IMG/VR virus record: IMGVR_UViG_3300020450_000029
Coordinates: 1-55,989 of that record
Source of the DNA: a virus
Lineage: Duplodnaviria; Caudoviricetes
Length of the DNA stretch: 55,989 nucleotides
Direction: 5' to 3' (one strand)
Shown: positions 1 to 55,989 of the stretch, in pieces
Position numbering within the stretch: the first letter of the stretch is position 1
Layout of the letters: the number at the start of each line of letters is the position of its first letter
Position numbers and translations under genes: made by a program
The notes under the pieces: generated by a model
Database searches by the model: none
What the model was told of the DNA's origin: nothing
What the model saw: the letters and a program-made list of their open reading frames with translations, nothing else

Positions 1-90
1 GCTGATGATTATGAGTTTTTTGATGCATACGAATATGAATGTAACGCCTATAACAAGGTGTTTGAAGAATTTAAACCCTTATTTGCTTAA
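1..90 (+). CDS. 3' end of hypothetical protein (partial)
   Basis: Open frame ADDYEFFDAYEYECNAYNKVFEEFKPLFA* ending TAA at 88-90. Confidence 0.6.
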   Translation, partial: ADDYEFFDAYEYECNAYNKVFEEFKPLFA

Positions 91-360
91 ACCCTCAGCT
101 TAGAGGAGCCGGAGAAGATGTATTAGCATAACGTAACACCGCAAAAAGCACGAGTAGGTTCTCCCTTAAGAATTGAAAGTTATGGTGAAGCAAGGAGTTA
201 AGGGGCACTTCGGAGAAGTCCGGTCCGGAGTGACGGATGGGGAGATGCAACCTCAAATCGAGTCCATACTTAGAAGAAAATGGATAGACGACAAAGCCCG
301 GCAAAGAAGACCTCAGGCAGAATGGAACTATATGAACCGAGTGTAAGACCTGAGGTTAAC
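91..360 (+). ncRNA. Candidate structured non-coding RNA
   Basis: GC-richer intergenic tract with many complementary pairs (111-116/159-164, 163-169/198-204, 207-211/215-219, 263-267/280-284, 310-317/349-356, 108-112/298-302). Confidence 0.5.
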
Positions 361-378
361 TTTAATTAAGGAGATATT

Positions 379-651
379 ATGATCACACCTGAAGAAATGA
401 AAATTGGTAAAGAATACACTTGTACCTTTACCCTCAAAAACATTCCGTTGGATGAATATAATCGTCCTGGCGGTATGATGAGCTTGGCAGATTTGCCTAT
501 AGTTAAATATGGTAACTACACTAGCACTGGAACTATTACAACTCGCGATTTGCATACTAAATTGTTCGAAGTTAAAGATTCAAAAGTTTCAGGTACTACT
601 AAGACTTATGTAGTTGAATTTGAAAATGTGGAGAATATTAATGGAGTATGA
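379..651 (+). CDS. Hypothetical protein
   Basis: 90-aa ORF with SD AAGGAG. Confidence 0.8.
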   Translation: MITPEEMKIGKEYTCTFTLKNIPLDEYNRPGGMMSLADLPIVKYGNYTSTGTITTRDLHTKLFEVKDSKVSGTTKTYVVEFENVENINGV

Positions 652-850
652 CACTAGACATGGTGGTCCTTACGACCGAGGTGGAGCAGATAGCTATTAC
701 CAAAGAGGATTTGATCCTCACTATTATACTGGTGCAAGCATGCAGTCAGAAAAAATACCAATGGCTCTTATGACACCAGCAGAAATAACTGCATATACCA
801 GAGGGTATAATGATAATGAAGAAGCTGGTGATTTTAAGGATTGGGGATGA
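641..850 (+). CDS. Phage hypothetical protein (HGGPYDRGGADSYY type)
   Basis: GGAG SD before ATG 641; motif recalled from other phage small proteins. Confidence 0.75.
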   Translation: MEYDTRHGGPYDRGGADSYYQRGFDPHYYTGASMQSEKIPMALMTPAEITAYTRGYNDNEEAGDFKDWG

Positions 851-1269
851 TTATAGCGATAGCAAGTGACCATGGCGGTTACATTTTTAAAGATCAAATA
901 ACAAATTTTTTAGTTAGAAAAGAACACACTGTTAAAGACTTTGGTACTTATAGTATTACTAGTTGCGATTATCCTGATTATGCAAATGTTGTATGTGATG
1001 CAGTAGAAAAAAAAGAAGTAGAATATGGTATTCTTATTTGTGGCACTGGAATCGGAATGAGTATGGCGGCAAATAGAAATCCAGCAATAAGAGCTGGTTT
1101 ATGTAAAGATACAGAAACTGCATTGCTTACAAGACAACATAATAATGCAAATGTATTATGTTTAGGCGCAAGAGTCACTAATCCATCTTTAATTAATAAT
1201 ATTGTAGAAACTTTTATTAGCACCAAATTTGAAGGTGGAAGACACGAAAAAAGAATAAAAAAATTCTAA
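847..1269 (+). CDS. rpiB: Ribose-5-phosphate isomerase B
   Basis: ASDHGG, DYPDYA, ICGTGIGMS, RQHNNANVLCLGAR, FEGGRH motifs. Confidence 0.95.
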   Translation: MIIAIASDHGGYIFKDQITNFLVRKEHTVKDFGTYSITSCDYPDYANVVCDAVEKKEVEYGILICGTGIGMSMAANRNPAIRAGLCKDTETALLTRQHNNANVLCLGARVTNPSLINNIVETFISTKFEGGRHEKRIKKF

Positions 1270-1287
1270 AAAAGATGCCGAAAAAGG

Positions 1288-1316
1288 TTGACAATAAGAC
1301 GTCTTGGCTATATTAT
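1288..1316 (+). promoter_or_regulatory. Sigma70-type early promoter with palindromic spacer AAGACGTCTT
   Basis: TTGACA-17-TATTAT; palindrome at 1296-1305. Confidence 0.85.
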
Positions 1317-1351
1317 ATAAGAGTAAGTTAAAAAAACAGGAGTTTTAAAAC

Positions 1352-1747
1352 ATGGCATACATTTCCGCAGAAGACGTTAAAGCAATTAGACAAGAACTTA
1401 AAGCTACATTTCCGAAGTTTAAATTTGGTGTTAAAAAAATGAGTGGTGGTTCTAATGGTGTTGATGTAACTATCAAAGCTGGTCCTACAGACTTTAATGA
1501 TTGCTTTAGGGCTAATGATAATGGCCATGCACAAATTAATCACTATCATACACATATGTATGGTGAGCACAAAGACTTCTTTGATGCGATTCACAAAATT
1601 ATTAAAACTGCTCCTATTAAAGGAGAAGGTTATTGGAAGAACAAAGGCTGGTATGACAACAGTGATTCAATGATTGATTACTTTGACACTGCTTATTATA
1701 TTAGCATGAACGTTGGTAGTTGGAACGTACCTTACGTTCAGAAGTAA
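1352..1747 (+). CDS. Early hypothetical protein, LPD29-like
   Basis: AIRQELKATFPKFKFGV...VTIKAGP pattern recalls the polyvalent-protein LPD29 domain; SD AGGAG. Confidence 0.55.
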   Translation: MAYISAEDVKAIRQELKATFPKFKFGVKKMSGGSNGVDVTIKAGPTDFNDCFRANDNGHAQINHYHTHMYGEHKDFFDAIHKIIKTAPIKGEGYWKNKGWYDNSDSMIDYFDTAYYISMNVGSWNVPYVQK

Positions 1748-1749
1748 TT

Positions 1750-1840
1750 ACTTGGTACCTACAAAGGCGGGCCGTGTCGCCCACATAAGGGTAGGCTAAG
1801 TTACTAGATTAAAACAGTTGCATGCCGAGATCTAGAAGCC
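1750..1840 (+). ncRNA. Candidate small structured RNA
   Basis: Stems ACTTGG/CTAAGT, CCTAC/GTAGG, GGCG/CGCC, CTAGAT/ATCTAG. Confidence 0.35.
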
Positions 1841-1856
1841 AAACTAAAAAAAAATT

Positions 1857-1880
1857 GGAAGGATAATTCCTTCCTTTTTT
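1857..1880 (+). terminator. Rho-independent terminator
   Basis: GGAAGGA/TCCTTCC hairpin followed by T6. Confidence 0.7.
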
Positions 1881-1888
1881 ATATAAAC

Positions 1889-1965
1889 GGCTCCGTAGCT
1901 CAGTGGATAAGAGCAACGGTCTTCTAAACCGTAGGTCACAGGTTCGAATCCTGTCGGAGTCACCA
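1889..1965 (+). tRNA. tRNA-Arg(UCU)
   Basis: Cloverleaf, anticodon loop CTTCTAA, GTTCGAATC, encoded CCA. Confidence 0.95.
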
Positions 1966-1968
1966 ATG

Positions 1969-2053
1969 GCGGGTATGATGGAATGGTAGACATAACGGAC
2001 TTAAAATCCGTGGCCAATATGGCGTGAGGGTTCGAATCCCTTTGCCCGCACCA
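1969..2053 (+). tRNA. tRNA-Leu(UAA)
   Basis: Cloverleaf with long variable arm, loop CTTAAAA, encoded CCA. Confidence 0.95.
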
Positions 2054-2092
2054 TTGGTATAAATAATAAGCGGAAAAAACGAGGAGCAAAAT

Positions 2093-2512
2093 ATGAACAA
2101 TAAAAACAGTTATAAAGCATTTCCCCCGTTTGCAATAATTGAAGTTGCAAGAGAAGGATGGCGTAGTGTAATGACAATTGAACATTCACCATTACGTAAA
2201 CTTGACCCAAGAGTAGCACACATGGTATTTTCAATACTAGGATTTATGTGGAGTGCAATTTTTGGTATTATGATTATGGAAAGTATGACAGCTTTTACAG
2301 TAAGTGCTTTCGCACACATAGTACTGATTAGTGGTTGTGTCATAACATACTTTGTATTCAATGAAGCTGACAAAAGACCAGAAAGTCTTAATGATACAGT
2401 TTTTAGATTGAAAGATGGTTACCATAGTTTTCCAAGAGCAAGACAAAACATGTATGTAAATGGACAAAAAGTCCAACTGGATGCAAATGATCCAGGTGGC
2501 GAACACGAATAA
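2093..2512 (+). CDS. Hypothetical membrane protein (2 TM)
   Basis: SD GAGGAG; two hydrophobic segments. Confidence 0.8.
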   Translation: MNNKNSYKAFPPFAIIEVAREGWRSVMTIEHSPLRKLDPRVAHMVFSILGFMWSAIFGIMIMESMTAFTVSAFAHIVLISGCVITYFVFNEADKRPESLNDTVFRLKDGYHSFPRARQNMYVNGQKVQLDANDPGGEHE

Positions 2513-2539
2513 AATATCAATTAAAAAATAGGAAAATAA

Positions 2540-2749
2540 ATGAAAGCTGGAGACGCATTAATAGAAGCCGCTAAAAAGCAAGCTGAAGGTGAAGTTGCCG
2601 TACACAGAGCAAACATTGAAGTCTACAAGACAATGCCAGCTGGCATCGGAGAACACTCCGATGTCACTGAGGCAGTTATTGCAGAGCTTGATAAATTAGC
2701 CGCCGCTAATGACCGACTTGAAATGATTGAGAAATTTTTTCAATCTTAG
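2540..2749 (+). CDS. Phage hypothetical protein (GIGEH motif)
   Basis: 69-aa helical ORF with SD. Confidence 0.8.
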   Translation: MKAGDALIEAAKKQAEGEVAVHRANIEVYKTMPAGIGEHSDVTEAVIAELDKLAAANDRLEMIEKFFQS

Positions 2750-2811
2750 TTAAATAACATAATTAATATCCTTTTCTGGATACACTCAAATTCTGACAGG
2801 AGAAGCATACT

Positions 2812-3045
2812 ATGGCATTTTACAATGATTTCCAAAGCGAAACCAGACGTGCAGTTATTAATCTTATAGACAGTGAATTTTTACAATGTACTTTTTACGA
2901 ACATGATCAAATTATCGGAGCAATCGAATATCCTGACAAAAGTTATCATTATGTCAGAGATGCCGCTGAAAATTGGATAGAAGGTATAATGACTATTGAT
3001 ACTGTAAAAAATTATACAAAACAACTTGACTTATTCTCAAAATGA
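2812..3045 (+). CDS. Hypothetical protein
   Basis: ORF with SD AGGAG. Confidence 0.75.
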   Translation: MAFYNDFQSETRRAVINLIDSEFLQCTFYEHDQIIGAIEYPDKSYHYVRDAAENWIEGIMTIDTVKNYTKQLDLFSK

Positions 3046-3076
3046 TGCATAATTAGTATTATAAAGGAGAAACCAA

Positions 3077-3274
3077 ATGGCATTAGGAATGTTTATATTC
3101 ATGGCGTTATGGTCAGTTGATAATAAAGAATTCTTAGAAACAGTTAATATTCAACGTGCAGATGGTTTTACTTGGCAACAAATCGAATGTAGAGAAGTCG
3201 ACCCAAAGTTGCCAGCTATAACCATCGACACTCCAACTGGTAAGAGTTTAGTATGCGCCAAACTGACGAATTAA
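3077..3274 (+). CDS. Hypothetical protein
   Basis: ORF with SD AAGGAG. Confidence 0.7.
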   Translation: MALGMFIFMALWSVDNKEFLETVNIQRADGFTWQQIECREVDPKLPAITIDTPTGKSLVCAKLTN

Positions 3275-3417
3275 CAATAAAAGAAGCTGAAGAGGATTTG
3301 ATGCATCATTTCCTCTACAGCCAACCCACCCCAAAACAAAATCCTATCTTACGTTTTATAAACAGAGCAGGCTGGGCTTTTGTAATTTTTGTAATTATTC
3401 TTGCATTATTAGGTTGA
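3253..3417 (+). CDS. Small membrane protein (54 aa, not in ORF track)
   Basis: MRQTDELT...WAFVIFVIILALLG*; C-terminal TM. Confidence 0.55.
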   Translation: MRQTDELTIKEAEEDLMHHFLYSQPTPKQNPILRFINRAGWAFVIFVIILALLG

Positions 3418-3442
3418 CAATAAGACATCTTGGTGTTATAGT
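3414..3442 (+). promoter_or_regulatory. Sigma70-type early promoter with spacer AAGACATCTT
   Basis: TTGACA-17-TATAGT; near-palindrome at 3422-3431. Confidence 0.85.
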
Positions 3443-3473
3443 CAATACATAAGCTAAAAAAGAGGACAAGAAT

Positions 3474-4169
3474 ATGAGTAGACAGAAACCACAATATAAT
3501 TCACGTCAAGTCTTAGAACTAGCTATTGAAGTAGACAAAGCTCAAGGTTTTGTAAAAAGCGGTTTTGGTTACTTTGATAGTATAAAAGATAAACGTATAG
3601 ACGATAACAAAACTTGTATTCTTAATTTTATGCAAGGTCTTCCTGAAGCTGAAGATATTGTTATCAGCAATGAATCCAAAGCTGAAGCTGACAAAATTAT
3701 AGACGAGTTCAAACAAGAATTGGTTGCCAAAAAACTAATGGGTACACTCAATGACTTTGAACAAAGTGTACTAAATGCAATTGGCAATGAAACTACTAAT
3801 AATTTTGGTGTTGCAGTTCTAGCAAGCCTTCCTAATAGTTTTAGAGTTTTACAAAAAAGACAAGGTTTAGATAACTTTTTTGAAGCAAATCGTAAGACAA
3901 GCGAATTTGTTGGAAAAGTTGGCGAACGTTTAAAATTTACAGTAGATGTAAAAGATGTGAAGTTTATTGCCAAATTTAATATTCATTTGGTGACCTGTAT
4001 TAATGATGATGGAAACATTGTTAAGTTTTTCTTCAATAGGGAACCAGATATTGCTGGTATTTTAGAAGGCAAAAGAGTTTTACTTACTGGAAAGGTTAAG
4101 ACACATGATGTCAGCAAATTCAGTAATTGTAAAGAAACTGTAATGAATTATGTCAAAATAGAACAATAA
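3474..4169 (+). CDS. Hypothetical protein, probable C-terminal OB fold
   Basis: FVGKVGERL...LTGKVKTH...ETVMNYVK beta pattern. Confidence 0.7.
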   Translation: MSRQKPQYNSRQVLELAIEVDKAQGFVKSGFGYFDSIKDKRIDDNKTCILNFMQGLPEAEDIVISNESKAEADKIIDEFKQELVAKKLMGTLNDFEQSVLNAIGNETTNNFGVAVLASLPNSFRVLQKRQGLDNFFEANRKTSEFVGKVGERLKFTVDVKDVKFIAKFNIHLVTCINDDGNIVKFFFNREPDIAGILEGKRVLLTGKVKTHDVSKFSNCKETVMNYVKIEQ

Positions 4170-4239
4170 AAAGGTTGACATATCCGCAGTTGATGTTATC
4201 ATGTATATATAAGTTGTTAAAAATAGGAGTGAGAAACTA

Positions 4240-5259
4240 ATGCAGACAACAGAAAAACAAGTTCGTATTGCTAATGGTACGTATAGAAATATTAATGTAA
4301 AGGACGTTGTGTTTCCTTTAGTTAAAGATTACAAGCAAGGTAAAACAGGTAACTTCGTTACAGTTGATGGTAGTGCAGTGCCTGGATTCCCGGACCGATC
4401 CATTCGTGTAAAGGTAGTTGATAAAAGTGAGTTCGACTATATGGAAGACGGTGAGAATGTTGTGACTGGTGAAGCCGCCGAGCCAGAAACAGATGATCAG
4501 ATCATCGATAGGTTGCGGGAGCGATTTGAGATCCTAGAAGACATGACTTATGCTTCATGTGATGGGGTCGTTCGCGGTATGGTAGTTACTGGACCTCCAG
4601 GTGTTGGTAAATCGTTTGGAGTTGAGAAAGTACTCAAAGAAGCTGGCATTATGAAGAAGTTGAGCCAGGATAGCTTGCGAAGGTTTGGAGTTGAAAAAGG
4701 TGCGGCGACACCAATTGGACTTTACCAGTTGCTATATGATTACAGTGCTGATGGTAGTGTGCTAGTGTTAGATGACTGTGATAGTGTATTGTATGATGAA
4801 CTGAGTTTGAACTTGCTCAAGGCGGCACTAGATAGTAGCCCTAAGCGAACATTGAGCTGGAGGTCAGAAAGTAGAGCACTTGCTAATAATGGTGTTCCGG
4901 ATCAGTTCGAGTTTAAAGGTTCGATCATTTTTATTACCAACGTTAAGTTCGAAAGGACACGAGGTAAACTAAAAGATCACCTAGATGCGATAATGTCCAG
5001 ATGTCACTATTTGGATCTTACATTGGATACAATGCGAGACAAGTTTTTGAGATGTAAACAAATTGTAGCTGACGGTATGTTGAATACTTACAAGTTCAGT
5101 GAACAAGAACAGAAAGAACTTATGGATTACATCTACACTAACAAAAATAAACTTAGGGAGATGAGTTTGAGAATGGTGCTCAAAATTGCCGACCTTAAGA
5201 AAATGAATGCTAACAAGTGGAAGAGTTATGCAGAGTCCACTTGTATGAAAAGGCTTTAA
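4240..5259 (+). CDS. P-loop ATPase (AAA-like)
   Basis: Walker A GPPGVGKS, Walker B VLVLDDCD, IIFITN; upstream TTGACA promoter. Confidence 0.85.
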   Translation: MQTTEKQVRIANGTYRNINVKDVVFPLVKDYKQGKTGNFVTVDGSAVPGFPDRSIRVKVVDKSEFDYMEDGENVVTGEAAEPETDDQIIDRLRERFEILEDMTYASCDGVVRGMVVTGPPGVGKSFGVEKVLKEAGIMKKLSQDSLRRFGVEKGAATPIGLYQLLYDYSADGSVLVLDDCDSVLYDELSLNLLKAALDSSPKRTLSWRSESRALANNGVPDQFEFKGSIIFITNVKFERTRGKLKDHLDAIMSRCHYLDLTLDTMRDKFLRCKQIVADGMLNTYKFSEQEQKELMDYIYTNKNKLREMSLRMVLKIADLKKMNANKWKSYAESTCMKRL

Positions 5260-5264
5260 AGAAT

Positions 5265-5392
5265 TCGATAACTGACGACTTACAATATTAAGTTATCGAT
5301 ACTAACTGGTGTACTCCTCTGTCTGCGTCACTCTCACTCACACCAGTTAGGACTTGGAGGGCTAGTAAGAAATCTTACTAGTCCTCTTATTT
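5265..5392 (+). ncRNA. Three-hairpin 3'-UTR element or candidate sRNA ending in a terminator
   Basis: 9-bp stem 5265-5299, 11-bp stem 5302-5350 with pyrimidine-rich loop, terminator 5357-5392. Confidence 0.5.
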
Positions 5393-5411
5393 TATAAGTA
5401 GTACGAAGGGA

Positions 5412-5645
5412 ATGAAATTGACTCAGCCAAATACAACCTTTAAATTATCAATCAGAGATGTAGAAATTATAGAACACGCCTTGAGAGCAAAAGCAGGACG
5501 GAGAGGACTAGCCATAGCCCAAGGTGAAACATCAGCAGAACTTAGAAAAGAAATGCATGAAATACAAGAAGTATTAGGTAGAATATACGAGCAGAAAAAC
5601 TTTTATGCAAAGTTTCCTGATGGAAAAACTTATGTGAGTGGATAA
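5412..5645 (+). CDS. Hypothetical protein
   Basis: 77-aa ORF. Confidence 0.75.
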   Translation: MKLTQPNTTFKLSIRDVEIIEHALRAKAGRRGLAIAQGETSAELRKEMHEIQEVLGRIYEQKNFYAKFPDGKTYVSG

Positions 5646-5813
5646 ATGAGCGGATATACAGAATACGGTTATAGAGGACTAGAAGAGTTAAAGCAAAAAG
5701 AAAGTGAAATAGAAAAACTTCGTGCTGAAATCTCAGAACTAAAGATGCAATTACAAGCTATGGAAAATAGATGTAATGACTTACAAGCAAAAGCTAGTGT
5801 ACCTCGCTATTGA
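5646..5813 (+). CDS. Small coiled-coil protein (55 aa, not in ORF track)
   Basis: MSGYTEYGYRGLEELKQKE...; starts directly after upstream stop. Confidence 0.65.
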   Translation: MSGYTEYGYRGLEELKQKESEIEKLRAEISELKMQLQAMENRCNDLQAKASVPRY

Positions 5814-5838
5814 CAGATTATAAAAACGAGCATATAAT
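5810..5838 (+). promoter_or_regulatory. Sigma70 promoter predicted to give a leaderless uvsW mRNA
   Basis: TTGACA-17-TATAAT-6 nt-ATG. Confidence 0.75.
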
Positions 5839-5844
5839 CAACAT

Positions 5845-7299
5845 ATGAATACAAAACTAATCCTCAAAGATGAGGTCAATTGCAAGTTTGAAGGACTTGG
5901 GTTGTCTACTCGTCGCACTTTGGAAAAGAAATTAAAATTCTTTTTACCTTATGCATATCATGTACCGGCATACAAACTTGGTAGATGGGATGGGTGTGTA
6001 GGATATTTTACTATGGGTGGAGCAACATTTATAAACTGCTTGCCTATAATTTTGCCTATACTAGATGAGGAAAACTATAATATTGAAATAGAGGATAATA
6101 GACAGCCACATGATTTCCGTTTTGATTTGGTAACCGAAGATATGTTTAGTGATAAGGTTTGGCCTGAAAAACATCCTGCGTCAGGTAAACCAATTGTATT
6201 ACGAGATTATCAAGTGGAAGTAATTAACAAGTTTTTGCAAACGCCACAATGTTTGCAGGAGATTGCAACAGGTGCTGGTAAAACATTAATTACGGCGGCA
6301 CTGAGTTATAAGTGTGAACCTTATGGTCGAACGATCGTCATTGTCCCTAACAAGGATCTAGTTACGCAGACAGAAGCGGACTATATTAATTTGGGTCTTG
6401 ACGTAGGAGTCTATTTCGGTGACAGAAAAGAAGCGGGACGAACTCACACCATATGTACTTGGCAGAGTTTAAACATAATGGAAAAAAGATTCAGAGACGG
6501 ACTAAGCGATAGCGGGTTACACGATTTTGCAGAGGGTGTTGTTTGTGTTATGGTAGACGAAGTACACCAAGCTAAAGCAGACGTATTAAAGAAACTGCTA
6601 ACTGGTGCATTTAGTAATATCCCAATACGTTGGGGACTAACAGGAACAATACCCAAAGCAGAACATGAACGACTAAGTCTTGAAATATCATTGGGCGAAG
6701 TAACCAACAGTTTAAGTGCTCATGAACTTCAAGACTTGGGCGTACTAGCCAACTGTGAAGTAAATGTACTACAGTTGCAAGACACAGTAAGTTATGGTGA
6801 CTATCAGAGTGAACTTACATACCTAACTACAAATAAAGATAGATTAGATTACATGGCAGAGCTAATTGCAAAATTAGGCGAAGCAGGTAACACTCTAGTG
6901 CTAGTAGATAGAATTAAAGCAGGACAAGGATTACTTGAAAGACTAGGAGACGAAACAGTTTTTATTAGTGGTTCAATGAAAAGCAAAGATAGAAAAGATG
7001 AATATGACGAAGTTAGTGAAGCCAATAATAAAATTATTGTAGCAACATATGGTGTTGCGGCAGTTGGTATTAATATTCCACGTATTTTTAATCTTGTACT
7101 CGTAGAGCCAGGTAAAAGTTTTGTTAGGGTTATACAAAGTATTGGTAGAGGCATACGTAAAGCACAAGACAAGGATCATGTGCAGATATGGGATATAACA
7201 TCAAGTGCAAAATTTAGTAAGAGACATTTGACTGAGCGAAAGAAATTTTATCGAGAAGCCAAGTATCCCTTTCACATAGAGAAAGTTGAATACCGATGA
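5845..7299 (+). CDS. uvsW: SF2 DNA helicase, UvsW-like
   Basis: LRDYQ, ATGAGKT, DEVH, GLTGT, GINIP, QSIGRGIR motifs. Confidence 0.92.
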   Translation: MNTKLILKDEVNCKFEGLGLSTRRTLEKKLKFFLPYAYHVPAYKLGRWDGCVGYFTMGGATFINCLPIILPILDEENYNIEIEDNRQPHDFRFDLVTEDMFSDKVWPEKHPASGKPIVLRDYQVEVINKFLQTPQCLQEIATGAGKTLITAALSYKCEPYGRTIVIVPNKDLVTQTEADYINLGLDVGVYFGDRKEAGRTHTICTWQSLNIMEKRFRDGLSDSGLHDFAEGVVCVMVDEVHQAKADVLKKLLTGAFSNIPIRWGLTGTIPKAEHERLSLEISLGEVTNSLSAHELQDLGVLANCEVNVLQLQDTVSYGDYQSELTYLTTNKDRLDYMAELIAKLGEAGNTLVLVDRIKAGQGLLERLGDETVFISGSMKSKDRKDEYDEVSEANNKIIVATYGVAAVGINIPRIFNLVLVEPGKSFVRVIQSIGRGIRKAQDKDHVQIWDITSSAKFSKRHLTERKKFYREAKYPFHIEKVEYR

Positions 7300-7799
7300 C
7301 AAAAATATTAACAGTAGACAATACTACATATGATTTAGATTTTGTTCCAGAAGAAATAGAAGATATCAGATATTGTGTATTAGATTACAGCAATCCTAAA
7401 GAAGCAGACTACATATTTGTTCCTTTAGTATTTTTAGAAAGTTTTAATAGTCCAGCCGCTGTTTTGAAAGTAGGACAAAAGCAAGTTAGGGTACCTTTAG
7501 ATTGGAGTTTGATAGTATGTGATCCAAGCATTGGCGATCCAGAAGTGTTGCCTGTTACAAGTTTAAATGATAGAGGCTTTGCGGCATTTGTATTCAATCC
7601 TATTACTGGATTTTTGCCCAGCTTTGAACAAATAGAAATAGTAAACATTTATCAAGAAGTAAAATGGTATTTTCCAAAACTAAAGTTTGGACATATTCTT
7701 GCAGTACCACTAGGACAAAAAGATAATAGTCCATGTGCATATTTTGTTAAGGATACAAATAAAATACCAGATGTATTAAGCACGGAGGATTTATGGTAG
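7296..7799 (+). CDS. Phage protein, possibly a degenerate Hint-like fold
   Basis: ATGA overlap with uvsW; beta-rich. Confidence 0.75.
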   Translation: MTKILTVDNTTYDLDFVPEEIEDIRYCVLDYSNPKEADYIFVPLVFLESFNSPAAVLKVGQKQVRVPLDWSLIVCDPSIGDPEVLPVTSLNDRGFAAFVFNPITGFLPSFEQIEIVNIYQEVKWYFPKLKFGHILAVPLGQKDNSPCAYFVKDTNKIPDVLSTEDLW

Positions 7800-7978
7800 A
7801 AGTAATTGGATATATCTTAGTTGCAGTAAATTTAAGTCCAGCTGGAGATGTTGGTGGCACTGCAATTAATTATTACAACAGTAACGTTGAATGTTACACT
7901 GATGCAGTAATATTAGAACAAGAAGCAAATCCTGGAGTTGGATTTGTATGTTTAGAAGATTTTGTTGTAAAAGAATGA
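7793..7978 (+). CDS. Hypothetical protein
   Basis: GGAGG SD; 61 aa. Confidence 0.7.
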   Translation: MVEVIGYILVAVNLSPAGDVGGTAINYYNSNVECYTDAVILEQEANPGVGFVCLEDFVVKE

Positions 7979-8184
7979 GTGGTCAAAGGCGTTGGTTAAA
8001 ATTATGGAGTAGAACCGTTGGCATGCCAGTTGGTGTCAATGATGAGGACAAACCAGAGTTTTTACCTATTACACAAGATGATGTTCATAAAGCATTATGG
8101 TTCAGAACCTTCTGGATTGTCTTGCATATTTGCACTTGTGGCTTTATAATAGTAGGTAACGGAAGGGTGATGGGACTATGGTAG
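7975..8184 (+). CDS. Small membrane protein
   Basis: MSGQRRWLKLWSRTVGM...; C-terminal TM; ATGA overlap. Confidence 0.7.
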   Translation: MSGQRRWLKLWSRTVGMPVGVNDEDKPEFLPITQDDVHKALWFRTFWIVLHICTCGFIIVGNGRVMGLW

Positions 8185-8363
8185 AAGAAGATCCACTTAA
8201 ACCACAAGACACTTGCAGTATATGTAGTAGTGAATATGACGAAGATGCAGGTGGCATACAAGGCTACTTTGGTATATTACCAGTTACATTTTGTGAATGG
8301 TGTTACAGTAGTATATACGACATGATAGCACAAGACATAAAGAGAAATGAAGAGTATGAGTAA
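8178..8363 (+). CDS. Small zinc-ribbon protein
   Basis: CSIC...CEWC. Confidence 0.7.
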   Translation: MVEEDPLKPQDTCSICSSEYDEDAGGIQGYFGILPVTFCEWCYSSIYDMIAQDIKRNEEYE

Positions 8364-8499
8364 AGACAAAAAAACCAAAGAAGATGCTAAAGCAATAAAA
8401 GAATGGCTAGAAAAAAACAAAGTTACGATTTGCCCTGAGGGAGAATATACAGACCCAGAAGAAATTATTTACATATACAAAGTAGGTAAACGTAAATGA
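8356..8499 (+). CDS. Small hypothetical protein (47 aa, not in ORF track)
   Basis: MSKDKK...IKEWLEKNKVTICP...; overlaps both neighbours. Confidence 0.6.
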   Translation: MSKDKKTKEDAKAIKEWLEKNKVTICPEGEYTDPEEIIYIYKVGKRK

Positions 8500-8963
8500 A
8501 TAAACTAACAATAAAAGAAGAGATGCGAGCTATAGACCAACGTGATAGAAGTTGGTGGGATAGTTTGACTGAAGAAGAACAAAAGAAAGTTGGCATCTTT
8601 GTATTAATGCGATATACTAGTGCAGTACAAACTCGTAATACAGATATAGAACATCATTATCTTGCATTAACAAATGAGCTTGTAAACAAGCACTATAACA
8701 TCTTAAGACGTGAACCTCAACTGCAACATAAGTTGTTACAGTGCGTTGGGTTGGGTACTACACAATTCCATCCATGGATACCACCTAGCAAACAGCGAAA
8801 AGGTAAGTCTGGTAAACTAATTAAATGGTTGCAAGAATTGTATCCTATATATAATGACGATGAACTTGATTTGTTGGTAAGTACAAATGATGTCCTAAAC
8901 TTTAAAGACTTAGCTGAAGAAATGGGCATGGATAAAAAACAAATCAAAGAGTTATTTAAATGA
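8496..8963 (+). CDS. Putative clamp-loader small subunit (gp62-like)
   Basis: F-x3-R-x2-S...NE-x-VN...LQ...FHPW pattern recalls gp62 homologues; replication context. Confidence 0.45.
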   Translation: MNKLTIKEEMRAIDQRDRSWWDSLTEEEQKKVGIFVLMRYTSAVQTRNTDIEHHYLALTNELVNKHYNILRREPQLQHKLLQCVGLGTTQFHPWIPPSKQRKGKSGKLIKWLQELYPIYNDDELDLLVSTNDVLNFKDLAEEMGMDKKQIKELFK

Positions 8964-9151
8964 AATGGTGGATATTATTATTAGTAACAGCTCATGCAGA
9001 CGGGAATATAACAGTGCAACCAGAAGATAGATTTAATTACAAGCCAAGTTGTCAAATGGCACAAGAAGCAAGACAAATGTATCTAAATGCGGCACATGAA
9101 TATCATAAAGGATATATCTGTTTAGCGGAGCCTAATGATGACAACAGCTGA
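8960..9151 (+). CDS. Small protein with signal-peptide-like N-terminus
   Basis: MKWWILLLVTAHA; two Cys. Confidence 0.65.
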   Translation: MKWWILLLVTAHADGNITVQPEDRFNYKPSCQMAQEARQMYLNAAHEYHKGYICLAEPNDDNS

Positions 9152-9845
9152 ACAAATTGTAACACAAATAGGAACTATTGGTGTGAAAGTAGGCACATAC
9201 AAATGTGAATATTGTAAGAAAAGTTTTCAAAGAGAAAGCACACTCTTGGCTCACAGTTGTGAAAAGAAAAGACGTTGGCAAGCAAAAGATAATCAAGATG
9301 TCTTGGTAGGCTTTGCAAGTTATGATTTGTTTTATAGAATTGAAATGCAAAGCAAACCAAAAGAATACACAGACTTTGTAGACAGTCAATACTATACAGC
9401 CTTTGTAAAGTTTGGTGCATACTGTTTGAATATAAAAGTAATTGACCAAGAACAATTTACACGTTGGTTGATTAAAAACAAAGTTAAATTGAAAGATTGG
9501 CCCACTGACAGAATGTATCTGTTGTTTGTAAAAGATCATTGTAAACGTGAAAGTGTAGAACGTGCATTAGAGCGTTTTGTTGAAAATGCAAATACGACAG
9601 AATATTTCTCAGAATTTTGGGAACGTGCAAGTGGTTATCTTATTGCAGAGTGGATAGAAATGGGTAAGATATCACCTTGGATAATTATATCTAGTAAGCG
9701 AGCAGAAACAGCTATTGCAAACATGCCTGATGATTGTGTGACAAGAATTGCTAATAGTATTGATGCAGATTATTGGGCAAAGAAAAGACAACTTAATCCA
9801 CATGATGCATATTTTGTACAGGAGATGATAGATGGCACTACCTGA
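9135..9845 (+). CDS. Phage protein with N-terminal zinc finger
   Basis: YKCEYCKKSF...LAHSC; overlaps mini-DnaE start. Confidence 0.8.
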   Translation: MMTTAEQIVTQIGTIGVKVGTYKCEYCKKSFQRESTLLAHSCEKKRRWQAKDNQDVLVGFASYDLFYRIEMQSKPKEYTDFVDSQYYTAFVKFGAYCLNIKVIDQEQFTRWLIKNKVKLKDWPTDRMYLLFVKDHCKRESVERALERFVENANTTEYFSEFWERASGYLIAEWIEMGKISPWIIISSKRAETAIANMPDDCVTRIANSIDADYWAKKRQLNPHDAYFVQEMIDGTT

Positions 9846-10401
9846 TATTGATATAGATTTTGCAGATCGAAATGAAGCACTAAAACATTTTAAACATGTA
9901 CCAGCTAGGCTAAAGCAACGTAAACACAACACTGGTGTATATTTTCATAGAGTACCAAGCAATCCGTTTACAAACATTTGTACTGTTGAACACACAGATG
10001 CAGATGATATGGGATTTTTTAAATTAGATTTACTTAATCTTAGTATATACAAAGATGTTAAAGATGATGATCATTTAAACCATCTGATGGAAAAAGAACC
10101 AGTTTGGGAACTTTTAGAACACAAAGATTTTGTTGACAAAGTTTTTCATTTGAGTGGACATGATAGCTTGTTAAAACAATTGCAACCAACGTCTGTAGAA
10201 CAATTGGCGGCAACACTAGCAATAATCAGACCAGCAAAACGCCATCTACAGGACAAAGGGTGGCAAACTATAATGAAAGAAGTTTGGGTAAAACCCATAA
10301 ATGATAACAAGGCTTACTACTTTAAGAAAGCCCATGCAGTCAGTTATGCAATGGCAGTCATTGTGCATATAAATTTAATTTGTGAACAGTTAGGTTATTA
10401 G
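9832..10401 (+). CDS. Minimal DNA polymerase III alpha-like (family C) protein, 189 aa
   Basis: PDIDIDF, HNTGVY, GFFKLDLL, LAIIRP, YFKKAHAVSYA in DnaE order. Confidence 0.85.
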   Translation: MALPDIDIDFADRNEALKHFKHVPARLKQRKHNTGVYFHRVPSNPFTNICTVEHTDADDMGFFKLDLLNLSIYKDVKDDDHLNHLMEKEPVWELLEHKDFVDKVFHLSGHDSLLKQLQPTSVEQLAATLAIIRPAKRHLQDKGWQTIMKEVWVKPINDNKAYYFKKAHAVSYAMAVIVHINLICEQLGY

Positions 10402-10778
10402 ATTTTTCTAATCAATTGTATATTACGTCTTTTTACTCTTTTTTGCATTATATCACTAAGACTAATACAAGGTCCATGTAGTATTTCAAAATCTTTTATA
10501 CTAAAAGTGATTAAACTATTTCTATACTGTTCGAAAGCATTCTTAAAAATGATATTGATAGGAATCATACGATTAGTTCCCCACCACCATTCTTCGCCTA
10601 GTTCTAAGAACTCCATTTTAGCTTCTACATCTTTAATACTTTCGTAATTGTACATACTAACCAAATTGTTATCTTTATTTTGTATAATACCAACATATTC
10701 ATTGCCTCCGTACTTAACAAGGGTTAAAAATGGAAATTCATCTAATAAATCTTGATATTTTTTAGGAACGTTGTTCAT
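10398..10778 (-). CDS. Phage hypothetical protein
   Basis: 126-aa ORF (FPFLT...EYVGII...WWW); convergent with mini-DnaE. Confidence 0.8.
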   Translation of the reverse strand: MNNVPKKYQDLLDEFPFLTLVKYGGNEYVGIIQNKDNNLVSMYNYESIKDVEAKMEFLELGEEWWWGTNRMIPINIIFKNAFEQYRNSLITFSIKDFEILHGPCISLSDIMQKRVKRRNIQLIRKI

Positions 10779-10820
10779 TGTTTTTACTTATCCAAATAAA
10801 TACTTGTAAGGATTAGACAT

Positions 10821-11597
10821 ATGTACCAAGGAACACTTTACGATTACAATCAACGAGCAGAAATACTTATACCACAAAGACGTGGCACTACCTACTACGG
10901 GCCTGACAATCACAAATATCTTTGTGCATATAAAGGACTTAATGTTGACTTCGACTTTTTTGTTAAAAATACAGATGGTAAACCTCAATCGTTGCATAAT
11001 AAAACTTACACTGCAACTGTGCTTGATAGGACAACAAAATCAACTGTCCTTACTAAAAATTTAATCCCTGAAGATTATGATAAGGGATTACTTGTACTCA
11101 AGTTAGATCACGGTGAAACTGAAGCACTTGATGCTAAGTTATATGATCTTATAATTACTTATACCATTACAGGAGCCAGCGGAAGTTATGGTGGAACAAG
11201 TGATTTGAATCATCGAATGACCTTTGTGTTAGAAATTAAAGATGGTGCAATTGCAGAACTTAGACCAAGTGAAGCTGTAAGTAGTTTTAATCCTGTTGGT
11301 GATGATAGAGTAGGCGGTAGAATGACTGGACCTGCACAAAATAATAGTACAAGTGGTTTGAACACAGTTCAAGTATTTTTAACAAACTACACCGGTACGT
11401 ATAAAATGCAAGCAACATTAAGTTTACAACCAACAAGTGCTGATTTTTTTGATGTACCAGGACAAAGTTACACAGTGAGTAGTAGCACAATAGTTGATTA
11501 TCACACATTTATTGGTATGTACACCTTTGTTAGATTAGTACATACACCCGATGCAAGTAATTCAGGAACACTTGACAAAGTCATATATAGAAGTTAA
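10821..11597 (+). CDS. Probable virion structural protein
   Basis: Beta/Thr-rich; TAAATA late motif upstream. Confidence 0.65.
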   Translation: MYQGTLYDYNQRAEILIPQRRGTTYYGPDNHKYLCAYKGLNVDFDFFVKNTDGKPQSLHNKTYTATVLDRTTKSTVLTKNLIPEDYDKGLLVLKLDHGETEALDAKLYDLIITYTITGASGSYGGTSDLNHRMTFVLEIKDGAIAELRPSEAVSSFNPVGDDRVGGRMTGPAQNNSTSGLNTVQVFLTNYTGTYKMQATLSLQPTSADFFDVPGQSYTVSSSTIVDYHTFIGMYTFVRLVHTPDASNSGTLDKVIYRS

Positions 11598-11606
11598 TAT
11601 CATAAT

Positions 11607-12629
11607 ATGATTGTATTAGAATTTATTCGACAACACATGCCTGTTGGTTGGAAGCATACTCCAAGTGGGTGGATTAGTGGCAACTGTCCAATGTGTAGTC
11701 AGCGTGGTCATAGAGCAGATACCCGAGGACGTGGAGGTATTATGTTTAAAGATGATACATTTCAATACAATTGCTTTAATTGTGGATTTAAAACTGGATG
11801 GAGTGAAGACAGACGTATAGGTGGTAAACTTACAAGTTTGTTAAAAACATTTGGTGTTGATGAATCTGACATACAAAGAATTAATTTAGAATTGTTACGT
11901 GAACAAGACAGCAAAGATATCAGTAAACAATTTATAAAACAAGAAAAAGAAACAAAAACTAAAATAGATTGGCAGCCAATGGAATTGCCTCCAAACAGTT
12001 ATAAAATTGGAGCCTATCCTTTGGACATTTTAGATAAAAAACAACTAGAACAATTAGCACTGGCTTGTACATACACAATGAAACGTGGTTTGGACTTTCA
12101 TGAACATTGGTATTGGTCACCATTTATGCATTTTGCAAGTAGAGTAATACTGCCGTTTTTTTACAAAGGCGTTATAGTTGGATATACTGCACGTTGGGTA
12201 GGAGATGATAGACCTGATACAATGCCTAAATATTTTAATCAAATGCCAAAAAACTTTGTGTACAATTTAGATGCACAATCTAAACATGATAAAGTTATTG
12301 TAACTGAAGGTCAATTTGATGCTTTGCATGTTGGTGGTGTTGCACTTGCAGGAAATACTCCCAACAAGGTTCAGTGTGCTATTATAGAAGATTTAGGCAA
12401 AGATGTAATATTACTTCCTGATTTTGATAAAGCAGGTATAGATACAGTAAATATTGCAATTAAGCGAGGATGGAATGTAAGTTTTCCTCCTTGGGAACAT
12501 GATATAAAAGATGCAAGTGATGCAGTAGAAAGATATGGTCGCTTGTTTACAGTTAGGAGTATATTAGAAAGTGTACAAACCTCTCGGACAAAGATTAGGA
12601 TACTGGCAAAGTCAACCTGTAACAGATGA
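11607..12629 (+). CDS. DNA primase (gp61-like; Zn finger + Toprim)
   Basis: CPMC...YNCFNCG, VTEGQFDA, PDFDKAG, KDASD; promoter TTGACA 11572-17-TAATAT-6-ATG. Confidence 0.9.
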   Translation: MIVLEFIRQHMPVGWKHTPSGWISGNCPMCSQRGHRADTRGRGGIMFKDDTFQYNCFNCGFKTGWSEDRRIGGKLTSLLKTFGVDESDIQRINLELLREQDSKDISKQFIKQEKETKTKIDWQPMELPPNSYKIGAYPLDILDKKQLEQLALACTYTMKRGLDFHEHWYWSPFMHFASRVILPFFYKGVIVGYTARWVGDDRPDTMPKYFNQMPKNFVYNLDAQSKHDKVIVTEGQFDALHVGGVALAGNTPNKVQCAIIEDLGKDVILLPDFDKAGIDTVNIAIKRGWNVSFPPWEHDIKDASDAVERYGRLFTVRSILESVQTSRTKIRILAKSTCNR

Positions 12630-12636
12630 ACAATGG

Positions 12637-12846
12637 ATGTTGTGGAGAAAACAATTTACTAAACAAGTTAGATGGCATAAAAAATATGCATGGATACCAC
12701 ATTTGATTAACGGAAAGTTTGTTTGGTTCAATTATTTTTTCGAAAAACATAATAATCATTATGTAAACGGTAAACTTGACACTATTGGTATAGAATGTTA
12801 TACTATGGAAGATTATATAGAAAGAAAATTGATGGGTGAATTATGA
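12637..12846 (+). CDS. Hypothetical protein
   Basis: WHKKYAWIP aromatic-rich ORF. Confidence 0.6.
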   Translation: MLWRKQFTKQVRWHKKYAWIPHLINGKFVWFNYFFEKHNNHYVNGKLDTIGIECYTMEDYIERKLMGEL

Positions 12847-14240
12847 GTGAAGACTACAGCGCCGATCTACAGAAACTTTATTTAGAGTTCTTGTTAGCTG
12901 ACAAGGACTTGTTTGTGCGTTGTAATGCTATTTTAAAAAGCAATTACTTTGATAGACAGTTTAGAGATACAGTAGAATTTATACAAAAGCATGTTGAAGA
13001 ATACAGTGATGTTCCTATGTTGGATCAAGTGCGGGCTGTGAGTGGTGTTGATGTTCAAGATGTAAAAGCAAGAGTAAATGATGAACATAGAAATTGGTTT
13101 ATGGATAATTTTGAACAGTTTTGTAGACACAAAGCATTAGAAGGTGCAATACTTGCAAGTGCAGATAAACTAGAACGCAAAGAGTATGGAACTGTAGAAG
13201 GACTAATAAAAGAAGCAGTTGAAATAGGACTAGCAAAAGATTTTGGTACAGACTATTGGGAAGACCCCGCAGGGCGTATACAAGCTATTAAAGATAGCAG
13301 AGGACAGAACACAACAGGTTGGGAAACATTTGATAGAGTATTGTATGGTGGATTCAACACAGGTGAACTGAATATATTTGCAGGTGGTTCGGGCAGTGGT
13401 AAAAGTTTGTTTATGCAAAATTTAGCATTGAACTGGGCATTGCAAGGCAAGAATGTTGTATATATAAGTTTGGAACTTAGTGAAGAACTGTGTGCTATGC
13501 GACTTGATGCTATGCTTACTGGTATGGGTACTAAAGACGTAATGAAAAATGCCAGTGATGTTGAGTTGCGAGTTAAAATGGCAAGTAAAAAAGCTGGTGG
13601 TTTACAGATTGTACAAATGAAAAATGGCTGTACAGTAAATGATATTAGAGCATACTTAAAAGAGTTTCAAATACAAAATGAAGTAAAAGTAGATGCGTTG
13701 TTGGTAGACTATTTGGATTTAATGATGCCAATAACTGTAAAAGTAAATCCAAGTGATCAGTTTATAAAAGACAAATTTGTTAGTGAAGAATTACGTAACT
13801 TAGCAATAGAATTAAATATTCTGTTTGTGACTGCTTCGCAGTTGAATAGAAGTGCAGTAGATGAAATAGAATTTGACCATAGCCATATTGCAGGAGGTAT
13901 TAGTAAAATTAATACAGCAGATAATTTAATTGGTATCTTTAGTAGTAGAGCAATGCGTGAGCGTGGTCGTGTACAAATTCAGTTTATGAAAACACGTAGT
14001 AGCAGTGGTGTTGGCAGTAAACTGGATCTCAAGTTCAACATGGATAGTTTAAGGATAGAAGACTTAGATGAAGATGAACAAGAGAATGATGGCGGAGTAA
14101 CCAGTATATATCAGAAGCTTAAAACAAAAAGCACAGTAGCACCAGCAGGTGAAACTGTAGCTGAAAACAATATGGATGCAGATCCACAAGTAAATGCAAC
14201 TGATAGATTAAAAAGTTTATTGAGGAAAAGCAGTGATTAG
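12843..14240 (+). CDS. Replicative DnaB/gp41-like helicase
   Basis: GGSGSGKS, YISLELSE, LVDYLDLM, TASQLNR, KTRSS. Confidence 0.93.
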   Translation: MSEDYSADLQKLYLEFLLADKDLFVRCNAILKSNYFDRQFRDTVEFIQKHVEEYSDVPMLDQVRAVSGVDVQDVKARVNDEHRNWFMDNFEQFCRHKALEGAILASADKLERKEYGTVEGLIKEAVEIGLAKDFGTDYWEDPAGRIQAIKDSRGQNTTGWETFDRVLYGGFNTGELNIFAGGSGSGKSLFMQNLALNWALQGKNVVYISLELSEELCAMRLDAMLTGMGTKDVMKNASDVELRVKMASKKAGGLQIVQMKNGCTVNDIRAYLKEFQIQNEVKVDALLVDYLDLMMPITVKVNPSDQFIKDKFVSEELRNLAIELNILFVTASQLNRSAVDEIEFDHSHIAGGISKINTADNLIGIFSSRAMRERGRVQIQFMKTRSSSGVGSKLDLKFNMDSLRIEDLDEDEQENDGGVTSIYQKLKTKSTVAPAGETVAENNMDADPQVNATDRLKSLLRKSSD

Positions 14241-14655
14241 ATTAGCAACTAAACAAGAGTTGGAACATATAGAAAAAGATCCAGTAAGACCCCACATAAG
14301 CAAAGAATGGCGCACAAGAAGTGGAAGAGAAGTTTATGTGTTAGAAAAAGATTCGCAAATTGCGGCAGTGATTTGTGTTGCATATACAGACGAAGTTCCA
14401 ACAAATGAAAATGATATGAAATGGGTAGGAATCAATACTGCTGTATTTTACACAGTATGGAGTTATCAACCTGGAGCAGGAAGGGAAATAGTAAATGGAG
14501 TAGCAGAGCGTATTAAAAATCAACGTCCTTGGGTAAAAAGATTTGTGACGTTAAGTCCACTAACAGAAATGGCAAGAAAGTTTCATTTAAAAAATGGAGC
14601 AAAATTGATTGCGAAACATGAAGATTGTCAAAACTTTGAATATGAAATGTGCTGA
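14233..14655 (+). CDS. GNAT-fold-like hypothetical protein
   Basis: FYTVWSYQPGAGREIV...ARKFHLKNG. Confidence 0.6.
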   Translation: MIRLATKQELEHIEKDPVRPHISKEWRTRSGREVYVLEKDSQIAAVICVAYTDEVPTNENDMKWVGINTAVFYTVWSYQPGAGREIVNGVAERIKNQRPWVKRFVTLSPLTEMARKFHLKNGAKLIAKHEDCQNFEYEMC

Positions 14656-14871
14656 AGCAAAGGTGCAGTGTACCTTATCTTTCTTTAACTATGATTCTGA
14701 ACTACAAGCACTGTATTTTAAAGTTGAGTCATTAATATGAGCCTATTTTGAGCCTGTGTTTTGTGCTTGCATGCCATTGATGATGTTGCTCTTATTGTTA
14801 ACGGATCCTAAGTTGAGAATCAAAAAATACGCAAATGCCATAAGTGCTAGTCACCAATGCTCCAGCAACAA

Positions 14872-14884
14872 TATTTACTAAATA
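14872..14884. promoter_or_regulatory. Back-to-back T4-like late promoter cores
   Basis: Dyad TATTTA-C-TAAATA gives TAAATA on both strands. Confidence 0.55.
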
Positions 14885-14892
14885 CTACTAAG

Positions 14893-15159
14893 ATGAAGCG
14901 TAAAACGAGATCAATATTGGAAGAAATAAATGCTATGTCACCAAAACGTGACAAAAAGCATATTGTGGAATCAAATGGTCAGCAAATTATTGTGACAGCA
15001 ATAAATTTAATCAATATGATCAATGAAAGTTTTGATGTGGAAACTGCGGCTGATTTGAACAAGCGTTTAATAAATGCAATAAGAACCAAAGATCCACGTA
15101 AGTTTCAAAGAGGTATTGGTAAAGTCGATGAAGATAAAAGACATAATAAGCGGGACTAA
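14893..15159 (+). CDS. Late hypothetical protein
   Basis: MKRKTRSILEEI...; follows TAAATA. Confidence 0.8.
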   Translation: MKRKTRSILEEINAMSPKRDKKHIVESNGQQIIVTAINLINMINESFDVETAADLNKRLINAIRTKDPRKFQRGIGKVDEDKRHNKRD

Positions 15160-15901
15160 GAAACGTAAAAAACGTGGCAGTCGAATAAAAAGAATCATAG
15201 GCGATAGCTTACATAAGCCAATACGTGAAGGCGGCAATATTTTTCCTGATAGTGTAAGTTTCGATCATAAAATTATTCCAAATTTAATGCAACAAATCAA
15301 TAGTGTACTAGCTAAGACCAACACCAAAGCAATTCCAATTGGTAGTGGTGCTACTCCAACTCCTGGTAAGATGAGTGGAGACTTAGATATGATTGTAGAC
15401 CTTGCTGATTTACAAAATGCATTTAACATGCAAGACCAAGAAGCAAAAGTAATAAGAAAAAAACTTAGACAACAATTTGACCTAGCAGGATTCAATACAG
15501 GACAAAGCGGTACAAGTGTACACGTAGAAGTTCCTATTGGTGATAACACACACCAAATTGATATTATGATAGTTGCAAATGCAGAAACTGCTAGTAAGTT
15601 TCATACACACAACATTCCACAAGGTAGTAAGTTTAAAGGTGTGAACAAAATGATTACTATAGCTAAGTTAGCTAAAGAGAAAGGTATGAAGTGGTCACCA
15701 TATAAAGGACTTGTTAACCGAGATACAAACGAATTAATTAGTAGTAATTTAGATGATATAGCCAAACGTTTGTTAGGCCCTAATGCCCGAGGACAAGATT
15801 TAGGCAGTGTAGAAAGTATTCTTTCAGCATTGGGTAAAGAAGCAGGAGATGCACTTTTGGCTGATCTTAGAGATGATCCAGGTTGGAAAGAGCTTGACTA
15901 A
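15128..15901 (+). CDS. Pol-beta-superfamily nucleotidyltransferase-like protein
   Basis: IGSG...SGDLDMIV and QIDIM third Asp. Confidence 0.7.
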   Translation: MKIKDIISGTKKRKKRGSRIKRIIGDSLHKPIREGGNIFPDSVSFDHKIIPNLMQQINSVLAKTNTKAIPIGSGATPTPGKMSGDLDMIVDLADLQNAFNMQDQEAKVIRKKLRQQFDLAGFNTGQSGTSVHVEVPIGDNTHQIDIMIVANAETASKFHTHNIPQGSKFKGVNKMITIAKLAKEKGMKWSPYKGLVNRDTNELISSNLDDIAKRLLGPNARGQDLGSVESILSALGKEAGDALLADLRDDPGWKELD

Positions 15902-16320
15902 TGAGATTTCATCACTTAATTGAAAACCAAATGTGGGACAACTTGATGACAAAGAACAGCGGTGTTTTCTATCGTGGTACTGCCGGTGAAGGCAAGGGCA
16001 CTGGACTAGGAGCATTAGGCAACGGAGTTTACCTTACATGGACAGAAGGCATGGCAAAAGCATTCGCACAACATGTCGGTGGTGAAGTAAAAAAGTATAA
16101 AGTAAAACCAGGACTTAAAATGGCAGACGCTCAAGGACCAGAAGTAATTGCAATTAAAAAAGAAATGGGTTTTGAGCCTTGGGAATACAGCAACGATGCG
16201 ATGTATGGTGGCATGATGACTATGGGACTCAAAGACCTAGGGTTTGACGGAGCAGTAAGTGATAAGCCAGCAGACGGTATTGTAATTTTTGATCCAAGTA
16301 ACATCGAGGAAGTAGAGTAA
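15901..16320 (+). CDS. ADP-ribosyltransferase-like protein
   Basis: FYRGT, LGNGVYLT, AKAFA, LGFDG, IVIFDP pattern of ART-fold domains. Confidence 0.6.
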   Translation: MRFHHLIENQMWDNLMTKNSGVFYRGTAGEGKGTGLGALGNGVYLTWTEGMAKAFAQHVGGEVKKYKVKPGLKMADAQGPEVIAIKKEMGFEPWEYSNDAMYGGMMTMGLKDLGFDGAVSDKPADGIVIFDPSNIEEVE

Positions 16321-17393
16321 TGCGGGCTCGTGAACTTCTAACAGAAGCTACTGATAAAGGTAGAGAATACAATCATTTAGAAGATCTAGTTACGTTTGAA
16401 GGTAGCAAAGGCGCACTAAAAGCCGCAGAGATACTTACACGACTAGGACAAGATTCAAAAGACGTTAGCATCAAGTGGGACGGCAATCCAACTATATTTT
16501 GGGGAAGAGAACCAAACGGTCAATTTGTAATGACTGGCAAAAATGGTTGGGGTAGACAAAAGACAACCAGTAGTGGACAACTACAAGATTTTATTATGAA
16601 CACAGGCAAAGGTGAGGATTGGCGTAAAGACTTTGCTGGAGAAATGGCAGGAGTGTTTGAGATACTAGAAGCCAACACACCCACTGACATGAAAGGATAT
16701 GTATACGGAGATTTACTGTATACTCCACGTAAGCCAGTAACAAGTTCACAAGCAGGCTTACAATTTACACCTAACAAAGTTACATACACTGTTGACCCCA
16801 ACAGTGCGTTAGGCAAGCGTATAGCAGGCAGTCAAGTAGGTGTAGTGGTACACACATACCATGATGCATTTGGAGATAAGACAGGCACTCCGATCAAAGA
16901 CACCAACAGTATCAATAGTAATGCAGTAGTTGTACTAGGACAAACATATGTAACACATCAACCTAAAGTTGATACAAGTGCAGTTCAGGATATAGTTAGT
17001 ACGGCAAATGCGAACGCACAAATAATAAACAATTGGTTAGCGCCGGAGCAGGGACTGAGTAGAAAAGATGCAATACTCTATAACTATGTTAACCAAATGA
17101 CCAAGCAAGGTAAGTTAGACCAACTCAGGACAGGATTTTTCGATTGGCTAAAAACCAGCAAGGTCAGTGCAGGACAGCAAGCAAAACTTATGGCAGGTGA
17201 CGACAAAGGACTAGGTGCTATATTGGATCTTGTTGTAAAAATACAAACAATTAAAAACAATATTATTGACCAATTGGACAACGCAGGTGCTGACGTTACA
17301 GCAAGTACAGATGGTCAATCAGGTGGTGAAGGTTATGTAGCCACCAGAGATAAAATTAAACTGGTTCCCCGTCATAAGTGGACACCAAATTAG
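16320..17393 (+). CDS. DUF6267-like protein with ligase-type motifs
   Basis: HLED, KWDG (motif I), GDLLY, GEGYV (IV), KLV (V). Confidence 0.65.
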   Translation: MRARELLTEATDKGREYNHLEDLVTFEGSKGALKAAEILTRLGQDSKDVSIKWDGNPTIFWGREPNGQFVMTGKNGWGRQKTTSSGQLQDFIMNTGKGEDWRKDFAGEMAGVFEILEANTPTDMKGYVYGDLLYTPRKPVTSSQAGLQFTPNKVTYTVDPNSALGKRIAGSQVGVVVHTYHDAFGDKTGTPIKDTNSINSNAVVVLGQTYVTHQPKVDTSAVQDIVSTANANAQIINNWLAPEQGLSRKDAILYNYVNQMTKQGKLDQLRTGFFDWLKTSKVSAGQQAKLMAGDDKGLGAILDLVVKIQTIKNNIIDQLDNAGADVTASTDGQSGGEGYVATRDKIKLVPRHKWTPN

Positions 17394-17405
17394 GTAAATA
17401 TTAGT

Positions 17406-18158
17406 ATGACAAAACAATATGAATTTATAAGCTCATTAAATGAAAGTAAGATGTTTAGATCACGTAATCGTGTCGAAGGTACAAATGCACGTGATATGGC
17501 AGACCTAGCATTTATGAATATGATAACAATGTACATACTGTACAATGAATATGACTTTGCTGTAGCCGCAAAAAGCTATGCACAAAGAACAATGAAATAT
17601 GGCGGACAGTTTAGATATATGCAAGGTGGCACAGATTTACATGTTGCATTAGCCGCACTAAAAAATGGTATGACTGATGCAGGAGAAAAAAACGAACTGC
17701 AACTGAGTAGATTTAATATACCTGAACAGCAAATTAAACAATTTTTAAATTTCATGCGCCAAGGAAGAAAAATTATATCACCGGAAACATTTTTCTTAAA
17801 ACTAGAGCGTGGATTGGATATTCAAAACAGCAACTACAGAAGTATTAGAAGACTAGCACAAAACTGGCCCAGACTGAACAGTATGCAAAAACAATTGGTA
17901 ATCACAAGACTTTTACAATTCTATAGAACAAAAGCATTAAGAAGTGAAATGTATAGCTATGTACGTGATATTAGTAGAAGTCAAGGACTAGAAATCCGTA
18001 ATGCACACAATGCCGAAACTCCTAAGATGCGTGGCAGTGACACACTAGCGGCATTAGCTACTGCTGGTGCAACATTAGCAGGTTCATACTATTTAGGTAA
18101 ACAATTAATGAAGGGCACTGTAATGGGCGGTGTCGATGACATAGGTAAATCCTTCTAG
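17406..18158 (+). CDS. Late hypothetical protein
   Basis: TAAATA-N5-ATG; 250 aa. Confidence 0.8.
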   Translation: MTKQYEFISSLNESKMFRSRNRVEGTNARDMADLAFMNMITMYILYNEYDFAVAAKSYAQRTMKYGGQFRYMQGGTDLHVALAALKNGMTDAGEKNELQLSRFNIPEQQIKQFLNFMRQGRKIISPETFFLKLERGLDIQNSNYRSIRRLAQNWPRLNSMQKQLVITRLLQFYRTKALRSEMYSYVRDISRSQGLEIRNAHNAETPKMRGSDTLAALATAGATLAGSYYLGKQLMKGTVMGGVDDIGKSF

Positions 18159-18580
18159 TGTTTTATTACAGTGCTTATACACTAATCGATATAACAAACA
18201 CAAACGTTAATCAATACAAAGATCAGATTATGCAATCTAATCAACAGCAAAACTTGAACACATTAATACAAAGTATAGGATTACGTAGTCAACCTATTGA
18301 ACCAGAGGTATCTATGCTTATGGCACAAGATATAGCTGAATATGGGTTTGGATCTGCATATCAAGGACTACATACAGTATGGAAATTAAACTTTAGTACA
18401 GAGCATAATGATGTGTACAACAAAAAGGGTAAAAAAACGTTTCATTTATTAAATGACTGTGATGGTGTTGCTGTGTATACAAATTTAGAAGAAACAGCAG
18501 AACTAAGGACTAAAAGTTTTGAAACATTCAATAACAAATTAATAAACTTGTATTTTAAATATAACCACCAGGTAGAATAA
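18158..18580 (+). CDS. Hypothetical protein
   Basis: GTG start coupled to upstream stop; YTLIDIT motif. Confidence 0.75.
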   Translation: MFYYSAYTLIDITNTNVNQYKDQIMQSNQQQNLNTLIQSIGLRSQPIEPEVSMLMAQDIAEYGFGSAYQGLHTVWKLNFSTEHNDVYNKKGKKTFHLLNDCDGVAVYTNLEETAELRTKSFETFNNKLINLYFKYNHQVE

Positions 18581-18589
18581 ATATTACGT

Positions 18590-18669
18590 AGGCACAATTT
18601 AGGCAAAAAATCAGGCAAACATAAAATAGAAGCAAAGTAATAAGCTCACGAGTAGCAAAACAAAAAGCT
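18590..18669 (+). repeat. Periodic RGC(A/T) array in 5' leader
   Basis: Units at 18590, 18601, 18613, 18630, 18642, 18653, 18665 (mostly 11-12 nt apart). Confidence 0.55.
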
Positions 18670-18674
18670 GAACT

Positions 18675-18923
18675 ATGTCAACCACGGATTTAGAACGTAC
18701 AAATTTAGAAGCTCATGTAGATCTTTGTGCAGAAAGGTACAAGGGATTGGAAACACGTCTGGAAAATGTAGAAAAAGCAGTTAAAGACCTTCACGCTGAA
18801 ATGCGTAGAATGCATGACGAAAACGTAAAAAATCATCAATCAACCAACAAAATCATGTTGGGTGCCGCCGCCACTGTGGTCGCAGGGATCCTTTCAACAA
18901 TAGTCGTATTGTTGATGTCTTAA
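18675..18923 (+). CDS. Coiled-coil protein with C-terminal TM (holin/XhlA-like candidate)
   Basis: HVDLCAERY, heptads, C-terminal hydrophobic helix. Confidence 0.65.
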   Translation: MSTTDLERTNLEAHVDLCAERYKGLETRLENVEKAVKDLHAEMRRMHDENVKNHQSTNKIMLGAAATVVAGILSTIVVLLMS

Positions 18924-18941
18924 TTTCACATAAATACTTTT

Positions 18942-19238
18942 ATGAATCTAAATGAACTGGATATTACTAATGTGATTGAATCACAGTTAGTTTGGGCACG
19001 AAAAGGTCAAAATCTTACTCGTAAGTACCGCTGTACAGTTGGTCAAAGAGCAGGAAGACTTGTAAGCAAGCCCGGACAATGTGGTGCCCCAATTGATATT
19101 AAAAAACGTCTAACACTTAGAAAGACTAAAAATAAGATGGGCAAGCGTATGGCTCGTAAAGCACAGCGTACCAAAAAGTTTAATCCAGCTAGTAGAGCAT
19201 TAAAAAGATTGAACAAGCCTCTGAGGAGAAAAAGATGA
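18942..19238 (+). CDS. Basic late protein
   Basis: TAAATA-N5-ATG; K/R-rich. Confidence 0.8.
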   Translation: MNLNELDITNVIESQLVWARKGQNLTRKYRCTVGQRAGRLVSKPGQCGAPIDIKKRLTLRKTKNKMGKRMARKAQRTKKFNPASRALKRLNKPLRRKR

Positions 19239-19873
19239 AGATAATGGACATTCTTCCAACCAAGTATACAAAATATAAAACTTGGGAAAAAGACGGAGTG
19301 CTGATGTGCAGTAAAGAATGTTGTGGTGCACCTGTAAGTGAATGTACATGTGATAATACATGTAAACATTGTAATTGTTATGATCTCAAAGAATCAGCAT
19401 ACAGTAATAAACCACTACACACCCAAGGTGATGGACTTAAAAAGAAAAAAGTATCTGAAAAAGGTTGTGGGTGCGGTAGCAAAGATGTAGTAGAAGCAAT
19501 TCCTAAATCTACAATGTACGGACTAGTGATAGATGGCAAGTATGTTGCCAAAGGTTCAAAAGAATCCATGAGAAGAATGCAAAAAGAAAAAGGCGGCACA
19601 ATCTATAATGCCCCTGGAAAAAAAGTAGGTGATAGTGCAGGCACTGTCAAAGAAAGATATGGAATGAGACCAGGTGGTGCCTTAGGAAGAGATCAGCAAG
19701 ATGATTATGCAAATATGAACAAAAGATTTCAAAATCGTAGCCAAGATCAAAACAGAGAAATGCAAATTAAACAAGCAAGTCAAATGCGTAGGCAACAAAG
19801 ACTTGCACGTAAAATGGCTACAGGTATTCCTCAGAGAATACTGAATCCACAACCCGCAGGAAATCAACAATGA
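19235..19873 (+). CDS. Late protein with Cys-rich segment
   Basis: CSKECCGAPVSECTCDNTCKHCNC. Confidence 0.75.
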   Translation: MKIMDILPTKYTKYKTWEKDGVLMCSKECCGAPVSECTCDNTCKHCNCYDLKESAYSNKPLHTQGDGLKKKKVSEKGCGCGSKDVVEAIPKSTMYGLVIDGKYVAKGSKESMRRMQKEKGGTIYNAPGKKVGDSAGTVKERYGMRPGGALGRDQQDDYANMNKRFQNRSQDQNREMQIKQASQMRRQQRLARKMATGIPQRILNPQPAGNQQ

Positions 19874-20094
19874 AAACAGTAGTGACCAAAGGCGGTATAA
19901 TGACATGGTTAAATACCAGAGAAAATAAATTTATAGACGAACATTTCAAGGACAACACAATACTTGAACAAAAAGATCTATCAGAACGTGAGACTTATAT
20001 AGCAAGTAATCTTGTAACTAGAGGAATTTTGGATAAAGACATAAACCAAAAACAAGTGACGTATAAACTTAATATGAACAATATGGTGAGGTAG
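19870..20094 (+). CDS. Hypothetical protein
   Basis: ATGA overlap; 74 aa. Confidence 0.75.
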   Translation: MKTVVTKGGIMTWLNTRENKFIDEHFKDNTILEQKDLSERETYIASNLVTRGILDKDINQKQVTYKLNMNNMVR

Positions 20095-20096
20095 TC

Positions 20097-20576
20097 ATGG
20101 ACGAACAAACAAAAGCAATGCACAACATATTATCAAAACTACAAGGTGTAGATAAAACTACAAAACTTGTAGCAGAACGTGCAGAAAAAGATGTTGATTT
20201 AAATATTGCAATAAATCAAAAAATTACTGAAAACAGTGTAAGTGTACAGAATTATCGTATTGATATAGTACTACAAAGGTTTGCTGATAAACAAAAAAGA
20301 TTTTACAATATATGTGAAGATAAAAAAATCATACACAAAGACATTGCACTTTTTGAAACAGCAATGGGTATTGTAAAGAATCTTATGCTTAACAAGCATA
20401 AAAAAGTTGAGGATTTAATTTCAGCAGACCTTAATTATAATAATGCATTGTATGAAGTTTATATGTATAAAACAAAAGCCAAAAAGTCTATAAATGAAGA
20501 TGTGATGCTGGCAAAGATGAGTGCGGCACAGAATAGATTGCAAAATGCAAAACAACAAATATTGCAAAAACTATAA
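20097..20576 (+). CDS. Hypothetical protein
   Basis: GAGG SD; 159 aa. Confidence 0.8.
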   Translation: MDEQTKAMHNILSKLQGVDKTTKLVAERAEKDVDLNIAINQKITENSVSVQNYRIDIVLQRFADKQKRFYNICEDKKIIHKDIALFETAMGIVKNLMLNKHKKVEDLISADLNYNNALYEVYMYKTKAKKSINEDVMLAKMSAAQNRLQNAKQQILQKL

Positions 20577-20604
20577 ATACAATATAAGGAACGGGAATAG
20601 AAAC

Positions 20605-21687
20605 ATGTATCTAAATGATTTAAACTCAGCACAGCATAATATAAAGAAGTTGAATCGTGTTCTTGCTGATACTTTCAAACACGAAGTTGATTTATCAGAA
20701 ATGAGTACAGATTCGCTTAATAGAATGTTGTCAACAACAAATGCTAAAATGATAGCAATAAAAGAAAGTGATTTAAAGTATTGGGAAAATCCACAATACA
20801 ACAAATTAGGATTAATAGCACATCAAATTAAAACATATTTGAGTGAAATTGCACCTGCTAGAGCAGATGGCAAGCGTATGAAAACCAAAGAAAGCGTTTT
20901 AATGGAAGACGACTTAGAGCAAGCGGAAGTAATGCTAGCCGCTCAAGAGTTAGTGGACGAATTACAAGGTATGGTAGAAGATGTAGCTGAAATGCAAGTA
21001 CAAAAACTAATGCCAATTGTAGATGCTATGAAAGAGCAAGTTGGTTTTGAACAAGCAGAAGCATACAACAATGCCGCAGATGGTGCACTTGCACAGTTAC
21101 TTGATGCAATGAAAACTGCAAAAGGTGCAGTAGAAAATGCAACATTAACAGCAAGAGGAGAAGCTCCTCAAGAAGCTATGCCAACTGATATGGGTATGGA
21201 TGCACCTGCAGATGATATGGGCGATGAAGCACCAGCTGAACTAGCTGATATAGAAGGTGATGATGAATTTGGTGCTGACGATGCCGCGGCAGGTGAAGAC
21301 AATCCAGTAGGCAGAGAACTAAAAGGTGAAAGTGCTCTAGCAGATATGGAGGGCAAAGCACTATCCGAAAAAAAGTTTCTAGAGAGTAAAGACAGGCTCT
21401 TTAAAATGGTTGAGAGTGGCCAAATGTCTCAGACTGATTTTATAAATGTTATTAGTGAACTAGACATGAAAAGACGTAAGTTACCAGGCGCAGATCCTGC
21501 TGATCCAATGGTACCACCAGTGCCAATGGATGTTCCACAGCGAGGTAAGAGCAAACCAGCTAGAACTAAAGCACCTATTATGTTAACTCCTGGCACTGGT
21601 AATCCGGGGGCTCCAAGTGCTCCACAGAGTGATCCACAATTGCCAATACATAAGCGAGCTCGTAAGCCTAGAGGTGTAATGGCATAA
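20605..21687 (+). CDS. Acidic coiled-coil head protein (scaffold/core-like)
   Basis: TATAAATA upstream; E/A-rich helices, acidic low-complexity linker, Pro-rich tail. Confidence 0.6.
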   Translation: MYLNDLNSAQHNIKKLNRVLADTFKHEVDLSEMSTDSLNRMLSTTNAKMIAIKESDLKYWENPQYNKLGLIAHQIKTYLSEIAPARADGKRMKTKESVLMEDDLEQAEVMLAAQELVDELQGMVEDVAEMQVQKLMPIVDAMKEQVGFEQAEAYNNAADGALAQLLDAMKTAKGAVENATLTARGEAPQEAMPTDMGMDAPADDMGDEAPAELADIEGDDEFGADDAAAGEDNPVGRELKGESALADMEGKALSEKKFLESKDRLFKMVESGQMSQTDFINVISELDMKRRKLPGADPADPMVPPVPMDVPQRGKSKPARTKAPIMLTPGTGNPGAPSAPQSDPQLPIHKRARKPRGVMA

Positions 21688-22001
21688 TGCTTATAAACGA
21701 AGTTTTAATTGAGGATCAAAGCGATATTTTAAATGACCTAGAAGAATTAATCACTAGGGCAAAAGCCAATGGCAAAGTTAAAATACCAACAAACATGATA
21801 CTTACAAAACTTCGTGCTATGGGCCATAGTATTAGCATACAAAGTCTACTTGATATGTTACCAACAATTACTAGTGTAGGTACTAGCAATAAAAAAGATG
21901 TTACACTGGATACAGCATTACCCCGTTCTGATGCTGGTCCAGAAGACAAAACTGTAGCAAACATGGCTAAGAAACAAATACAAAAGGATGATAAACTGTG
22001 A
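21687..22001 (+). CDS. Late hypothetical protein
   Basis: MLINEVLIED N-terminus; coupled TAATG. Confidence 0.75.
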   Translation: MLINEVLIEDQSDILNDLEELITRAKANGKVKIPTNMILTKLRAMGHSISIQSLLDMLPTITSVGTSNKKDVTLDTALPRSDAGPEDKTVANMAKKQIQKDDKL

Positions 22002-22618
22002 CATACTTTATTAACAAGACATCAGCAAGAACAATTGCTAGAGCAGACCTAACAATTTTTAACGAAACTCAAGCATTAATGAAACAGGTTATCACGGATG
22101 CAGGCAATGGATTGTATGAAACTACAATAACAGATGGTACAACAATGACTGAATCAACACCCACAATTACTATTACAGGTAGTGCGGCGGCACCAACTAT
22201 TACAGGTACACCAACACTAATAATTGCTGGAGTTACAATTACATTAGGCACAAGTGGTCTAAACTTAAATGCAGTCATTTCGGATATCAATGATGCGGCT
22301 GTATCAGGACTAGTAGCCAGTAAGAACGCCGCCAATAATCTTGTACTTACATATACTGCACCAGCGGCAACTGCATGGACAGTTGTAATAGGAGCAGGCA
22401 CAGCAAATACAGCATTAGGACTTACTGCTCAAACATATACAGCAAGTAATCCAGATAGTGTTGCATATTATAATGTATGGTCAGGTACTGTAGCAGATAG
22501 AGCAAAGTCAGATCAAATGAATCAAGTAATAAACTATTTTGAAAACCTAGGATACACAATCGAAAGATTGAAAAATACAACTACCAATAAAAATTTTAAA
22601 TGGGTGATAACATATTAA
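21998..22618 (+). CDS. Probable virion structural protein
   Basis: Thr/Ala/Gly-rich, Ig-like insert. Confidence 0.7.
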   Translation: MTYFINKTSARTIARADLTIFNETQALMKQVITDAGNGLYETTITDGTTMTESTPTITITGSAAAPTITGTPTLIIAGVTITLGTSGLNLNAVISDINDAAVSGLVASKNAANNLVLTYTAPAATAWTVVIGAGTANTALGLTAQTYTASNPDSVAYYNVWSGTVADRAKSDQMNQVINYFENLGYTIERLKNTTTNKNFKWVITY

Positions 22619-22761
22619 ATTTGTACTATGGTGGAACTCACTTAGTGGGAACCAACAAGCTACAATTATTTGTATCATACTCTCAATAATTTTAGCTTAT
22701 TTTGACCCAAGATGGCAAAGTTGGCATTGACAACTAATCGTGCTGGTGCTATAGTAACACT

Positions 22762-23436
22762 ATGTTAAAAATTACTACACCCTATCCTTATAAAGAATTT
22801 AAAAGAAAGAGCATAAATGGTAAACGTCTCTATGAAAATCCCTATGGTGAACCTGTACCTAGTGTTACAACTATATTGGATAAGACCAAACCCAAAGAAA
22901 AAAGAGAAGCCCTCAATCGTTGGAAGAAACGGGTTGGCGAAGAAAATGCTCAAAGAATAGTTACCGAAGCCGCTAATGTTGGCACAATAATGCATAACAT
23001 ATTGGAGCATTGGGTAAAGAACGAAGAGTATGAAGGCGACAGTATCCTACAAGCAAAGATGATGGCTGATACTGTCAAGCAAAACATAGAAGCAGATATA
23101 GACGAAGTATGGGGTAGTGAGGTAAACTTGTGTTATCCACAATTGTATGCAGGCACAACTGATTTGGTTGGTGTATACAAAGGTGAACCGCACATTATGG
23201 ATTTTAAACAAACAAACAAACCTAAGAAACGTGAATGGATTGATGACTACTTTATGCAAGCCGCGGCATATGGTATGGCACACAACGAAGTATTTGAAAC
23301 AAAAATTAACAGAGCGGCAATTTTTATGTGTAGTAGAGAATGTCAATTTCAATTGTTCGAAGTTGGCCCAGAAGAATTCGAATCTTGGACAGAAAAATGG
23401 GCTAAACGTGTAGAAGAGTTTTATAACTTGTCATAA
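22762..23436 (+). CDS. PD-(D/E)XK exonuclease
   Basis: PSVTTIL, GTIMH, YAGTTD, IMDFKQ, YFMQAAAY; promoter TTGACA 22727-17-TATAGT-6-ATG. Confidence 0.9.
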   Translation: MLKITTPYPYKEFKRKSINGKRLYENPYGEPVPSVTTILDKTKPKEKREALNRWKKRVGEENAQRIVTEAANVGTIMHNILEHWVKNEEYEGDSILQAKMMADTVKQNIEADIDEVWGSEVNLCYPQLYAGTTDLVGVYKGEPHIMDFKQTNKPKKREWIDDYFMQAAAYGMAHNEVFETKINRAAIFMCSRECQFQLFEVGPEEFESWTEKWAKRVEEFYNLS

Positions 23437-23457
23437 ATACTGTATCAGGAGTAAACA

Positions 23458-24117
23458 ATGGCGACAACAAGAATAAGCAAAATAAGAATTAGACAGGGTA
23501 ACTTTTCTGATCTGCCTTTATTAGGTCCGGGTGAGATGGGTTATGCTAAAGATGTAAGACGTCTTTTTATTGGTAATGATAGTGTTAGTATCGGTACAGG
23601 TAATGGTGTATTGACACAGTTTACTATTCCTTTATCATTAAGCAAACCAAATATCACTGCAATCTTTGTCGCAGGTACACAACAAAATGCTTCTACATAT
23701 ACTCTAAGCGGAACAACAATTACATTTGGTAGTGCTCCAACAGGTGCTATTACTGCAAGATTCAATAGTGAAATTGAAATAGACAGTGACGTAACACTTC
23801 CTAGCAGTGTTGAACTCGCCGCCAATGGCAGTTCAGCTGATACTGGATTTCAAGTTGATACAACTTTGTATAATGCAGTAATCATGGACTATAGTTTAGA
23901 AAGCACAAGTGGAGTAAGAATGGGTCAACTAAGATTTGCAACTGATACAAGTGCAAGCACTAGTACAATTGATGACAACTTTACTGAAACTGCCGCAGTA
24001 GGAATAACCTTTGGCGTCGATATTGCAACAGCAAACACAATGAAGTTACAATATACTGATGCTGACAACAAAATCTGTAAATTTAAATATACGTATCAAC
24101 TTTGGAACAGCAATTAA
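23458..24117 (+). CDS. Tail-associated structural protein
   Basis: IRIRQG...LGPGEMGYAKDVRRLFIG N-terminal fibre-type motif; TAAATA upstream. Confidence 0.7.
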   Translation: MATTRISKIRIRQGNFSDLPLLGPGEMGYAKDVRRLFIGNDSVSIGTGNGVLTQFTIPLSLSKPNITAIFVAGTQQNASTYTLSGTTITFGSAPTGAITARFNSEIEIDSDVTLPSSVELAANGSSADTGFQVDTTLYNAVIMDYSLESTSGVRMGQLRFATDTSASTSTIDDNFTETAAVGITFGVDIATANTMKLQYTDADNKICKFKYTYQLWNSN

Positions 24118-24554
24118 TAAATGGTGCTTGGTACGAAGCACCAAGTATTCGGCTGAGCAAGTGGAGAAAATTTAGAAAAGGTTTGGACACTAACAATACT
24201 TTAGCGGTGTGTCAAACTGTAGTGGATTGGTGGAAGATGGCACCTTTAAGTAGCATGACCATAGATCCTGTAGATAATAAAACATGGCCCACACCTTGGG
24301 AAATGATACACAGTGGAGATTTTTGTGAAAATAGTTTAGCTTTAGGTATGAGCTATACTATTTTCTATGCAAATGAAAACATACCTAATGAATTAATCTT
24401 TATTACATGTAGGGAGAATAGTACACAAAAATTATGTTCATGGATTGACAATAAGTATCTGCTTAATTATGAACACGGAGGTATAAGTACACTACCAACC
24501 GAAAATATATCAATAAGTTTTCAGAAGAAGATTGCAGATGTAATAGTATCTTGA
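24102..24554 (+). CDS. Hypothetical protein
   Basis: WPTPWEM...FCENSLALG. Confidence 0.75.
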   Translation: MEQQLINGAWYEAPSIRLSKWRKFRKGLDTNNTLAVCQTVVDWWKMAPLSSMTIDPVDNKTWPTPWEMIHSGDFCENSLALGMSYTIFYANENIPNELIFITCRENSTQKLCSWIDNKYLLNYEHGGISTLPTENISISFQKKIADVIVS

Positions 24555-24674
24555 TAAATTTTTTTGTGGCTTCGCTTATTAAAAACACGAAGGTAAATAA
24601 TGAGCGAAAAACATACACCAGACATCCTCGTCTATAACTCGGAAAATTATGCAAAATAAAAACAAGGAGAGAGC

Positions 24675-26597
24675 ATGGCTAGATTAAACAATCACTTACC
24701 AACTTTATATCAAGAGTTTATCCACCTTAGTAGATATTCTAGATGGCTAGAAGACAAAGGCAGAAGAGAAACTTGGGGAGAAACAATTGATAGATACTTC
24801 AATTTTTTTGAAGAGCATCTAATGGAGATGCATGAATATAAATTAGATTCTAAATTGCGTAGAAGATTAGAAGAAGCAGTTTTAGAATGTAAAATTATGC
24901 CTTCAATGCGTTGTCTAATGACAGCAGGTGAAGCATTAAAAAGAGAAAATATAGCAGGATACAATTGTTCGTATGTTGCAGTCAACCGAGTACAAGCATT
25001 TGACGAAATACTATATGTATTAATGAATGGAACTGGTGTAGGCTTTAGTGTAGAAAGACAAGAAGTAGCACAACTTCCTGTAGTAGCTGAAGAATTTTTC
25101 CATAGTGATACATGCATACAAGTAGCAGATAGTAAACTAGGATGGGCAAAAGCACTTAAAGAACTAATAGCCATGCTTTATAGTGGACAAATACCAAGTT
25201 GGGATCTAAGCAAAGTAAGACCAGCAGGCGCACCGTTGAAAACATTTGGTGGTAGAGCATCTGGCCCAGATCCACTTGATAGCTTGTTTAAATTTGTTGT
25301 AGCAACATTTCAAAGTTCAAACGGAAGAAAACTTTCATCATTGGAATGCCACGATATTGTCTGTAAAATTGCAGAAATCGTAGTAGTTGGTGGTGTAAGA
25401 AGATCAGCTTTGATCTCACTATCAAATTTGTCTGACGACAGAATGAGACATGCAAAAGCTGGTCAGTGGTGGGAGCAAAACGCACAGCGAGCTCTAGCTA
25501 ACAATTCAGCCGCATATACAGAAAAACCAGACATTGGTATCTTTATGGACGAATGGAAAGCATTGTATGATTCAAAGTCTGGCGAAAGAGGTATCTTTAA
25601 CAGAGAATCTGCAACTGTACAAGCCAAGAGAAATGGACGCAGAGACACTGAAGGTCAATCTTTTGGAACTAATCCATGTAGTGAAATTATTTTGCGTGAT
25701 AGAGAATTCTGTAACCTATCAGAAGTTGTGATCCGTGAAAATGATACAGAAGACACACTACTGGAAAAAGTAGAACTAGCAACTATACTAGGCACACTAC
25801 AATCTACACTTGTAAACTTTAAATATCTAAGCAAGCATTGGAAAGCCAATTGTTCGGAAGAAAGATTGTTGGGTGTTAGTTTGACTGGTATTATGGATTC
25901 TCCATTGACCAGCAACAAAAACAAAAACTTAGAAAGTTTGCTTGTGAAGCTGAAAGAAAAAGCAGTAGCAACAAATGAAAAACTTGCTAAGAAGATTGGC
26001 ATTCCTGTAAGTGCCGCGATTACTTGTGTAAAGCCAAGTGGTACAGTATCTCAGCTTACAGATGCCGCAAGTGGTATTCATGCTAGACACAACGAGTACT
26101 ATATTAGAACTGTACGTGGTGACAAAAAAGATCCACTTACAATGTATATGCAGGAAGCTGGATTTCCAATTGAAGATGATGTAATGAATCCTAATCATAC
26201 CAGTGTGTTTAGTTTCCCAATGAAAGTTGATAAAAAAGCAACATTTAGAACTGACATGACTGCTATAGAGCAACTAGAACATTGGTTAGCATATCAAAAG
26301 CATTGGTGTGAACACAAACCATCTGTAACTATTTCTGTAAAAGAAAATGAATGGATGGAAGTTGGAGCATGGGTATATGCAAACTTTGATTGGATGTCAG
26401 GAGTAAGCTTCTTACCATTCAGTGAGCATACATACAAGCAAGCACCTTATCAGGATTGTACAGAAAACGAGTACAAAGATCTAAAAGCAAAAATGCCGAT
26501 TGAAGTAGATTGGAGTTTACTTGCAAAATATGAAACACAAGATATGACTGTTGGTTCACAAGAACTAGCATGTGTAGCAGGTGGATGCGAAATATGA
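24675..26597 (+). CDS. nrdJ: Class II (adenosylcobalamin-dependent) ribonucleotide reductase
   Basis: RRETW, NCSY, GGVRRSA, TNPCSEI, TCVKPSGTVS, C-terminal CxxxxC; no adjacent beta subunit. Confidence 0.92.
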   Translation: MARLNNHLPTLYQEFIHLSRYSRWLEDKGRRETWGETIDRYFNFFEEHLMEMHEYKLDSKLRRRLEEAVLECKIMPSMRCLMTAGEALKRENIAGYNCSYVAVNRVQAFDEILYVLMNGTGVGFSVERQEVAQLPVVAEEFFHSDTCIQVADSKLGWAKALKELIAMLYSGQIPSWDLSKVRPAGAPLKTFGGRASGPDPLDSLFKFVVATFQSSNGRKLSSLECHDIVCKIAEIVVVGGVRRSALISLSNLSDDRMRHAKAGQWWEQNAQRALANNSAAYTEKPDIGIFMDEWKALYDSKSGERGIFNRESATVQAKRNGRRDTEGQSFGTNPCSEIILRDREFCNLSEVVIRENDTEDTLLEKVELATILGTLQSTLVNFKYLSKHWKANCSEERLLGVSLTGIMDSPLTSNKNKNLESLLVKLKEKAVATNEKLAKKIGIPVSAAITCVKPSGTVSQLTDAASGIHARHNEYYIRTVRGDKKDPLTMYMQEAGFPIEDDVMNPNHTSVFSFPMKVDKKATFRTDMTAIEQLEHWLAYQKHWCEHKPSVTISVKENEWMEVGAWVYANFDWMSGVSFLPFSEHTYKQAPYQDCTENEYKDLKAKMPIEVDWSLLAKYETQDMTVGSQELACVAGGCEI

Positions 26598-26869
26598 TAA
26601 CAGTTTATAGTAAGCCATTGTGCGGTTATTGTGATATGGCTAAACAATGGCTTACTAAACATGAAATTGAATTTGAAGAAATTAGAGTGGATACTAATCA
26701 AGAAGCCAGACAATTTCTTTTAGATCAGGGTCATAAAATGATTCCTCAAATTTATTTCAATGGTAAATTACTAGTAGAGGGCGGCGGGCAAGCACTTGTC
26801 CGCATGGACCCTAACCAAATAAAAAAACTCGTAGGAGAAATTAAAGATGTTGATAACATCCAATTATAA
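26594..26869 (+). CDS. Glutaredoxin
   Basis: YSKPLCGYC, PQIY, EGG. Confidence 0.9.
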   Translation: MITVYSKPLCGYCDMAKQWLTKHEIEFEEIRVDTNQEARQFLLDQGHKMIPQIYFNGKLLVEGGGQALVRMDPNQIKKLVGEIKDVDNIQL

Positions 26870-27194
26870 AAAAGGCGATACTGTTTGCGTAAAAGTAAGC
26901 ACAGGTGAAGAAATAGTAGCAAGATTTGAATCTAGCGAACCAGCAAATATTAGCGGTGATATGGGAGATATACAAGTTGTAAAACCCTGTGTAATTACCC
27001 TTAATCCACAAAACGGACAAGCAATGCTTATCCCATGGCTAATGAGTATAGATACAGCTAGCAGTGACCCAATTACAATAAAAAAAGAACACGTGGTCAC
27101 AACAAATAAACCAAATAAAAGCCTATCAGATGCATATTTACAAAGCACTACAGGCATTGCACCAGCATCAGCAAACACCAATTTTAAACTATAA
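26847..27194 (+). CDS. Phage protein (Sm-like fold candidate)
   Basis: KVSTGEEIVA...KP...LIPW. Confidence 0.7.
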   Translation: MLITSNYKKGDTVCVKVSTGEEIVARFESSEPANISGDMGDIQVVKPCVITLNPQNGQAMLIPWLMSIDTASSDPITIKKEHVVTTNKPNKSLSDAYLQSTTGIAPASANTNFKL

Positions 27195-27202
27195 ATAGTT
27201 GT

Positions 27203-27505
27203 ATGACAGCTTTTGTACACAGACAAGGCGATAGCCGTAGTTGTGGTGCCAGTACAGTAACAAAAATAGCAAACGTTAGAGTTAACAATAGAGCTATAAG
27301 TACTGATGGCGATACTAATACTCATGGCGGAGGCGGACTTAAAGCAAGTGAAACAGTAGGCAGTGTAAGAGCAGGAGGCATTCCAATCATACTAAATGGT
27401 GACAGTGCAAATCCTGATGCACTATGTCCTATACCAGGAGGAGCTCATTGTGCCCCAAATGCAAGTAGTGCTAGTCCAAATGTACGTGCAGGATCAAATA
27501 GATGA
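27203..27505 (+). CDS. PAAR-domain spike tip protein
   Basis: HRQGDSRSCGA, VRVNNRAI, H/C residues; TAAATA-N5-ATG. Confidence 0.85.
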   Translation: MTAFVHRQGDSRSCGASTVTKIANVRVNNRAISTDGDTNTHGGGGLKASETVGSVRAGGIPIILNGDSANPDALCPIPGGAHCAPNASSASPNVRAGSNR

Positions 27506-30042
27506 GCTTTAAAGATTTTCCAAATGGACTAAATGATATCAATGAGTACTTAGATGCTAGACATCATATAAGTGGTACCAACGCCGCTGGATCTGAGAAT
27601 CTTAAAATCGTAGCTAGTGCTGAGTACAGTTTTACTTTGCGTGAATTATTATGTGGTATGCTAAGTGGTAATGGGTTAAAGTTACCTAATATACAACTTT
27701 GTATGCACAGTAACATCAATGCACTACTAAACATTCCAGGTCTACAAGGTGAACTAAAAGATGCTTTGAACGAATTACAATCTGGTATGGAATCATTTAT
27801 GGATCATACCAAACTTGATGAAGTACTAGGTCGACTAAATGGTGTACTAGCAGAAGCACAAAATGTTGCAAATCTAATTAATTTTTGTGCAACTCCTGTA
27901 GATCCAATTGCAATTCCAAATATGTTAGAACGTGCAATGGGTAGTTTCTTAGGAGCAGGTAAACAACTTATAGATAATATAGGTAGTATTGCTCCAGGAC
28001 AAACCTGTGCTTGTATTAGTGCAACTGGTGGATTTAATGCTAGTGTGTTTAATGGAGGAATATTAGGCACTATAGCAAATAACTTTAGTGCAATTAATGC
28101 TGGTAATTTAGGTCAAAGTGTAATTGACAGTATTAGAACAGATATTAATAGTGTAACAGGATCTATTTCAAGTTTAATTGATTTTGAGAACAATATATCA
28201 GGAAGTTACAGCCAAGGCGGTAGTCAGTTTGGTACACCTGACAGTGGTTGTAATACAGAAATGGGAGTGTTACACAACCCTAACAGTGGTGGAGTTGCAG
28301 GTAATGCAAGAATGGTTGCCCAACTTAAAGGTCTATATGATAGACTAAGTGGTTATCCAGTACAGTATAGTTTAGGCACAGGTGCTGATGGACATCAATA
28401 TGATTCAAACGGCAACCGTATATTACAAGGTGAAATAATTGAATACAGTAATATTTTTCAATTATTGCTTGAACAAAGTCTATTAGATATTATTGCAAGG
28501 GATGATGATCCTACACCTGACATAAACAATCAGATACCTGTATATGATTATTGTGGGAATGTCATTGGTTATACTGCAAATTTTGAACAAAAAACTACTG
28601 GAAAAAGTGCAGGATCCAGTCCAACAACACCTAGTAGTCCAGGATATAATGCCGGAGGACTTACTACTGATGTAAGTAATATTGCTGGTTCAAGTGGAAC
28701 AACAGGTAGCACAACGGTAATAAACAACTTTAATAATACAGGTAATAATTTATTTGTAGTAAACAGTGAAGCAGGTATGCTTAGTATAAATGCTTCAACA
28801 GACGATATTGTTGTTCGTACAGATATACTTACAATTTTTACACGTAAAGACACAACTACTAATAATACAGGAACAGTAACTGACTTTCAACAAGCTACAA
28901 GCACACTGTTTAACTTTTTAAACAATTTAAATGTTGAATCAGGAAGTGGAATAGTTGTAAAAGACAGTGGTGTTAGTAGAGCAAGAAAAGTTGTTGGCGG
29001 AACAGGTCAGATTTCAGTTACCAATGGAGATGGTGCTGGTGGAGATATACAAATTGATCTTGCCTCTAATCCTAGATTTCCAGGTACTGCGGCTATAAAA
29101 ATACCAGCAGGTACTACTGCACAAAGACCAAATACAGAAGTTGGTGAAATAAGATACAACACAGATACACATGCTATTGAAGGTTACTTTGGAGATGTAA
29201 ACAATTGGAAGCAATTGATTACACAAACTGGTAATACTGGTACACTTACAAGTTCAATAAACTTAGGTACTGGTCAACAAGTATTCAAGCAGTTAAACGG
29301 ATCAGAATTACAGTTTAGAACATTAACAAATACTGGTGGTATAGCCCTTACCTCTAGTGGTACAGAAATACAAATTAGTGATAGTCTAACCAGTTCAAAT
29401 GTTGGTTCAGGTAGTCAAGTATTCAAACAACGTAGTACAAATACATTTCAATTTAGAACTATTACAAGTGCTGATAATAGTGTTACAGTTACACAAGGTA
29501 CTGATACTATAGATTTGAGCAGTGATCCAGATGTGTTAGTTAGTGGAAGCACACAAACTACAGACGGTACTGCCCTTGCAGTACAATTTAATAGTGCATA
29601 TCCTGAACCAGCCGCAAATAAAACTTGGTTTTTTGAGATGCGAGCATTAGGTGTTGCTACATCTGGTGAAAAACAAGCATTCAAAGTTGAAGGTGTAGTA
29701 ACTGACAGTAGTGGTACAAAGAGTATAGTAGGAACAAACAGTAAAGTAGATTATCAACGCAGTGGCACCGCAGATTTAGCACAAACTCCATGGGATCCGA
29801 TGTCAAGCTATAATGCAAATGATGTAGTAGAATTTGATCTTAATACATATACTGCAAATAATGCTATAAATGCAACGGGTAATAACTTAGATCCAGCACA
29901 AGATACAACAAATTGGACTGTCACATATACAGGTTGGAACGTAAGTGCTGAAGTAATTGCAAATGCATTTAGGGTCCGAGTAAAAGGTCAAACTGGTAAA
30001 ACAGTAAATTGGAAAGTAAGAATTACAAAAATTGAAGTATAA
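27502..30042 (+). CDS. Tail/baseplate structural protein with fibre repeats
   Basis: IPAGTTAQRP...GEIRYN motif, two VFKQ...FRT repeats, CBM-like WDPMSSYNANDVV. Confidence 0.8.
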   Translation: MSFKDFPNGLNDINEYLDARHHISGTNAAGSENLKIVASAEYSFTLRELLCGMLSGNGLKLPNIQLCMHSNINALLNIPGLQGELKDALNELQSGMESFMDHTKLDEVLGRLNGVLAEAQNVANLINFCATPVDPIAIPNMLERAMGSFLGAGKQLIDNIGSIAPGQTCACISATGGFNASVFNGGILGTIANNFSAINAGNLGQSVIDSIRTDINSVTGSISSLIDFENNISGSYSQGGSQFGTPDSGCNTEMGVLHNPNSGGVAGNARMVAQLKGLYDRLSGYPVQYSLGTGADGHQYDSNGNRILQGEIIEYSNIFQLLLEQSLLDIIARDDDPTPDINNQIPVYDYCGNVIGYTANFEQKTTGKSAGSSPTTPSSPGYNAGGLTTDVSNIAGSSGTTGSTTVINNFNNTGNNLFVVNSEAGMLSINASTDDIVVRTDILTIFTRKDTTTNNTGTVTDFQQATSTLFNFLNNLNVESGSGIVVKDSGVSRARKVVGGTGQISVTNGDGAGGDIQIDLASNPRFPGTAAIKIPAGTTAQRPNTEVGEIRYNTDTHAIEGYFGDVNNWKQLITQTGNTGTLTSSINLGTGQQVFKQLNGSELQFRTLTNTGGIALTSSGTEIQISDSLTSSNVGSGSQVFKQRSTNTFQFRTITSADNSVTVTQGTDTIDLSSDPDVLVSGSTQTTDGTALAVQFNSAYPEPAANKTWFFEMRALGVATSGEKQAFKVEGVVTDSSGTKSIVGTNSKVDYQRSGTADLAQTPWDPMSSYNANDVVEFDLNTYTANNAINATGNNLDPAQDTTNWTVTYTGWNVSAEVIANAFRVRVKGQTGKTVNWKVRITKIEV

Positions 30043-30179
30043 ATAATAAGTCAGAAAAAAGTAAATTTTTTTCTTGACATTCGAGTCATCTTGCCATAAA
30101 CTCTTACTTATATGTAAGAACTAATGGAGAGATGTCATGGCACATCTATTAGAAGTATAGGCAAAAGAAAGGCAAAACA

Positions 30180-30470
30180 ATGAGGTCAAAAGACACTGGC
30201 AATGGTAGAAGAATATTAGCAAAGGTAGAAGTACCGCTGAGTGTAGATGATATTGCGATATATGCATTAAGATATCTAGACGAAACAGGAGATGATGATC
30301 CTAAAGATACTTTAATCAATGCTAATAAAAGACAAATATTTAATATGGCGAAAAATGCCATATACAGATGGGGTACTGAAGAACCTAAAGAATATGTTAC
30401 AGAACATATGAATGGCCATCTACAACCAATTCAAGCATTAGTAAAGCATAAATTTCCGGAGTGTGATTAA
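30180..30470 (+). CDS. Hypothetical protein with GGCA-rich leader
   Basis: 96 aa; promoter TTGACA-17-TAAACT upstream. Confidence 0.8.
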   Translation: MRSKDTGNGRRILAKVEVPLSVDDIAIYALRYLDETGDDDPKDTLINANKRQIFNMAKNAIYRWGTEEPKEYVTEHMNGHLQPIQALVKHKFPECD

Positions 30471-30781
30471 TGGAAAATGTAATCGACTTTGCACTAGAGC
30501 GAGCAAAACGTAAAAGTGGCATAAAAGATACTGCTTTACTAAAAGACATTATAGATGAAGGATTTGATCCTTGTAACAGTATTGATTGTACTAATTATTT
30601 TGAATGGAAGAAGTTTCAAAGTATTATTGTAGAAGATGAAGATATTCAACACAACTGGACAGATGAAGCAATCGACCGGCTGTGGAACGACTTAAAAACG
30701 TTTGATGAAAAACAAACAGTTACAATTGAATTCGACGAACTTTTTCCAAAAGACTTAGATTTAACAAAAAAACCTGAATAA
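30470..30781 (+). CDS. Hypothetical protein
   Basis: Coupled TAATG; MENVIDF. Confidence 0.75.
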   Translation: MENVIDFALERAKRKSGIKDTALLKDIIDEGFDPCNSIDCTNYFEWKKFQSIIVEDEDIQHNWTDEAIDRLWNDLKTFDEKQTVTIEFDELFPKDLDLTKKPE

Positions 30782-30786
30782 AAAGG

Positions 30787-30815
30787 TTGACAGTAAGACA
30801 TCTTGATGCTATACT
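30787..30815 (+). promoter_or_regulatory. Sigma70-type early promoter with spacer AAGACATCTT
   Basis: TTGACA-17-TATACT; near-palindrome at 30795-30804. Confidence 0.85.
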
Positions 30816-30843
30816 GTTTATAGTTAATAAGGAGTCGTAGACA

Positions 30844-31191
30844 ATGAAATTCAAATTATATCAAATACATCTTACAGATGCAGAAGTTGACAAAGTAAAT
30901 GCTGAAGGACATAACAGTGTTCCTAAGCATATGACCAAGTTGGATATGTCTTTCGCTAAAGACGAAGTAGGTTCATTAGCTAAAAAGGCAATGGATAACA
31001 ATTGGTACACACACGTATCAAACATCACTGCTAATGATATTAATCATGTATTTGAAGTAGGTAACATTGGCCCAGAAGAAAACATTGAACGATTGGCTCC
31101 TATGTATTCTGTTAGTGTTAGTGATGTAGTTGAAAATGAAAATGGTGACCAATTTGTGTGTGCAAGTGTTGGTTGGAAGGAAGTTGCTTAA
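30844..31191 (+). CDS. YodL-like early protein
   Basis: KLYQI N-terminus and SVSVSDVV...VGW C-terminus. Confidence 0.55.
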   Translation: MKFKLYQIHLTDAEVDKVNAEGHNSVPKHMTKLDMSFAKDEVGSLAKKAMDNNWYTHVSNITANDINHVFEVGNIGPEENIERLAPMYSVSVSDVVENENGDQFVCASVGWKEVA

Positions 31192-31364
31192 TGTCAGTAC
31201 AAGATACATTAGAAGCCATTGATAGTAAACTAGATGAAGTTGATGCACTCGTAATGAGTATGCCACTTCAAGATAGTGTAAAACGTGATTTAGTCAAGCA
31301 TATCTATACAATGTATGCTGAATTAGAAGAAGCCGTTGAGCTTCGCCCTGCAGACTTTAATTAG
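31191..31364 (+). CDS. Small hypothetical protein
   Basis: Coupled TAATG. Confidence 0.65.
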   Translation: MSVQDTLEAIDSKLDEVDALVMSMPLQDSVKRDLVKHIYTMYAELEEAVELRPADFN

Positions 31365-31372
31365 GAGGCATT

Positions 31373-31552
31373 ATGAACGATCTATTACAGGATATCGAAA
31401 CACTTGAAAGTGCAATCATTAACTTGACAGAAGGTGCAAGTGATGAGAAGCGAATGGCAGTTTATTCGCTAGAGCATATGATTGAACAAAAGAAAGCAAT
31501 AGTAGAAAAGTTTGAGGCAGAAAATGCTCCTCAGACTCTTGACAATCAGTAA
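31373..31552 (+). CDS. Small hypothetical protein (59 aa, not in ORF track)
   Basis: SD AGGAGG; MNDLLQDIETLE...EGASDEKRMA. Confidence 0.7.
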   Translation: MNDLLQDIETLESAIINLTEGASDEKRMAVYSLEHMIEQKKAIVEKFEAENAPQTLDNQ

Positions 31553-31589
31553 AAGAAGTACTATATTGTATACAAAGAAAGGCATCAAT

Positions 31590-31814
31590 ATGAGTACTTA
31601 CGAAGTTGAAACTGTATTTTATAATAATCATGGTGGAATACAAACCAAAAACTATGATCTATTCAGCAATAAAAAACAGGCTGTAAAGCACATGAATAGT
31701 ATAGTTAGACAAAGATTTAATTTAATTCCACGTGGCAAAATCAAAGACGGAAGTGTTCAATTAGTTGACGAAAATGGTCGAATAAAGGAACAAATCAGTC
31801 TTGGCGAATTGTAA
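31590..31814 (+). CDS. Hypothetical protein
   Basis: MSTYEVETVFY; TTGACA promoter upstream. Confidence 0.7.
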   Translation: MSTYEVETVFYNNHGGIQTKNYDLFSNKKQAVKHMNSIVRQRFNLIPRGKIKDGSVQLVDENGRIKEQISLGEL

Positions 31815-31831
31815 ATAACTAAGAGGCAGAC

Positions 31832-32488
31832 ATGTTAAAATTTATCGGCACAGGACTTACGTTATTGTTTAATGGCGTAATTGTAATGACTATTGTGTTT
31901 TTAGGACAAACAAGTTCAATAGCACAAAGTGAAACAAATTATATAGAACCTGAATTACTTAAAGTACAAGTGGTTGCAGTAGATGAAAACAGTATTGAAT
32001 TTGATGTTTATCCTGATTTAATTGAAAGTGCAGAAGCACATTGTTTAGCACTAAATGTATATTATGAAACAAGAAGCGATAACCTTGCAGGTATGTATGC
32101 AGTTAGTGATGTTGTACTCAATAGAGTAAGAGATGATAGATATCCAGATACTATTTGTGAAGTAGTATATCAAGGACCTGTCAGAGAAAGTTGGAAAACA
32201 AAGCAAGATCCAGATTTACCTGACGAAGAAAGAAAATATAATCCTATTAGACACTTGTGCCAATTCAGTTGGTACTGTGATGGCAAAGATGATATACCAG
32301 ATGACGAAACTGGTTGGGCAACTGCTCAGTATGTAGCAGGTAGCATTTTGTATGCCAACAAACACAGAGGTATAACTGAAGGTGCAACACACTATCATGC
32401 AAGTTATGTCAAACCTAGATGGACCAGAGATAGAGGTATGAACCATATAGGTAGAATTGGTGCCCATATATTCTACAGATGGGATTAG
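31832..32488 (+). CDS. Cell wall hydrolase (SleB/Hydrolase_2 family)
   Basis: CLALNVYYETR, VVLNRV, CEVVYQ, CQFSW, GATHYHA, IGAHIFY. Confidence 0.92.
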   Translation: MLKFIGTGLTLLFNGVIVMTIVFLGQTSSIAQSETNYIEPELLKVQVVAVDENSIEFDVYPDLIESAEAHCLALNVYYETRSDNLAGMYAVSDVVLNRVRDDRYPDTICEVVYQGPVRESWKTKQDPDLPDEERKYNPIRHLCQFSWYCDGKDDIPDDETGWATAQYVAGSILYANKHRGITEGATHYHASYVKPRWTRDRGMNHIGRIGAHIFYRWD

Positions 32489-32511
32489 TATAAAATAGCA
32501 TAAATACACTT

Positions 32512-33234
32512 ATGCTAGTAAAAGAAGTAATATCAAACTACAATTTAGCTGAGGGTCCAAACGATCCTCATATTTTTAAAGCCATTTTCTTAGCTGGAGG
32601 CCCTGGCTCAGGAAAGGGCTTTGTTGTGGATAGTATGATGGGTGCAGACGCAACTGGTTTAAAAATAGTAAACAGTGATGATGTATATGAAAAACTTGCC
32701 AGTTTAGCAAAACCAAAACCACTAGATCTAAGTGACCCAGAAGTTGTTGCAAGTCCACAAGGACAAGAAGCTAGAGAAAAAGCAAAACGTTTAACCAAAG
32801 CAAAACAAGGGAACTATATTGATGGTAGACTTGGTTTAATAATTGACGGCACAGCCAAAGATGTTGCAAAAACAGCAGATCAAAAACGAAAGCTAGAGCA
32901 ACTAGGTTATGACACAATGATGGTATTTGTAAACACAAATTTAGATATGGCTCAAAAAAGAAATAAAATGCGACCACGTCAATTACCTGAAGAGATGATT
33001 GAAAAGATGTGGCATGCAGTGCAGGATAACATGATGAAGTTTCAGCAGTTATTTGGTAATGCTAATTTTTACATAGTAGACAATAGCGGAGGTTTGGAAG
33101 ATCCAGACCGTAAGGAAAATTTTGTGGCGGTCGAAAAAAACATAAGAAAATTTGTAACTGAACCACCACGTAGACCACAAGCAAAATCCTGGCTTGCAGA
33201 TCAGCAACAGTCTAGGGCAAATTCCGATAAATAG
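32512..33234 (+). CDS. P-loop kinase (zeta-toxin/AAA_33-like)
   Basis: LAGGPGSGK, VNSDD, IIDGT, RNKMRPR. Confidence 0.8.
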   Translation: MLVKEVISNYNLAEGPNDPHIFKAIFLAGGPGSGKGFVVDSMMGADATGLKIVNSDDVYEKLASLAKPKPLDLSDPEVVASPQGQEAREKAKRLTKAKQGNYIDGRLGLIIDGTAKDVAKTADQKRKLEQLGYDTMMVFVNTNLDMAQKRNKMRPRQLPEEMIEKMWHAVQDNMMKFQQLFGNANFYIVDNSGGLEDPDRKENFVAVEKNIRKFVTEPPRRPQAKSWLADQQQSRANSDK

Positions 33235-33257
33235 TATAAACGGATAAAGGATTTTGC

Positions 33258-33605
33258 ATGTATACATATCAATGCAATACAATTAGAGTGATAGACGGAA
33301 ACACAGTTGATGCAGTCATCGACTTAGGTTTCAATGTAACTATCAGACAGAGAATAAAATTATACGGAGTTAATGTAGATGATATCCGGTCAACAGATGA
33401 AGACAAAAAGAGTAATGCTATTGTAGCAAAAAATAAACTTACTGAATTACTAGGTCAAGAATTCATCTGTGAAACAATTATGAATAAACGAGGTAAAGCT
33501 GGCAGAATAATGGGGAAACTTTTTACATTAGATGCAAGCAAGAGCAAAACAGATGTTAATCAGAAAATGATAGAAGACGGCTATGCCGAAAAGTTTGGAG
33601 ATTAA
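33258..33605 (+). CDS. Thermonuclease (SNase)-like protein
   Basis: RVIDGNTVD, IKLYGVN, GKAGRIMG, NQKMIEDGYA. Confidence 0.8.
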   Translation: MYTYQCNTIRVIDGNTVDAVIDLGFNVTIRQRIKLYGVNVDDIRSTDEDKKSNAIVAKNKLTELLGQEFICETIMNKRGKAGRIMGKLFTLDASKSKTDVNQKMIEDGYAEKFGD

Positions 33606-33607
33606 AT

Positions 33608-35467
33608 TTGTTTTTAGGACTATTAGTTTTTATAACAGCCCTTTGTATTAGTGCAGTAGCAATATATTATAGTATAGCAGGATTGGTAGCTATTTTTGCC
33701 GCCGCGGCTATACCTATAATGATTATGGGCGGAGCATTAGAAGTTGGTAAACTTGTAACCGCAGTATGGTTACACAAACACTGGCGTCGAGCTAAATGGT
33801 GGCTTAGGTACTATCTAGCACTCGCAGTAGTTGTGCTAATGTTTATTACCAGTATGGGTATATTTGGTTTTCTTAGTAAAGCACACATAGAGCAGACCAG
33901 TGCTAGTATTGAAAGTGTAGAACAAGTAGCACGTATAGAAACTGAGCTAGCAAGACAACAAGCAATAATAGATCGAGCTGAAATAAAAATACGTGAAGCT
34001 GAAAACAGTACTGGTAATCGTAATGATGATATCAATGCACAAATAGAAAAAGAACAACAACGTATTGATAGTGCATACGAACGTATCAAACCTGCAATAG
34101 AAGAACAACAAAAAATTATATCAGATGCTAGAGATAGTGATGCAGATAGAACCAAACCATATGAAGACCAATTAACCAAAATTACAGATGAACTAGTACG
34201 GTTAGATAACAATGCTAAAGAATACGAAGCAACTATTGCAGATTTAGATGTTGATAACAGTGCTATAGATCCAATACAAGCACAAATTGCAACTATAAAA
34301 AATACTATAGCAAAAGTTGAAGGACAAATTGCTAGTGGTGAAAGCGAACAAATTAAACAAGCACAACTTACTATTGGTTCAAATGCAGACGGACAAGCAG
34401 GACCAAACACAAGGCGTAGTGCAAATACATGGATTGGATTACAAAAAGAACGTATTAGTGAATTGCAAGAACAAATCTCACAATTAAGAATAGAAGCAAA
34501 AACTACAGTAGACAATGAACGTACACGACTTAGTACTATAGTAAGTGATATACGTAATGTACAAATACCTGCATTGAAAGACAGAGAAGTGCAGATGCTT
34601 GCTAAAATAGATGAAGTTCGTGCAACTGAATCTCCAATAGTAACTACTGCTAGAGACGAAATTGCTAGGATAAGAGCAAGTGCAGATGAACAAGTTAATG
34701 CAAGTCAAACATTAATTCAACAGTTAAGGGAAAAAATTACAGTAGATAGTGGTGCAGATATTGATGCAATTATAGATGCACAAAGTCTACGTATTACAGA
34801 TGCTAACAAATTAATAGATGAACTAACAGAAGAAAAATATACAATTGAAGCAGAGTATAGAAAATTAGAAGCTGAAGTAGGTCCGATTAAATACATTGCT
34901 GAATTTATATATGAAGAAGCAGATAGAGATATACTAGAACAAGCAGTAAGGTGGGTTATCATTACAATCATATTTGTATTCGATCCACTAGCAGTTTTAC
35001 TGTTAATAGCAAGTCAATATACTTTTGAATGGAGAAGCCAAAATGACAACCAAATACGCAGAACAATTGTACAAAATGAACCCGATCCAGAGCCCCAGTC
35101 AACCACTGAGCCAGAAGAGCCAGTCTACGAAGATGTGGACCAAGAAATCATCGATAATGAATTTGCTGAAGAAAAAGTAGAAGATGAAGATGAACTAAAG
35201 TTCATGTTAGAAAAAGCTGACCCAGAAGTTTTGGAAGAAGTAGCAAAAGAACTTGAAATAGAAAAACCGGTTGACAAAGAACCATATGACCCTTATACTG
35301 ATAACAGAGCTGATGAAGAACTTACTAACGATGAATTGGCTCAGAGACAAAACAGAAAACTATATTCACCGGATGGTAGATTAGCGGCTATGCCAAAGAG
35401 AATAAAAAGCATTAAAATAAAAAGTATAGCTGAAAAAGCAGAGGATAATAAAAAAGAGGATGATTAG
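33608..35467 (+). CDS. Membrane-anchored long coiled-coil protein
   Basis: N-terminal TMs, heptads, GPIKYIAE, FVFDPLAV TM, acidic tail. Confidence 0.85.
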   Translation: MFLGLLVFITALCISAVAIYYSIAGLVAIFAAAAIPIMIMGGALEVGKLVTAVWLHKHWRRAKWWLRYYLALAVVVLMFITSMGIFGFLSKAHIEQTSASIESVEQVARIETELARQQAIIDRAEIKIREAENSTGNRNDDINAQIEKEQQRIDSAYERIKPAIEEQQKIISDARDSDADRTKPYEDQLTKITDELVRLDNNAKEYEATIADLDVDNSAIDPIQAQIATIKNTIAKVEGQIASGESEQIKQAQLTIGSNADGQAGPNTRRSANTWIGLQKERISELQEQISQLRIEAKTTVDNERTRLSTIVSDIRNVQIPALKDREVQMLAKIDEVRATESPIVTTARDEIARIRASADEQVNASQTLIQQLREKITVDSGADIDAIIDAQSLRITDANKLIDELTEEKYTIEAEYRKLEAEVGPIKYIAEFIYEEADRDILEQAVRWVIITIIFVFDPLAVLLLIASQYTFEWRSQNDNQIRRTIVQNEPDPEPQSTTEPEEPVYEDVDQEIIDNEFAEEKVEDEDELKFMLEKADPEVLEEVAKELEIEKPVDKEPYDPYTDNRADEELTNDELAQRQNRKLYSPDGRLAAMPKRIKSIKIKSIAEKAEDNKKEDD

Positions 35468-35473
35468 AATTAT

Positions 35474-35899
35474 ATGAGGGAGAATCCCATTTATACTATT
35501 ACTCCTCCTGACATGCATTTACCCGAAGCAGGACCAGTAATCACGGTGTTAAGCAGTGATCCAAATTTTGTAAAAGATATTGAACTGTTGTATAATGATT
35601 TTTTTAAAACAGTACCTATATCATTGTATCATACAAACGGACCAATAGAAGATAATAATTCTGTTTGGATAATTAGTATGATGAGATTTAGCGATACAAT
35701 ATTTGTTGATTTAGACAATATTACAGAACTTGGACTTTTCTGTGCATTACAAGCAAAGAAAAAATCTACAATATATTTTAATCGAAAAAACAAAAGGAAA
35801 AGCATAGTGAAAATTTTAAATACAGTTAATACTTGTGCAGTCTATGATAGTGTTGACGATTATGCAGAAGCGATGTTGCATGGCGTTGAAACACTTTAA
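35474..35899 (+). CDS. Hypothetical protein
   Basis: 141 aa; ITPPD motif. Confidence 0.75.
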   Translation: MRENPIYTITPPDMHLPEAGPVITVLSSDPNFVKDIELLYNDFFKTVPISLYHTNGPIEDNNSVWIISMMRFSDTIFVDLDNITELGLFCALQAKKKSTIYFNRKNKRKSIVKILNTVNTCAVYDSVDDYAEAMLHGVETL

Positions 35900-36416
35900 G
35901 AAACACAGAGTACCTGTAAAGCAGGTCAACGAGTTTATTACACATAATACTTTACGTGTGATTGACGACAACGGGCAGATAGGAATATTATCAAAGAATG
36001 ATGCATTAAATTTATCAGTAAAACGTAACATAGATTTAGTTGTAATAAATGAAAAGAGTGAACCTCCGGTTGCAAAATTATTGAATGCAGGAAAATATTT
36101 CTATGAACAAAAACGCAGAGAAAAAGAAGCGGCAAAAAAACAAAGAGAAAATCAAATTGTTGTTAAAGAAATGCAATTCAGACTAGGTATTGACCAACAT
36201 GATTTTGATACAAAGTGTAAAAGTATAATTAAATTTTTAGAGAAAAATAATAAAGTAAAATGTGTGATACGATATAAAGGCAGAGAAAACAGTAACAAAC
36301 AGGTAGGTTTTGGTATCATGGATCGTATCATGGAATTAGTACAAACTGCAACATGGGACACAAAACCAGCCATTAACGGAAACCGAATGATTGGTATCCT
36401 AATGAGGAAAGAATGA
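35880..36416 (+). CDS. infC: Translation initiation factor IF-3
   Basis: NEFI..LRVID..G.IGI, DLV.I...PPVAK, KEMQFR..IDQHD...FL...KVK..IRYKGRE; start approximate. Confidence 0.9.
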   Translation: MALKHFKKHRVPVKQVNEFITHNTLRVIDDNGQIGILSKNDALNLSVKRNIDLVVINEKSEPPVAKLLNAGKYFYEQKRREKEAAKKQRENQIVVKEMQFRLGIDQHDFDTKCKSIIKFLEKNNKVKCVIRYKGRENSNKQVGFGIMDRIMELVQTATWDTKPAINGNRMIGILMRKE

Positions 36417-36664
36417 ATAAAAGATTTAAACCAATGAGTTCAGATATTAACGACAGATCAGGCTTGTATGTTGAGGTAAGAAACAACGACGTAAACAGAG
36501 CATTGAGACGTTTAAAAAAATTAATGAATCAAGAAGGCATGGTTAAAGACATGCGTAAAAAAGAATTCTATGAAAAACCAAGTGTTATTAAAAAACGTGA
36601 AAAAGCACAAGCACGTAAACGTTGGTTAAAAACACAAGAAAAAAATAAAGAAAATTGGCAATAA
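36413..36664 (+). CDS. rpsU: Ribosomal protein bS21
   Basis: VEVRNNDVNRALRRLKK...EFYEKPS..KR. Confidence 0.92.
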   Translation: MNKRFKPMSSDINDRSGLYVEVRNNDVNRALRRLKKLMNQEGMVKDMRKKEFYEKPSVIKKREKAQARKRWLKTQEKNKENWQ

Positions 36665-36668
36665 AAGG

Positions 36669-36697
36669 TTGACAAATGGGTCAACAAGTATTATATT
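36669..36697 (+). promoter_or_regulatory. Sigma70 promoter for ncRNA, with dyad over the -35
   Basis: TTGACA-17-TATATT; GTTGAC-N6-GTCAAC at 36668-36685. Confidence 0.7.
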
Positions 36698-36704
36698 AAG
36701 TATT

Positions 36705-36910
36705 AATAAGGCGACGGTCTTGTTAGAGTAGTGCAAGGAAACGCACATTTACCAGAGTGTGTAACTTGGCTAGTTAGGGGTGGTACCCAGGCATGGTTGC
36801 AGAAATGCGTTGTGCCACATCGCTCTCCCGAGCGGAACTAGGCTACCTGGCTTTGAGAATGGTATCTCGGTCGACGGTTTGGAGGTATACCCGAATCCTC
36901 CCTACTCACA
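36705..36910 (+). ncRNA. About 200-nt structured RNA with tRNA-like 3' end (possibly manA-motif-like)
   Basis: Closing stem GAGTAG/CTACTC, GGAGG/CCTCC arm, CTAGTT/AACTAG, CGCTC/GAGCG and other stems; own promoter. Confidence 0.65.
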
Positions 36911-37071
36911 TATATCCTTAGTTGGAACTTGACAGTAATTGGATTACAGTCAGACAGATGCGATAAGAAATGGAATGCGTCTAGAGATATGAAAAACACA
37001 AACAAGAAAGGTTGGCACCGTAATATGCCCGCGAGAAGCCAAGGTTAGCTTCTCACATGATAAATAAAAGT

Positions 37072-37129
37072 GTAGATGCCAAGTATGGGTCTACTTAACA
37101 TTAATCTTGCTTAATAAAGGAGATAGCAA
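37072..37129 (+). promoter_or_regulatory. ROSE-like RNA thermometer in hsp20 leader
   Basis: ATCTTGCTT (37104-37112) pairs with SD AAGGAGAT with a bulged G; upstream hairpin 37072-37094. Confidence 0.65.
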
Positions 37130-37561
37130 ATGAATAGATTAACAACCCTCGACATTAATAAATTAACCCCCTATGCAGTAGGATTCGATAGAGTATTTGA
37201 CGACATGTTTAGATATATCGAACACAATACTAATAGCACAGGTTACCCTCCCTACAACATTATCAGAGATGGTGAAAAGTTTCAAATCGAAATTGCACTA
37301 GCAGGTGTAGACAAAAAAGATTTGGAAATCACAGTTGCTGATGGTGTGCTTACCATTGCACACAATCCAGAAGGTGAAGTAGAAACCGGTAAATGGGATT
37401 GGATTCACAAAGGTATTGCACAGAGAAGCTTCAAACGAAACTTCACATTAAGTGATGATATTGTTGTACAAGGTTCGAGAATGGAAAATGGTATGCTTTA
37501 TATCGAACTAGAGCGAATCATTCCAGAGGAAAAGAAACCAAAAACAATCGCTATCAAATAA
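37130..37561 (+). CDS. Small heat-shock protein Hsp20 (IbpA-like)
   Basis: GFDRVF, YPPYNI, IEIALAG, HKGIAQRSFKRNF, ENGML, IPEEKKP..I.I. Confidence 0.95.
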   Translation: MNRLTTLDINKLTPYAVGFDRVFDDMFRYIEHNTNSTGYPPYNIIRDGEKFQIEIALAGVDKKDLEITVADGVLTIAHNPEGEVETGKWDWIHKGIAQRSFKRNFTLSDDIVVQGSRMENGMLYIELERIIPEEKKPKTIAIK

Positions 37562-37568
37562 AATAAAG

Positions 37569-37588
37569 TGGGGGTAGAAATACCCCCA
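37569..37588 (+). terminator. Hairpin after hsp20
   Basis: TGGGGGTA/TACCCCCA; no clear U tract. Confidence 0.5.
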
Positions 37589-37609
37589 TGAACCACGGTA
37601 AATAGTGTT

Positions 37610-37909
37610 ATGGACACAGAAGTAAAAGACAAAACAACTAGTGAAATAGACTTTAAAAAGCCCAACCGTTATCAGGTGATACTGTATAATGATGATAAAA
37701 CACCTATGGAATTTGTGATTGAATTGTTAAAAAATGTTTTCACAAAAACTGATGAACAGGCAGAAAATATTACACTGTCAGTACACAATGATGGCAAAGG
37801 TGTAGCTGGCGTATATTACTATGAAGTAGCTGAGCAAAAAGTCCACGAAAGTATTTTAGTTAGTCGCAGTGCAGGTTTTCCGTTGACACTGGACATAGAA
37901 GAACTCTAA
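37610..37909 (+). CDS. clpS: ClpS adaptor
   Basis: [33 protein letters not shown]. Confidence 0.93.
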
Positions 37910-37922
37910 GAGAGAGGTTCCA

Positions 37923-39068
37923 ATGCGAATAGAAGATGACATCAAGTTAGACTATTCTGACGTGCTGATAAGACCAAAAAGAAGCACATTAGGTAGTCGA
38001 AAAGAAGTGCGAATGAAACGTAAGTTTACATTTCGCAATTATCATTCAGACATACCAGATACAATTAATTATGATTACGAAGGCATACCAATTATGGCAA
38101 GTAATATGGATGGCGTAGGCACATTCGAAATGGCTGATAGATTAGGTGAACTTAACACTTTTACATGTTTGGTGAAAACCTATAGTGTTGGTGAATTAGT
38201 AGGTTTTTTTGACGAGCAAGATGCACCTGCATGGAGACGTGATCATGTAGCAATGAGTATAGGTATTAAAGACGAAGATCAACAAAAATTTGCCAGTGTA
38301 TATGAACAAGTAGGAGATAATCTAAAATATGTATGTATTGATGTTGCAAACGGATACAGTCAAAGATTTATAGAATATGTTGCAGAATTTAGATTACGTT
38401 TTCCTAGAATAGTTATTATTGCAGGTAATGTTGTTACCGCAGATCAAACACAGGAGTTAATACTAAATGGAGCAGACATCGTCAAAGTCGGAATCGGACC
38501 AGGGTCGGTTTGTACGACTCGCATACAGACTGGGGTGGGCTATCCCCAACTTAGTGCGGTTATTGAGTGCGCCGATGCGGCGCATGGATTGGGTGGACAT
38601 ATCATTGCTGATGGTGGCTGTACTTGCCCTGGTGATGTGGCAAAGGCTTTTGCAGGTGGTGCCGACTATGTAATGTTAGGTGGAATGTTATCTGGACATG
38701 ATGAAGGTGGTGGTGAAATTGTTACCAAACATATTGCCACAGGTGGAGCATACAAAACACCCGAAGGAACATTTATTCCTTATTTTGAAGAACAACAATT
38801 TATACAGTTTTATGGTATGAGCAGTAGAACAGCAAATGATAAACATTTTGAAGGTCTAAAAGATTACCGTAGCAGTGAAGGACGTACAGTACTGGTACCA
38901 TACAGAGGACCAGTAATTACAACATTACAAGACGTATTAGGTGGAGTTAGAAGCACACTGACTTACGTTGGTGCTAACAAACTTAAACAACTTAGTAAAT
39001 GCACTACATTCATACGAGTCAACAATCAATTCAATCGAACATATGAAACTACAACTATTGGTAACTGA
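37923..39068 (+). CDS. guaC: GMP reductase
   Basis: [54 protein letters not shown]. Confidence 0.95.
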
Positions 39069-39094
39069 TAAATAATTGTAACAAGGAAATAGCT

Positions 39095-39337
39095 ATGAGT
39101 GACTTAGATGTATTAAAACGTAATGCTGGCATAAATGAAGAAGCACAGATGATTCAAGTTAAAGTGATCAATAGTGGTTACGGAACTGACATGGGCATGA
39201 AAGATGCAGAAATTATTAGTCAAGAACTAGATGGTAACATGAAACCCATCTTAAAAGTTAGAATCAAAGACTTTAATATGGGCGACCCAGTTATTGCAGA
39301 ATGGCGCAATGACATGTGGACGGTGGACATGGACTGA
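39095..39337 (+). CDS. Late hypothetical protein
   Basis: TAAATA upstream; LKRNAGINE. Confidence 0.75.
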   Translation: MSDLDVLKRNAGINEEAQMIQVKVINSGYGTDMGMKDAEIISQELDGNMKPILKVRIKDFNMGDPVIAEWRNDMWTVDMD

Positions 39338-40599
39338 TGCGAGCTACGCAGTTTATAAAAGAAGCAGATCCTGGACAAGAAGCAAAAAAACTTCTTAACA
39401 TGATAAACACGCCTGAGATTATTGCAAAGGTAAAAGACTACCTTATGAAACTAGTGCCTAAAAAACAACCACAACAACAAGCTGAGCCAGTTGCAGAAGA
39501 TTTATCAGCAGACAAAGCCTTTGCAATGCAAGCAATTGATGAGATTACAAAAAGCGGTGATACACAACAACTGAATGCTGTTATTAGTTTCCTTAAAAGC
39601 TCTGAGATAATGGAAGAAGCCAAAAAGGCAGTGCTTGCTAATATAAGTCAAGGCGACAAAGGCGGATTTAGTCAAAAATTAGGACAAATGATACAGAACC
39701 TAAATGCTCCGTTTGAACAAAAGGTTGCATTTTTTAATCAAATGCAAAAAGGATTTTGGGACGGTTCTGATCTACTAAACAATCCAAGCGGAAATATATA
39801 CCAAAAATTACAAGCAGATCCTATTATGTCACAACTTGCTAAGCCAATGGCTTTACAATTTAGAGGTGCAATGGGATATGGTCCAGACCAAGGACCTGGT
39901 GAATTTTTACTCGCACTAACAGGAAAAGGTGTAGACCTAGCAGATAAAAGTGACTTAGTTATTGTAGATGGTGTTGGTGTTGAAGTAAAAGCTGACGGTA
40001 CTGCAAAAAGTCCAACAACAGGTAAAGCAAGTCGCAGTGGCGGAAGATTGTATTCAACTAGTGGATATGGAAATGCAAGTAGTGCAAGAATGGCAATGTA
40101 CAAAGCAATGGTTGACAGTGGTATTCCATCAGAAGAACTAAAACAATATGGTTGGCCCACTAGAGAAAAAGGCACCAAGTATGCTAATTTAAATTTTAAT
40201 GCGGCAGGTGTAGACAACATGAATGCACTGTTTTCAAAGTATACAGATAGAACAGGCGTACAAAGAATTATGTCTGCAATGATAAATTCATTGTATATAG
40301 AATTACCAAAAGGTATGGCAGACAAATTTATCAACAGTGTAGGTGCTGATGGTAGTATAAATTACAAATCAATGATGGATGAACTTATAGTATTAGCTCA
40401 TATGTATTATAAGCATCAAGAAGGACATGATAAAATTATGGTGTTCAATACTGCAAACGGAGATTACGTAATGATGGGCGACGAAGAGCAAACACGTAAA
40501 CTTATGCAGACAAACAAAATCAGAACAAACAGCGGACTTGACTTCTTTGATGATAGAAGTAAAGGCACTCCACAATTACTTACTGGTCAACTAACTTAG
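39337..40599 (+). CDS. Late protein with restriction-endonuclease-like motif
   Basis: MRATQFIKE N-terminus; GPGE...DL...VEVK. Confidence 0.6.
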   Translation: MRATQFIKEADPGQEAKKLLNMINTPEIIAKVKDYLMKLVPKKQPQQQAEPVAEDLSADKAFAMQAIDEITKSGDTQQLNAVISFLKSSEIMEEAKKAVLANISQGDKGGFSQKLGQMIQNLNAPFEQKVAFFNQMQKGFWDGSDLLNNPSGNIYQKLQADPIMSQLAKPMALQFRGAMGYGPDQGPGEFLLALTGKGVDLADKSDLVIVDGVGVEVKADGTAKSPTTGKASRSGGRLYSTSGYGNASSARMAMYKAMVDSGIPSEELKQYGWPTREKGTKYANLNFNAAGVDNMNALFSKYTDRTGVQRIMSAMINSLYIELPKGMADKFINSVGADGSINYKSMMDELIVLAHMYYKHQEGHDKIMVFNTANGDYVMMGDEEQTRKLMQTNKIRTNSGLDFFDDRSKGTPQLLTGQLT

Positions 40600-40670
40600 G
40601 TGTGCAAATATAACGCATACGTCATGCACTAAAAGCATGGCTTAGGTCATCCTTACTGCACTAAATATCA

Positions 40671-40782
40671 GTGAACAGTTCTGTTCACATACAGAGCGAC
40701 CTCAGCTCAGAAAAAATGAGTGGCACTTGGAAAGACAAGTGACGCCGGAAACAGACCGGGGTATTGCTTCCCTCAAGCATCC
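40671..40782 (+). ncRNA. Multi-hairpin structured leader or candidate sRNA
   Basis: Five hairpins: GTGAACAG/CTGTTCAC, GCTCA/TGAGT, CACTTG/CAAGTG, CCGG/CCGG, TGCTT/AAGCA. Confidence 0.5.
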
Positions 40783-40807
40783 AAACAATATTAAAAGGAG
40801 ACAAGGT

Positions 40808-40978
40808 ATGACTAACTTAGTCAATGCACTTGTGAGCATGTTTGGTTCTTACAGTGCTAGAAACGCAGAACTAGAAATACTCACATACTGTAAAACAGAA
40901 TTTAAAAATAATTGGAAACACGAATACAATAGGCTCGTGAATGAATTTAGGCAAAAAGGAACATGGAAAATAAGATGA
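40808..40978 (+). CDS. Small hypothetical protein
   Basis: SD AAGGAG before ATG 40808; YCKTEF..NW. Confidence 0.7.
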   Translation: MTNLVNALVSMFGSYSARNAELEILTYCKTEFKNNWKHEYNRLVNEFRQKGTWKIR

Positions 40979-41136
40979 TTAAAAAATTTTTTAAAAAACT
41001 ATTCACATTTGGTTGGGAACACCAAACCCCACAAGAATACTATTTGAGTCAAGCAACAGACTTGGTTGACTTAGAAAGAAGACAAAAAGAACTTGTATAT
41101 GGACATGTAAATCCAAACCTCAAAGGCTGGATATAA
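40975..41136 (+). CDS. DUF3563-like small protein (53 aa, not in ORF track)
   Basis: EYYLSQATDLVDLERRQKEL. Confidence 0.75.
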   Translation: MIKKFFKKLFTFGWEHQTPQEYYLSQATDLVDLERRQKELVYGHVNPNLKGWI

Positions 41137-41327
41137 TGGCAACATTAGCGATGGAATATATAGTAAGTCCCCTTGGGGGATTCTTAATGGATTTTGCAAA
41201 CGGCTTTAGAACGCTATTCGAGGTCGTTAGTAAAAGTAGAGCCGCGGCTCAAATGACACAATTAGGCTATCACGAAGAGGCTAAAAGATTAATGATGGAA
41301 ATTAAAGAACTTAAAGGTGAAAAATGA
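41136..41327 (+). CDS. Small hypothetical protein
   Basis: SRAAAQMTQLGYHEEAK; coupled TAATG. Confidence 0.7.
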   Translation: MATLAMEYIVSPLGGFLMDFANGFRTLFEVVSKSRAAAQMTQLGYHEEAKRLMMEIKELKGEK

Positions 41328-41779
41328 CTAAAGATCTTAAAAAACTTAAAATTACAGCTCTGTTTATTACACTTCTAATGGCAGTATTAGTAGCACCAAG
41401 TGTATATGCAGAAGACATGAATATCGACATGTTAAACAAAAGAGACGATGGTGCAAAAATGGTATACAGTGTAGATATTGCACGTATTGATGTAGGTGAT
41501 ACAATTACTTGGTTACCAACATCAAAAGGACATAATGTCCATTTCCTAGCAGGTCCAGATGGATGGGATATACCAAAAAAATCCAAACAAAACAAAGAAG
41601 TGGCATTGACATTTGATGTTCCGGGTGTATACTTGTATCAGTGTACTCCACATGCAACAATGGGTATGATTGCTTTGGTGGTAGTTGGAGATGATATGTC
41701 CAATCTAGATGCCATTAAGAAAATGAAGATCCGTGGTAAAAGCAAAAAAGTTTTCAAGAAACTACTTGGAGAACTATAA
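41324..41779 (+). CDS. Pseudoazurin/plastocyanin-type blue copper protein
   Basis: Signal peptide; GHNV and CTPHATMGM Cu ligands. Confidence 0.9.
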   Translation: MTKDLKKLKITALFITLLMAVLVAPSVYAEDMNIDMLNKRDDGAKMVYSVDIARIDVGDTITWLPTSKGHNVHFLAGPDGWDIPKKSKQNKEVALTFDVPGVYLYQCTPHATMGMIALVVVGDDMSNLDAIKKMKIRGKSKKVFKKLLGEL

Positions 41780-41841
41780 TGTGGCCATACACAGATGAAG
41801 AATGGGAGGCAATCAGCCTCCCAAAACAAACGGAGAAATAA
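41779..41841 (+). CDS. 20-aa micro-ORF MWPYTDEEWEAISLPKQTEK
   Basis: TAATG-coupled at both ends; GGAG SD upstream. Confidence 0.5.
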   Translation: MWPYTDEEWEAISLPKQTEK

Positions 41842-42257
41842 TGTTAAAAAAGTTACTTACAGTGGGTGACCGACTGCCTGAGTTTTGTCTCAGTCATTGG
41901 TTACTGAGAATACCATTAGCAATAGTGTTTTTACAACAAGGTTTGAGTAAATTTCCTGTGACAGTTGAAGGTGCAGAAAGTTTTGATTTACCTTACATTG
42001 TTTGGTGGTTTGCCAGCTATGGTGAAGTAGGCGGAGGAATTGGTCTAATAGTTGGTGGTTTACTTATTAAATGGTGGGAAGATATTGGCGACATAATTAC
42101 ACGATTCAGTGGTATTACAATTTGTAGTATAATGACTGGTGTAATTTGGGTTGGTGAACCTGCTAGCTTGTGGGATGTCATACTTTATGATAATCTGCAT
42201 GTGTTTCTATGGGTAGGCGGTTTGATATTTGCACTAAGAGGTAACAGATTAACATGA
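41841..42257 (+). CDS. DoxX-family membrane protein
   Basis: LLRIPLAIVFLQQGLSKF, GE...GL; 4 TM. Confidence 0.8.
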   Translation: MLKKLLTVGDRLPEFCLSHWLLRIPLAIVFLQQGLSKFPVTVEGAESFDLPYIVWWFASYGEVGGGIGLIVGGLLIKWWEDIGDIITRFSGITICSIMTGVIWVGEPASLWDVILYDNLHVFLWVGGLIFALRGNRLT

Positions 42258-42385
42258 TTAAAATAGTTGGATATTTTAGAGATAGAGTTGTATCACGTAT
42301 ATTTGACAATGAATGGGATGCCATGGATTATAGAGATATGCTAGATGCTCACTATGTTGGTAAAATAGATTGGATACAACTATGA
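42254..42385 (+). CDS. Small hypothetical protein (43 aa)
   Basis: ATGA overlaps on both sides; GAGG SD. Confidence 0.55.
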   Translation: MIKIVGYFRDRVVSRIFDNEWDAMDYRDMLDAHYVGKIDWIQL

Positions 42386-42552
42386 GTGATAACTACTGTA
42401 CAACTAAAGGTTTAGGCTGGGCATTCCTGATACTGTTTATTATGATATTGGGAGTGCCTATGGCTATGACCTATCTCAGTGTAGGACATAAAGAATATGC
42501 AAGATATTGTAAAATGACACCTATACTATTTTGTTTTGGAGTAACTGAATGA
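42382..42552 (+). CDS. Small membrane protein
   Basis: YCTTKGLGWAFLILF TM. Confidence 0.65.
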   Translation: MSDNYCTTKGLGWAFLILFIMILGVPMAMTYLSVGHKEYARYCKMTPILFCFGVTE

Positions 42553-42725
42553 CCTATAATATTTTTAATAGTGAAAATGGTTCAGCATGGGAAATGTTTT
42601 TTGACAATGAATGCCAACTCAAAAGATGGCTAGACGGAAATCCTGCATTTGTAAATTTAGGCAAAAATGAATACACATTACCTACAAGACATGTTAGAAT
42701 GAAAAACAAGGAAGGTAACAAGTAA
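42549..42725 (+). CDS. Small hypothetical protein (58 aa)
   Basis: GGAG SD; coupled stops and starts. Confidence 0.55.
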   Translation: MTYNIFNSENGSAWEMFFDNECQLKRWLDGNPAFVNLGKNEYTLPTRHVRMKNKEGNK

Positions 42726-42889
42726 TGAACAAATATTTTACTGTAATTTTTTGGACAATGTTAATTGTTGCAGGTGTGCTAACGTTTATAGCGACAGATC
42801 AACTTGAGAATAGACTTGAAAAAATGGAAACACAAATTGACCAAATGAATATTATGCTCAAGGAGATGACAAATGGACCTAAATCCTAG
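42725..42889 (+). CDS. Small TM plus coiled-coil protein (54 aa)
   Basis: MNKYFTVIFWTMLIVAGVL... Confidence 0.55.
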   Translation: MNKYFTVIFWTMLIVAGVLTFIATDQLENRLEKMETQIDQMNIMLKEMTNGPKS

Positions 42890-43073
42890 AGAACAAGCAC
42901 AACTGGAAGCAGAAGTAACATTTGAAAAGTTTATAAATTATTCAAAAAGAGGATTAGTATGGATATTAATTTTTCTTTGCGTTGTTGTGTTTGCTTGTAA
43001 TAATGGTGTAGAAACAGGCCCTAATGCAACTGGTAGTAAATATGATGGCTCAGTGTACGAACCTACAATCTAA
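42873..43073 (+). CDS. Small membrane protein
   Basis: SD AAGGAG; one TM. Confidence 0.65.
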   Translation: MDLNPREQAQLEAEVTFEKFINYSKRGLVWILIFLCVVVFACNNGVETGPNATGSKYDGSVYEPTI

Positions 43074-43837
43074 AGAATAATCATATTATCTGTTTGATTT
43101 TTAATGCGTTTAATATAGTTGGGCATGCCGTGGTCGTATATGCTGTCAAACCATTGACGTTTTCTAAAAGCGGCCCTGTATCCTCTAAATCTATCTTTGA
43201 TACGTTGCCAAGCACTGGCATTTCTAATTTTTCCATATGTATTAATATAGTGTAATTCACCTGCGTGTTTGTACCACATGAATGCAAACGGAACTCTTGG
43301 AACTATATCATTGTTGTTTACAAATCTATACAATGAAAATCTACTATTGAACTCCTTTACCCAACCGGGTGTACCAACTCTAGGCGATCCATAATTGTAA
43401 CAAACTGTACCTTCTGGTAGTCTACTACAAGCAATGGTGCTCATTGCACCACCTAAACTGTGTCCGCAGGTATAGGCTTGTGTAAACTTACGTTTGGTTA
43501 TCCATGCTTCTATTTGTTCCCAAATATCATCTACTTCACGTTTGAATCCTTTGTGTACTCTACCCGCACCTAATTCATTGCGAACATGAAGTGCATTTAA
43601 GTCTGCTTTTATATCATTAAACTGTGTAGGTTCCGTACCCCTAAACGCCAACACAATGTAATCATCTTTTGCCATACCATATGCTTGGGCACCATCAACA
43701 TTAAAATATTTGATATTCTTATATCCCATAGCAGAGGCAGTTTTTTTGAATTGTTTTTCTTCTTGGTATGCTAGATTACTAAGTTCTGCAAAATGTTCTG
43801 CTGTTCTATAACTAAACTCTTTTTTTACGTTTACCAT
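43070..43837 (-). CDS. Lipase class 3 family hydrolase
   Basis: AFRGTE, VHKGF, GHSLGG, YGSPRVG, NNNDIVPRVP, DH. Confidence 0.92.
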   Translation of the reverse strand: MVNVKKEFSYRTAEHFAELSNLAYQEEKQFKKTASAMGYKNIKYFNVDGAQAYGMAKDDYIVLAFRGTEPTQFNDIKADLNALHVRNELGAGRVHKGFKREVDDIWEQIEAWITKRKFTQAYTCGHSLGGAMSTIACSRLPEGTVCYNYGSPRVGTPGWVKEFNSRFSLYRFVNNNDIVPRVPFAFMWYKHAGELHYINTYGKIRNASAWQRIKDRFRGYRAAFRKRQWFDSIYDHGMPNYIKRIKNQTDNMIIL

Positions 43838-44273
43838 TTTTGATCTCCTCAATAGCGTCCTTATTAGCACTTATTTTTACATCTTGATTTCTGTCAATCA
43901 ATCCTTGTAGTTTTTCAGCTTTCTCTTGTTCAGTATCTAAGTGGAGATCTTTGTTAATAACTTTCTCTAATTTTAACATAGGAATACGTTCGTTTGGAAC
44001 ATAACGCCAAGTATATCCTTTTTCACTGTATACACCAAATACAGTTTCACTTAATCCTATTTTTACAATAAGTGCATCTTGTCCATCTAGTATTACTGTG
44101 TCGCCTTCGTTAAAACTTTTGTTCATTTTGAAAGCCATACCTTTTGCTATCTTAGTAGCAAAGTCTTTAAACCATAATGTAATGACAAGAAGTAGCAATG
44201 CACTGATAAAGGGCATTAGCAAATTGGTGATCTCTAAGCCCACACCAGAGGCACTCATTATTTCTGTTTCCAT
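43812..44273 (-). CDS. Short MscS-related membrane protein
   Basis: One TM, FNEGDTVILDG, IVKIG, YVPNE. Confidence 0.65.
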   Translation of the reverse strand: METEIMSASGVGLEITNLLMPFISALLLLVITLWFKDFATKIAKGMAFKMNKSFNEGDTVILDGQDALIVKIGLSETVFGVYSEKGYTWRYVPNERIPMLKLEKVINKDLHLDTEQEKAEKLQGLIDRNQDVKISANKDAIEEIKNGKRKKRV

Positions 44274-44340
44274 TCACTCTCTCCGTGCAAGTATTTATTG
44301 ACATTAGAGTTAAATACGTGTACAATATTGAAAAGATTAG

Positions 44341-44556
44341 ATGGATATTATTATGAGTCATAGTGTTGAAGAATATTATAAGAGATGTGCAGTGCTACAT
44401 GAAAAGGCATTACAACTTCATAGAGAACGCTTCAAAAAGACTGGCGAATTTGATAGTGTAAGATGTAATTTTTTACTTGATGATATTAAAGCATTGGCAC
44501 GCTCGCTAGCACATAGTGATGTTAATATGGATATTGATTTTGGAAAACAAAAATGA
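44341..44556 (+). CDS. Hypothetical protein
   Basis: TTGACA-17-TACAAT promoter upstream. Confidence 0.7.
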   Translation: MDIIMSHSVEEYYKRCAVLHEKALQLHRERFKKTGEFDSVRCNFLLDDIKALARSLAHSDVNMDIDFGKQK

Positions 44557-45098
44557 ATATGAAGAAACAATTTTTATGTAGCTTGCCAACACTTGGAGAT
44601 TCAAATTTCAATCAAAGTGTAATATATGTAGAGAATCATGACGGCGATGGTGCTAAAGGTTGGATCATTAATAAAAAATTAGACAACCGAGTTTCAGTAA
44701 GATTGCGTAAAAGTATACAATTAGGCATTCAAGCTGATATCTATTATGGCGGACCAGTGGAAACAAATCAATGTTATGTATTGCACACAAGAGATATTAT
44801 GCTTGCTCAGAGTACAAAGATAAATGAAAATTTATGTGTCACTAGAGATAAGGCAATTATTACTACATTGAACGAAAATAGATTTCCGCAATACTACAGA
44901 ATTATTATTGGTAGTTCAAGTTGGGGAGCTGGACAGTTAGAAAGTGAATTATTGGGTAGTAGAACAAACGGTGCTAGTAGTTGGTGCAACTTTCCATACA
45001 CAGAAGAATTTATGTGGAAGATAAATCCTGAGCAACAATGGAATACTGGTATCGATCGGAGTGCAAAAAGTAAAGTAACGAATTACTTAAACTTTTAA
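44553..45098 (+). CDS. YqgE/AlgH (DUF179) family protein
   Basis: DSNFNQSVIY, GAKGWIIN, YYGGPV, SWGAGQLESEL. Confidence 0.88.
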   Translation: MNMKKQFLCSLPTLGDSNFNQSVIYVENHDGDGAKGWIINKKLDNRVSVRLRKSIQLGIQADIYYGGPVETNQCYVLHTRDIMLAQSTKINENLCVTRDKAIITTLNENRFPQYYRIIIGSSSWGAGQLESELLGSRTNGASSWCNFPYTEEFMWKINPEQQWNTGIDRSAKSKVTNYLNF

Positions 45099-45102
45099 TT
45101 TT

Positions 45103-45176
45103 ATGGGTGTAGTGTAATGGTAACACGTCAGTCTCCAAAACTGAAGACGGGGGTTCGATTCCTCCCACCTGTGCCA
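45103..45176 (+). tRNA. tRNA-Trp(CCA)
   Basis: Cloverleaf, loop CTCCAAA, GTTCGATTC, encoded CCA. Confidence 0.93.
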
Positions 45177-45192
45177 ATTAGAATTAATAACA

Positions 45193-45381
45193 ATGAATAT
45201 AGATTTTAAAGAAGCATGCAGAATATTTTGGTTAACCAAAGGACATTTATATAATGTAAGTGATGAAACAATTCTTTCCTGTTATGATAGATACTTCAGA
45301 AGATTATGGGGTAACAATGAAAGAACAGTATATGGAATTGATGGCTTCGAAGAAGCATATCAAAAAAGAATTGAAAAGTGA
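45193..45381 (+). CDS. Hypothetical protein
   Basis: 62-aa ORF. Confidence 0.7.
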   Translation: MNIDFKEACRIFWLTKGHLYNVSDETILSCYDRYFRRLWGNNERTVYGIDGFEEAYQKRIEK

Positions 45382-45536
45382 TAGTTGAATGTGCAAAATG
45401 TGAAACATCATATGATAATCAAACATATTATTCATGTCCAAAATGTCAGCAAGAATTTGATTTTGAATTTGGATTGCAAAATGCAAAAGAACAAAAACAA
45501 TACAGAGAACAAATAAAAGTTGACATTATCAAATAA
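45378..45536 (+). CDS. Small zinc-ribbon protein (52 aa, not in ORF track)
   Basis: GTGA overlap; CAKC...CPKC. Confidence 0.55.
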   Translation: MIVECAKCETSYDNQTYYSCPKCQQEFDFEFGLQNAKEQKQYREQIKVDIIK

Positions 45537-45549
45537 TACTGTTATAAAT

Positions 45550-45820
45550 ATTTCGTAAACGTTGAAGCAACGTGAACACATACTGGACCCGGGGGCGGTA
45601 CCCGGCGCCTCCACCAAAACACTTTTAGACGAGAGTCTTTTTATGGGGGCGAAATAGGATCGACAGGTGTACTAGTGAAGTGGAGTTTACCGGATGACTG
45701 CGTAATAGGTCATTTAAACTAAATGCAAACGATAACTTTGCACCTTCAGATTACGCCTTAGCGGCATAATGCTGTCGGGTTGGCAACTGACCTAGGAACA
45801 GAATAGTTGCACAAAAACCA
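45550..45820 (+). ncRNA. ssrA: Two-piece (circularly permuted) tmRNA, alphaproteobacterial type
   Basis: Acceptor piece ending CCTCCACCA at 45616 precedes GGGGGCGAAATAGGATCGAC at 45645; tag 45725-45769 ANDNFAPSDYALAA*; ends approximate. Confidence 0.93.
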
Positions 45821-45933
45821 CAAATTAGTATAATCTATATAATATGTGGTCGATAATAAGGAAAATAAAGTAAATACAGCAGACAACCTCGTAGATAGCG
45901 TTTGGTTGTTTTTTTATATACAAGGAAATTATT

Positions 45934-46704
45934 ATGACTCGTTTACTAGCTATTCTATTAGCTACAGCTTTTAGCACTATGGCTGTTGCAGAAACAACTG
46001 CACCTGTTGGCCCAACTGTTGGAGGAAAAGTAGAAGTAGAAATTAAAGAAAATGCATCAGACGACTGGGGTGCAAAAACAACATTTGGTATAGGAATTAA
46101 CCACAATGACATAGCTTTCGGAGGAATTTCATTGGAAGCAATTGATAGTGATACGTTAACAGTTAACGAATGGCAAATGGGTACTAGTTTTGGTGAAACA
46201 ACTGTTTCAGTTGGAGACCAGGGCGATATTTGGATTGGCGCCGAAGGCGAACACACTATTGCAAATCCAAAAATGGACGAAAGTGTTATCGTTAGTATGG
46301 GCAATGCCGCAGTTGCAGTAGAATTCGGCGACTGGAAAAATGACGTAAGTGATATCGAAGCTATTGCAGGATCATATTCAACTGATGTGGGTGAATTTGG
46401 TATGACAGTAGCAGGTGACTATGATAGAGTTACTGAAAAATACACACTGGGTGGTCGAGTAGATATGTCTGGTGCAGGCATGGCTGTAACATATTCAGAA
46501 TCAACTGAAAAACTTGCTTATGAATTAGATAGTTCAAGTGGAGCAATATCAGCATACTTAAACGGTGACGAAGACGACATGCTCAAAAATGCTGGCGGTG
46601 GATACACATGGGATATCAATGGCATGGATGTAGAAGCTGGTGCAAACTACGATATCGACTTAGGAGATATTTCACCAAAATTAACTATGAGTTTTAGCTT
46701 CTAA
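45934..46704 (+). CDS. Outer-membrane porin-like beta-barrel
   Basis: Signal peptide (AVA), acidic amphipathic strands, C-terminal MSFSF. Confidence 0.8.
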   Translation: MTRLLAILLATAFSTMAVAETTAPVGPTVGGKVEVEIKENASDDWGAKTTFGIGINHNDIAFGGISLEAIDSDTLTVNEWQMGTSFGETTVSVGDQGDIWIGAEGEHTIANPKMDESVIVSMGNAAVAVEFGDWKNDVSDIEAIAGSYSTDVGEFGMTVAGDYDRVTEKYTLGGRVDMSGAGMAVTYSESTEKLAYELDSSSGAISAYLNGDEDDMLKNAGGGYTWDINGMDVEAGANYDIDLGDISPKLTMSFSF

Positions 46705-46765
46705 GCTCTTGACTTTTTACTATAAGTATACTATATTAAGTATATAACAAAAATAGGAGTTAGCA

Positions 46766-46954
46766 ATGTTTGCAGGTTATGAAGGTCATATCGCAGTTGC
46801 AATATGTTTATTTTGTACATGGCTAGGATATAGACAAGGAAAAATGAACGGAATTGCATCTACACTGGACAGTATGATTGAATTAAAATTGCTTAAAATT
46901 CTCAATAATGGAGAAATAGTTGCTGGCCCAAAACTTAAACAAAACAGTGATTAG
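46766..46954 (+). CDS. Small membrane protein
   Basis: SD AGGAG; promoter TTGACT...TACTAT. Confidence 0.65.
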   Translation: MFAGYEGHIAVAICLFCTWLGYRQGKMNGIASTLDSMIELKLLKILNNGEIVAGPKLKQNSD

Positions 46955-46993
46955 ACAAGAATATACTGACAAGATCATATAAGTAATATAAAG

Positions 46994-47018
46994 CAAAACC
47001 TCCCAAGTGGAGGTTTTG
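46994..47018 (+). terminator. Bidirectional-type terminator hairpin
   Basis: CAAAACCTCC/GGAGGTTTTG. Confidence 0.65.
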
Positions 47019-47551
47019 TGTTATATAAGGAAAAAAGTATATATAAATTAATTGTTTGTTGCTTGTTAACCCTATTGCTACTTAGTTGTGAAACAATAAT
47101 TGTAGACGGTGAAGCAGTTAAAAATCCCCCAAAACATATACATCAAGCAGTAGAATATATTGGACTCAATGAATACCAAAATAGAACTGTACTTAAAAAA
47201 TATGTAGGAGTCGACCCACGTTGGACAGAATGGTGTGCGGCATTTGTAAATGCAGTATTAAAAGAAAGTGATATGGAAAATCTACATGATATCAATCATG
47301 ATGCCCCACTAATGGCTAGAAGTTTTTTAAATTGGGGAATCCAAGTAGATATACCAATGGCAGGAGATTTGGTTATATTTCCGAGAGGCAACAGTGACTG
47401 GAAAGGACATGTTGGTTTCTATCTAAGTTCAATTCAAAAAGATGGTAAAGAATACTATCGTATATTAGGTGGTAACCAAAACAATGCTGTCAGTATTGAT
47501 TTATATCCAGCAAAAAAAGCCCTAGGCGTAAGAAGAGCAAATAAATATTAA
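47018..47551 (+). CDS. TIGR02594/CHAP-like peptidoglycan peptidase, probable lipoprotein
   Basis: LLLSC lipobox, WCAAFVN, ARSFL.WG, GHVGF, LGGNQ. Confidence 0.88.
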   Translation: MLYKEKSIYKLIVCCLLTLLLLSCETIIVDGEAVKNPPKHIHQAVEYIGLNEYQNRTVLKKYVGVDPRWTEWCAAFVNAVLKESDMENLHDINHDAPLMARSFLNWGIQVDIPMAGDLVIFPRGNSDWKGHVGFYLSSIQKDGKEYYRILGGNQNNAVSIDLYPAKKALGVRRANKY

Positions 47552-47552
47552 T

Positions 47553-47963
47553 ATGCTAGCATGTATCAATAAAATGATTACACCACCTAGAACTGACTGG
47601 AGTGAAATAGATAGACTGGAACAGCGAATACGTGATCTTCGACGACGGATCAGAGAAGCGAAAAGTACACAGGAAAGACTTTTTCCCACACAAGGGATTC
47701 ACGATAAAAAACCATTCAACCTCTTCCCAGACAAAGGTAATGACCCCACAACAGGCATACGAGAAGGATCAACGTTATCGCAAAGCCAACGAAATGATGA
47801 ACGAGAAGACAATGAAAAAGCAAAAGCAAGAGCCAAAGAAATGAGTGATCTAAGAGCTAAAATGAAACCCAAAGTTGATCCCATACAAGAAGAACTGCAA
47901 AGACAGGATCAAGAATTAGCAGATGCTATAGAACAGGCATTAGCTAAGAAGAAGAATAAATAG
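47553..47963 (+). CDS. Charged coiled-coil hypothetical protein
   Basis: TAAATA-N5-ATG. Confidence 0.7.
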   Translation: MLACINKMITPPRTDWSEIDRLEQRIRDLRRRIREAKSTQERLFPTQGIHDKKPFNLFPDKGNDPTTGIREGSTLSQSQRNDEREDNEKAKARAKEMSDLRAKMKPKVDPIQEELQRQDQELADAIEQALAKKKNK

Positions 47964-47967
47964 TTGT

Positions 47968-48540
47968 ATGGGAACACTCAGTGAAACACTTACACAACCA
48001 GTCACTCCTAGAGATGCAAACGGCATAGCTAGAAGCACACCTAAAGCAGATAGACCTGCGGCGAAAGCGGCATGGGCTACTTGGGTATCAAATTGGAAAA
48101 GCTATACATATGCATCAGGCAGTAATCCAGGTAAATTTGATCATACAGGATTCACATACTCAGATGAAGGCGGAGGTGGTGGATTCAGTGGTACAACCTA
48201 TACAGTCACAGTTGCTACTGGTACAAACGGATACGGTACTGGTAACAAGTATTATATTGCTGGATTGTCAGGTGCTAGTCCAACACTTACACTAAACGAA
48301 GGTTCAAGTTACAGATTTGACCAAAGTGACGGTTCAAACAGTAACCACCCATTTAGGTTTAGCACTACTGCAAACGGTACACATGGTGGTGGCAGTGAAT
48401 ATACAACGGGTGTTACTTACAATGGCACACCAGGAAATGCGGGTGCTTATACACAGATCACAGTTGCTAGTGGTGCGCCTACTTTATATTACTATTGTGC
48501 TTTCCACAGTGGTATGGGCGGACAAGCTAATACACCATAA
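47968..48540 (+). CDS. Virion-type protein with cupredoxin-like C-terminal module
   Basis: YRFDQSD.SN..HPF...TLYYYCAFHSGMG. Confidence 0.75.
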   Translation: MGTLSETLTQPVTPRDANGIARSTPKADRPAAKAAWATWVSNWKSYTYASGSNPGKFDHTGFTYSDEGGGGGFSGTTYTVTVATGTNGYGTGNKYYIAGLSGASPTLTLNEGSSYRFDQSDGSNSNHPFRFSTTANGTHGGGSEYTTGVTYNGTPGNAGAYTQITVASGAPTLYYYCAFHSGMGGQANTP

Positions 48541-48910
48541 TTACATATAAAAGATAACAACTAAAATGTGCTATTTGATCTATGGCTTGTATTTTCCAAA
48601 ACTTATTTTGATTATGATTTATTTTATATTTTAAAGTGTATATGCGTTTTGAATAGTCTATAATACTGTGCAACACAAAATCTAAAATAGCAATTAAAAC
48701 TGCCCAATACAAACCTGCAAAGATTAATGTAATACCAGCAGTGAGAACAGCATGATCCAAACTATGCAACCATAACTTGGGCTTGAATAATTGTTCTTTT
48801 TCACCATATTGAGGTTTATTATTAAATCTACTTTGTAGCCATAGATCTGCTATTGCATGTTTTACAAGTAACAAATAAAAATAAAAGATCAACGTTTTCC
48901 ACCTCTCCAA
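48527..48910 (-). CDS. DUF3307-like membrane protein
   Basis: HAIADLWLQ, HSLDH, HSIIDYSK, DQIAH. Confidence 0.85.
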   Translation of the reverse strand: MERWKTLIFYFYLLLVKHAIADLWLQSRFNNKPQYGEKEQLFKPKLWLHSLDHAVLTAGITLIFAGLYWAVLIAILDFVLHSIIDYSKRIYTLKYKINHNQNKFWKIQAIDQIAHFSCYLLYVIMVY

Positions 48911-49128
48911 ACTGTATGAGCTGGTACCCTTATAAAAGGTTTATTAGTTTCATTTTTATTTGGATTGGCGATTGTTAGCATTACATTTTTGCCTGCATTG
49001 AATGCAATTAATTGATTTATTATTCTTTGACTTTCATAACCTTCTTCAAAGTGTCTAAGTCTACTACGCATAGGACTACCAACTATTCCTTTACTGGTGT
49101 ATTGCGTTCTTGATTTTTTCTTTCCCAT
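48889..49128 (-). CDS. Basic phage protein
   Basis: YTSKG...NPNKNETNKPFIRV. Confidence 0.8.
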   Translation of the reverse strand: MGKKKSRTQYTSKGIVGSPMRSRLRHFEEGYESQRIINQLIAFNAGKNVMLTIANPNKNETNKPFIRVPAHTVWRGGKR

Positions 49129-49320
49129 TTAATTCCCCATCATGTTAATAAGTGGAGGTCCGTATGTTCCACCTGCCCAAGCAAGTGCTACTATAGTGAT
49201 TACACCATATACTAACCATTTCATTTTGAAGTCATCTACTTCCATTTTTAGTGCTACTAGTTCATTTCCCAAAATACGAACTGCAACCTCTAATTTACCT
49301 TTATCATCTGGTTGTGCCAT
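49129..49320 (-). CDS. Small membrane protein
   Basis: SD AAGGAG; C-terminal TM. Confidence 0.75.
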   Translation of the reverse strand: MAQPDDKGKLEVAVRILGNELVALKMEVDDFKMKWLVYGVITIVALAWAGGTYGPPLINMMGN

Positions 49321-49392
49321 GTCTATCTCCTTTGAGTTTGACTATACTTATGTATGTATATATCTATACCAGTATTTACCATTAAATAATAT

Positions 49393-49479
49393 GTGAATTA
49401 CGAAGATCAATTATTATGGCAATCTGAATGGGTTGATGACCCTTGTGACGATTGTACACATTGGATAGGATACATATGA
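49393..49479 (+). CDS. 28-aa micro-ORF (DDPCDDCTHW)
   Basis: GTG start just after TAAATA; ATGA overlap with next ORF. Confidence 0.45.
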   Translation: MNYEDQLLWQSEWVDDPCDDCTHWIGYI

Positions 49480-49616
49480 AAAAATTTGTTGAATGGCAAA
49501 AGTCAAAAATAAGATGGTGGCAAGAACAATATAATCTTAGTGCATATCAATTGCTTTGGATATCATTTTTCAAAGGTATTATACTAACAGTTTTATTTTA
49601 TACAATTTTTCTCTAA
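49476..49616 (+). CDS. Small membrane protein (46 aa)
   Basis: YQLLWISFFKGIIL TM. Confidence 0.55.
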   Translation: MKKFVEWQKSKIRWWQEQYNLSAYQLLWISFFKGIILTVLFYTIFL

Positions 49617-49701
49617 AAAAGGTTGACAAGCACTTATAATAATGTATACTGTGTTTATTGCTTAGGAGTAAGTTCTAAGCACAACTTAACTGGAGGCATA
49701 T

Positions 49702-49947
49702 ATGGCTTTTACTACAATTAAAACTAACCAGAAGACTTTCTTGGAAAATTATCTAAGAGGTACTGGCAAAACTCTTACTGCGAAAGACGCTAAAGCAAGA
49801 TTTGGCATTCAGCAACTTCCTGCTAGAATTAGCGAAATGAAATCAGCTGGACTTAATGTAAAGACTGATGTCGCAACTACTGGTGCAACACGATATGGCA
49901 TTACTGCCCGTGATGTAAACGGTTCAAGAGCTAAAATGTTTGCATAA
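49702..49947 (+). CDS. Winged-helix DNA-binding protein
   Basis: LTAKDAKARFGIQQLPARISEMK..G; own promoter TTGACA-17-TATACT; SD GGAGG. Confidence 0.8.
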   Translation: MAFTTIKTNQKTFLENYLRGTGKTLTAKDAKARFGIQQLPARISEMKSAGLNVKTDVATTGATRYGITARDVNGSRAKMFA

Positions 49948-49964
49948 TAGCAAATATATAAATC

Positions 49965-49995
49965 AAAAATAGGGTCCTAGTGGCCCTATTTTTTT
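49965..49995 (+). terminator. Rho-independent terminator
   Basis: AAAAATAGGG...CCCTATTTTTTT. Confidence 0.85.
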
Positions 49996-50007
49996 GGATG
50001 AAAAAGG

Positions 50008-50036
50008 TTGACAATAAGATATCTTGGTGCTATACT
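50008..50036 (+). promoter_or_regulatory. Sigma70-type early promoter with palindromic spacer AAGATATCTT
   Basis: TTGACA-17-TATACT; palindrome at 50016-50025. Confidence 0.85.
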
Positions 50037-50061
50037 GTATATAACAATTAAGGAGTGATAT

Positions 50062-51195
50062 ATGCAGAATATAGTTAGTTTAGACCCGTTATACAAAAGA
50101 GATAGCAAAGGCAAAGTCCGTGTTTGGATGATGGAAGTTGGCTTTAACAACGACAACGAAGCGGGTATAAGAACTATATCAGGACTAGTTGATGGTCAGA
50201 AAGTGACCTCAGCATGGAACTTTACAGAAGCTAAAAACGTTGGCAGAAGCAATGCTACTACTGCTAAAACACAAGCAGAGTTTGAAGCACAAGCTGAATG
50301 GACTAAAAACGTTGACAAAGACTATTTTGTGGATGCAAATGACATTGATAGCTATACTGCTTTCAAGCCAATGCTAGCACATGATTTTACAAAGACTCCT
50401 GTAACAAGTGGTATTACACAGCCTAAACTAGATGGTATTAGAATGGTTGTTAATACAAGAGGCTTGTACAGTAGAAGCAATAAAGAGATTGTTGCAGTGC
50501 CTCATATAGCTGAAGCACTAGCAGACTTTGTTAAAGACCACCCAACAGTAACATTAGATGGTGAACTTTACAATCATGAACTTAAAGATAACTTTCAAAA
50601 GATAACAAGTTTAGTAAGAAAAACTGTTAACTTAGGTGCTGATGAATTAGCAGAAAGCAAAGAGCTTGTACAGTATCACATATATGATATGTTTGACAGT
50701 GCTAATCCAAACATGACTTTTATGCAGAGATACAACTGGATACAAAAGAATGTACATCTTGTAAACAAAAAAGCAGTTGGCATTCATTTGGTTGCTTCAG
50801 CAATATGTGAAACAACTGAAGAAATAGATGTTATGTATGGTGAGTATACAACTGCTGGCTATGAAGGTCAAATGGTTAGACAGGACACAGTGTATGAAAA
50901 CAAAAGAAGCAAAGGCTTGTTGAAGAGAAAAGAGTTCATAACTGAAGAATATGAAGTTGTACAAGTACACGAAGGGCAAGGTAATTGGGCAGGATATGCT
51001 AAAAGACTTACTCTTAAGATGGCAGACGGTACTACATTTAGTAGTGGTATTAGAGGCTCGCAAGCTAAGTTAAAGGAACTGTTAGAAAACCCAAATATAG
51101 ACTGGGCAACTTGTAGATATTTTGAATTAAGCAATGATGGTGTTCCTAGGTTTCCTGTAACTATTGATTATGGCACAGGTAAAAGGGACGATTAA
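50062..51195 (+). CDS. ATP-dependent DNA ligase
   Basis: PMLA, QPKLDGIR, LDGELY, GYEGQMVR, KRS..LLKRK, PRFP. Confidence 0.93.
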   Translation: MQNIVSLDPLYKRDSKGKVRVWMMEVGFNNDNEAGIRTISGLVDGQKVTSAWNFTEAKNVGRSNATTAKTQAEFEAQAEWTKNVDKDYFVDANDIDSYTAFKPMLAHDFTKTPVTSGITQPKLDGIRMVVNTRGLYSRSNKEIVAVPHIAEALADFVKDHPTVTLDGELYNHELKDNFQKITSLVRKTVNLGADELAESKELVQYHIYDMFDSANPNMTFMQRYNWIQKNVHLVNKKAVGIHLVASAICETTEEIDVMYGEYTTAGYEGQMVRQDTVYENKRSKGLLKRKEFITEEYEVVQVHEGQGNWAGYAKRLTLKMADGTTFSSGIRGSQAKLKELLENPNIDWATCRYFELSNDGVPRFPVTIDYGTGKRDD

Positions 51196-51250
51196 TAAGG
51201 TTGACATTAAATACAATTAGTGTTAACTTATAGTAAAATTAGGTTTGATT

Positions 51251-51421
51251 ATGACGTACGAAGAAGCTAAAGATACTATTATTTTTTGGGATGATTATTA
51301 TGATAATCAAAAGGAGAGATTTGACTGGAAAGACGTAGAAGTCACTCCTGAACAATTTTTTCAATTATGGCTAAGAAAGGATGAAGAAGCATGCAATTTT
51401 TTGAAAAAGCCTTCCATGTAA
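51251..51421 (+). CDS. Small hypothetical protein (56 aa)
   Basis: ORF after a TTGACA promoter. Confidence 0.5.
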   Translation: MTYEEAKDTIIFWDDYYDNQKERFDWKDVEVTPEQFFQLWLRKDEEACNFLKKPSM

Positions 51422-51945
51422 CTGTATTAGTAGCAGTGCTTGGATTTTTGAGCAGTTTAGCTCATGCAGGTAATATTACCACAACAGGTGAATTAATTAG
51501 AATAGAACCTATATATACAAAAGTAACTTCAAGAAAACCGCAACAAGTTTGTGGTACTGTAGAGGTTCCTGTGTACGGCACAGTGCAAAATGGACAAAGT
51601 GGTGCAACAGGTGGAGATGTATTAGCAGGTGCTATCATAGGTGGAATTCTAGGCAAAGCCATTACAGGAAAAGATAATGGTGCAGGATTTGGTGCATTGG
51701 TCGGAGCAATGACTAGTGCTGAAAAGAAGAAAGGCAATAGCAGTCAACAAATTGTAGGCTATAGGTCAGAATATCGTTGCACAACTCAATATCAGAATGT
51801 ACAATCAAACATAGTTAATGAATATCGTTTGACTTATAATGTAAATGGTCATCATCTTGCAGTTGTTGTAAACAGTGCAGTTGGTCAAAATTCTTATATA
51901 GGTCAAAGAAAACAATTTCGAATTCGTTATCAATTACTAAACTAA
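51391..51945 (+). CDS. Glycine-zipper 2TM envelope protein
   Basis: Signal peptide; GAIIGGILG...GALVGA; QQIVGY...C. Confidence 0.8.
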   Translation: MQFFEKAFHVTVLVAVLGFLSSLAHAGNITTTGELIRIEPIYTKVTSRKPQQVCGTVEVPVYGTVQNGQSGATGGDVLAGAIIGGILGKAITGKDNGAGFGALVGAMTSAEKKKGNSSQQIVGYRSEYRCTTQYQNVQSNIVNEYRLTYNVNGHHLAVVVNSAVGQNSYIGQRKQFRIRYQLLN

Positions 51946-51958
51946 AGAGGTAATTATT

Positions 51959-52348
51959 ATGAGTATGCACTTGGTTGGTCCGTATATGACCACAACTAGC
52001 TATAAGAAACGTAAAGCTAAAAACAAAACAAAAAAGATGTTAGAAGCTGAAGCCAAACATGATAAGTGGTTACGTAAAATGAATGCTCATCCAGAGCAGA
52101 TAGCTAAAAACAAGGAAAAAAATGCTAACGTTTCTATTTTATCTAAGCCTGATTATAGCACTAATAGGACAGGTTTGCCTACTAGCGATATTATACCTGG
52201 AGGAAGTACAGGACCCAAAGAACGACAGGTTTACTCGGGCGAGAGACAATTATTGGGAATAGCTACAATGCACAAAAGCAATATGGTTCCTGTGTTTGCA
52301 GACAAAAAAGAAGATGCAGTTGATATTGCAAAAATGAGGAGAGGATAA
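51959..52348 (+). CDS. T4-like phage hypothetical protein
   Basis: MHLVGPYMTT...GIATMHKSNMVPVF...MRR. Confidence 0.85.
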   Translation: MSMHLVGPYMTTTSYKKRKAKNKTKKMLEAEAKHDKWLRKMNAHPEQIAKNKEKNANVSILSKPDYSTNRTGLPTSDIIPGGSTGPKERQVYSGERQLLGIATMHKSNMVPVFADKKEDAVDIAKMRRG

Positions 52349-52581
52349 TGAGTTTTGAATGGCACAGAATGCACAAACACGAAGAGCAAATTGAAAATGA
52401 TGTATATGATCGTGTACAAACACAGATCCTAGAACACTATGAAATTGAAGATCTTTCAGAACTTACAGAAGCACAGTGGGAAGAAATTCACAAATGGCAA
52501 GAAGAAAATGTAAGTGAGTACTCTCCAATGAACATGGGATTTTCAGATTGTTATAATCAATGGGAAAATGAAAATGAATGA
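52348..52581 (+). CDS. Acidic hypothetical protein
   Basis: Coupled TAATG; SD GAGG. Confidence 0.7.
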   Translation: MSFEWHRMHKHEEQIENDVYDRVQTQILEHYEIEDLSELTEAQWEEIHKWQEENVSEYSPMNMGFSDCYNQWENENE

Positions 52582-52699
52582 ACAAGACGCAATGTGGGAG
52601 ACATTTGACACACTAGTACCTAAAGAAAGTTGGATACCAAGTGTTGAAGAAAAATGGTTAATTGATAAAATAGCAAAAGTTTTAAAAGAGTTAGCATGA
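52574..52699 (+). CDS. Small hypothetical protein (41 aa)
   Basis: Overlaps both neighbours. Confidence 0.45.
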   Translation: MNEQDAMWETFDTLVPKESWIPSVEEKWLIDKIAKVLKELA

Positions 52700-53259
52700 C
52701 AATACACGCAATGATAGATTTGGAAACGTTTGATACGTGTCCACAAGCCACAGTCACTACAATTGGTGGTGTAAAGTTTGATCCTTACAGTGACAAAGAA
52801 CCTCACAGTGATTTTTACTTTAAATTAAATATTGATGAACAGGATCGTCTTGGTAGAACTGTAAACCAAGATACATTGAATTGGTGGGCTAAACAAGACC
52901 CCCACATAAGGGAAGAAGCCTTTGGAGAAGAAGATAGAGTCGGGCTGGTACACTTTCTAAACCACTTGACCAAGTGGATGGTAGGTGTTGATGTATTATG
53001 GGGTCATGGATATGGTTTTGATGTTACTATGGTTGAAGACCTGTATCGTCAAATGGCTACACCAATTCCTTGGAACTTTTGGCAAGTAAGAGATGGAAGA
53101 ACACTTATTAGTTTACTTTCTAGAGATCCTAGAAAAGATATGCAAACAGATTTGCACAATGCATTGAAAGATAGCTATTACCAAGCCAAAGCAATTCAGG
53201 TTGCATATTCTCAAATTTATGCTAATATGAATACAAATGATAGGAGGATATATGCCTAA
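52696..53259 (+). CDS. DEDDh 3'-5' exonuclease (DexA/DUF5051-like)
   Basis: MIDLET, WGHG..FD, RDGRT, HNALKD. Confidence 0.9.
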   Translation: MTIHAMIDLETFDTCPQATVTTIGGVKFDPYSDKEPHSDFYFKLNIDEQDRLGRTVNQDTLNWWAKQDPHIREEAFGEEDRVGLVHFLNHLTKWMVGVDVLWGHGYGFDVTMVEDLYRQMATPIPWNFWQVRDGRTLISLLSRDPRKDMQTDLHNALKDSYYQAKAIQVAYSQIYANMNTNDRRIYA

Positions 53260-53701
53260 ATATTTTAGTACAAAAACATATGGACACAATATAGGTCTTA
53301 GTGCTTGTTTTAGACAACCAAATGCACACAGTCATTGTAAATTTTTACATGGTTATAGTTTACAATTTAAATTTACATTTGGTTGCGAACATTTAGATGA
53401 ACGCAATTGGGTTGTAGACTTTGGTGGACTAAAGCCACTCAAAGCATGGTTAGAAGACAGTTTCGATCATAAAATTGTTTTAGATCAAACTGATCCGCAC
53501 ATGGATACATTTAAAGATTTAGAAGAAAAAGGGCTAGCTGAACTAACTGTTTTAGATGGTGTTGGAGTAGAAAAGTTTGCAGAACACGCCTGCAAGTTTG
53601 CTGACAAGCTAGTAAAAGATATGACTGACAATAGATGTTTTGTTGTTAGTTGCGAATGTGCAGAACATGGAGCAAACAGTGCCATCTATCACAACGCATG
53701 A
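53252..53701 (+). CDS. queD: 6-carboxytetrahydropterin synthase (QueD/PTPS)
   Basis: HSHCKFLHGY, WVVDFGGLK, FDHK, EHGANSA. Confidence 0.88.
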   Translation: MPKYFSTKTYGHNIGLSACFRQPNAHSHCKFLHGYSLQFKFTFGCEHLDERNWVVDFGGLKPLKAWLEDSFDHKIVLDQTDPHMDTFKDLEEKGLAELTVLDGVGVEKFAEHACKFADKLVKDMTDNRCFVVSCECAEHGANSAIYHNA

Positions 53702-53936
53702 TTTAGAATGGTGTGCAAATTGGACACAAAACGACAGATACTATTGCACAGTTTTTATTAAAAGCAGTAGATACAAAAAACCAAATGGATTTCATAGATT
53801 TTTAGAAGAACTGTTTGGTAGTAAGTATGGTGGATTTCGTTACGACCAATATCGAAATGGATATGAATGTTGGTTTAGAAGTCAAGAAGACATGCTTACT
53901 TTTAAATTAGTGGCATGTAATGGAAACAAAAGATAA
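53667..53936 (+). CDS. Hypothetical protein
   Basis: WFRSQEDMLTFKL C-terminal motif; start uncertain. Confidence 0.65.
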   Translation: MEQTVPSITTHDLEWCANWTQNDRYYCTVFIKSSRYKKPNGFHRFLEELFGSKYGGFRYDQYRNGYECWFRSQEDMLTFKLVACNGNKR

Positions 53937-54225
53937 AATAATAGAAAATCTTAAGGATGTTTACGATCCTGAAATAAGTATAAATGTATTTGACTTAGGA
54001 CTTATATATGATGTAAACATTGAACATTTACCAAAAGTTACAGTTACACATACTTTAACCAGTGCATTTTGTCCAGCGGCAGATGATATTGTCAAAGATA
54101 TACATGACGCTACAATTGCCGTTGAAGAAGTAGAATCAGTTGATGTAATAACTACATTTGATCCACCTTTTGGACCATGGAATATGAGTGAAGAAGCTAA
54201 AATGATATTAGGAGTATTTGAATGA
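53920..54225 (+). CDS. sufT: DUF59/SufT Fe-S assembly protein
   Basis: VYDPEI..NVFDLGLIYDV, TLTSAFCP, FDPP. Confidence 0.9.
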   Translation: METKDKIIENLKDVYDPEISINVFDLGLIYDVNIEHLPKVTVTHTLTSAFCPAADDIVKDIHDATIAVEEVESVDVITTFDPPFGPWNMSEEAKMILGVFE

Positions 54226-54446
54226 ATGACGTGTTTAAAGATGCCACACCCACTAGCACATTAGTAATAAAACCACAAAATAATATAGTGGACATAAAAA
54301 AACTTGATAATAAAAATTTACAAAAGTTAACAAAAAATGATCTAGTAGAATTAGCAGAAGAAAAATTTGGAATAGAATTAGACAGAAGGTTCACTAAAAA
54401 TAAAATGATTGAAATGATACTAACTGATGACATACATAGTAGGTGA
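54222..54446 (+). CDS. Hypothetical protein with Rho-N/HeH-like helices
   Basis: [10 protein letters not shown]...[13 protein letters not shown]. Confidence 0.65.
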
Positions 54447-54780
54447 TGCATGTGTTAAATGCAAATATACCGACTGTGTTGCTGTTTGTCCTGTAGATTG
54501 TTTTTACGAAGGAGAAAATACTCTTGTTATTAAGCCAGACGAATGTATCGACTGTGGTGTGTGTGAGCCAGAATGCCCTGCTGGAGCAATATTTCCTGAT
54601 ACAGAAATGACTCCATATTTAGAGGAATGGTTAGCATTAAACACAGAATTATCAGAGCAATGGCCTAATATTACAGAACAAAAAGATCCTTTGCCGGATG
54701 CAGATAGTTTCAATCCAGAAATGGGATATGAAGGAAAAAAAGGAGATTTTTTAAGTAGAGAACCAGGAGAAGGCGATTGA
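54427..54780 (+). CDS. fdxA: 7Fe/8Fe ferredoxin
   Basis: [36 protein letters not shown]. Confidence 0.95.
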
Positions 54781-54793
54781 TAAGTACTAAGCA

Positions 54794-55989
54794 ATGAGTC
54801 AACAAGCATTAGACGAACATCTATCCAAAAAATATGAACAAGGTTTTATTACAGAAGTAGAAGCCTTTACCCTGCCACCTGGATTGAATGAAGATGTGAT
54901 AACAAAAATATCACAGTTTAAAAAAGAACCACAGTGGTTACTTGATTGGAGATTGAAAGCCTATCGTAAATGGCTTACAATGGAAGAGCCAGACTGGCAT
55001 CAACTTGATATACAGCCAATTGATTATCAAGCTATATCATATTACTCAGCACCTAAACCAAAACTTAAATCAATGGACGAGGTTGATCCTGAAGTTATTG
55101 CTACTTTTGAAAAGTTAGGCATACCAACAAAAGAGCAGGCGGCACTAGCAGGTGTAGCAGTAGATGCAGTATTTGATAGTGTATCAGTTGCAACAACATT
55201 TAAAAAAGACTTAGAAAAAGTAGGAGTCATATTTTCATCATTTGGTGAAGCAGTGCAAGAACATCCTGAACTTGTGAAAAAGTATTTAGGATCGGTAATC
55301 CCGCCAGGCGACAATTATTTTGCTTGTTTGAATTCAGCGGTATTTACAGACGGAAGTTTTTGTTATATTCCAAAAGGGGTAAGATGCCCAATGGAACTTT
55401 CAACATACTTTAGAATAAATCAAGCAAACACAGGACAATTTGAAAGAACATTGATTGTATGTGAGGATGATGCATATGTAAGTTACTTAGAAGGTTGCAC
55501 CGCACCAGCAAGAGATGAAAACCAATTGCATGCCGCTTGTGTAGAGATTGTTGCTAAAGAAAGAGCTGAAGTAAAATATTCAACAGTGCAAAACTGGTAT
55601 CCTGGAGATCCTGTAACAGGCAAAGGTGGAGTATATAATTTTGTAACAAAAAGAGGAATGTGCAAAGGATTTAGAAGTAAAATTACATGGACTCAAGTTG
55701 AAACAGGATCAGCACTAACATGGAAGTATCCTAGTTGCATATTAAAAGGTGATGAAAGCCAAGGAGAATTTTACAGTGTAGCAGTTAGCACAGGTAGACA
55801 GCAAGCTGACACAGGAACAAAAATGATCCACTTGGGTAAAAATACTACTTCAACTATTGTTTCAAAAGGTATTAGTGCAAAACAAGGAAAACAAACATAC
55901 AGAGGGCTTGTTAAAATGAACAGTCGTGCTGGAAACAGTCAATCTAAAAACTTTACACAATGTGATAGTATGCTAATTGGAGATAAATG
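54794..55989 (+). CDS. sufB: Fe-S cluster assembly protein SufB (partial, runs off window; not in ORF track)
   Basis: [10 protein letters not shown]...[64 protein letters not shown]. Confidence 0.95.

Follow-up and report, generated by a model that had tools for sequence, protein, structure and literature searches.

A conserved hairpin in the 3'UTR of a marine phage ATPase mRNA displays a loop complementary to the ribosome-binding site of the same mRNA

A hairpin in the 3'UTR of an AAA-type ATPase mRNA of a marine phage was found to carry a loop complementary to the ribosome-binding site of the same mRNA. Judging from conservation and covariation among relatives, this hairpin (hairpin 2) and the terminator behind it are a real, conserved structured RNA that had not been catalogued previously. 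Hairpin 2 with its terminator probably mediates self-repression of ATPase translation by 3'UTR-5'UTR pairing, either in cis or through a stable 3' fragment. An earlier note, made from the letters of this DNA, had described the loop as an anti-Shine-Dalgarno (anti-SD) display complementary to the ribosome-binding site of the upstream ATPase gene. This complementarity proved to be conserved in relatives, and the predicted pairing is wider than the note saw, with the start codon covered as well.

The window, that is, the whole stretch of DNA analyzed here, is an IMG/VR virus record of 55,989 bases, for which CheckV estimated a completeness of 15%. Its + strand carries nearly all long ORFs, and the replication genes in it code for a primase, a DnaB-like helicase, a UvsW-like helicase, a ribonucleotide reductase and a ligase. 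Rfam covariance models located a tmRNA, a manA RNA and three tRNAs (Table 1). A similarity search with the window at the DNA level returned zero matches among cultured phages, and the closest ATPase homologues of cultured phages, at most 42% identical, were found in jumbo and T4-like myoviruses. Therefore, the record is a piece of a large uncultured marine phage.

The predicted promoter of the ATPase gene, of which the -35 box and the A-rich upstream sequence are kept in relatives, and the terminator bound a monocistronic ATPase mRNA of ~1.19 kb. Downstream, at window positions 5810-5847, a perfect TTGACA-17-TATAAT promoter stops 6 nt short of the ATG of the UvsW-like helicase gene (5845), thus the helicase mRNA would have almost no leader or none at all. 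The gene past the terminator is arranged alike in distant relatives, with TTGACA, a -10 box and then ATGAAATGTAAA.

Table 1. Positions of the features in the window
Feature	Position	Strand	Description
Three tRNAs	1889-1962, 1969-2050, 45103-45173		Rfam covariance models
Sigma-70-type promoter of the ATPase gene	4175-4202	+	TTGACA, 16 nt, TATCAT, with TG; 11/12 matches
ATPase translation start region (target)	4226-4248	+	Extended SD GGAGUGAGA (4226-4234) and AUGCAGACA (4240-4248)
AAA-type ATPase gene	4240-5259	+	339 aa; AAA domain, phrog_1250, predicted; function unassigned in phrog
Hairpin 1	5265-5299	+	9-bp stem 5265-5273 / 5291-5299, 17-nt loop
Hairpin 2	5302-5350	+	Perfect 11-bp stem CTAACTGGTGT (5302-5312) / ACACCAGTTAG (5340-5350)
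Hairpin-2 loop	5313-5339	+	27 nt, ACTCCTCTGTCTGCGTCACTCTCACTC
Loop module A	5314-5321	+	Anti-SD-like CUCCUCUG; invariant in every loop-bearing lineage
Loop segment	5320-5328	+	UGUCUGCGU, complementary to AUGCAGACA (4240-4248)
Loop module B	5332-5339	+	UCUCACUC, complementary to GAGUGAGA (4227-4234)
Intrinsic terminator	5356-5397	+	14-pair stem 5356-5387, then T-rich tail TATTTTATAA
Motif right after the terminator T-tract	5393-5400	+	TATAAGTA; nearly invariant across lineages
manA RNA	36704-36911		Rfam covariance model, 75.6 bits
Permuted alpha-type tmRNA	45516-45813		Rfam covariance model, 134 bits

The 146-nt stretch downstream of the ATPase gene folded into three hairpins (-46.7 kcal/mol, z = -5.96), and none of 200 shuffled sequences equalled it. 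Hairpin 1, hairpin 2 with its 11-bp stem and 27-nt loop, and the terminator were located exactly where the earlier note had placed them. A stem-loop with a T-rich tract and a covarying stem identified the last of these as an intrinsic (Rho-independent) terminator, and the distance between hairpin 2 and the terminator was 5 nt in every lineage. Hairpin 1 was confined to the window's clade, with many different stem sequences. Its loop displays UCUCAC or ACUCAC (CTCAC, anti-GAGUG) in 12 of 22 distinct versions, which makes a second anti-SD-like display; the window's own hairpin-1 loop is without the anti-GAGUG motif, this copy having lost it. The motif TATAAGTA was considered as a promoter motif and rejected, since its copies in the window, 5 on the + strand and 4 on the - strand, follow no pattern.

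The ATPase protein was searched against viral contigs, which yielded 206 related stretches, and the best 80 were kept (66-97% identity). In nearly all of these best 80, a hairpin sharing the loop but differing in the stem came after the ATPase stop codon, and a terminator after that. A covariance model of hairpin 2 and the terminator, built on 53 distinct sequences, found the motif once in each of 80 of the 81 sources (59-131 bits); the only source without it, L022, has a sequence that stops before the motif position. Across the 53 distinct sequences 96.0% of pair cells were paired, against 34-53% when partners were slid. Changes on both sides were seen in 20 of 24 pairs, comprising 11/11 pairs of hairpin 2 and 9/13 pairs of the terminator, and in 500 shuffles no covariation measure reached its observed value. 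The model alignment was fitted to the structure and thus leans towards it; stem swaps are plain in the raw sequences.

Conservation of the loop in homologues, a check that the earlier note had named, was evident. A 22-mer of the loop, present as a single copy in the window with 0 expected, was identical in 69 of the best 80 loci, and a 26-mer had exact copies in 77 viral contigs, as well as in one contig assigned to a Gammaproteobacteria MAG. In divergent members (62-65% ATPase identity), modules CUCCUCUGUCU (A) and UCACUCUCACUC (B) remained exact and a few bases between them varied. The contig in the Gammaproteobacteria MAG, 37.7 kb long, carries the ATPase gene at 85% identity together with the whole motif (L151:2232-3400); it is probably phage DNA inside the bin, and is a weak hint of the host. 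In another contig (L049:2324-2443), the 5' stem arm matches a distant lineage but the 3' arm matches the window's clade, with the crossover inside the invariant loop, so that its stem is unable to pair; this mixed stem is either a recombination crossover or an assembly chimera.

With Rfam 15, the whole window gave 6 matches, none at 5265-5397, and the top match within 5150-5500 reached 18 bits against a cut-off of 70 bits (E = 0.41). No earlier account of the motif was found in Rfam or in the literature, the literature queries having been aimed at subjects other than the sequence itself. The loci of the cultured homologues of the ATPase, in Pseudomonas phage PA5oct, Agrobacterium phage Atu_ph07 and Vibrio phage D479 (35-42% identity), were considered as carriers; they lack the hairpin, and self-complementarity is absent from them too.

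The element lies between the ATPase stop codon (5259) and the terminator, inside the 3'UTR of the ATPase mRNA. In 33 of the best 80 loci, fewer than 18 nt separate the ATPase stop codon from the hairpin arm, too few to hold a promoter of its own. The element is therefore a 3'UTR RNA, as the earlier note had it. Of 17 metatranscriptome runs listed, 14 contained part of the sequence and none contained half of its words. Metatranscriptome contigs (4 runs, low fragmentary cover) gave one 250-nt piece over 5302-5552, and contigs of this kind cannot show RNA ends.

The predicted duplex between the loop and the ATPase start region consists of an 8-bp helix of module B with the SD and a 9-bp helix in which the central loop segment meets the start codon plus codons 2 and 3, with one G-U pair and a 5-by-3-nt internal loop. 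The order and direction of the two helices fit one interrupted duplex, and the partners are ~1.1 kb apart. GAGTGAGA has one copy on the + strand of the window, at 4227-4234, within the ATPase ribosome-binding site. Among the 99 start regions of the window, that of the ATPase paired best with the loop (-24.3 kcal/mol); the runner-up (-21.5) was a weak, gapped pairing, and 0 of 2000 shuffled loops equalled the pairing with the ATPase start. When the start of each gene was paired with its own 3' spacer, the ATPase was the only outlier among 31 genes (-30.4, against -13.8 +/- 3.8 for the other 30 spacers; z = -4.36). When the loop was slid along the whole + strand in search of other targets, the top matches were long gapped pairings, which were rejected. 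One of them includes a 15-bp run at 34128-34142, within the gene at 33608-35467, made of 13 Watson-Crick and 2 G-U pairs with the loop; an estimated ~0.25 runs of this kind would arise by chance.

The earlier note had seen that ACTCCT in the loop is complementary to AGGAGT, and had proposed that the element silences SD-led, mainly early, mRNAs and spares leaderless ones. The AGGAGT sequences were indeed present 10-15 nt upstream of the starts at 1352, 4240, 23458, 30844, 46766 and 50062. The + strand of the window, however, contains 16 copies of AGGAGT, and simple arithmetic gives ~14 for a random 6-mer; thus the SD content is ordinary, and matches to ACTCCT are what any SD gives. The 99 start regions paired with the loop no better than intragenic windows (-11.55 vs -10.60 kcal/mol, p = 0.06), which speaks against silencing of SD-led phage mRNAs as a class. 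At least one gene of the window, that of the helicase at 5845, does look leaderless, but the general silencing from which such genes would be spared is unsupported.

The complementarity was followed in relatives. For 45 of the 53 distinct loci, the top-ranked partner of the loop was the ATPase start region, and start codons set wrongly by the script account for part of the remainder. A helix of 8-10 bp between module B and the SD was retained in each of the 39 distinct combinations of start region and loop, and most retained the AUG helix too. GAGTGAGA had 78 copies in the best 80 loci, of which 75 fell in the ATPase start region, and it was the only 8-mer loop complement that clustered at a fixed place across these loci. 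Conserved targets besides the parent mRNA were found neither in the start regions of the window nor in the 80 phage loci. GGAGUGAGA stayed constant in the loop lineages that bear it while the remaining leader varied. At synonymous sites, ATGCAGACA of codons 2-3 (CAG ACA) was fixed in the listed sequences of the window's clade except L037, and codon 4 varied.

We also examined folds of the whole mRNA. In the minimum-energy fold of 4209-5396, 4227-4234 paired with 5332-5339 and 4240-4248 with 5320-5328. Pairing of the SD and AUG with the loop was present in the minimum-energy folds of 46 of 58 distinct full-length mRNAs and absent in 12. It remained in 2 of 40 controls with shuffled loops (two versions each of 20 mRNAs); the 20 mRNAs were picked from the positives, so this control addresses dependence on the loop sequence, not the background rate.

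A second search, seeded with a divergent member, brought the joint set to 84 distinct loci and added three groups: one with the usual loop, one consisting of L310 and L311, and one with only a terminator after the gene. GGAGTGAGA, allowing at most 1 mismatch, was found in 63 of the 84 loci, all of them loop-bearing, and in 0 of the 17 loop-less ones. The GGAGUGAGA-type SD was accompanied by a loop with exact module B in 62 distinct loci and by a loop with shortened module B in one (L065). Two loci without such an SD have a loop with module B (L153 and the L307 group), two have module A only (L310 and L311), and 17 have neither the SD motif nor the loop. On a quick tree the loop-less group made one branch plus the outlier L335, and L310/L311 made another branch; these cases are thus 2-3 independent events, not 19.

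In L153, the altered SD GAGGGUGAC still pairs over 9 bp with the loop GUCACUCUC. The loops of L310 and L311 keep module A, have a U-rich middle and carry GUCUCUCUAC in place of module B, and their GGAGUGAGA-type SD motif is gone along with module B. Module A pairs there with their SD, CAGAGG. The leaders of L310 and L311 preferred their own loops (-20.2 and -18.9, vs -11 to -15 with other loops), and the start region of the window paired poorly with the L310 and L311 loops (-13.9 and -14.5). Covariation of the loop with the ATPase ribosome-binding site in related phages was a check that the earlier note had named. The special SD occurs only with the loop; a cross-lineage coevolution test with 10 loop variants was negative overall, with no general lineage-specific matching. 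In L058, L059 and L065 the own loop even paired worse than the consensus loop. Because both the loop and the SD are nearly invariant, the case is mostly one of conserved complementarity, not of classic compensatory change.

In distant lineages, the AUG helix was down to ~5 bp with the loop unchanged. Module A is invariant and yet unused in the predicted duplex of the window's clade, suggesting that something else also constrains the loop. The leaders of L054, L058 and L059 open with GUAGACAGAG, which by eye is complementary to CUCUGUCUGC of the loop; also by eye, the order of GUAGACAGAG and CUCUGUCUGC in these distant lineages makes them unable to extend the SD helix.

The L307 group posed a further puzzle. 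Its own loop is of the common type and pairs poorly with its own leader (-17.1), while the leader (L307:361-383, also in L308, L309 and L312) is complementary at 22 of 23 positions to the loop of L310 (L310:1419-1441; -39.6 kcal/mol). The pattern of this leader matched 22 contigs, of which the related ones were the four of the L307 group and, through its loop, the L310 contig. Origin of the L307 leader by recombination was considered and rejected: the protein of the L307 group is L302-like in all four quarters, thus any exchange is limited to the leader. We read the odd cases as hints of a modular exchange of leaders and loops and of one or more additional constraints on the loop, and they are not fully explained.

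A degenerate pattern of the loop was also searched in viral contigs. Among the 23 new loci that lacked a confident model match and had their pattern matches inspected, 22 were chance and one, L165, was real but unique. On the contig of L165, shared with L208, which belongs to an unrelated small phage, a site on the + strand at 356-386 is a complement of the loop at 30 of 31 nt. It lies between a 71-aa ORF and a terminase-coupled, lysine-rich ORF of 16 aa and overlaps the SD of the latter. Such a site was absent in all 24 terminase relatives examined, therefore it is a one-off.

The mechanism we favor, self-repression, would operate as follows. Hairpin 2 would hold its pyrimidine-rich loop open in the 3'UTR of the early monocistronic ATPase mRNA, where GGAGUGAGA, the extended SD, could be bound by module B and the first three codons, from the AUG on, by the central loop segment. 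The pairing may take place within one molecule, end to end across ~1.1 kb, or between a fresh ATPase mRNA and a stable 3' fragment protected by the hairpin and terminator. With the ribosome-binding site covered, ATPase synthesis would be limited or shut off, and the mRNA might be exposed to decay. Self-repression would in this way curb translation of a gene under a strong early promoter. The sequences bear out the structure, its conservation, the complementarity and the joint occurrence of the two partners; that they pair in the cell, that the effect is repressive and that a nuclease may take part is what we infer here.

Other functions of the loop have to be weighed against self-repression. 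There is a modest chance that the element uses the anti-SD-like module A, or the loop as a whole, and that pairing with its own mRNA is secondary or a by-product of the element's origin. Self-pairing leaves the invariance of module A unexplained, and in distant lineages this module contains ACCUCCU, which we take to be the core of the 16S anti-SD sequence. That 26 nt stay nearly invariant when the ATPases share only 62-66% identity suggests constraint beyond a single co-evolving partner, the build of hairpin plus terminator would yield a stable fragment, and the two matches across genomes (the L310 loop with the L307 leader, and the L165 site) point the same way. On the other hand, its own start region is the sole outstanding target of the loop in the 56-kb window, with start regions as a class unenriched, the copies of GAGTGAGA in relatives are concentrated at the ATPase start (75/78), and the L165 site stands alone among its terminase relatives. 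The same two cross-genome matches, together with the crossover in the loop of one contig, raise the idea that the loops act between genomes, the clade's phages, and possibly unrelated ones with the same host, using them to silence a rival's genes in co-infection, which we consider quite improbable. If true, such action would be RNA-based competition between phages.

An invariant loop on a covarying stem has the classic look of a protein-recognition hairpin, and neither module A nor the TATAAGTA after the terminator has an RNA partner. It is nevertheless unlikely that the loop is a binding site for a phage or host RNA-binding protein favoring pyrimidine-rich single strands, with the hairpin serving mainly mRNA stability or termination and the complementarity being incidental. 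Protein binding would leave unexplained that the best complement of the loop is its own SD and start codon in the right order and spacing, that the unusual SD is restricted to loop carriers, and that an anti-SD motif recurs in hairpin-1 loops. We regard as very doubtful a termination switch, in which a pseudoknot of module A (CUCCUC) with the terminator 5' arm GGAGGG (5356-5361) would tune read-through to downstream genes according to loop occupancy. The constant spacing of hairpin and terminator and the ability, by eye and with G-U included, of the G-rich terminator base to pair with CUCCUC in all variants would suit it, but a G-rich run pairs with any C/U run and is thus uninformative, the pseudoknot appeared in no minimum-energy fold, and neither module B nor the link to the SD is explained. 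The start region and the loop can also be read as imperfect inverted repeats of 8 and 9 bp at the DNA level, that is, as two inverted sites for protein binding or recombination around the ATPase gene. This last reading is highly implausible: a covarying stem joined to a terminator speaks for RNA, the spacers between half-sites differ (5 nt vs 3 nt), and one conserved position is a G-U pair, which in DNA is a mismatch. Moreover, the promoter was upstream of the gene in every listed upstream region, and an inverted segment was not found among the loci fetched.

The element thus presents an antisense copy of an mRNA's own ribosome-binding site and start codon that can be read from comparative sequence alone and is preserved with hardly a change of letter in a broad clade of abundant marine phages. 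It adds a new RNA family for the annotation of marine viromes and lends itself to clean tests of whether pairing of the two ends of an mRNA can limit or time early gene expression, with parts small enough to be transferred into a reporter. The comparison of each gene's start with its own 3' spacer is a recipe for finding more such elements.

To the best of our knowledge, few cases of bacterial or phage gene regulation from the 3'UTR are known, and most were found singly by experiment. Small RNAs derived from 3'UTRs that share the terminator of the mRNA are a known class. The phage element resembles them in its position between stop codon and terminator, in its stable hairpin and terminator and in its single-stranded seed, and differs in that the only clear target of its loop is the parent mRNA and in that it is known from sequence. 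Retroregulation of int by sib of phage lambda also uses a phage regulatory RNA structure downstream of the controlled gene; it works by RNase III cutting and 3'-to-5' decay, without the pairing to a ribosome-binding site that is predicted for the ATPase element. In the hbs mRNA of Bacillus subtilis, an interaction of the 5'- and 3'-UTR reportedly affects ribonuclease access and stabilizes the mRNA. The likeness is that two ends of one bacterial mRNA pair; unlike in the stabilized hbs mRNA, the SD and AUG of the ATPase mRNA would be covered, so repression is expected.

Anti-SD-like sequences located hundreds of nt downstream in bacterial mRNAs repress by long-range pairing, and such sequences inside mRNAs are generally selected against, according to a preprint (PMC12697547). 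In both cases a far-downstream pyrimidine-rich sequence pairs, here by prediction, with the ribosome-binding site, and lowered expression was shown in that work. The phage copy differs in being strongly conserved and structurally displayed, which implies that it is used.

The closest parallel is the icaR mRNA of Staphylococcus aureus, in which a pyrimidine-rich motif of the 3'UTR binds the SD region at the other end of its own message (PMC3868564). In the phage mRNA as well, the element lies in the 3'UTR of the mRNA it would regulate, its pyrimidine-rich motif is complementary to that mRNA's own SD region beyond chance, and blocked initiation is predicted. Unlike in icaR, the phage antisense stretch is displayed in the loop of a covarying hairpin beside a terminator, its pairing would take in the start codon as well as the SD (9 and 8 bp, respectively), and it belongs to a phage gene and is kept across ATPases down to ~62% identity. 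RNase III cleavage and repression belong to icaR, the system compared. On these likenesses, the ATPase element is best filed as a putative phage case of an mRNA that regulates itself by pairing its 3'UTR to its ribosome-binding site.

Follow-up and report, generated by a model that had tools for sequence, protein, structure and literature searches.

A predicted operon pairing the genes of initiation factor IF3 and ribosomal protein bS21 is conserved in uncultured marine jumbo phages

The DNA that we analysed (the window) is an entire IMG/VR virus record, IMGVR_UViG_3300020450_000029, of 55,989 bases, with a CheckV completeness of 15% and with nearly all of its ORFs on the + strand. With a completeness of 48% given for a related contig of 172,409 bases, full genomes of this phage group are probably near 360 kb. 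For the replicative helicase of the window, the nearest matches come from the jumbo phages PA5oct, Phosso and Atu_ph07 (47.9-53.2% identity), sequencing run labels give marine plankton as the habitat, and the source of the locus described here is an uncultured marine jumbo phage. A nucleotide search with the region against a phage collection, from which close records may be missing, returned no match. The locus comprises the following features:

35271..35299, + strand: P1, a sigma-70-like promoter (TTGACA-17-TATACT) that lies within the upstream gene for a 619-aa protein, at its 3' end
35474..35899, + strand: up141, encoding a 141-aa phage-only protein, the first cistron, with a stop (TAA, 35897-35899) 11 nt past TTG 35886
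35880..36416, + strand: infC homologue (IF3; Pfam IF3_N and IF3_C), 178 aa from ATG 35880 or 176 aa from TTG 35886
36404..36408, + strand: GAGGA, the Shine-Dalgarno (SD) motif of rpsU, in the last infC codons, 5 nt before the rpsU ATG
36413..36664, + strand: rpsU homologue (bS21; Pfam Ribosomal_S21), 83 aa including an N-terminal extension, basic and about 17 residues long
36669..36697, + strand: P2, a sigma-70-like promoter (TTGACA-17-TATATT, an exact match), 4 nt past the rpsU stop
36704..36911, + strand: manA RNA motif (Rfam RF01745), 75.6 bits against a gathering score of 55.2, covering model positions 1-192 of 192
37070..37135, + strand: ROSE_3-like element, a possible RNA thermometer, spanning the SD motif and ATG of hsp20
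37130..37561, + strand: hsp20, encoding a small heat-shock protein (Pfam HSP20, 62.3 bits), in the second unit
37610..37909, + strand: clpS, encoding a Clp protease adaptor (Pfam ClpS, 97.1 bits), in the second unit and syntenic in relatives

Domain matches, direct reading of the sequence and alignments with solved structures agree that the infC and rpsU homologues proposed by a first-pass annotation of this DNA are real and overlap by ATGA. The ORF at 35835..36416 (+ strand) matches Pfam IF3_N with 76.3 bits (cut-off 26.9; profile positions 1-70 of 70) and IF3_C with 83.8 bits (cut-off 34.8; positions 1-85 of 86), the IF3_C match being confirmed by a six-frame search. The phage IF3 is collinear over its full length with the bacterial IF3 chain 5me0_Y (query residues 14-174 to residues 6-166, E 1.9e-36), aligns with the further solved chains 8jsg_A and 5lmn_X, and has two domains, a normal length and a Lys-rich, basic linker. 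The product of the ORF at 36413..36664 (+ strand) matches Ribosomal_S21 with 68 bits (cut-off 27) over residues 20-70, and 33 distinct solved bS21 or bS21m sequences match it. Since the alignment with the bS21 chain 8rd8_NV (E 1.3e-10) also begins only at query residue 20, the phage protein carries an N-terminal extension of about 17 residues; all bS21 proteins of the clade have such a basic extension, of 10-17 residues, whether or not IF3 is present.

The junction between the two genes reads ...GAGGAAAGAATGA..., where the rpsU ATG (36413-36415) and the infC stop TGA (36414-36416) share the 4-nt overlap ATGA. Among 24 distinct IF3-S21 junctions, the ATGA overlap is found in 20, and the GAGGAAAGA-ATGA junction is likewise kept in 20 of the 24 distinct sequences; the other four have an 8-nt ATG..TAG overlap (ATG-N2-TAG). 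GAGGA is present at 23 of the 24 junctions and reads GAGGC in the remaining one (L049). Relatives without IF3 have a similar SD motif ahead of rpsU.

In IMG/VR, scans recovered 19 loci encoding a related IF3 (59-72% identity) and 44 loci encoding a related bS21, and gene order was compared by tblastn of eight window proteins against all loci found. The order nuclease-like protein, 619-aa membrane protein, up141, IF3, bS21, hsp20, ClpS and GMP-reductase-like protein is kept in relatives. The co-occurrence of IF3 and bS21 across relatives, on which the first-pass annotation had staked its reading, is borne out: S21 follows IF3 in 19 of 19 IF3 loci, IF3 lies upstream in 30 of the 44 S21 loci, and 32 distinct IMG/VR contigs have the pair in synteny. 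The 14 S21 loci that lack IF3 also lack up141, which 48 of the 49 IF3-bearing loci contain, the remaining locus being truncated; in ten of these 14 the 619-aa gene is retained upstream, and eight of the ten also retain hsp20 and clpS. Thus, bS21-hsp20-clpS is the wider arrangement, and up141 and infC come and go jointly. A search for IF3_C on five IF3-less contigs (fragments of 38-93 kb) found it on none of them. These sister phages that have bS21 and lack IF3 provide a natural handle for comparison and experiment.

The up141 protein matched no Pfam or PHROG family. Its AF2 model (pLDDT 85.8) has an alpha/beta fold whose best PDB match, a putative nucleoside deoxyribosyltransferase, is weak (TM 0.62). 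A role of up141 as a translation factor found no support, the fold being nucleoside-deoxyribosyltransferase-like or receiver-like, on weak matches (TM about 0.6).

Exact matches to TTGACA-N17-TATANT occur nine times in the window, all on the + strand, where 0.06 would be expected. P1 lies about 170 nt ahead of up141, and its pattern recurs 83-224 nt before up141 in 22 of 22 distinct IF3-bearing sequences; judging by its motif, it would belong to an early promoter class read by the host RNA polymerase. P2 directly follows the S21 stop in 18 of the 22 distinct IF3-bearing sequences and in none of nine IF3-less ones, the four IF3-bearing sequences without it having an extra small ORF at that place. 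Since P1 precedes up141 and P2 follows rpsU, the locus would form two transcription units, with up141, infC and rpsU on one transcript from P1 and the manA RNA, hsp20 and clpS in a separate unit from P2. Considering the distance of P1 from its first gene, the operon has a leader and is not leaderless.

The manA RNA (36704-36911), hsp20 (37130-37561) and clpS (37610-37909) do lie downstream of infC and rpsU, as had been noted from the first reading of the sequence. The manA match begins at 36704, the expected start of the P2 transcript, and the motif scores over the gathering score in two relatives (L041, L044) and under it in four (L019, L009, L029, L002); the manA RNA is a neighbour outside the infC-rpsU unit. 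In two RNA libraries of one sample, contigs that match exactly span 36722-37004 of this region. Contigs from four RNA libraries (X15-X18) that map to 34500-38500 represent mainly the manA RNA and hsp20; up141, infC and most of rpsU are covered by none of them, contigs being unable to show absence, and one low-depth X18 contig begins at 36588, in the last 77 nt of rpsU, and continues into the spacer. The element at hsp20 scored 29.9 bits against ROSE (RF02523), below the gathering score of 43 (E 0.0014 in a 2.5-kb search), and its ROSE_3 score is 35.3 bits in L021 and L011. Its minimum-energy fold places the SD motif in a loop, with an energy no better than that of shuffled sequences (z -0.52); this hairpin is at best a ROSE-like thermometer. 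The window also encodes tRNAs and a two-piece tmRNA of alphaproteobacterial type; a tmRNA of the alpha type is present in five of five IF3-bearing contigs and in three of five IF3-less ones.

Where infC begins matters for how its expression may be controlled. The in-frame candidates in the window are ATT 35859, ATG 35862, ATG 35880 and TTG 35886, and we compared 25 distinct 5' regions, including that of the window. The codon aligned with TTG 35886 is TTG in 13 sequences and ATG in 12, and the residues that follow co-align (L-K-H-F, L-R-Q-F or M-R-K-F). In nine of the 12 other TTG-type sequences, an in-frame stop lies no more than 12 nt upstream of the TTG, and the frame opens only 6-12 nt upstream of it. 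Eight of the nine closest database proteins start with M-A-L, and one has Leu at that place. By this alignment, TTG 35886 is the predicted family start of infC, and ATG 35880 is a trait of the window's subclade that is probably used here. This agrees with the first-pass choice of ATG 35880 or TTG 35886 over an AUU codon, which would have failed if the true start were ATT 35859. That codon was rejected as a family start, having no equivalent in nine of the 12 other TTG-type relatives, where in-frame stops exclude it; the frame at both ATT 35859 and ATG 35862 is open only in the window's own subclade, and neither codon is conserved. The codon two positions before the TTG is ATG in the window, ATA in nine and ACA in three of the 13 TTG-type sequences, the change from ATA to ACA in these three being synonymous in the overlapping up141 frame. 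An ATA start like that of F. johnsoniae is therefore unlikely, ATA being present in nine of the 13 and replaced by ACA in three. A near-cognate AUU, AUA or AUC start, which is a trait of many bacterial infC genes and not of the protein family, is thus not what the phage gene has.

No SD-like motif precedes ATG 35880 or TTG 35886, and in 25 of 25 distinct sequences an upstream ORF ends 4-17 nt past the infC start. In most cases up141 is this ORF; L046-L049 have instead a separate one of 12-14 codons with a strong AAGGAG SD motif. Since infC lacks an SD motif and starts inside the last codons of the upstream ORF, the arrangement suggests that it is translated by termination and re-initiation, at a low level. 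In E. coli, an AUU start makes infC self-limiting, and in F. johnsoniae an ATA start of infC was shown experimentally, according to the accessible text of PMC7797042. With a canonical start in place of AUU or AUA, the phage infC would be spared IF3's discrimination against near-cognate codons and so would not be throttled by IF3 start-codon proofreading. Of the suggestion that phage infC escapes autoregulation, one part stands, namely that the start is UUG or AUG and not AUU across 25 sequences; the word escape does not, since it presupposes a donor, and none was found. The phage gene is a concrete case of a canonical start, presumably coupled to an upstream ORF, in place of a self-limiting near-cognate one.

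Both genes are under purifying selection. The median dN/dS of unsaturated pairs is 0.16 for IF3, 0.155 for bS21 and 0.22 for up141; IF3 pairs that involve L041 are artefacts, the tblastn match there running through a stop. A word-indexed search with 221 candidates gave 197 metagenomic homologues at E <= 1e-3, and among the 120 matches listed the identity is 56-93%. An exhaustive search of 1.84 billion representative proteins gave 9,482 IF3-like proteins, only 15 of them at E <= 1e-30. No close cellular donor was found in this library, full-length matches outside the clade's own representatives and fragments having at most 46% identity, and the source names of the ten best non-clade representatives read only "IF-3", apart from one Hydrogenibacillus entry. 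A scan of genome contigs yielded a single MAG contig with a 71% identical IF3, the second match being a bacterial IF3 with 40% identity. Since the 1.2-Mb bin that holds this contig contains no other IF3_C, it is probably a phage contig that the bin includes. The lack of a close cellular donor argues for phage infC being a long-resident gene and against a recent capture. The extension of bS21 and the divergence of IF3 from its cellular counterparts would permit an altered specificity.

Of the 89 window ORFs, 44 have an SD-like motif upstream when the longest start is taken and 59 when any early start is allowed, over a background of about 7-8%. Across loci, their rate is 104/203 with IF3 and 53/94 without it, in samples that are small and consist largely of homologous genes. 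The first-pass annotation had gone on to propose that the phage IF3 and bS21 retune SD-led against leaderless translation and that, together with leaderless genes, an anti-SD hairpin and the tmRNA, they form a translational takeover system. Neither proposal finds support in our data. SD use is ordinary and equal with and without IF3, and a link of IF3 to leaderless or SD-less translation, sought in the window and in the relatives' loci, did not appear. The supposed components are divided between two promoters, and the tmRNA is present in three of five IF3-less contigs; the manA RNA, hsp20 and clpS lie behind their own promoter, and for the hairpin the ROSE_3 score stays under the threshold.

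The gene identities, the overlaps, the conserved promoters, the synteny and the purifying selection are direct observations, and what the pair does must be read from them. The explanation that we favour, at somewhat better than even probability, is a P1-driven up141-infC-rpsU operon that supplies IF3 and bS21 for the SD-led mRNAs of the phage. The host-type, sigma-70-like P1 would transcribe the three genes. Ribosomes that terminate on the upstream ORF and re-initiate would then produce IF3 at a low level from UUG 35886, with AUG 35880 added in the subclade, and the AUGA overlap together with the GAGGA motif inside infC would allow both coupled and independent translation of rpsU, coupling being read from overlap geometry only. 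The phage bS21 would exchange into host 30S subunits, the phage IF3 would act on these subunits as a free factor, and the two would jointly sustain or increase the stock of 30S subunits able to initiate on phage mRNAs that are mostly SD-led. In this picture, the time of expression, the coupling of translation, the binding to ribosomes and the consequences for translation are predictions from sequence.

Four other explanations compete with this supply of IF3 and bS21. The extended bS21 and a co-adapted IF3 may instead build phage-specialised initiation complexes that prefer phage mRNAs or follow changed start-site rules, which is possible though rather doubtful. This would account for the basic extension of 10-17 residues on all bS21 proteins of the clade, a feature known for huge-phage S21 (accessible text of PMC7162821), for the tight, exclusive linkage of the IF3 and bS21 genes, for a phage IF3 that is at most 46% identical to cellular IF3, and for E. 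coli ribosomes being left nearly inactive by the bS21 of phage HTVC008M (as far as the available part of PMC6375957 goes). Against it, phage mRNAs showed no distinguishing feature, SD-like motifs being at ordinary rates and equally frequent with and without IF3; moreover, IF3-less relatives keep the same extended bS21, which consequently does not depend on the phage IF3. Such selective reprogramming is a weaker form of the first-pass reading. Its most specific version, in which IF3 and the extended bS21 sit side by side on the 30S platform as a co-adapted pair and create phage-specialised initiation complexes, we consider unlikely; if true, this would be the first viral operon that couples an initiation factor to a ribosomal protein to alter mRNA or start-site choice. 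A selective, ribosome-specialising role is possible, with no support from the sequence. IF3 also has anti-association and recycling activities on ribosomal subunits, and the pair might maintain the subunit pool, IF3 releasing 30S subunits from 70S ribosomes that stand idle in hosts with slow growth and limited nutrients and bS21 completing 30S subunits that lack it. The marine plankton habitat, the proteostasis genes hsp20 and clpS next to the operon, and the tmRNA and tRNAs of the phage are compatible with this reading, but hsp20 and clpS belong to a separate transcription unit and no sequence feature sets it apart from the favoured explanation; we hold it to be somewhat more unlikely still.

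The remaining two explanations fare worse against the same data. That infC and rpsU were recently acquired from a host as passengers that play no part in infection is very improbable: the genes are conserved in 32 contigs with a dN/dS near 0.16, no close cellular homologue was found, and the context is non-bacterial, since rpsU follows infC here, where bacterial operons have rpmI-rplT. Phages do pick up host translation genes, and multiple transfers of bS21 are reported in the accessible part of PMC6375957. Least probable of all, to the point of being negligible, is a single up141-IF3 fusion protein made by a +1 frameshift. The infC frame is +1 to that of up141, which in the window and in the L002 group ends with ...CTT TAA G, a motif that we take to resemble the prfB frameshift site. 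This candidate was rejected because the motif is not conserved, other TTG-type relatives having GTT TAG or GTT TAA and L017 having GCG TAA, and because up141 ends earlier in L046-L049, where the separate ORF of 12-14 codons overlaps infC. The choice between the supply of IF3 and bS21 that we favour and a selective action has consequences: should the pair alter which mRNAs or start sites are used, it would directly attest specialised ribosomes made by viruses in abundant ocean bacteria, and should it only top up initiation capacity, it would be one more auxiliary gene set.

Compared with bacterial infC, the phage gene differs in its UUG or AUG start and in having rpsU next to it instead of rpmI-rplT. 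Like the infC genes of E. coli (AUU start) and F. johnsoniae (ATA start; accessible text of PMC7797042), it encodes an IF3 that has two domains, a Lys-rich linker and a normal length. Phage IF3 and bS21 have each been reported before as separate genes, with roles that are still guesses. In the text accessible to us, IF3, S21, N-terminal extensions of S21 and tmRNA are reported in huge phages (PMC7162821, Al-Shayeb et al. 2020), IF3 is noted in a few jumbo phages (PMC7824862, Iyer et al. 2021), bS21 is reported in HTVC008M and many aquatic phages (PMC6375957, Mizuno et al. 2019), and a two-piece tmRNA together with tRNA-Arg, tRNA-Leu and tRNA-Trp is known from Melnitz and pelagimyophages (PMC9004378). 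A literature search for an IF3-bS21 operon in phages returned no description, although supplementary tables and contig maps of PMC7162821 and PMC6375957 may show the pairing; the conserved pairing thus appears undescribed, both kinds of phage gene being already known.

The IF3 proteins of the jumbo or huge phages Atu_ph07, Phosso and GAP32-like phages are full-length and phage-encoded like that of the window, but those of Phosso and Atu_ph07 are only 35-36% identical to it. Phosso is the sole named isolate with both genes among the matches listed (40 of 86 IF3 records), and its two genes lie about 7 kb apart. The bS21 of Pelagibacter phage HTVC008M belongs to the same Pfam family (tblastn identity 45.6%, across 69% of the query) and comes from a similar setting, that of a marine lytic myophage, with hsp20 two genes downstream of S21; hsp20 also lies downstream of S21 in the window and its relatives. 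Unlike the phage proteins described here, it has no N-terminal extension and its gene has no adjacent IF3 gene. It enters E. coli ribosomes, which are then only about 5% active in vitro (available part of PMC6375957), a value more easily reconciled with selective or host-specific action than with a simple top-up. In pelagimyophages, S21 is in no gene cluster according to the accessible text of PMC7029224, whereas in the window it would be the last cistron of a conserved infC operon. The Flavobacteriales, whose bS21 autoregulation is described in the available parts of PMC9976891 and PMC13000453, likewise have a strong, conserved SD motif right before rpsU, but SD motifs are otherwise absent there; since about half of the window ORFs have SD-like motifs, that of the phage rpsU is not exceptional. 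Set beside these systems, and as read from gene content and order, the finding is a conserved new arrangement of known phage translation genes.

The string TTGACA-N17-TATANT has nine exact matches in the window, where 0.06 would be expected, and the 9/9 copies on the + strand likely represent a host-type promoter set for this phage region, judging from their sequence. They include P1 (35271-35299), behind which up141 (a 141-aa gene), infC (IF3) and rpsU (bS21) form one inferred transcription unit, and P2 (36669-36697), which opens a separate manA RNA-hsp20-clpS unit.

3414, 5810, 12776, 22727, 30787, 31539, 35271, 36669 and 50008, + strand: first-hexamer starts of the TTGACA-N17-TATANT sites
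35474-35899: up141
36668-36685: inverted repeat GTTGAC-N6-GTCAAC, directly 3' of rpsU and overlapping the P2 -35 box
36704-36911 (to about 37004): RNA of the Rfam manA motif, whose 5' end coincides with the predicted P2 initiation site
37070-37135: sub-threshold match to ROSE_3, an Rfam RNA-thermometer model, spanning the hsp20 SD and start codon (also L021 4680-4744 and L011 5202-5266, in two related loci)

The up141 gene accompanies infC without exception and its Atlas occurrences are from viruses only; its product is predicted to fold as a five-strand alpha/beta domain, with nucleoside 2-deoxyribosyltransferase-like and receiver domains as its closest structural matches. In the remotest IF3-carrying relatives (L046-L049), up141 stops earlier and a short ORF with a strong AAGGAG SD is found before infC, ending 5-11 nt past the infC ATG.

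L046-L049, some 30-45 nt 5' of infC: ORF of 12-14 codons (in L047, for example, M-I-S-N-I-P-S-A-G-K-N-A-Q-V)

This ORF is a possible leader peptide for coupling to infC. A 71% identical IF3 is also encoded on a 37.7 kb contig (L067/L069) filed under a 'Gammaproteobacteria' MAG, and since no other IF3_C was found across the 1.2 Mb of that bin, the bin may contain, or even consist of, jumbo-phage DNA.

At the other end of the unit, the inverted repeat is partially conserved among relatives and may terminate or stabilise the upstream transcript. Among the IF3-carrying loci compared, P2 does not immediately follow rpsU in four, which are those with an intervening ORF: in L013, L015 and L017, a small ORF beginning M-N-W-K-F-W or M-S-W-K-F-W lies right behind the rpsU stop, before the RNA/hsp20 unit, while the ORF of L048 has an unrelated start.

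Two RNA libraries, both of one sample, yielded contigs matching the manA region exactly (36722-36913, depth 52, and 36725-37004, depth 14), and these depths were the highest within the 4-kb stretch compared, even if contig depths do not rank expression. One possibility is that the manA RNA is a leader or small RNA that is both abundant and stable. Further downstream, a block of ~135 nt 5' of hsp20 is kept even among the remotest relatives. Because the Hsp20 proteins (37130-37561) of the window and L021 are 100% identical (dS 0.14), whereas their IF3 and bS21 are 71% and 86% identical, these comparisons suggest recombination or mosaicism between lineages.

The translation-related RNAs of the window include a two-piece tmRNA with the tag ANDNFAPSDYALAA.

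1889-2053, 45103-45176 and 45516-45860: tRNA-Arg(tct), tRNA-Leu(taa), tRNA-Trp(cca) and the two-piece tmRNA

This set hints that the host, or the source of the genes, is alphaproteobacterial. It resembles that of phage Melnitz, for which PMC9004378 describes tRNAs for Arg, Leu and Trp together with a two-piece tmRNA: the tRNAs of the window serve the same three amino acids, and both phages have a tmRNA in two pieces.
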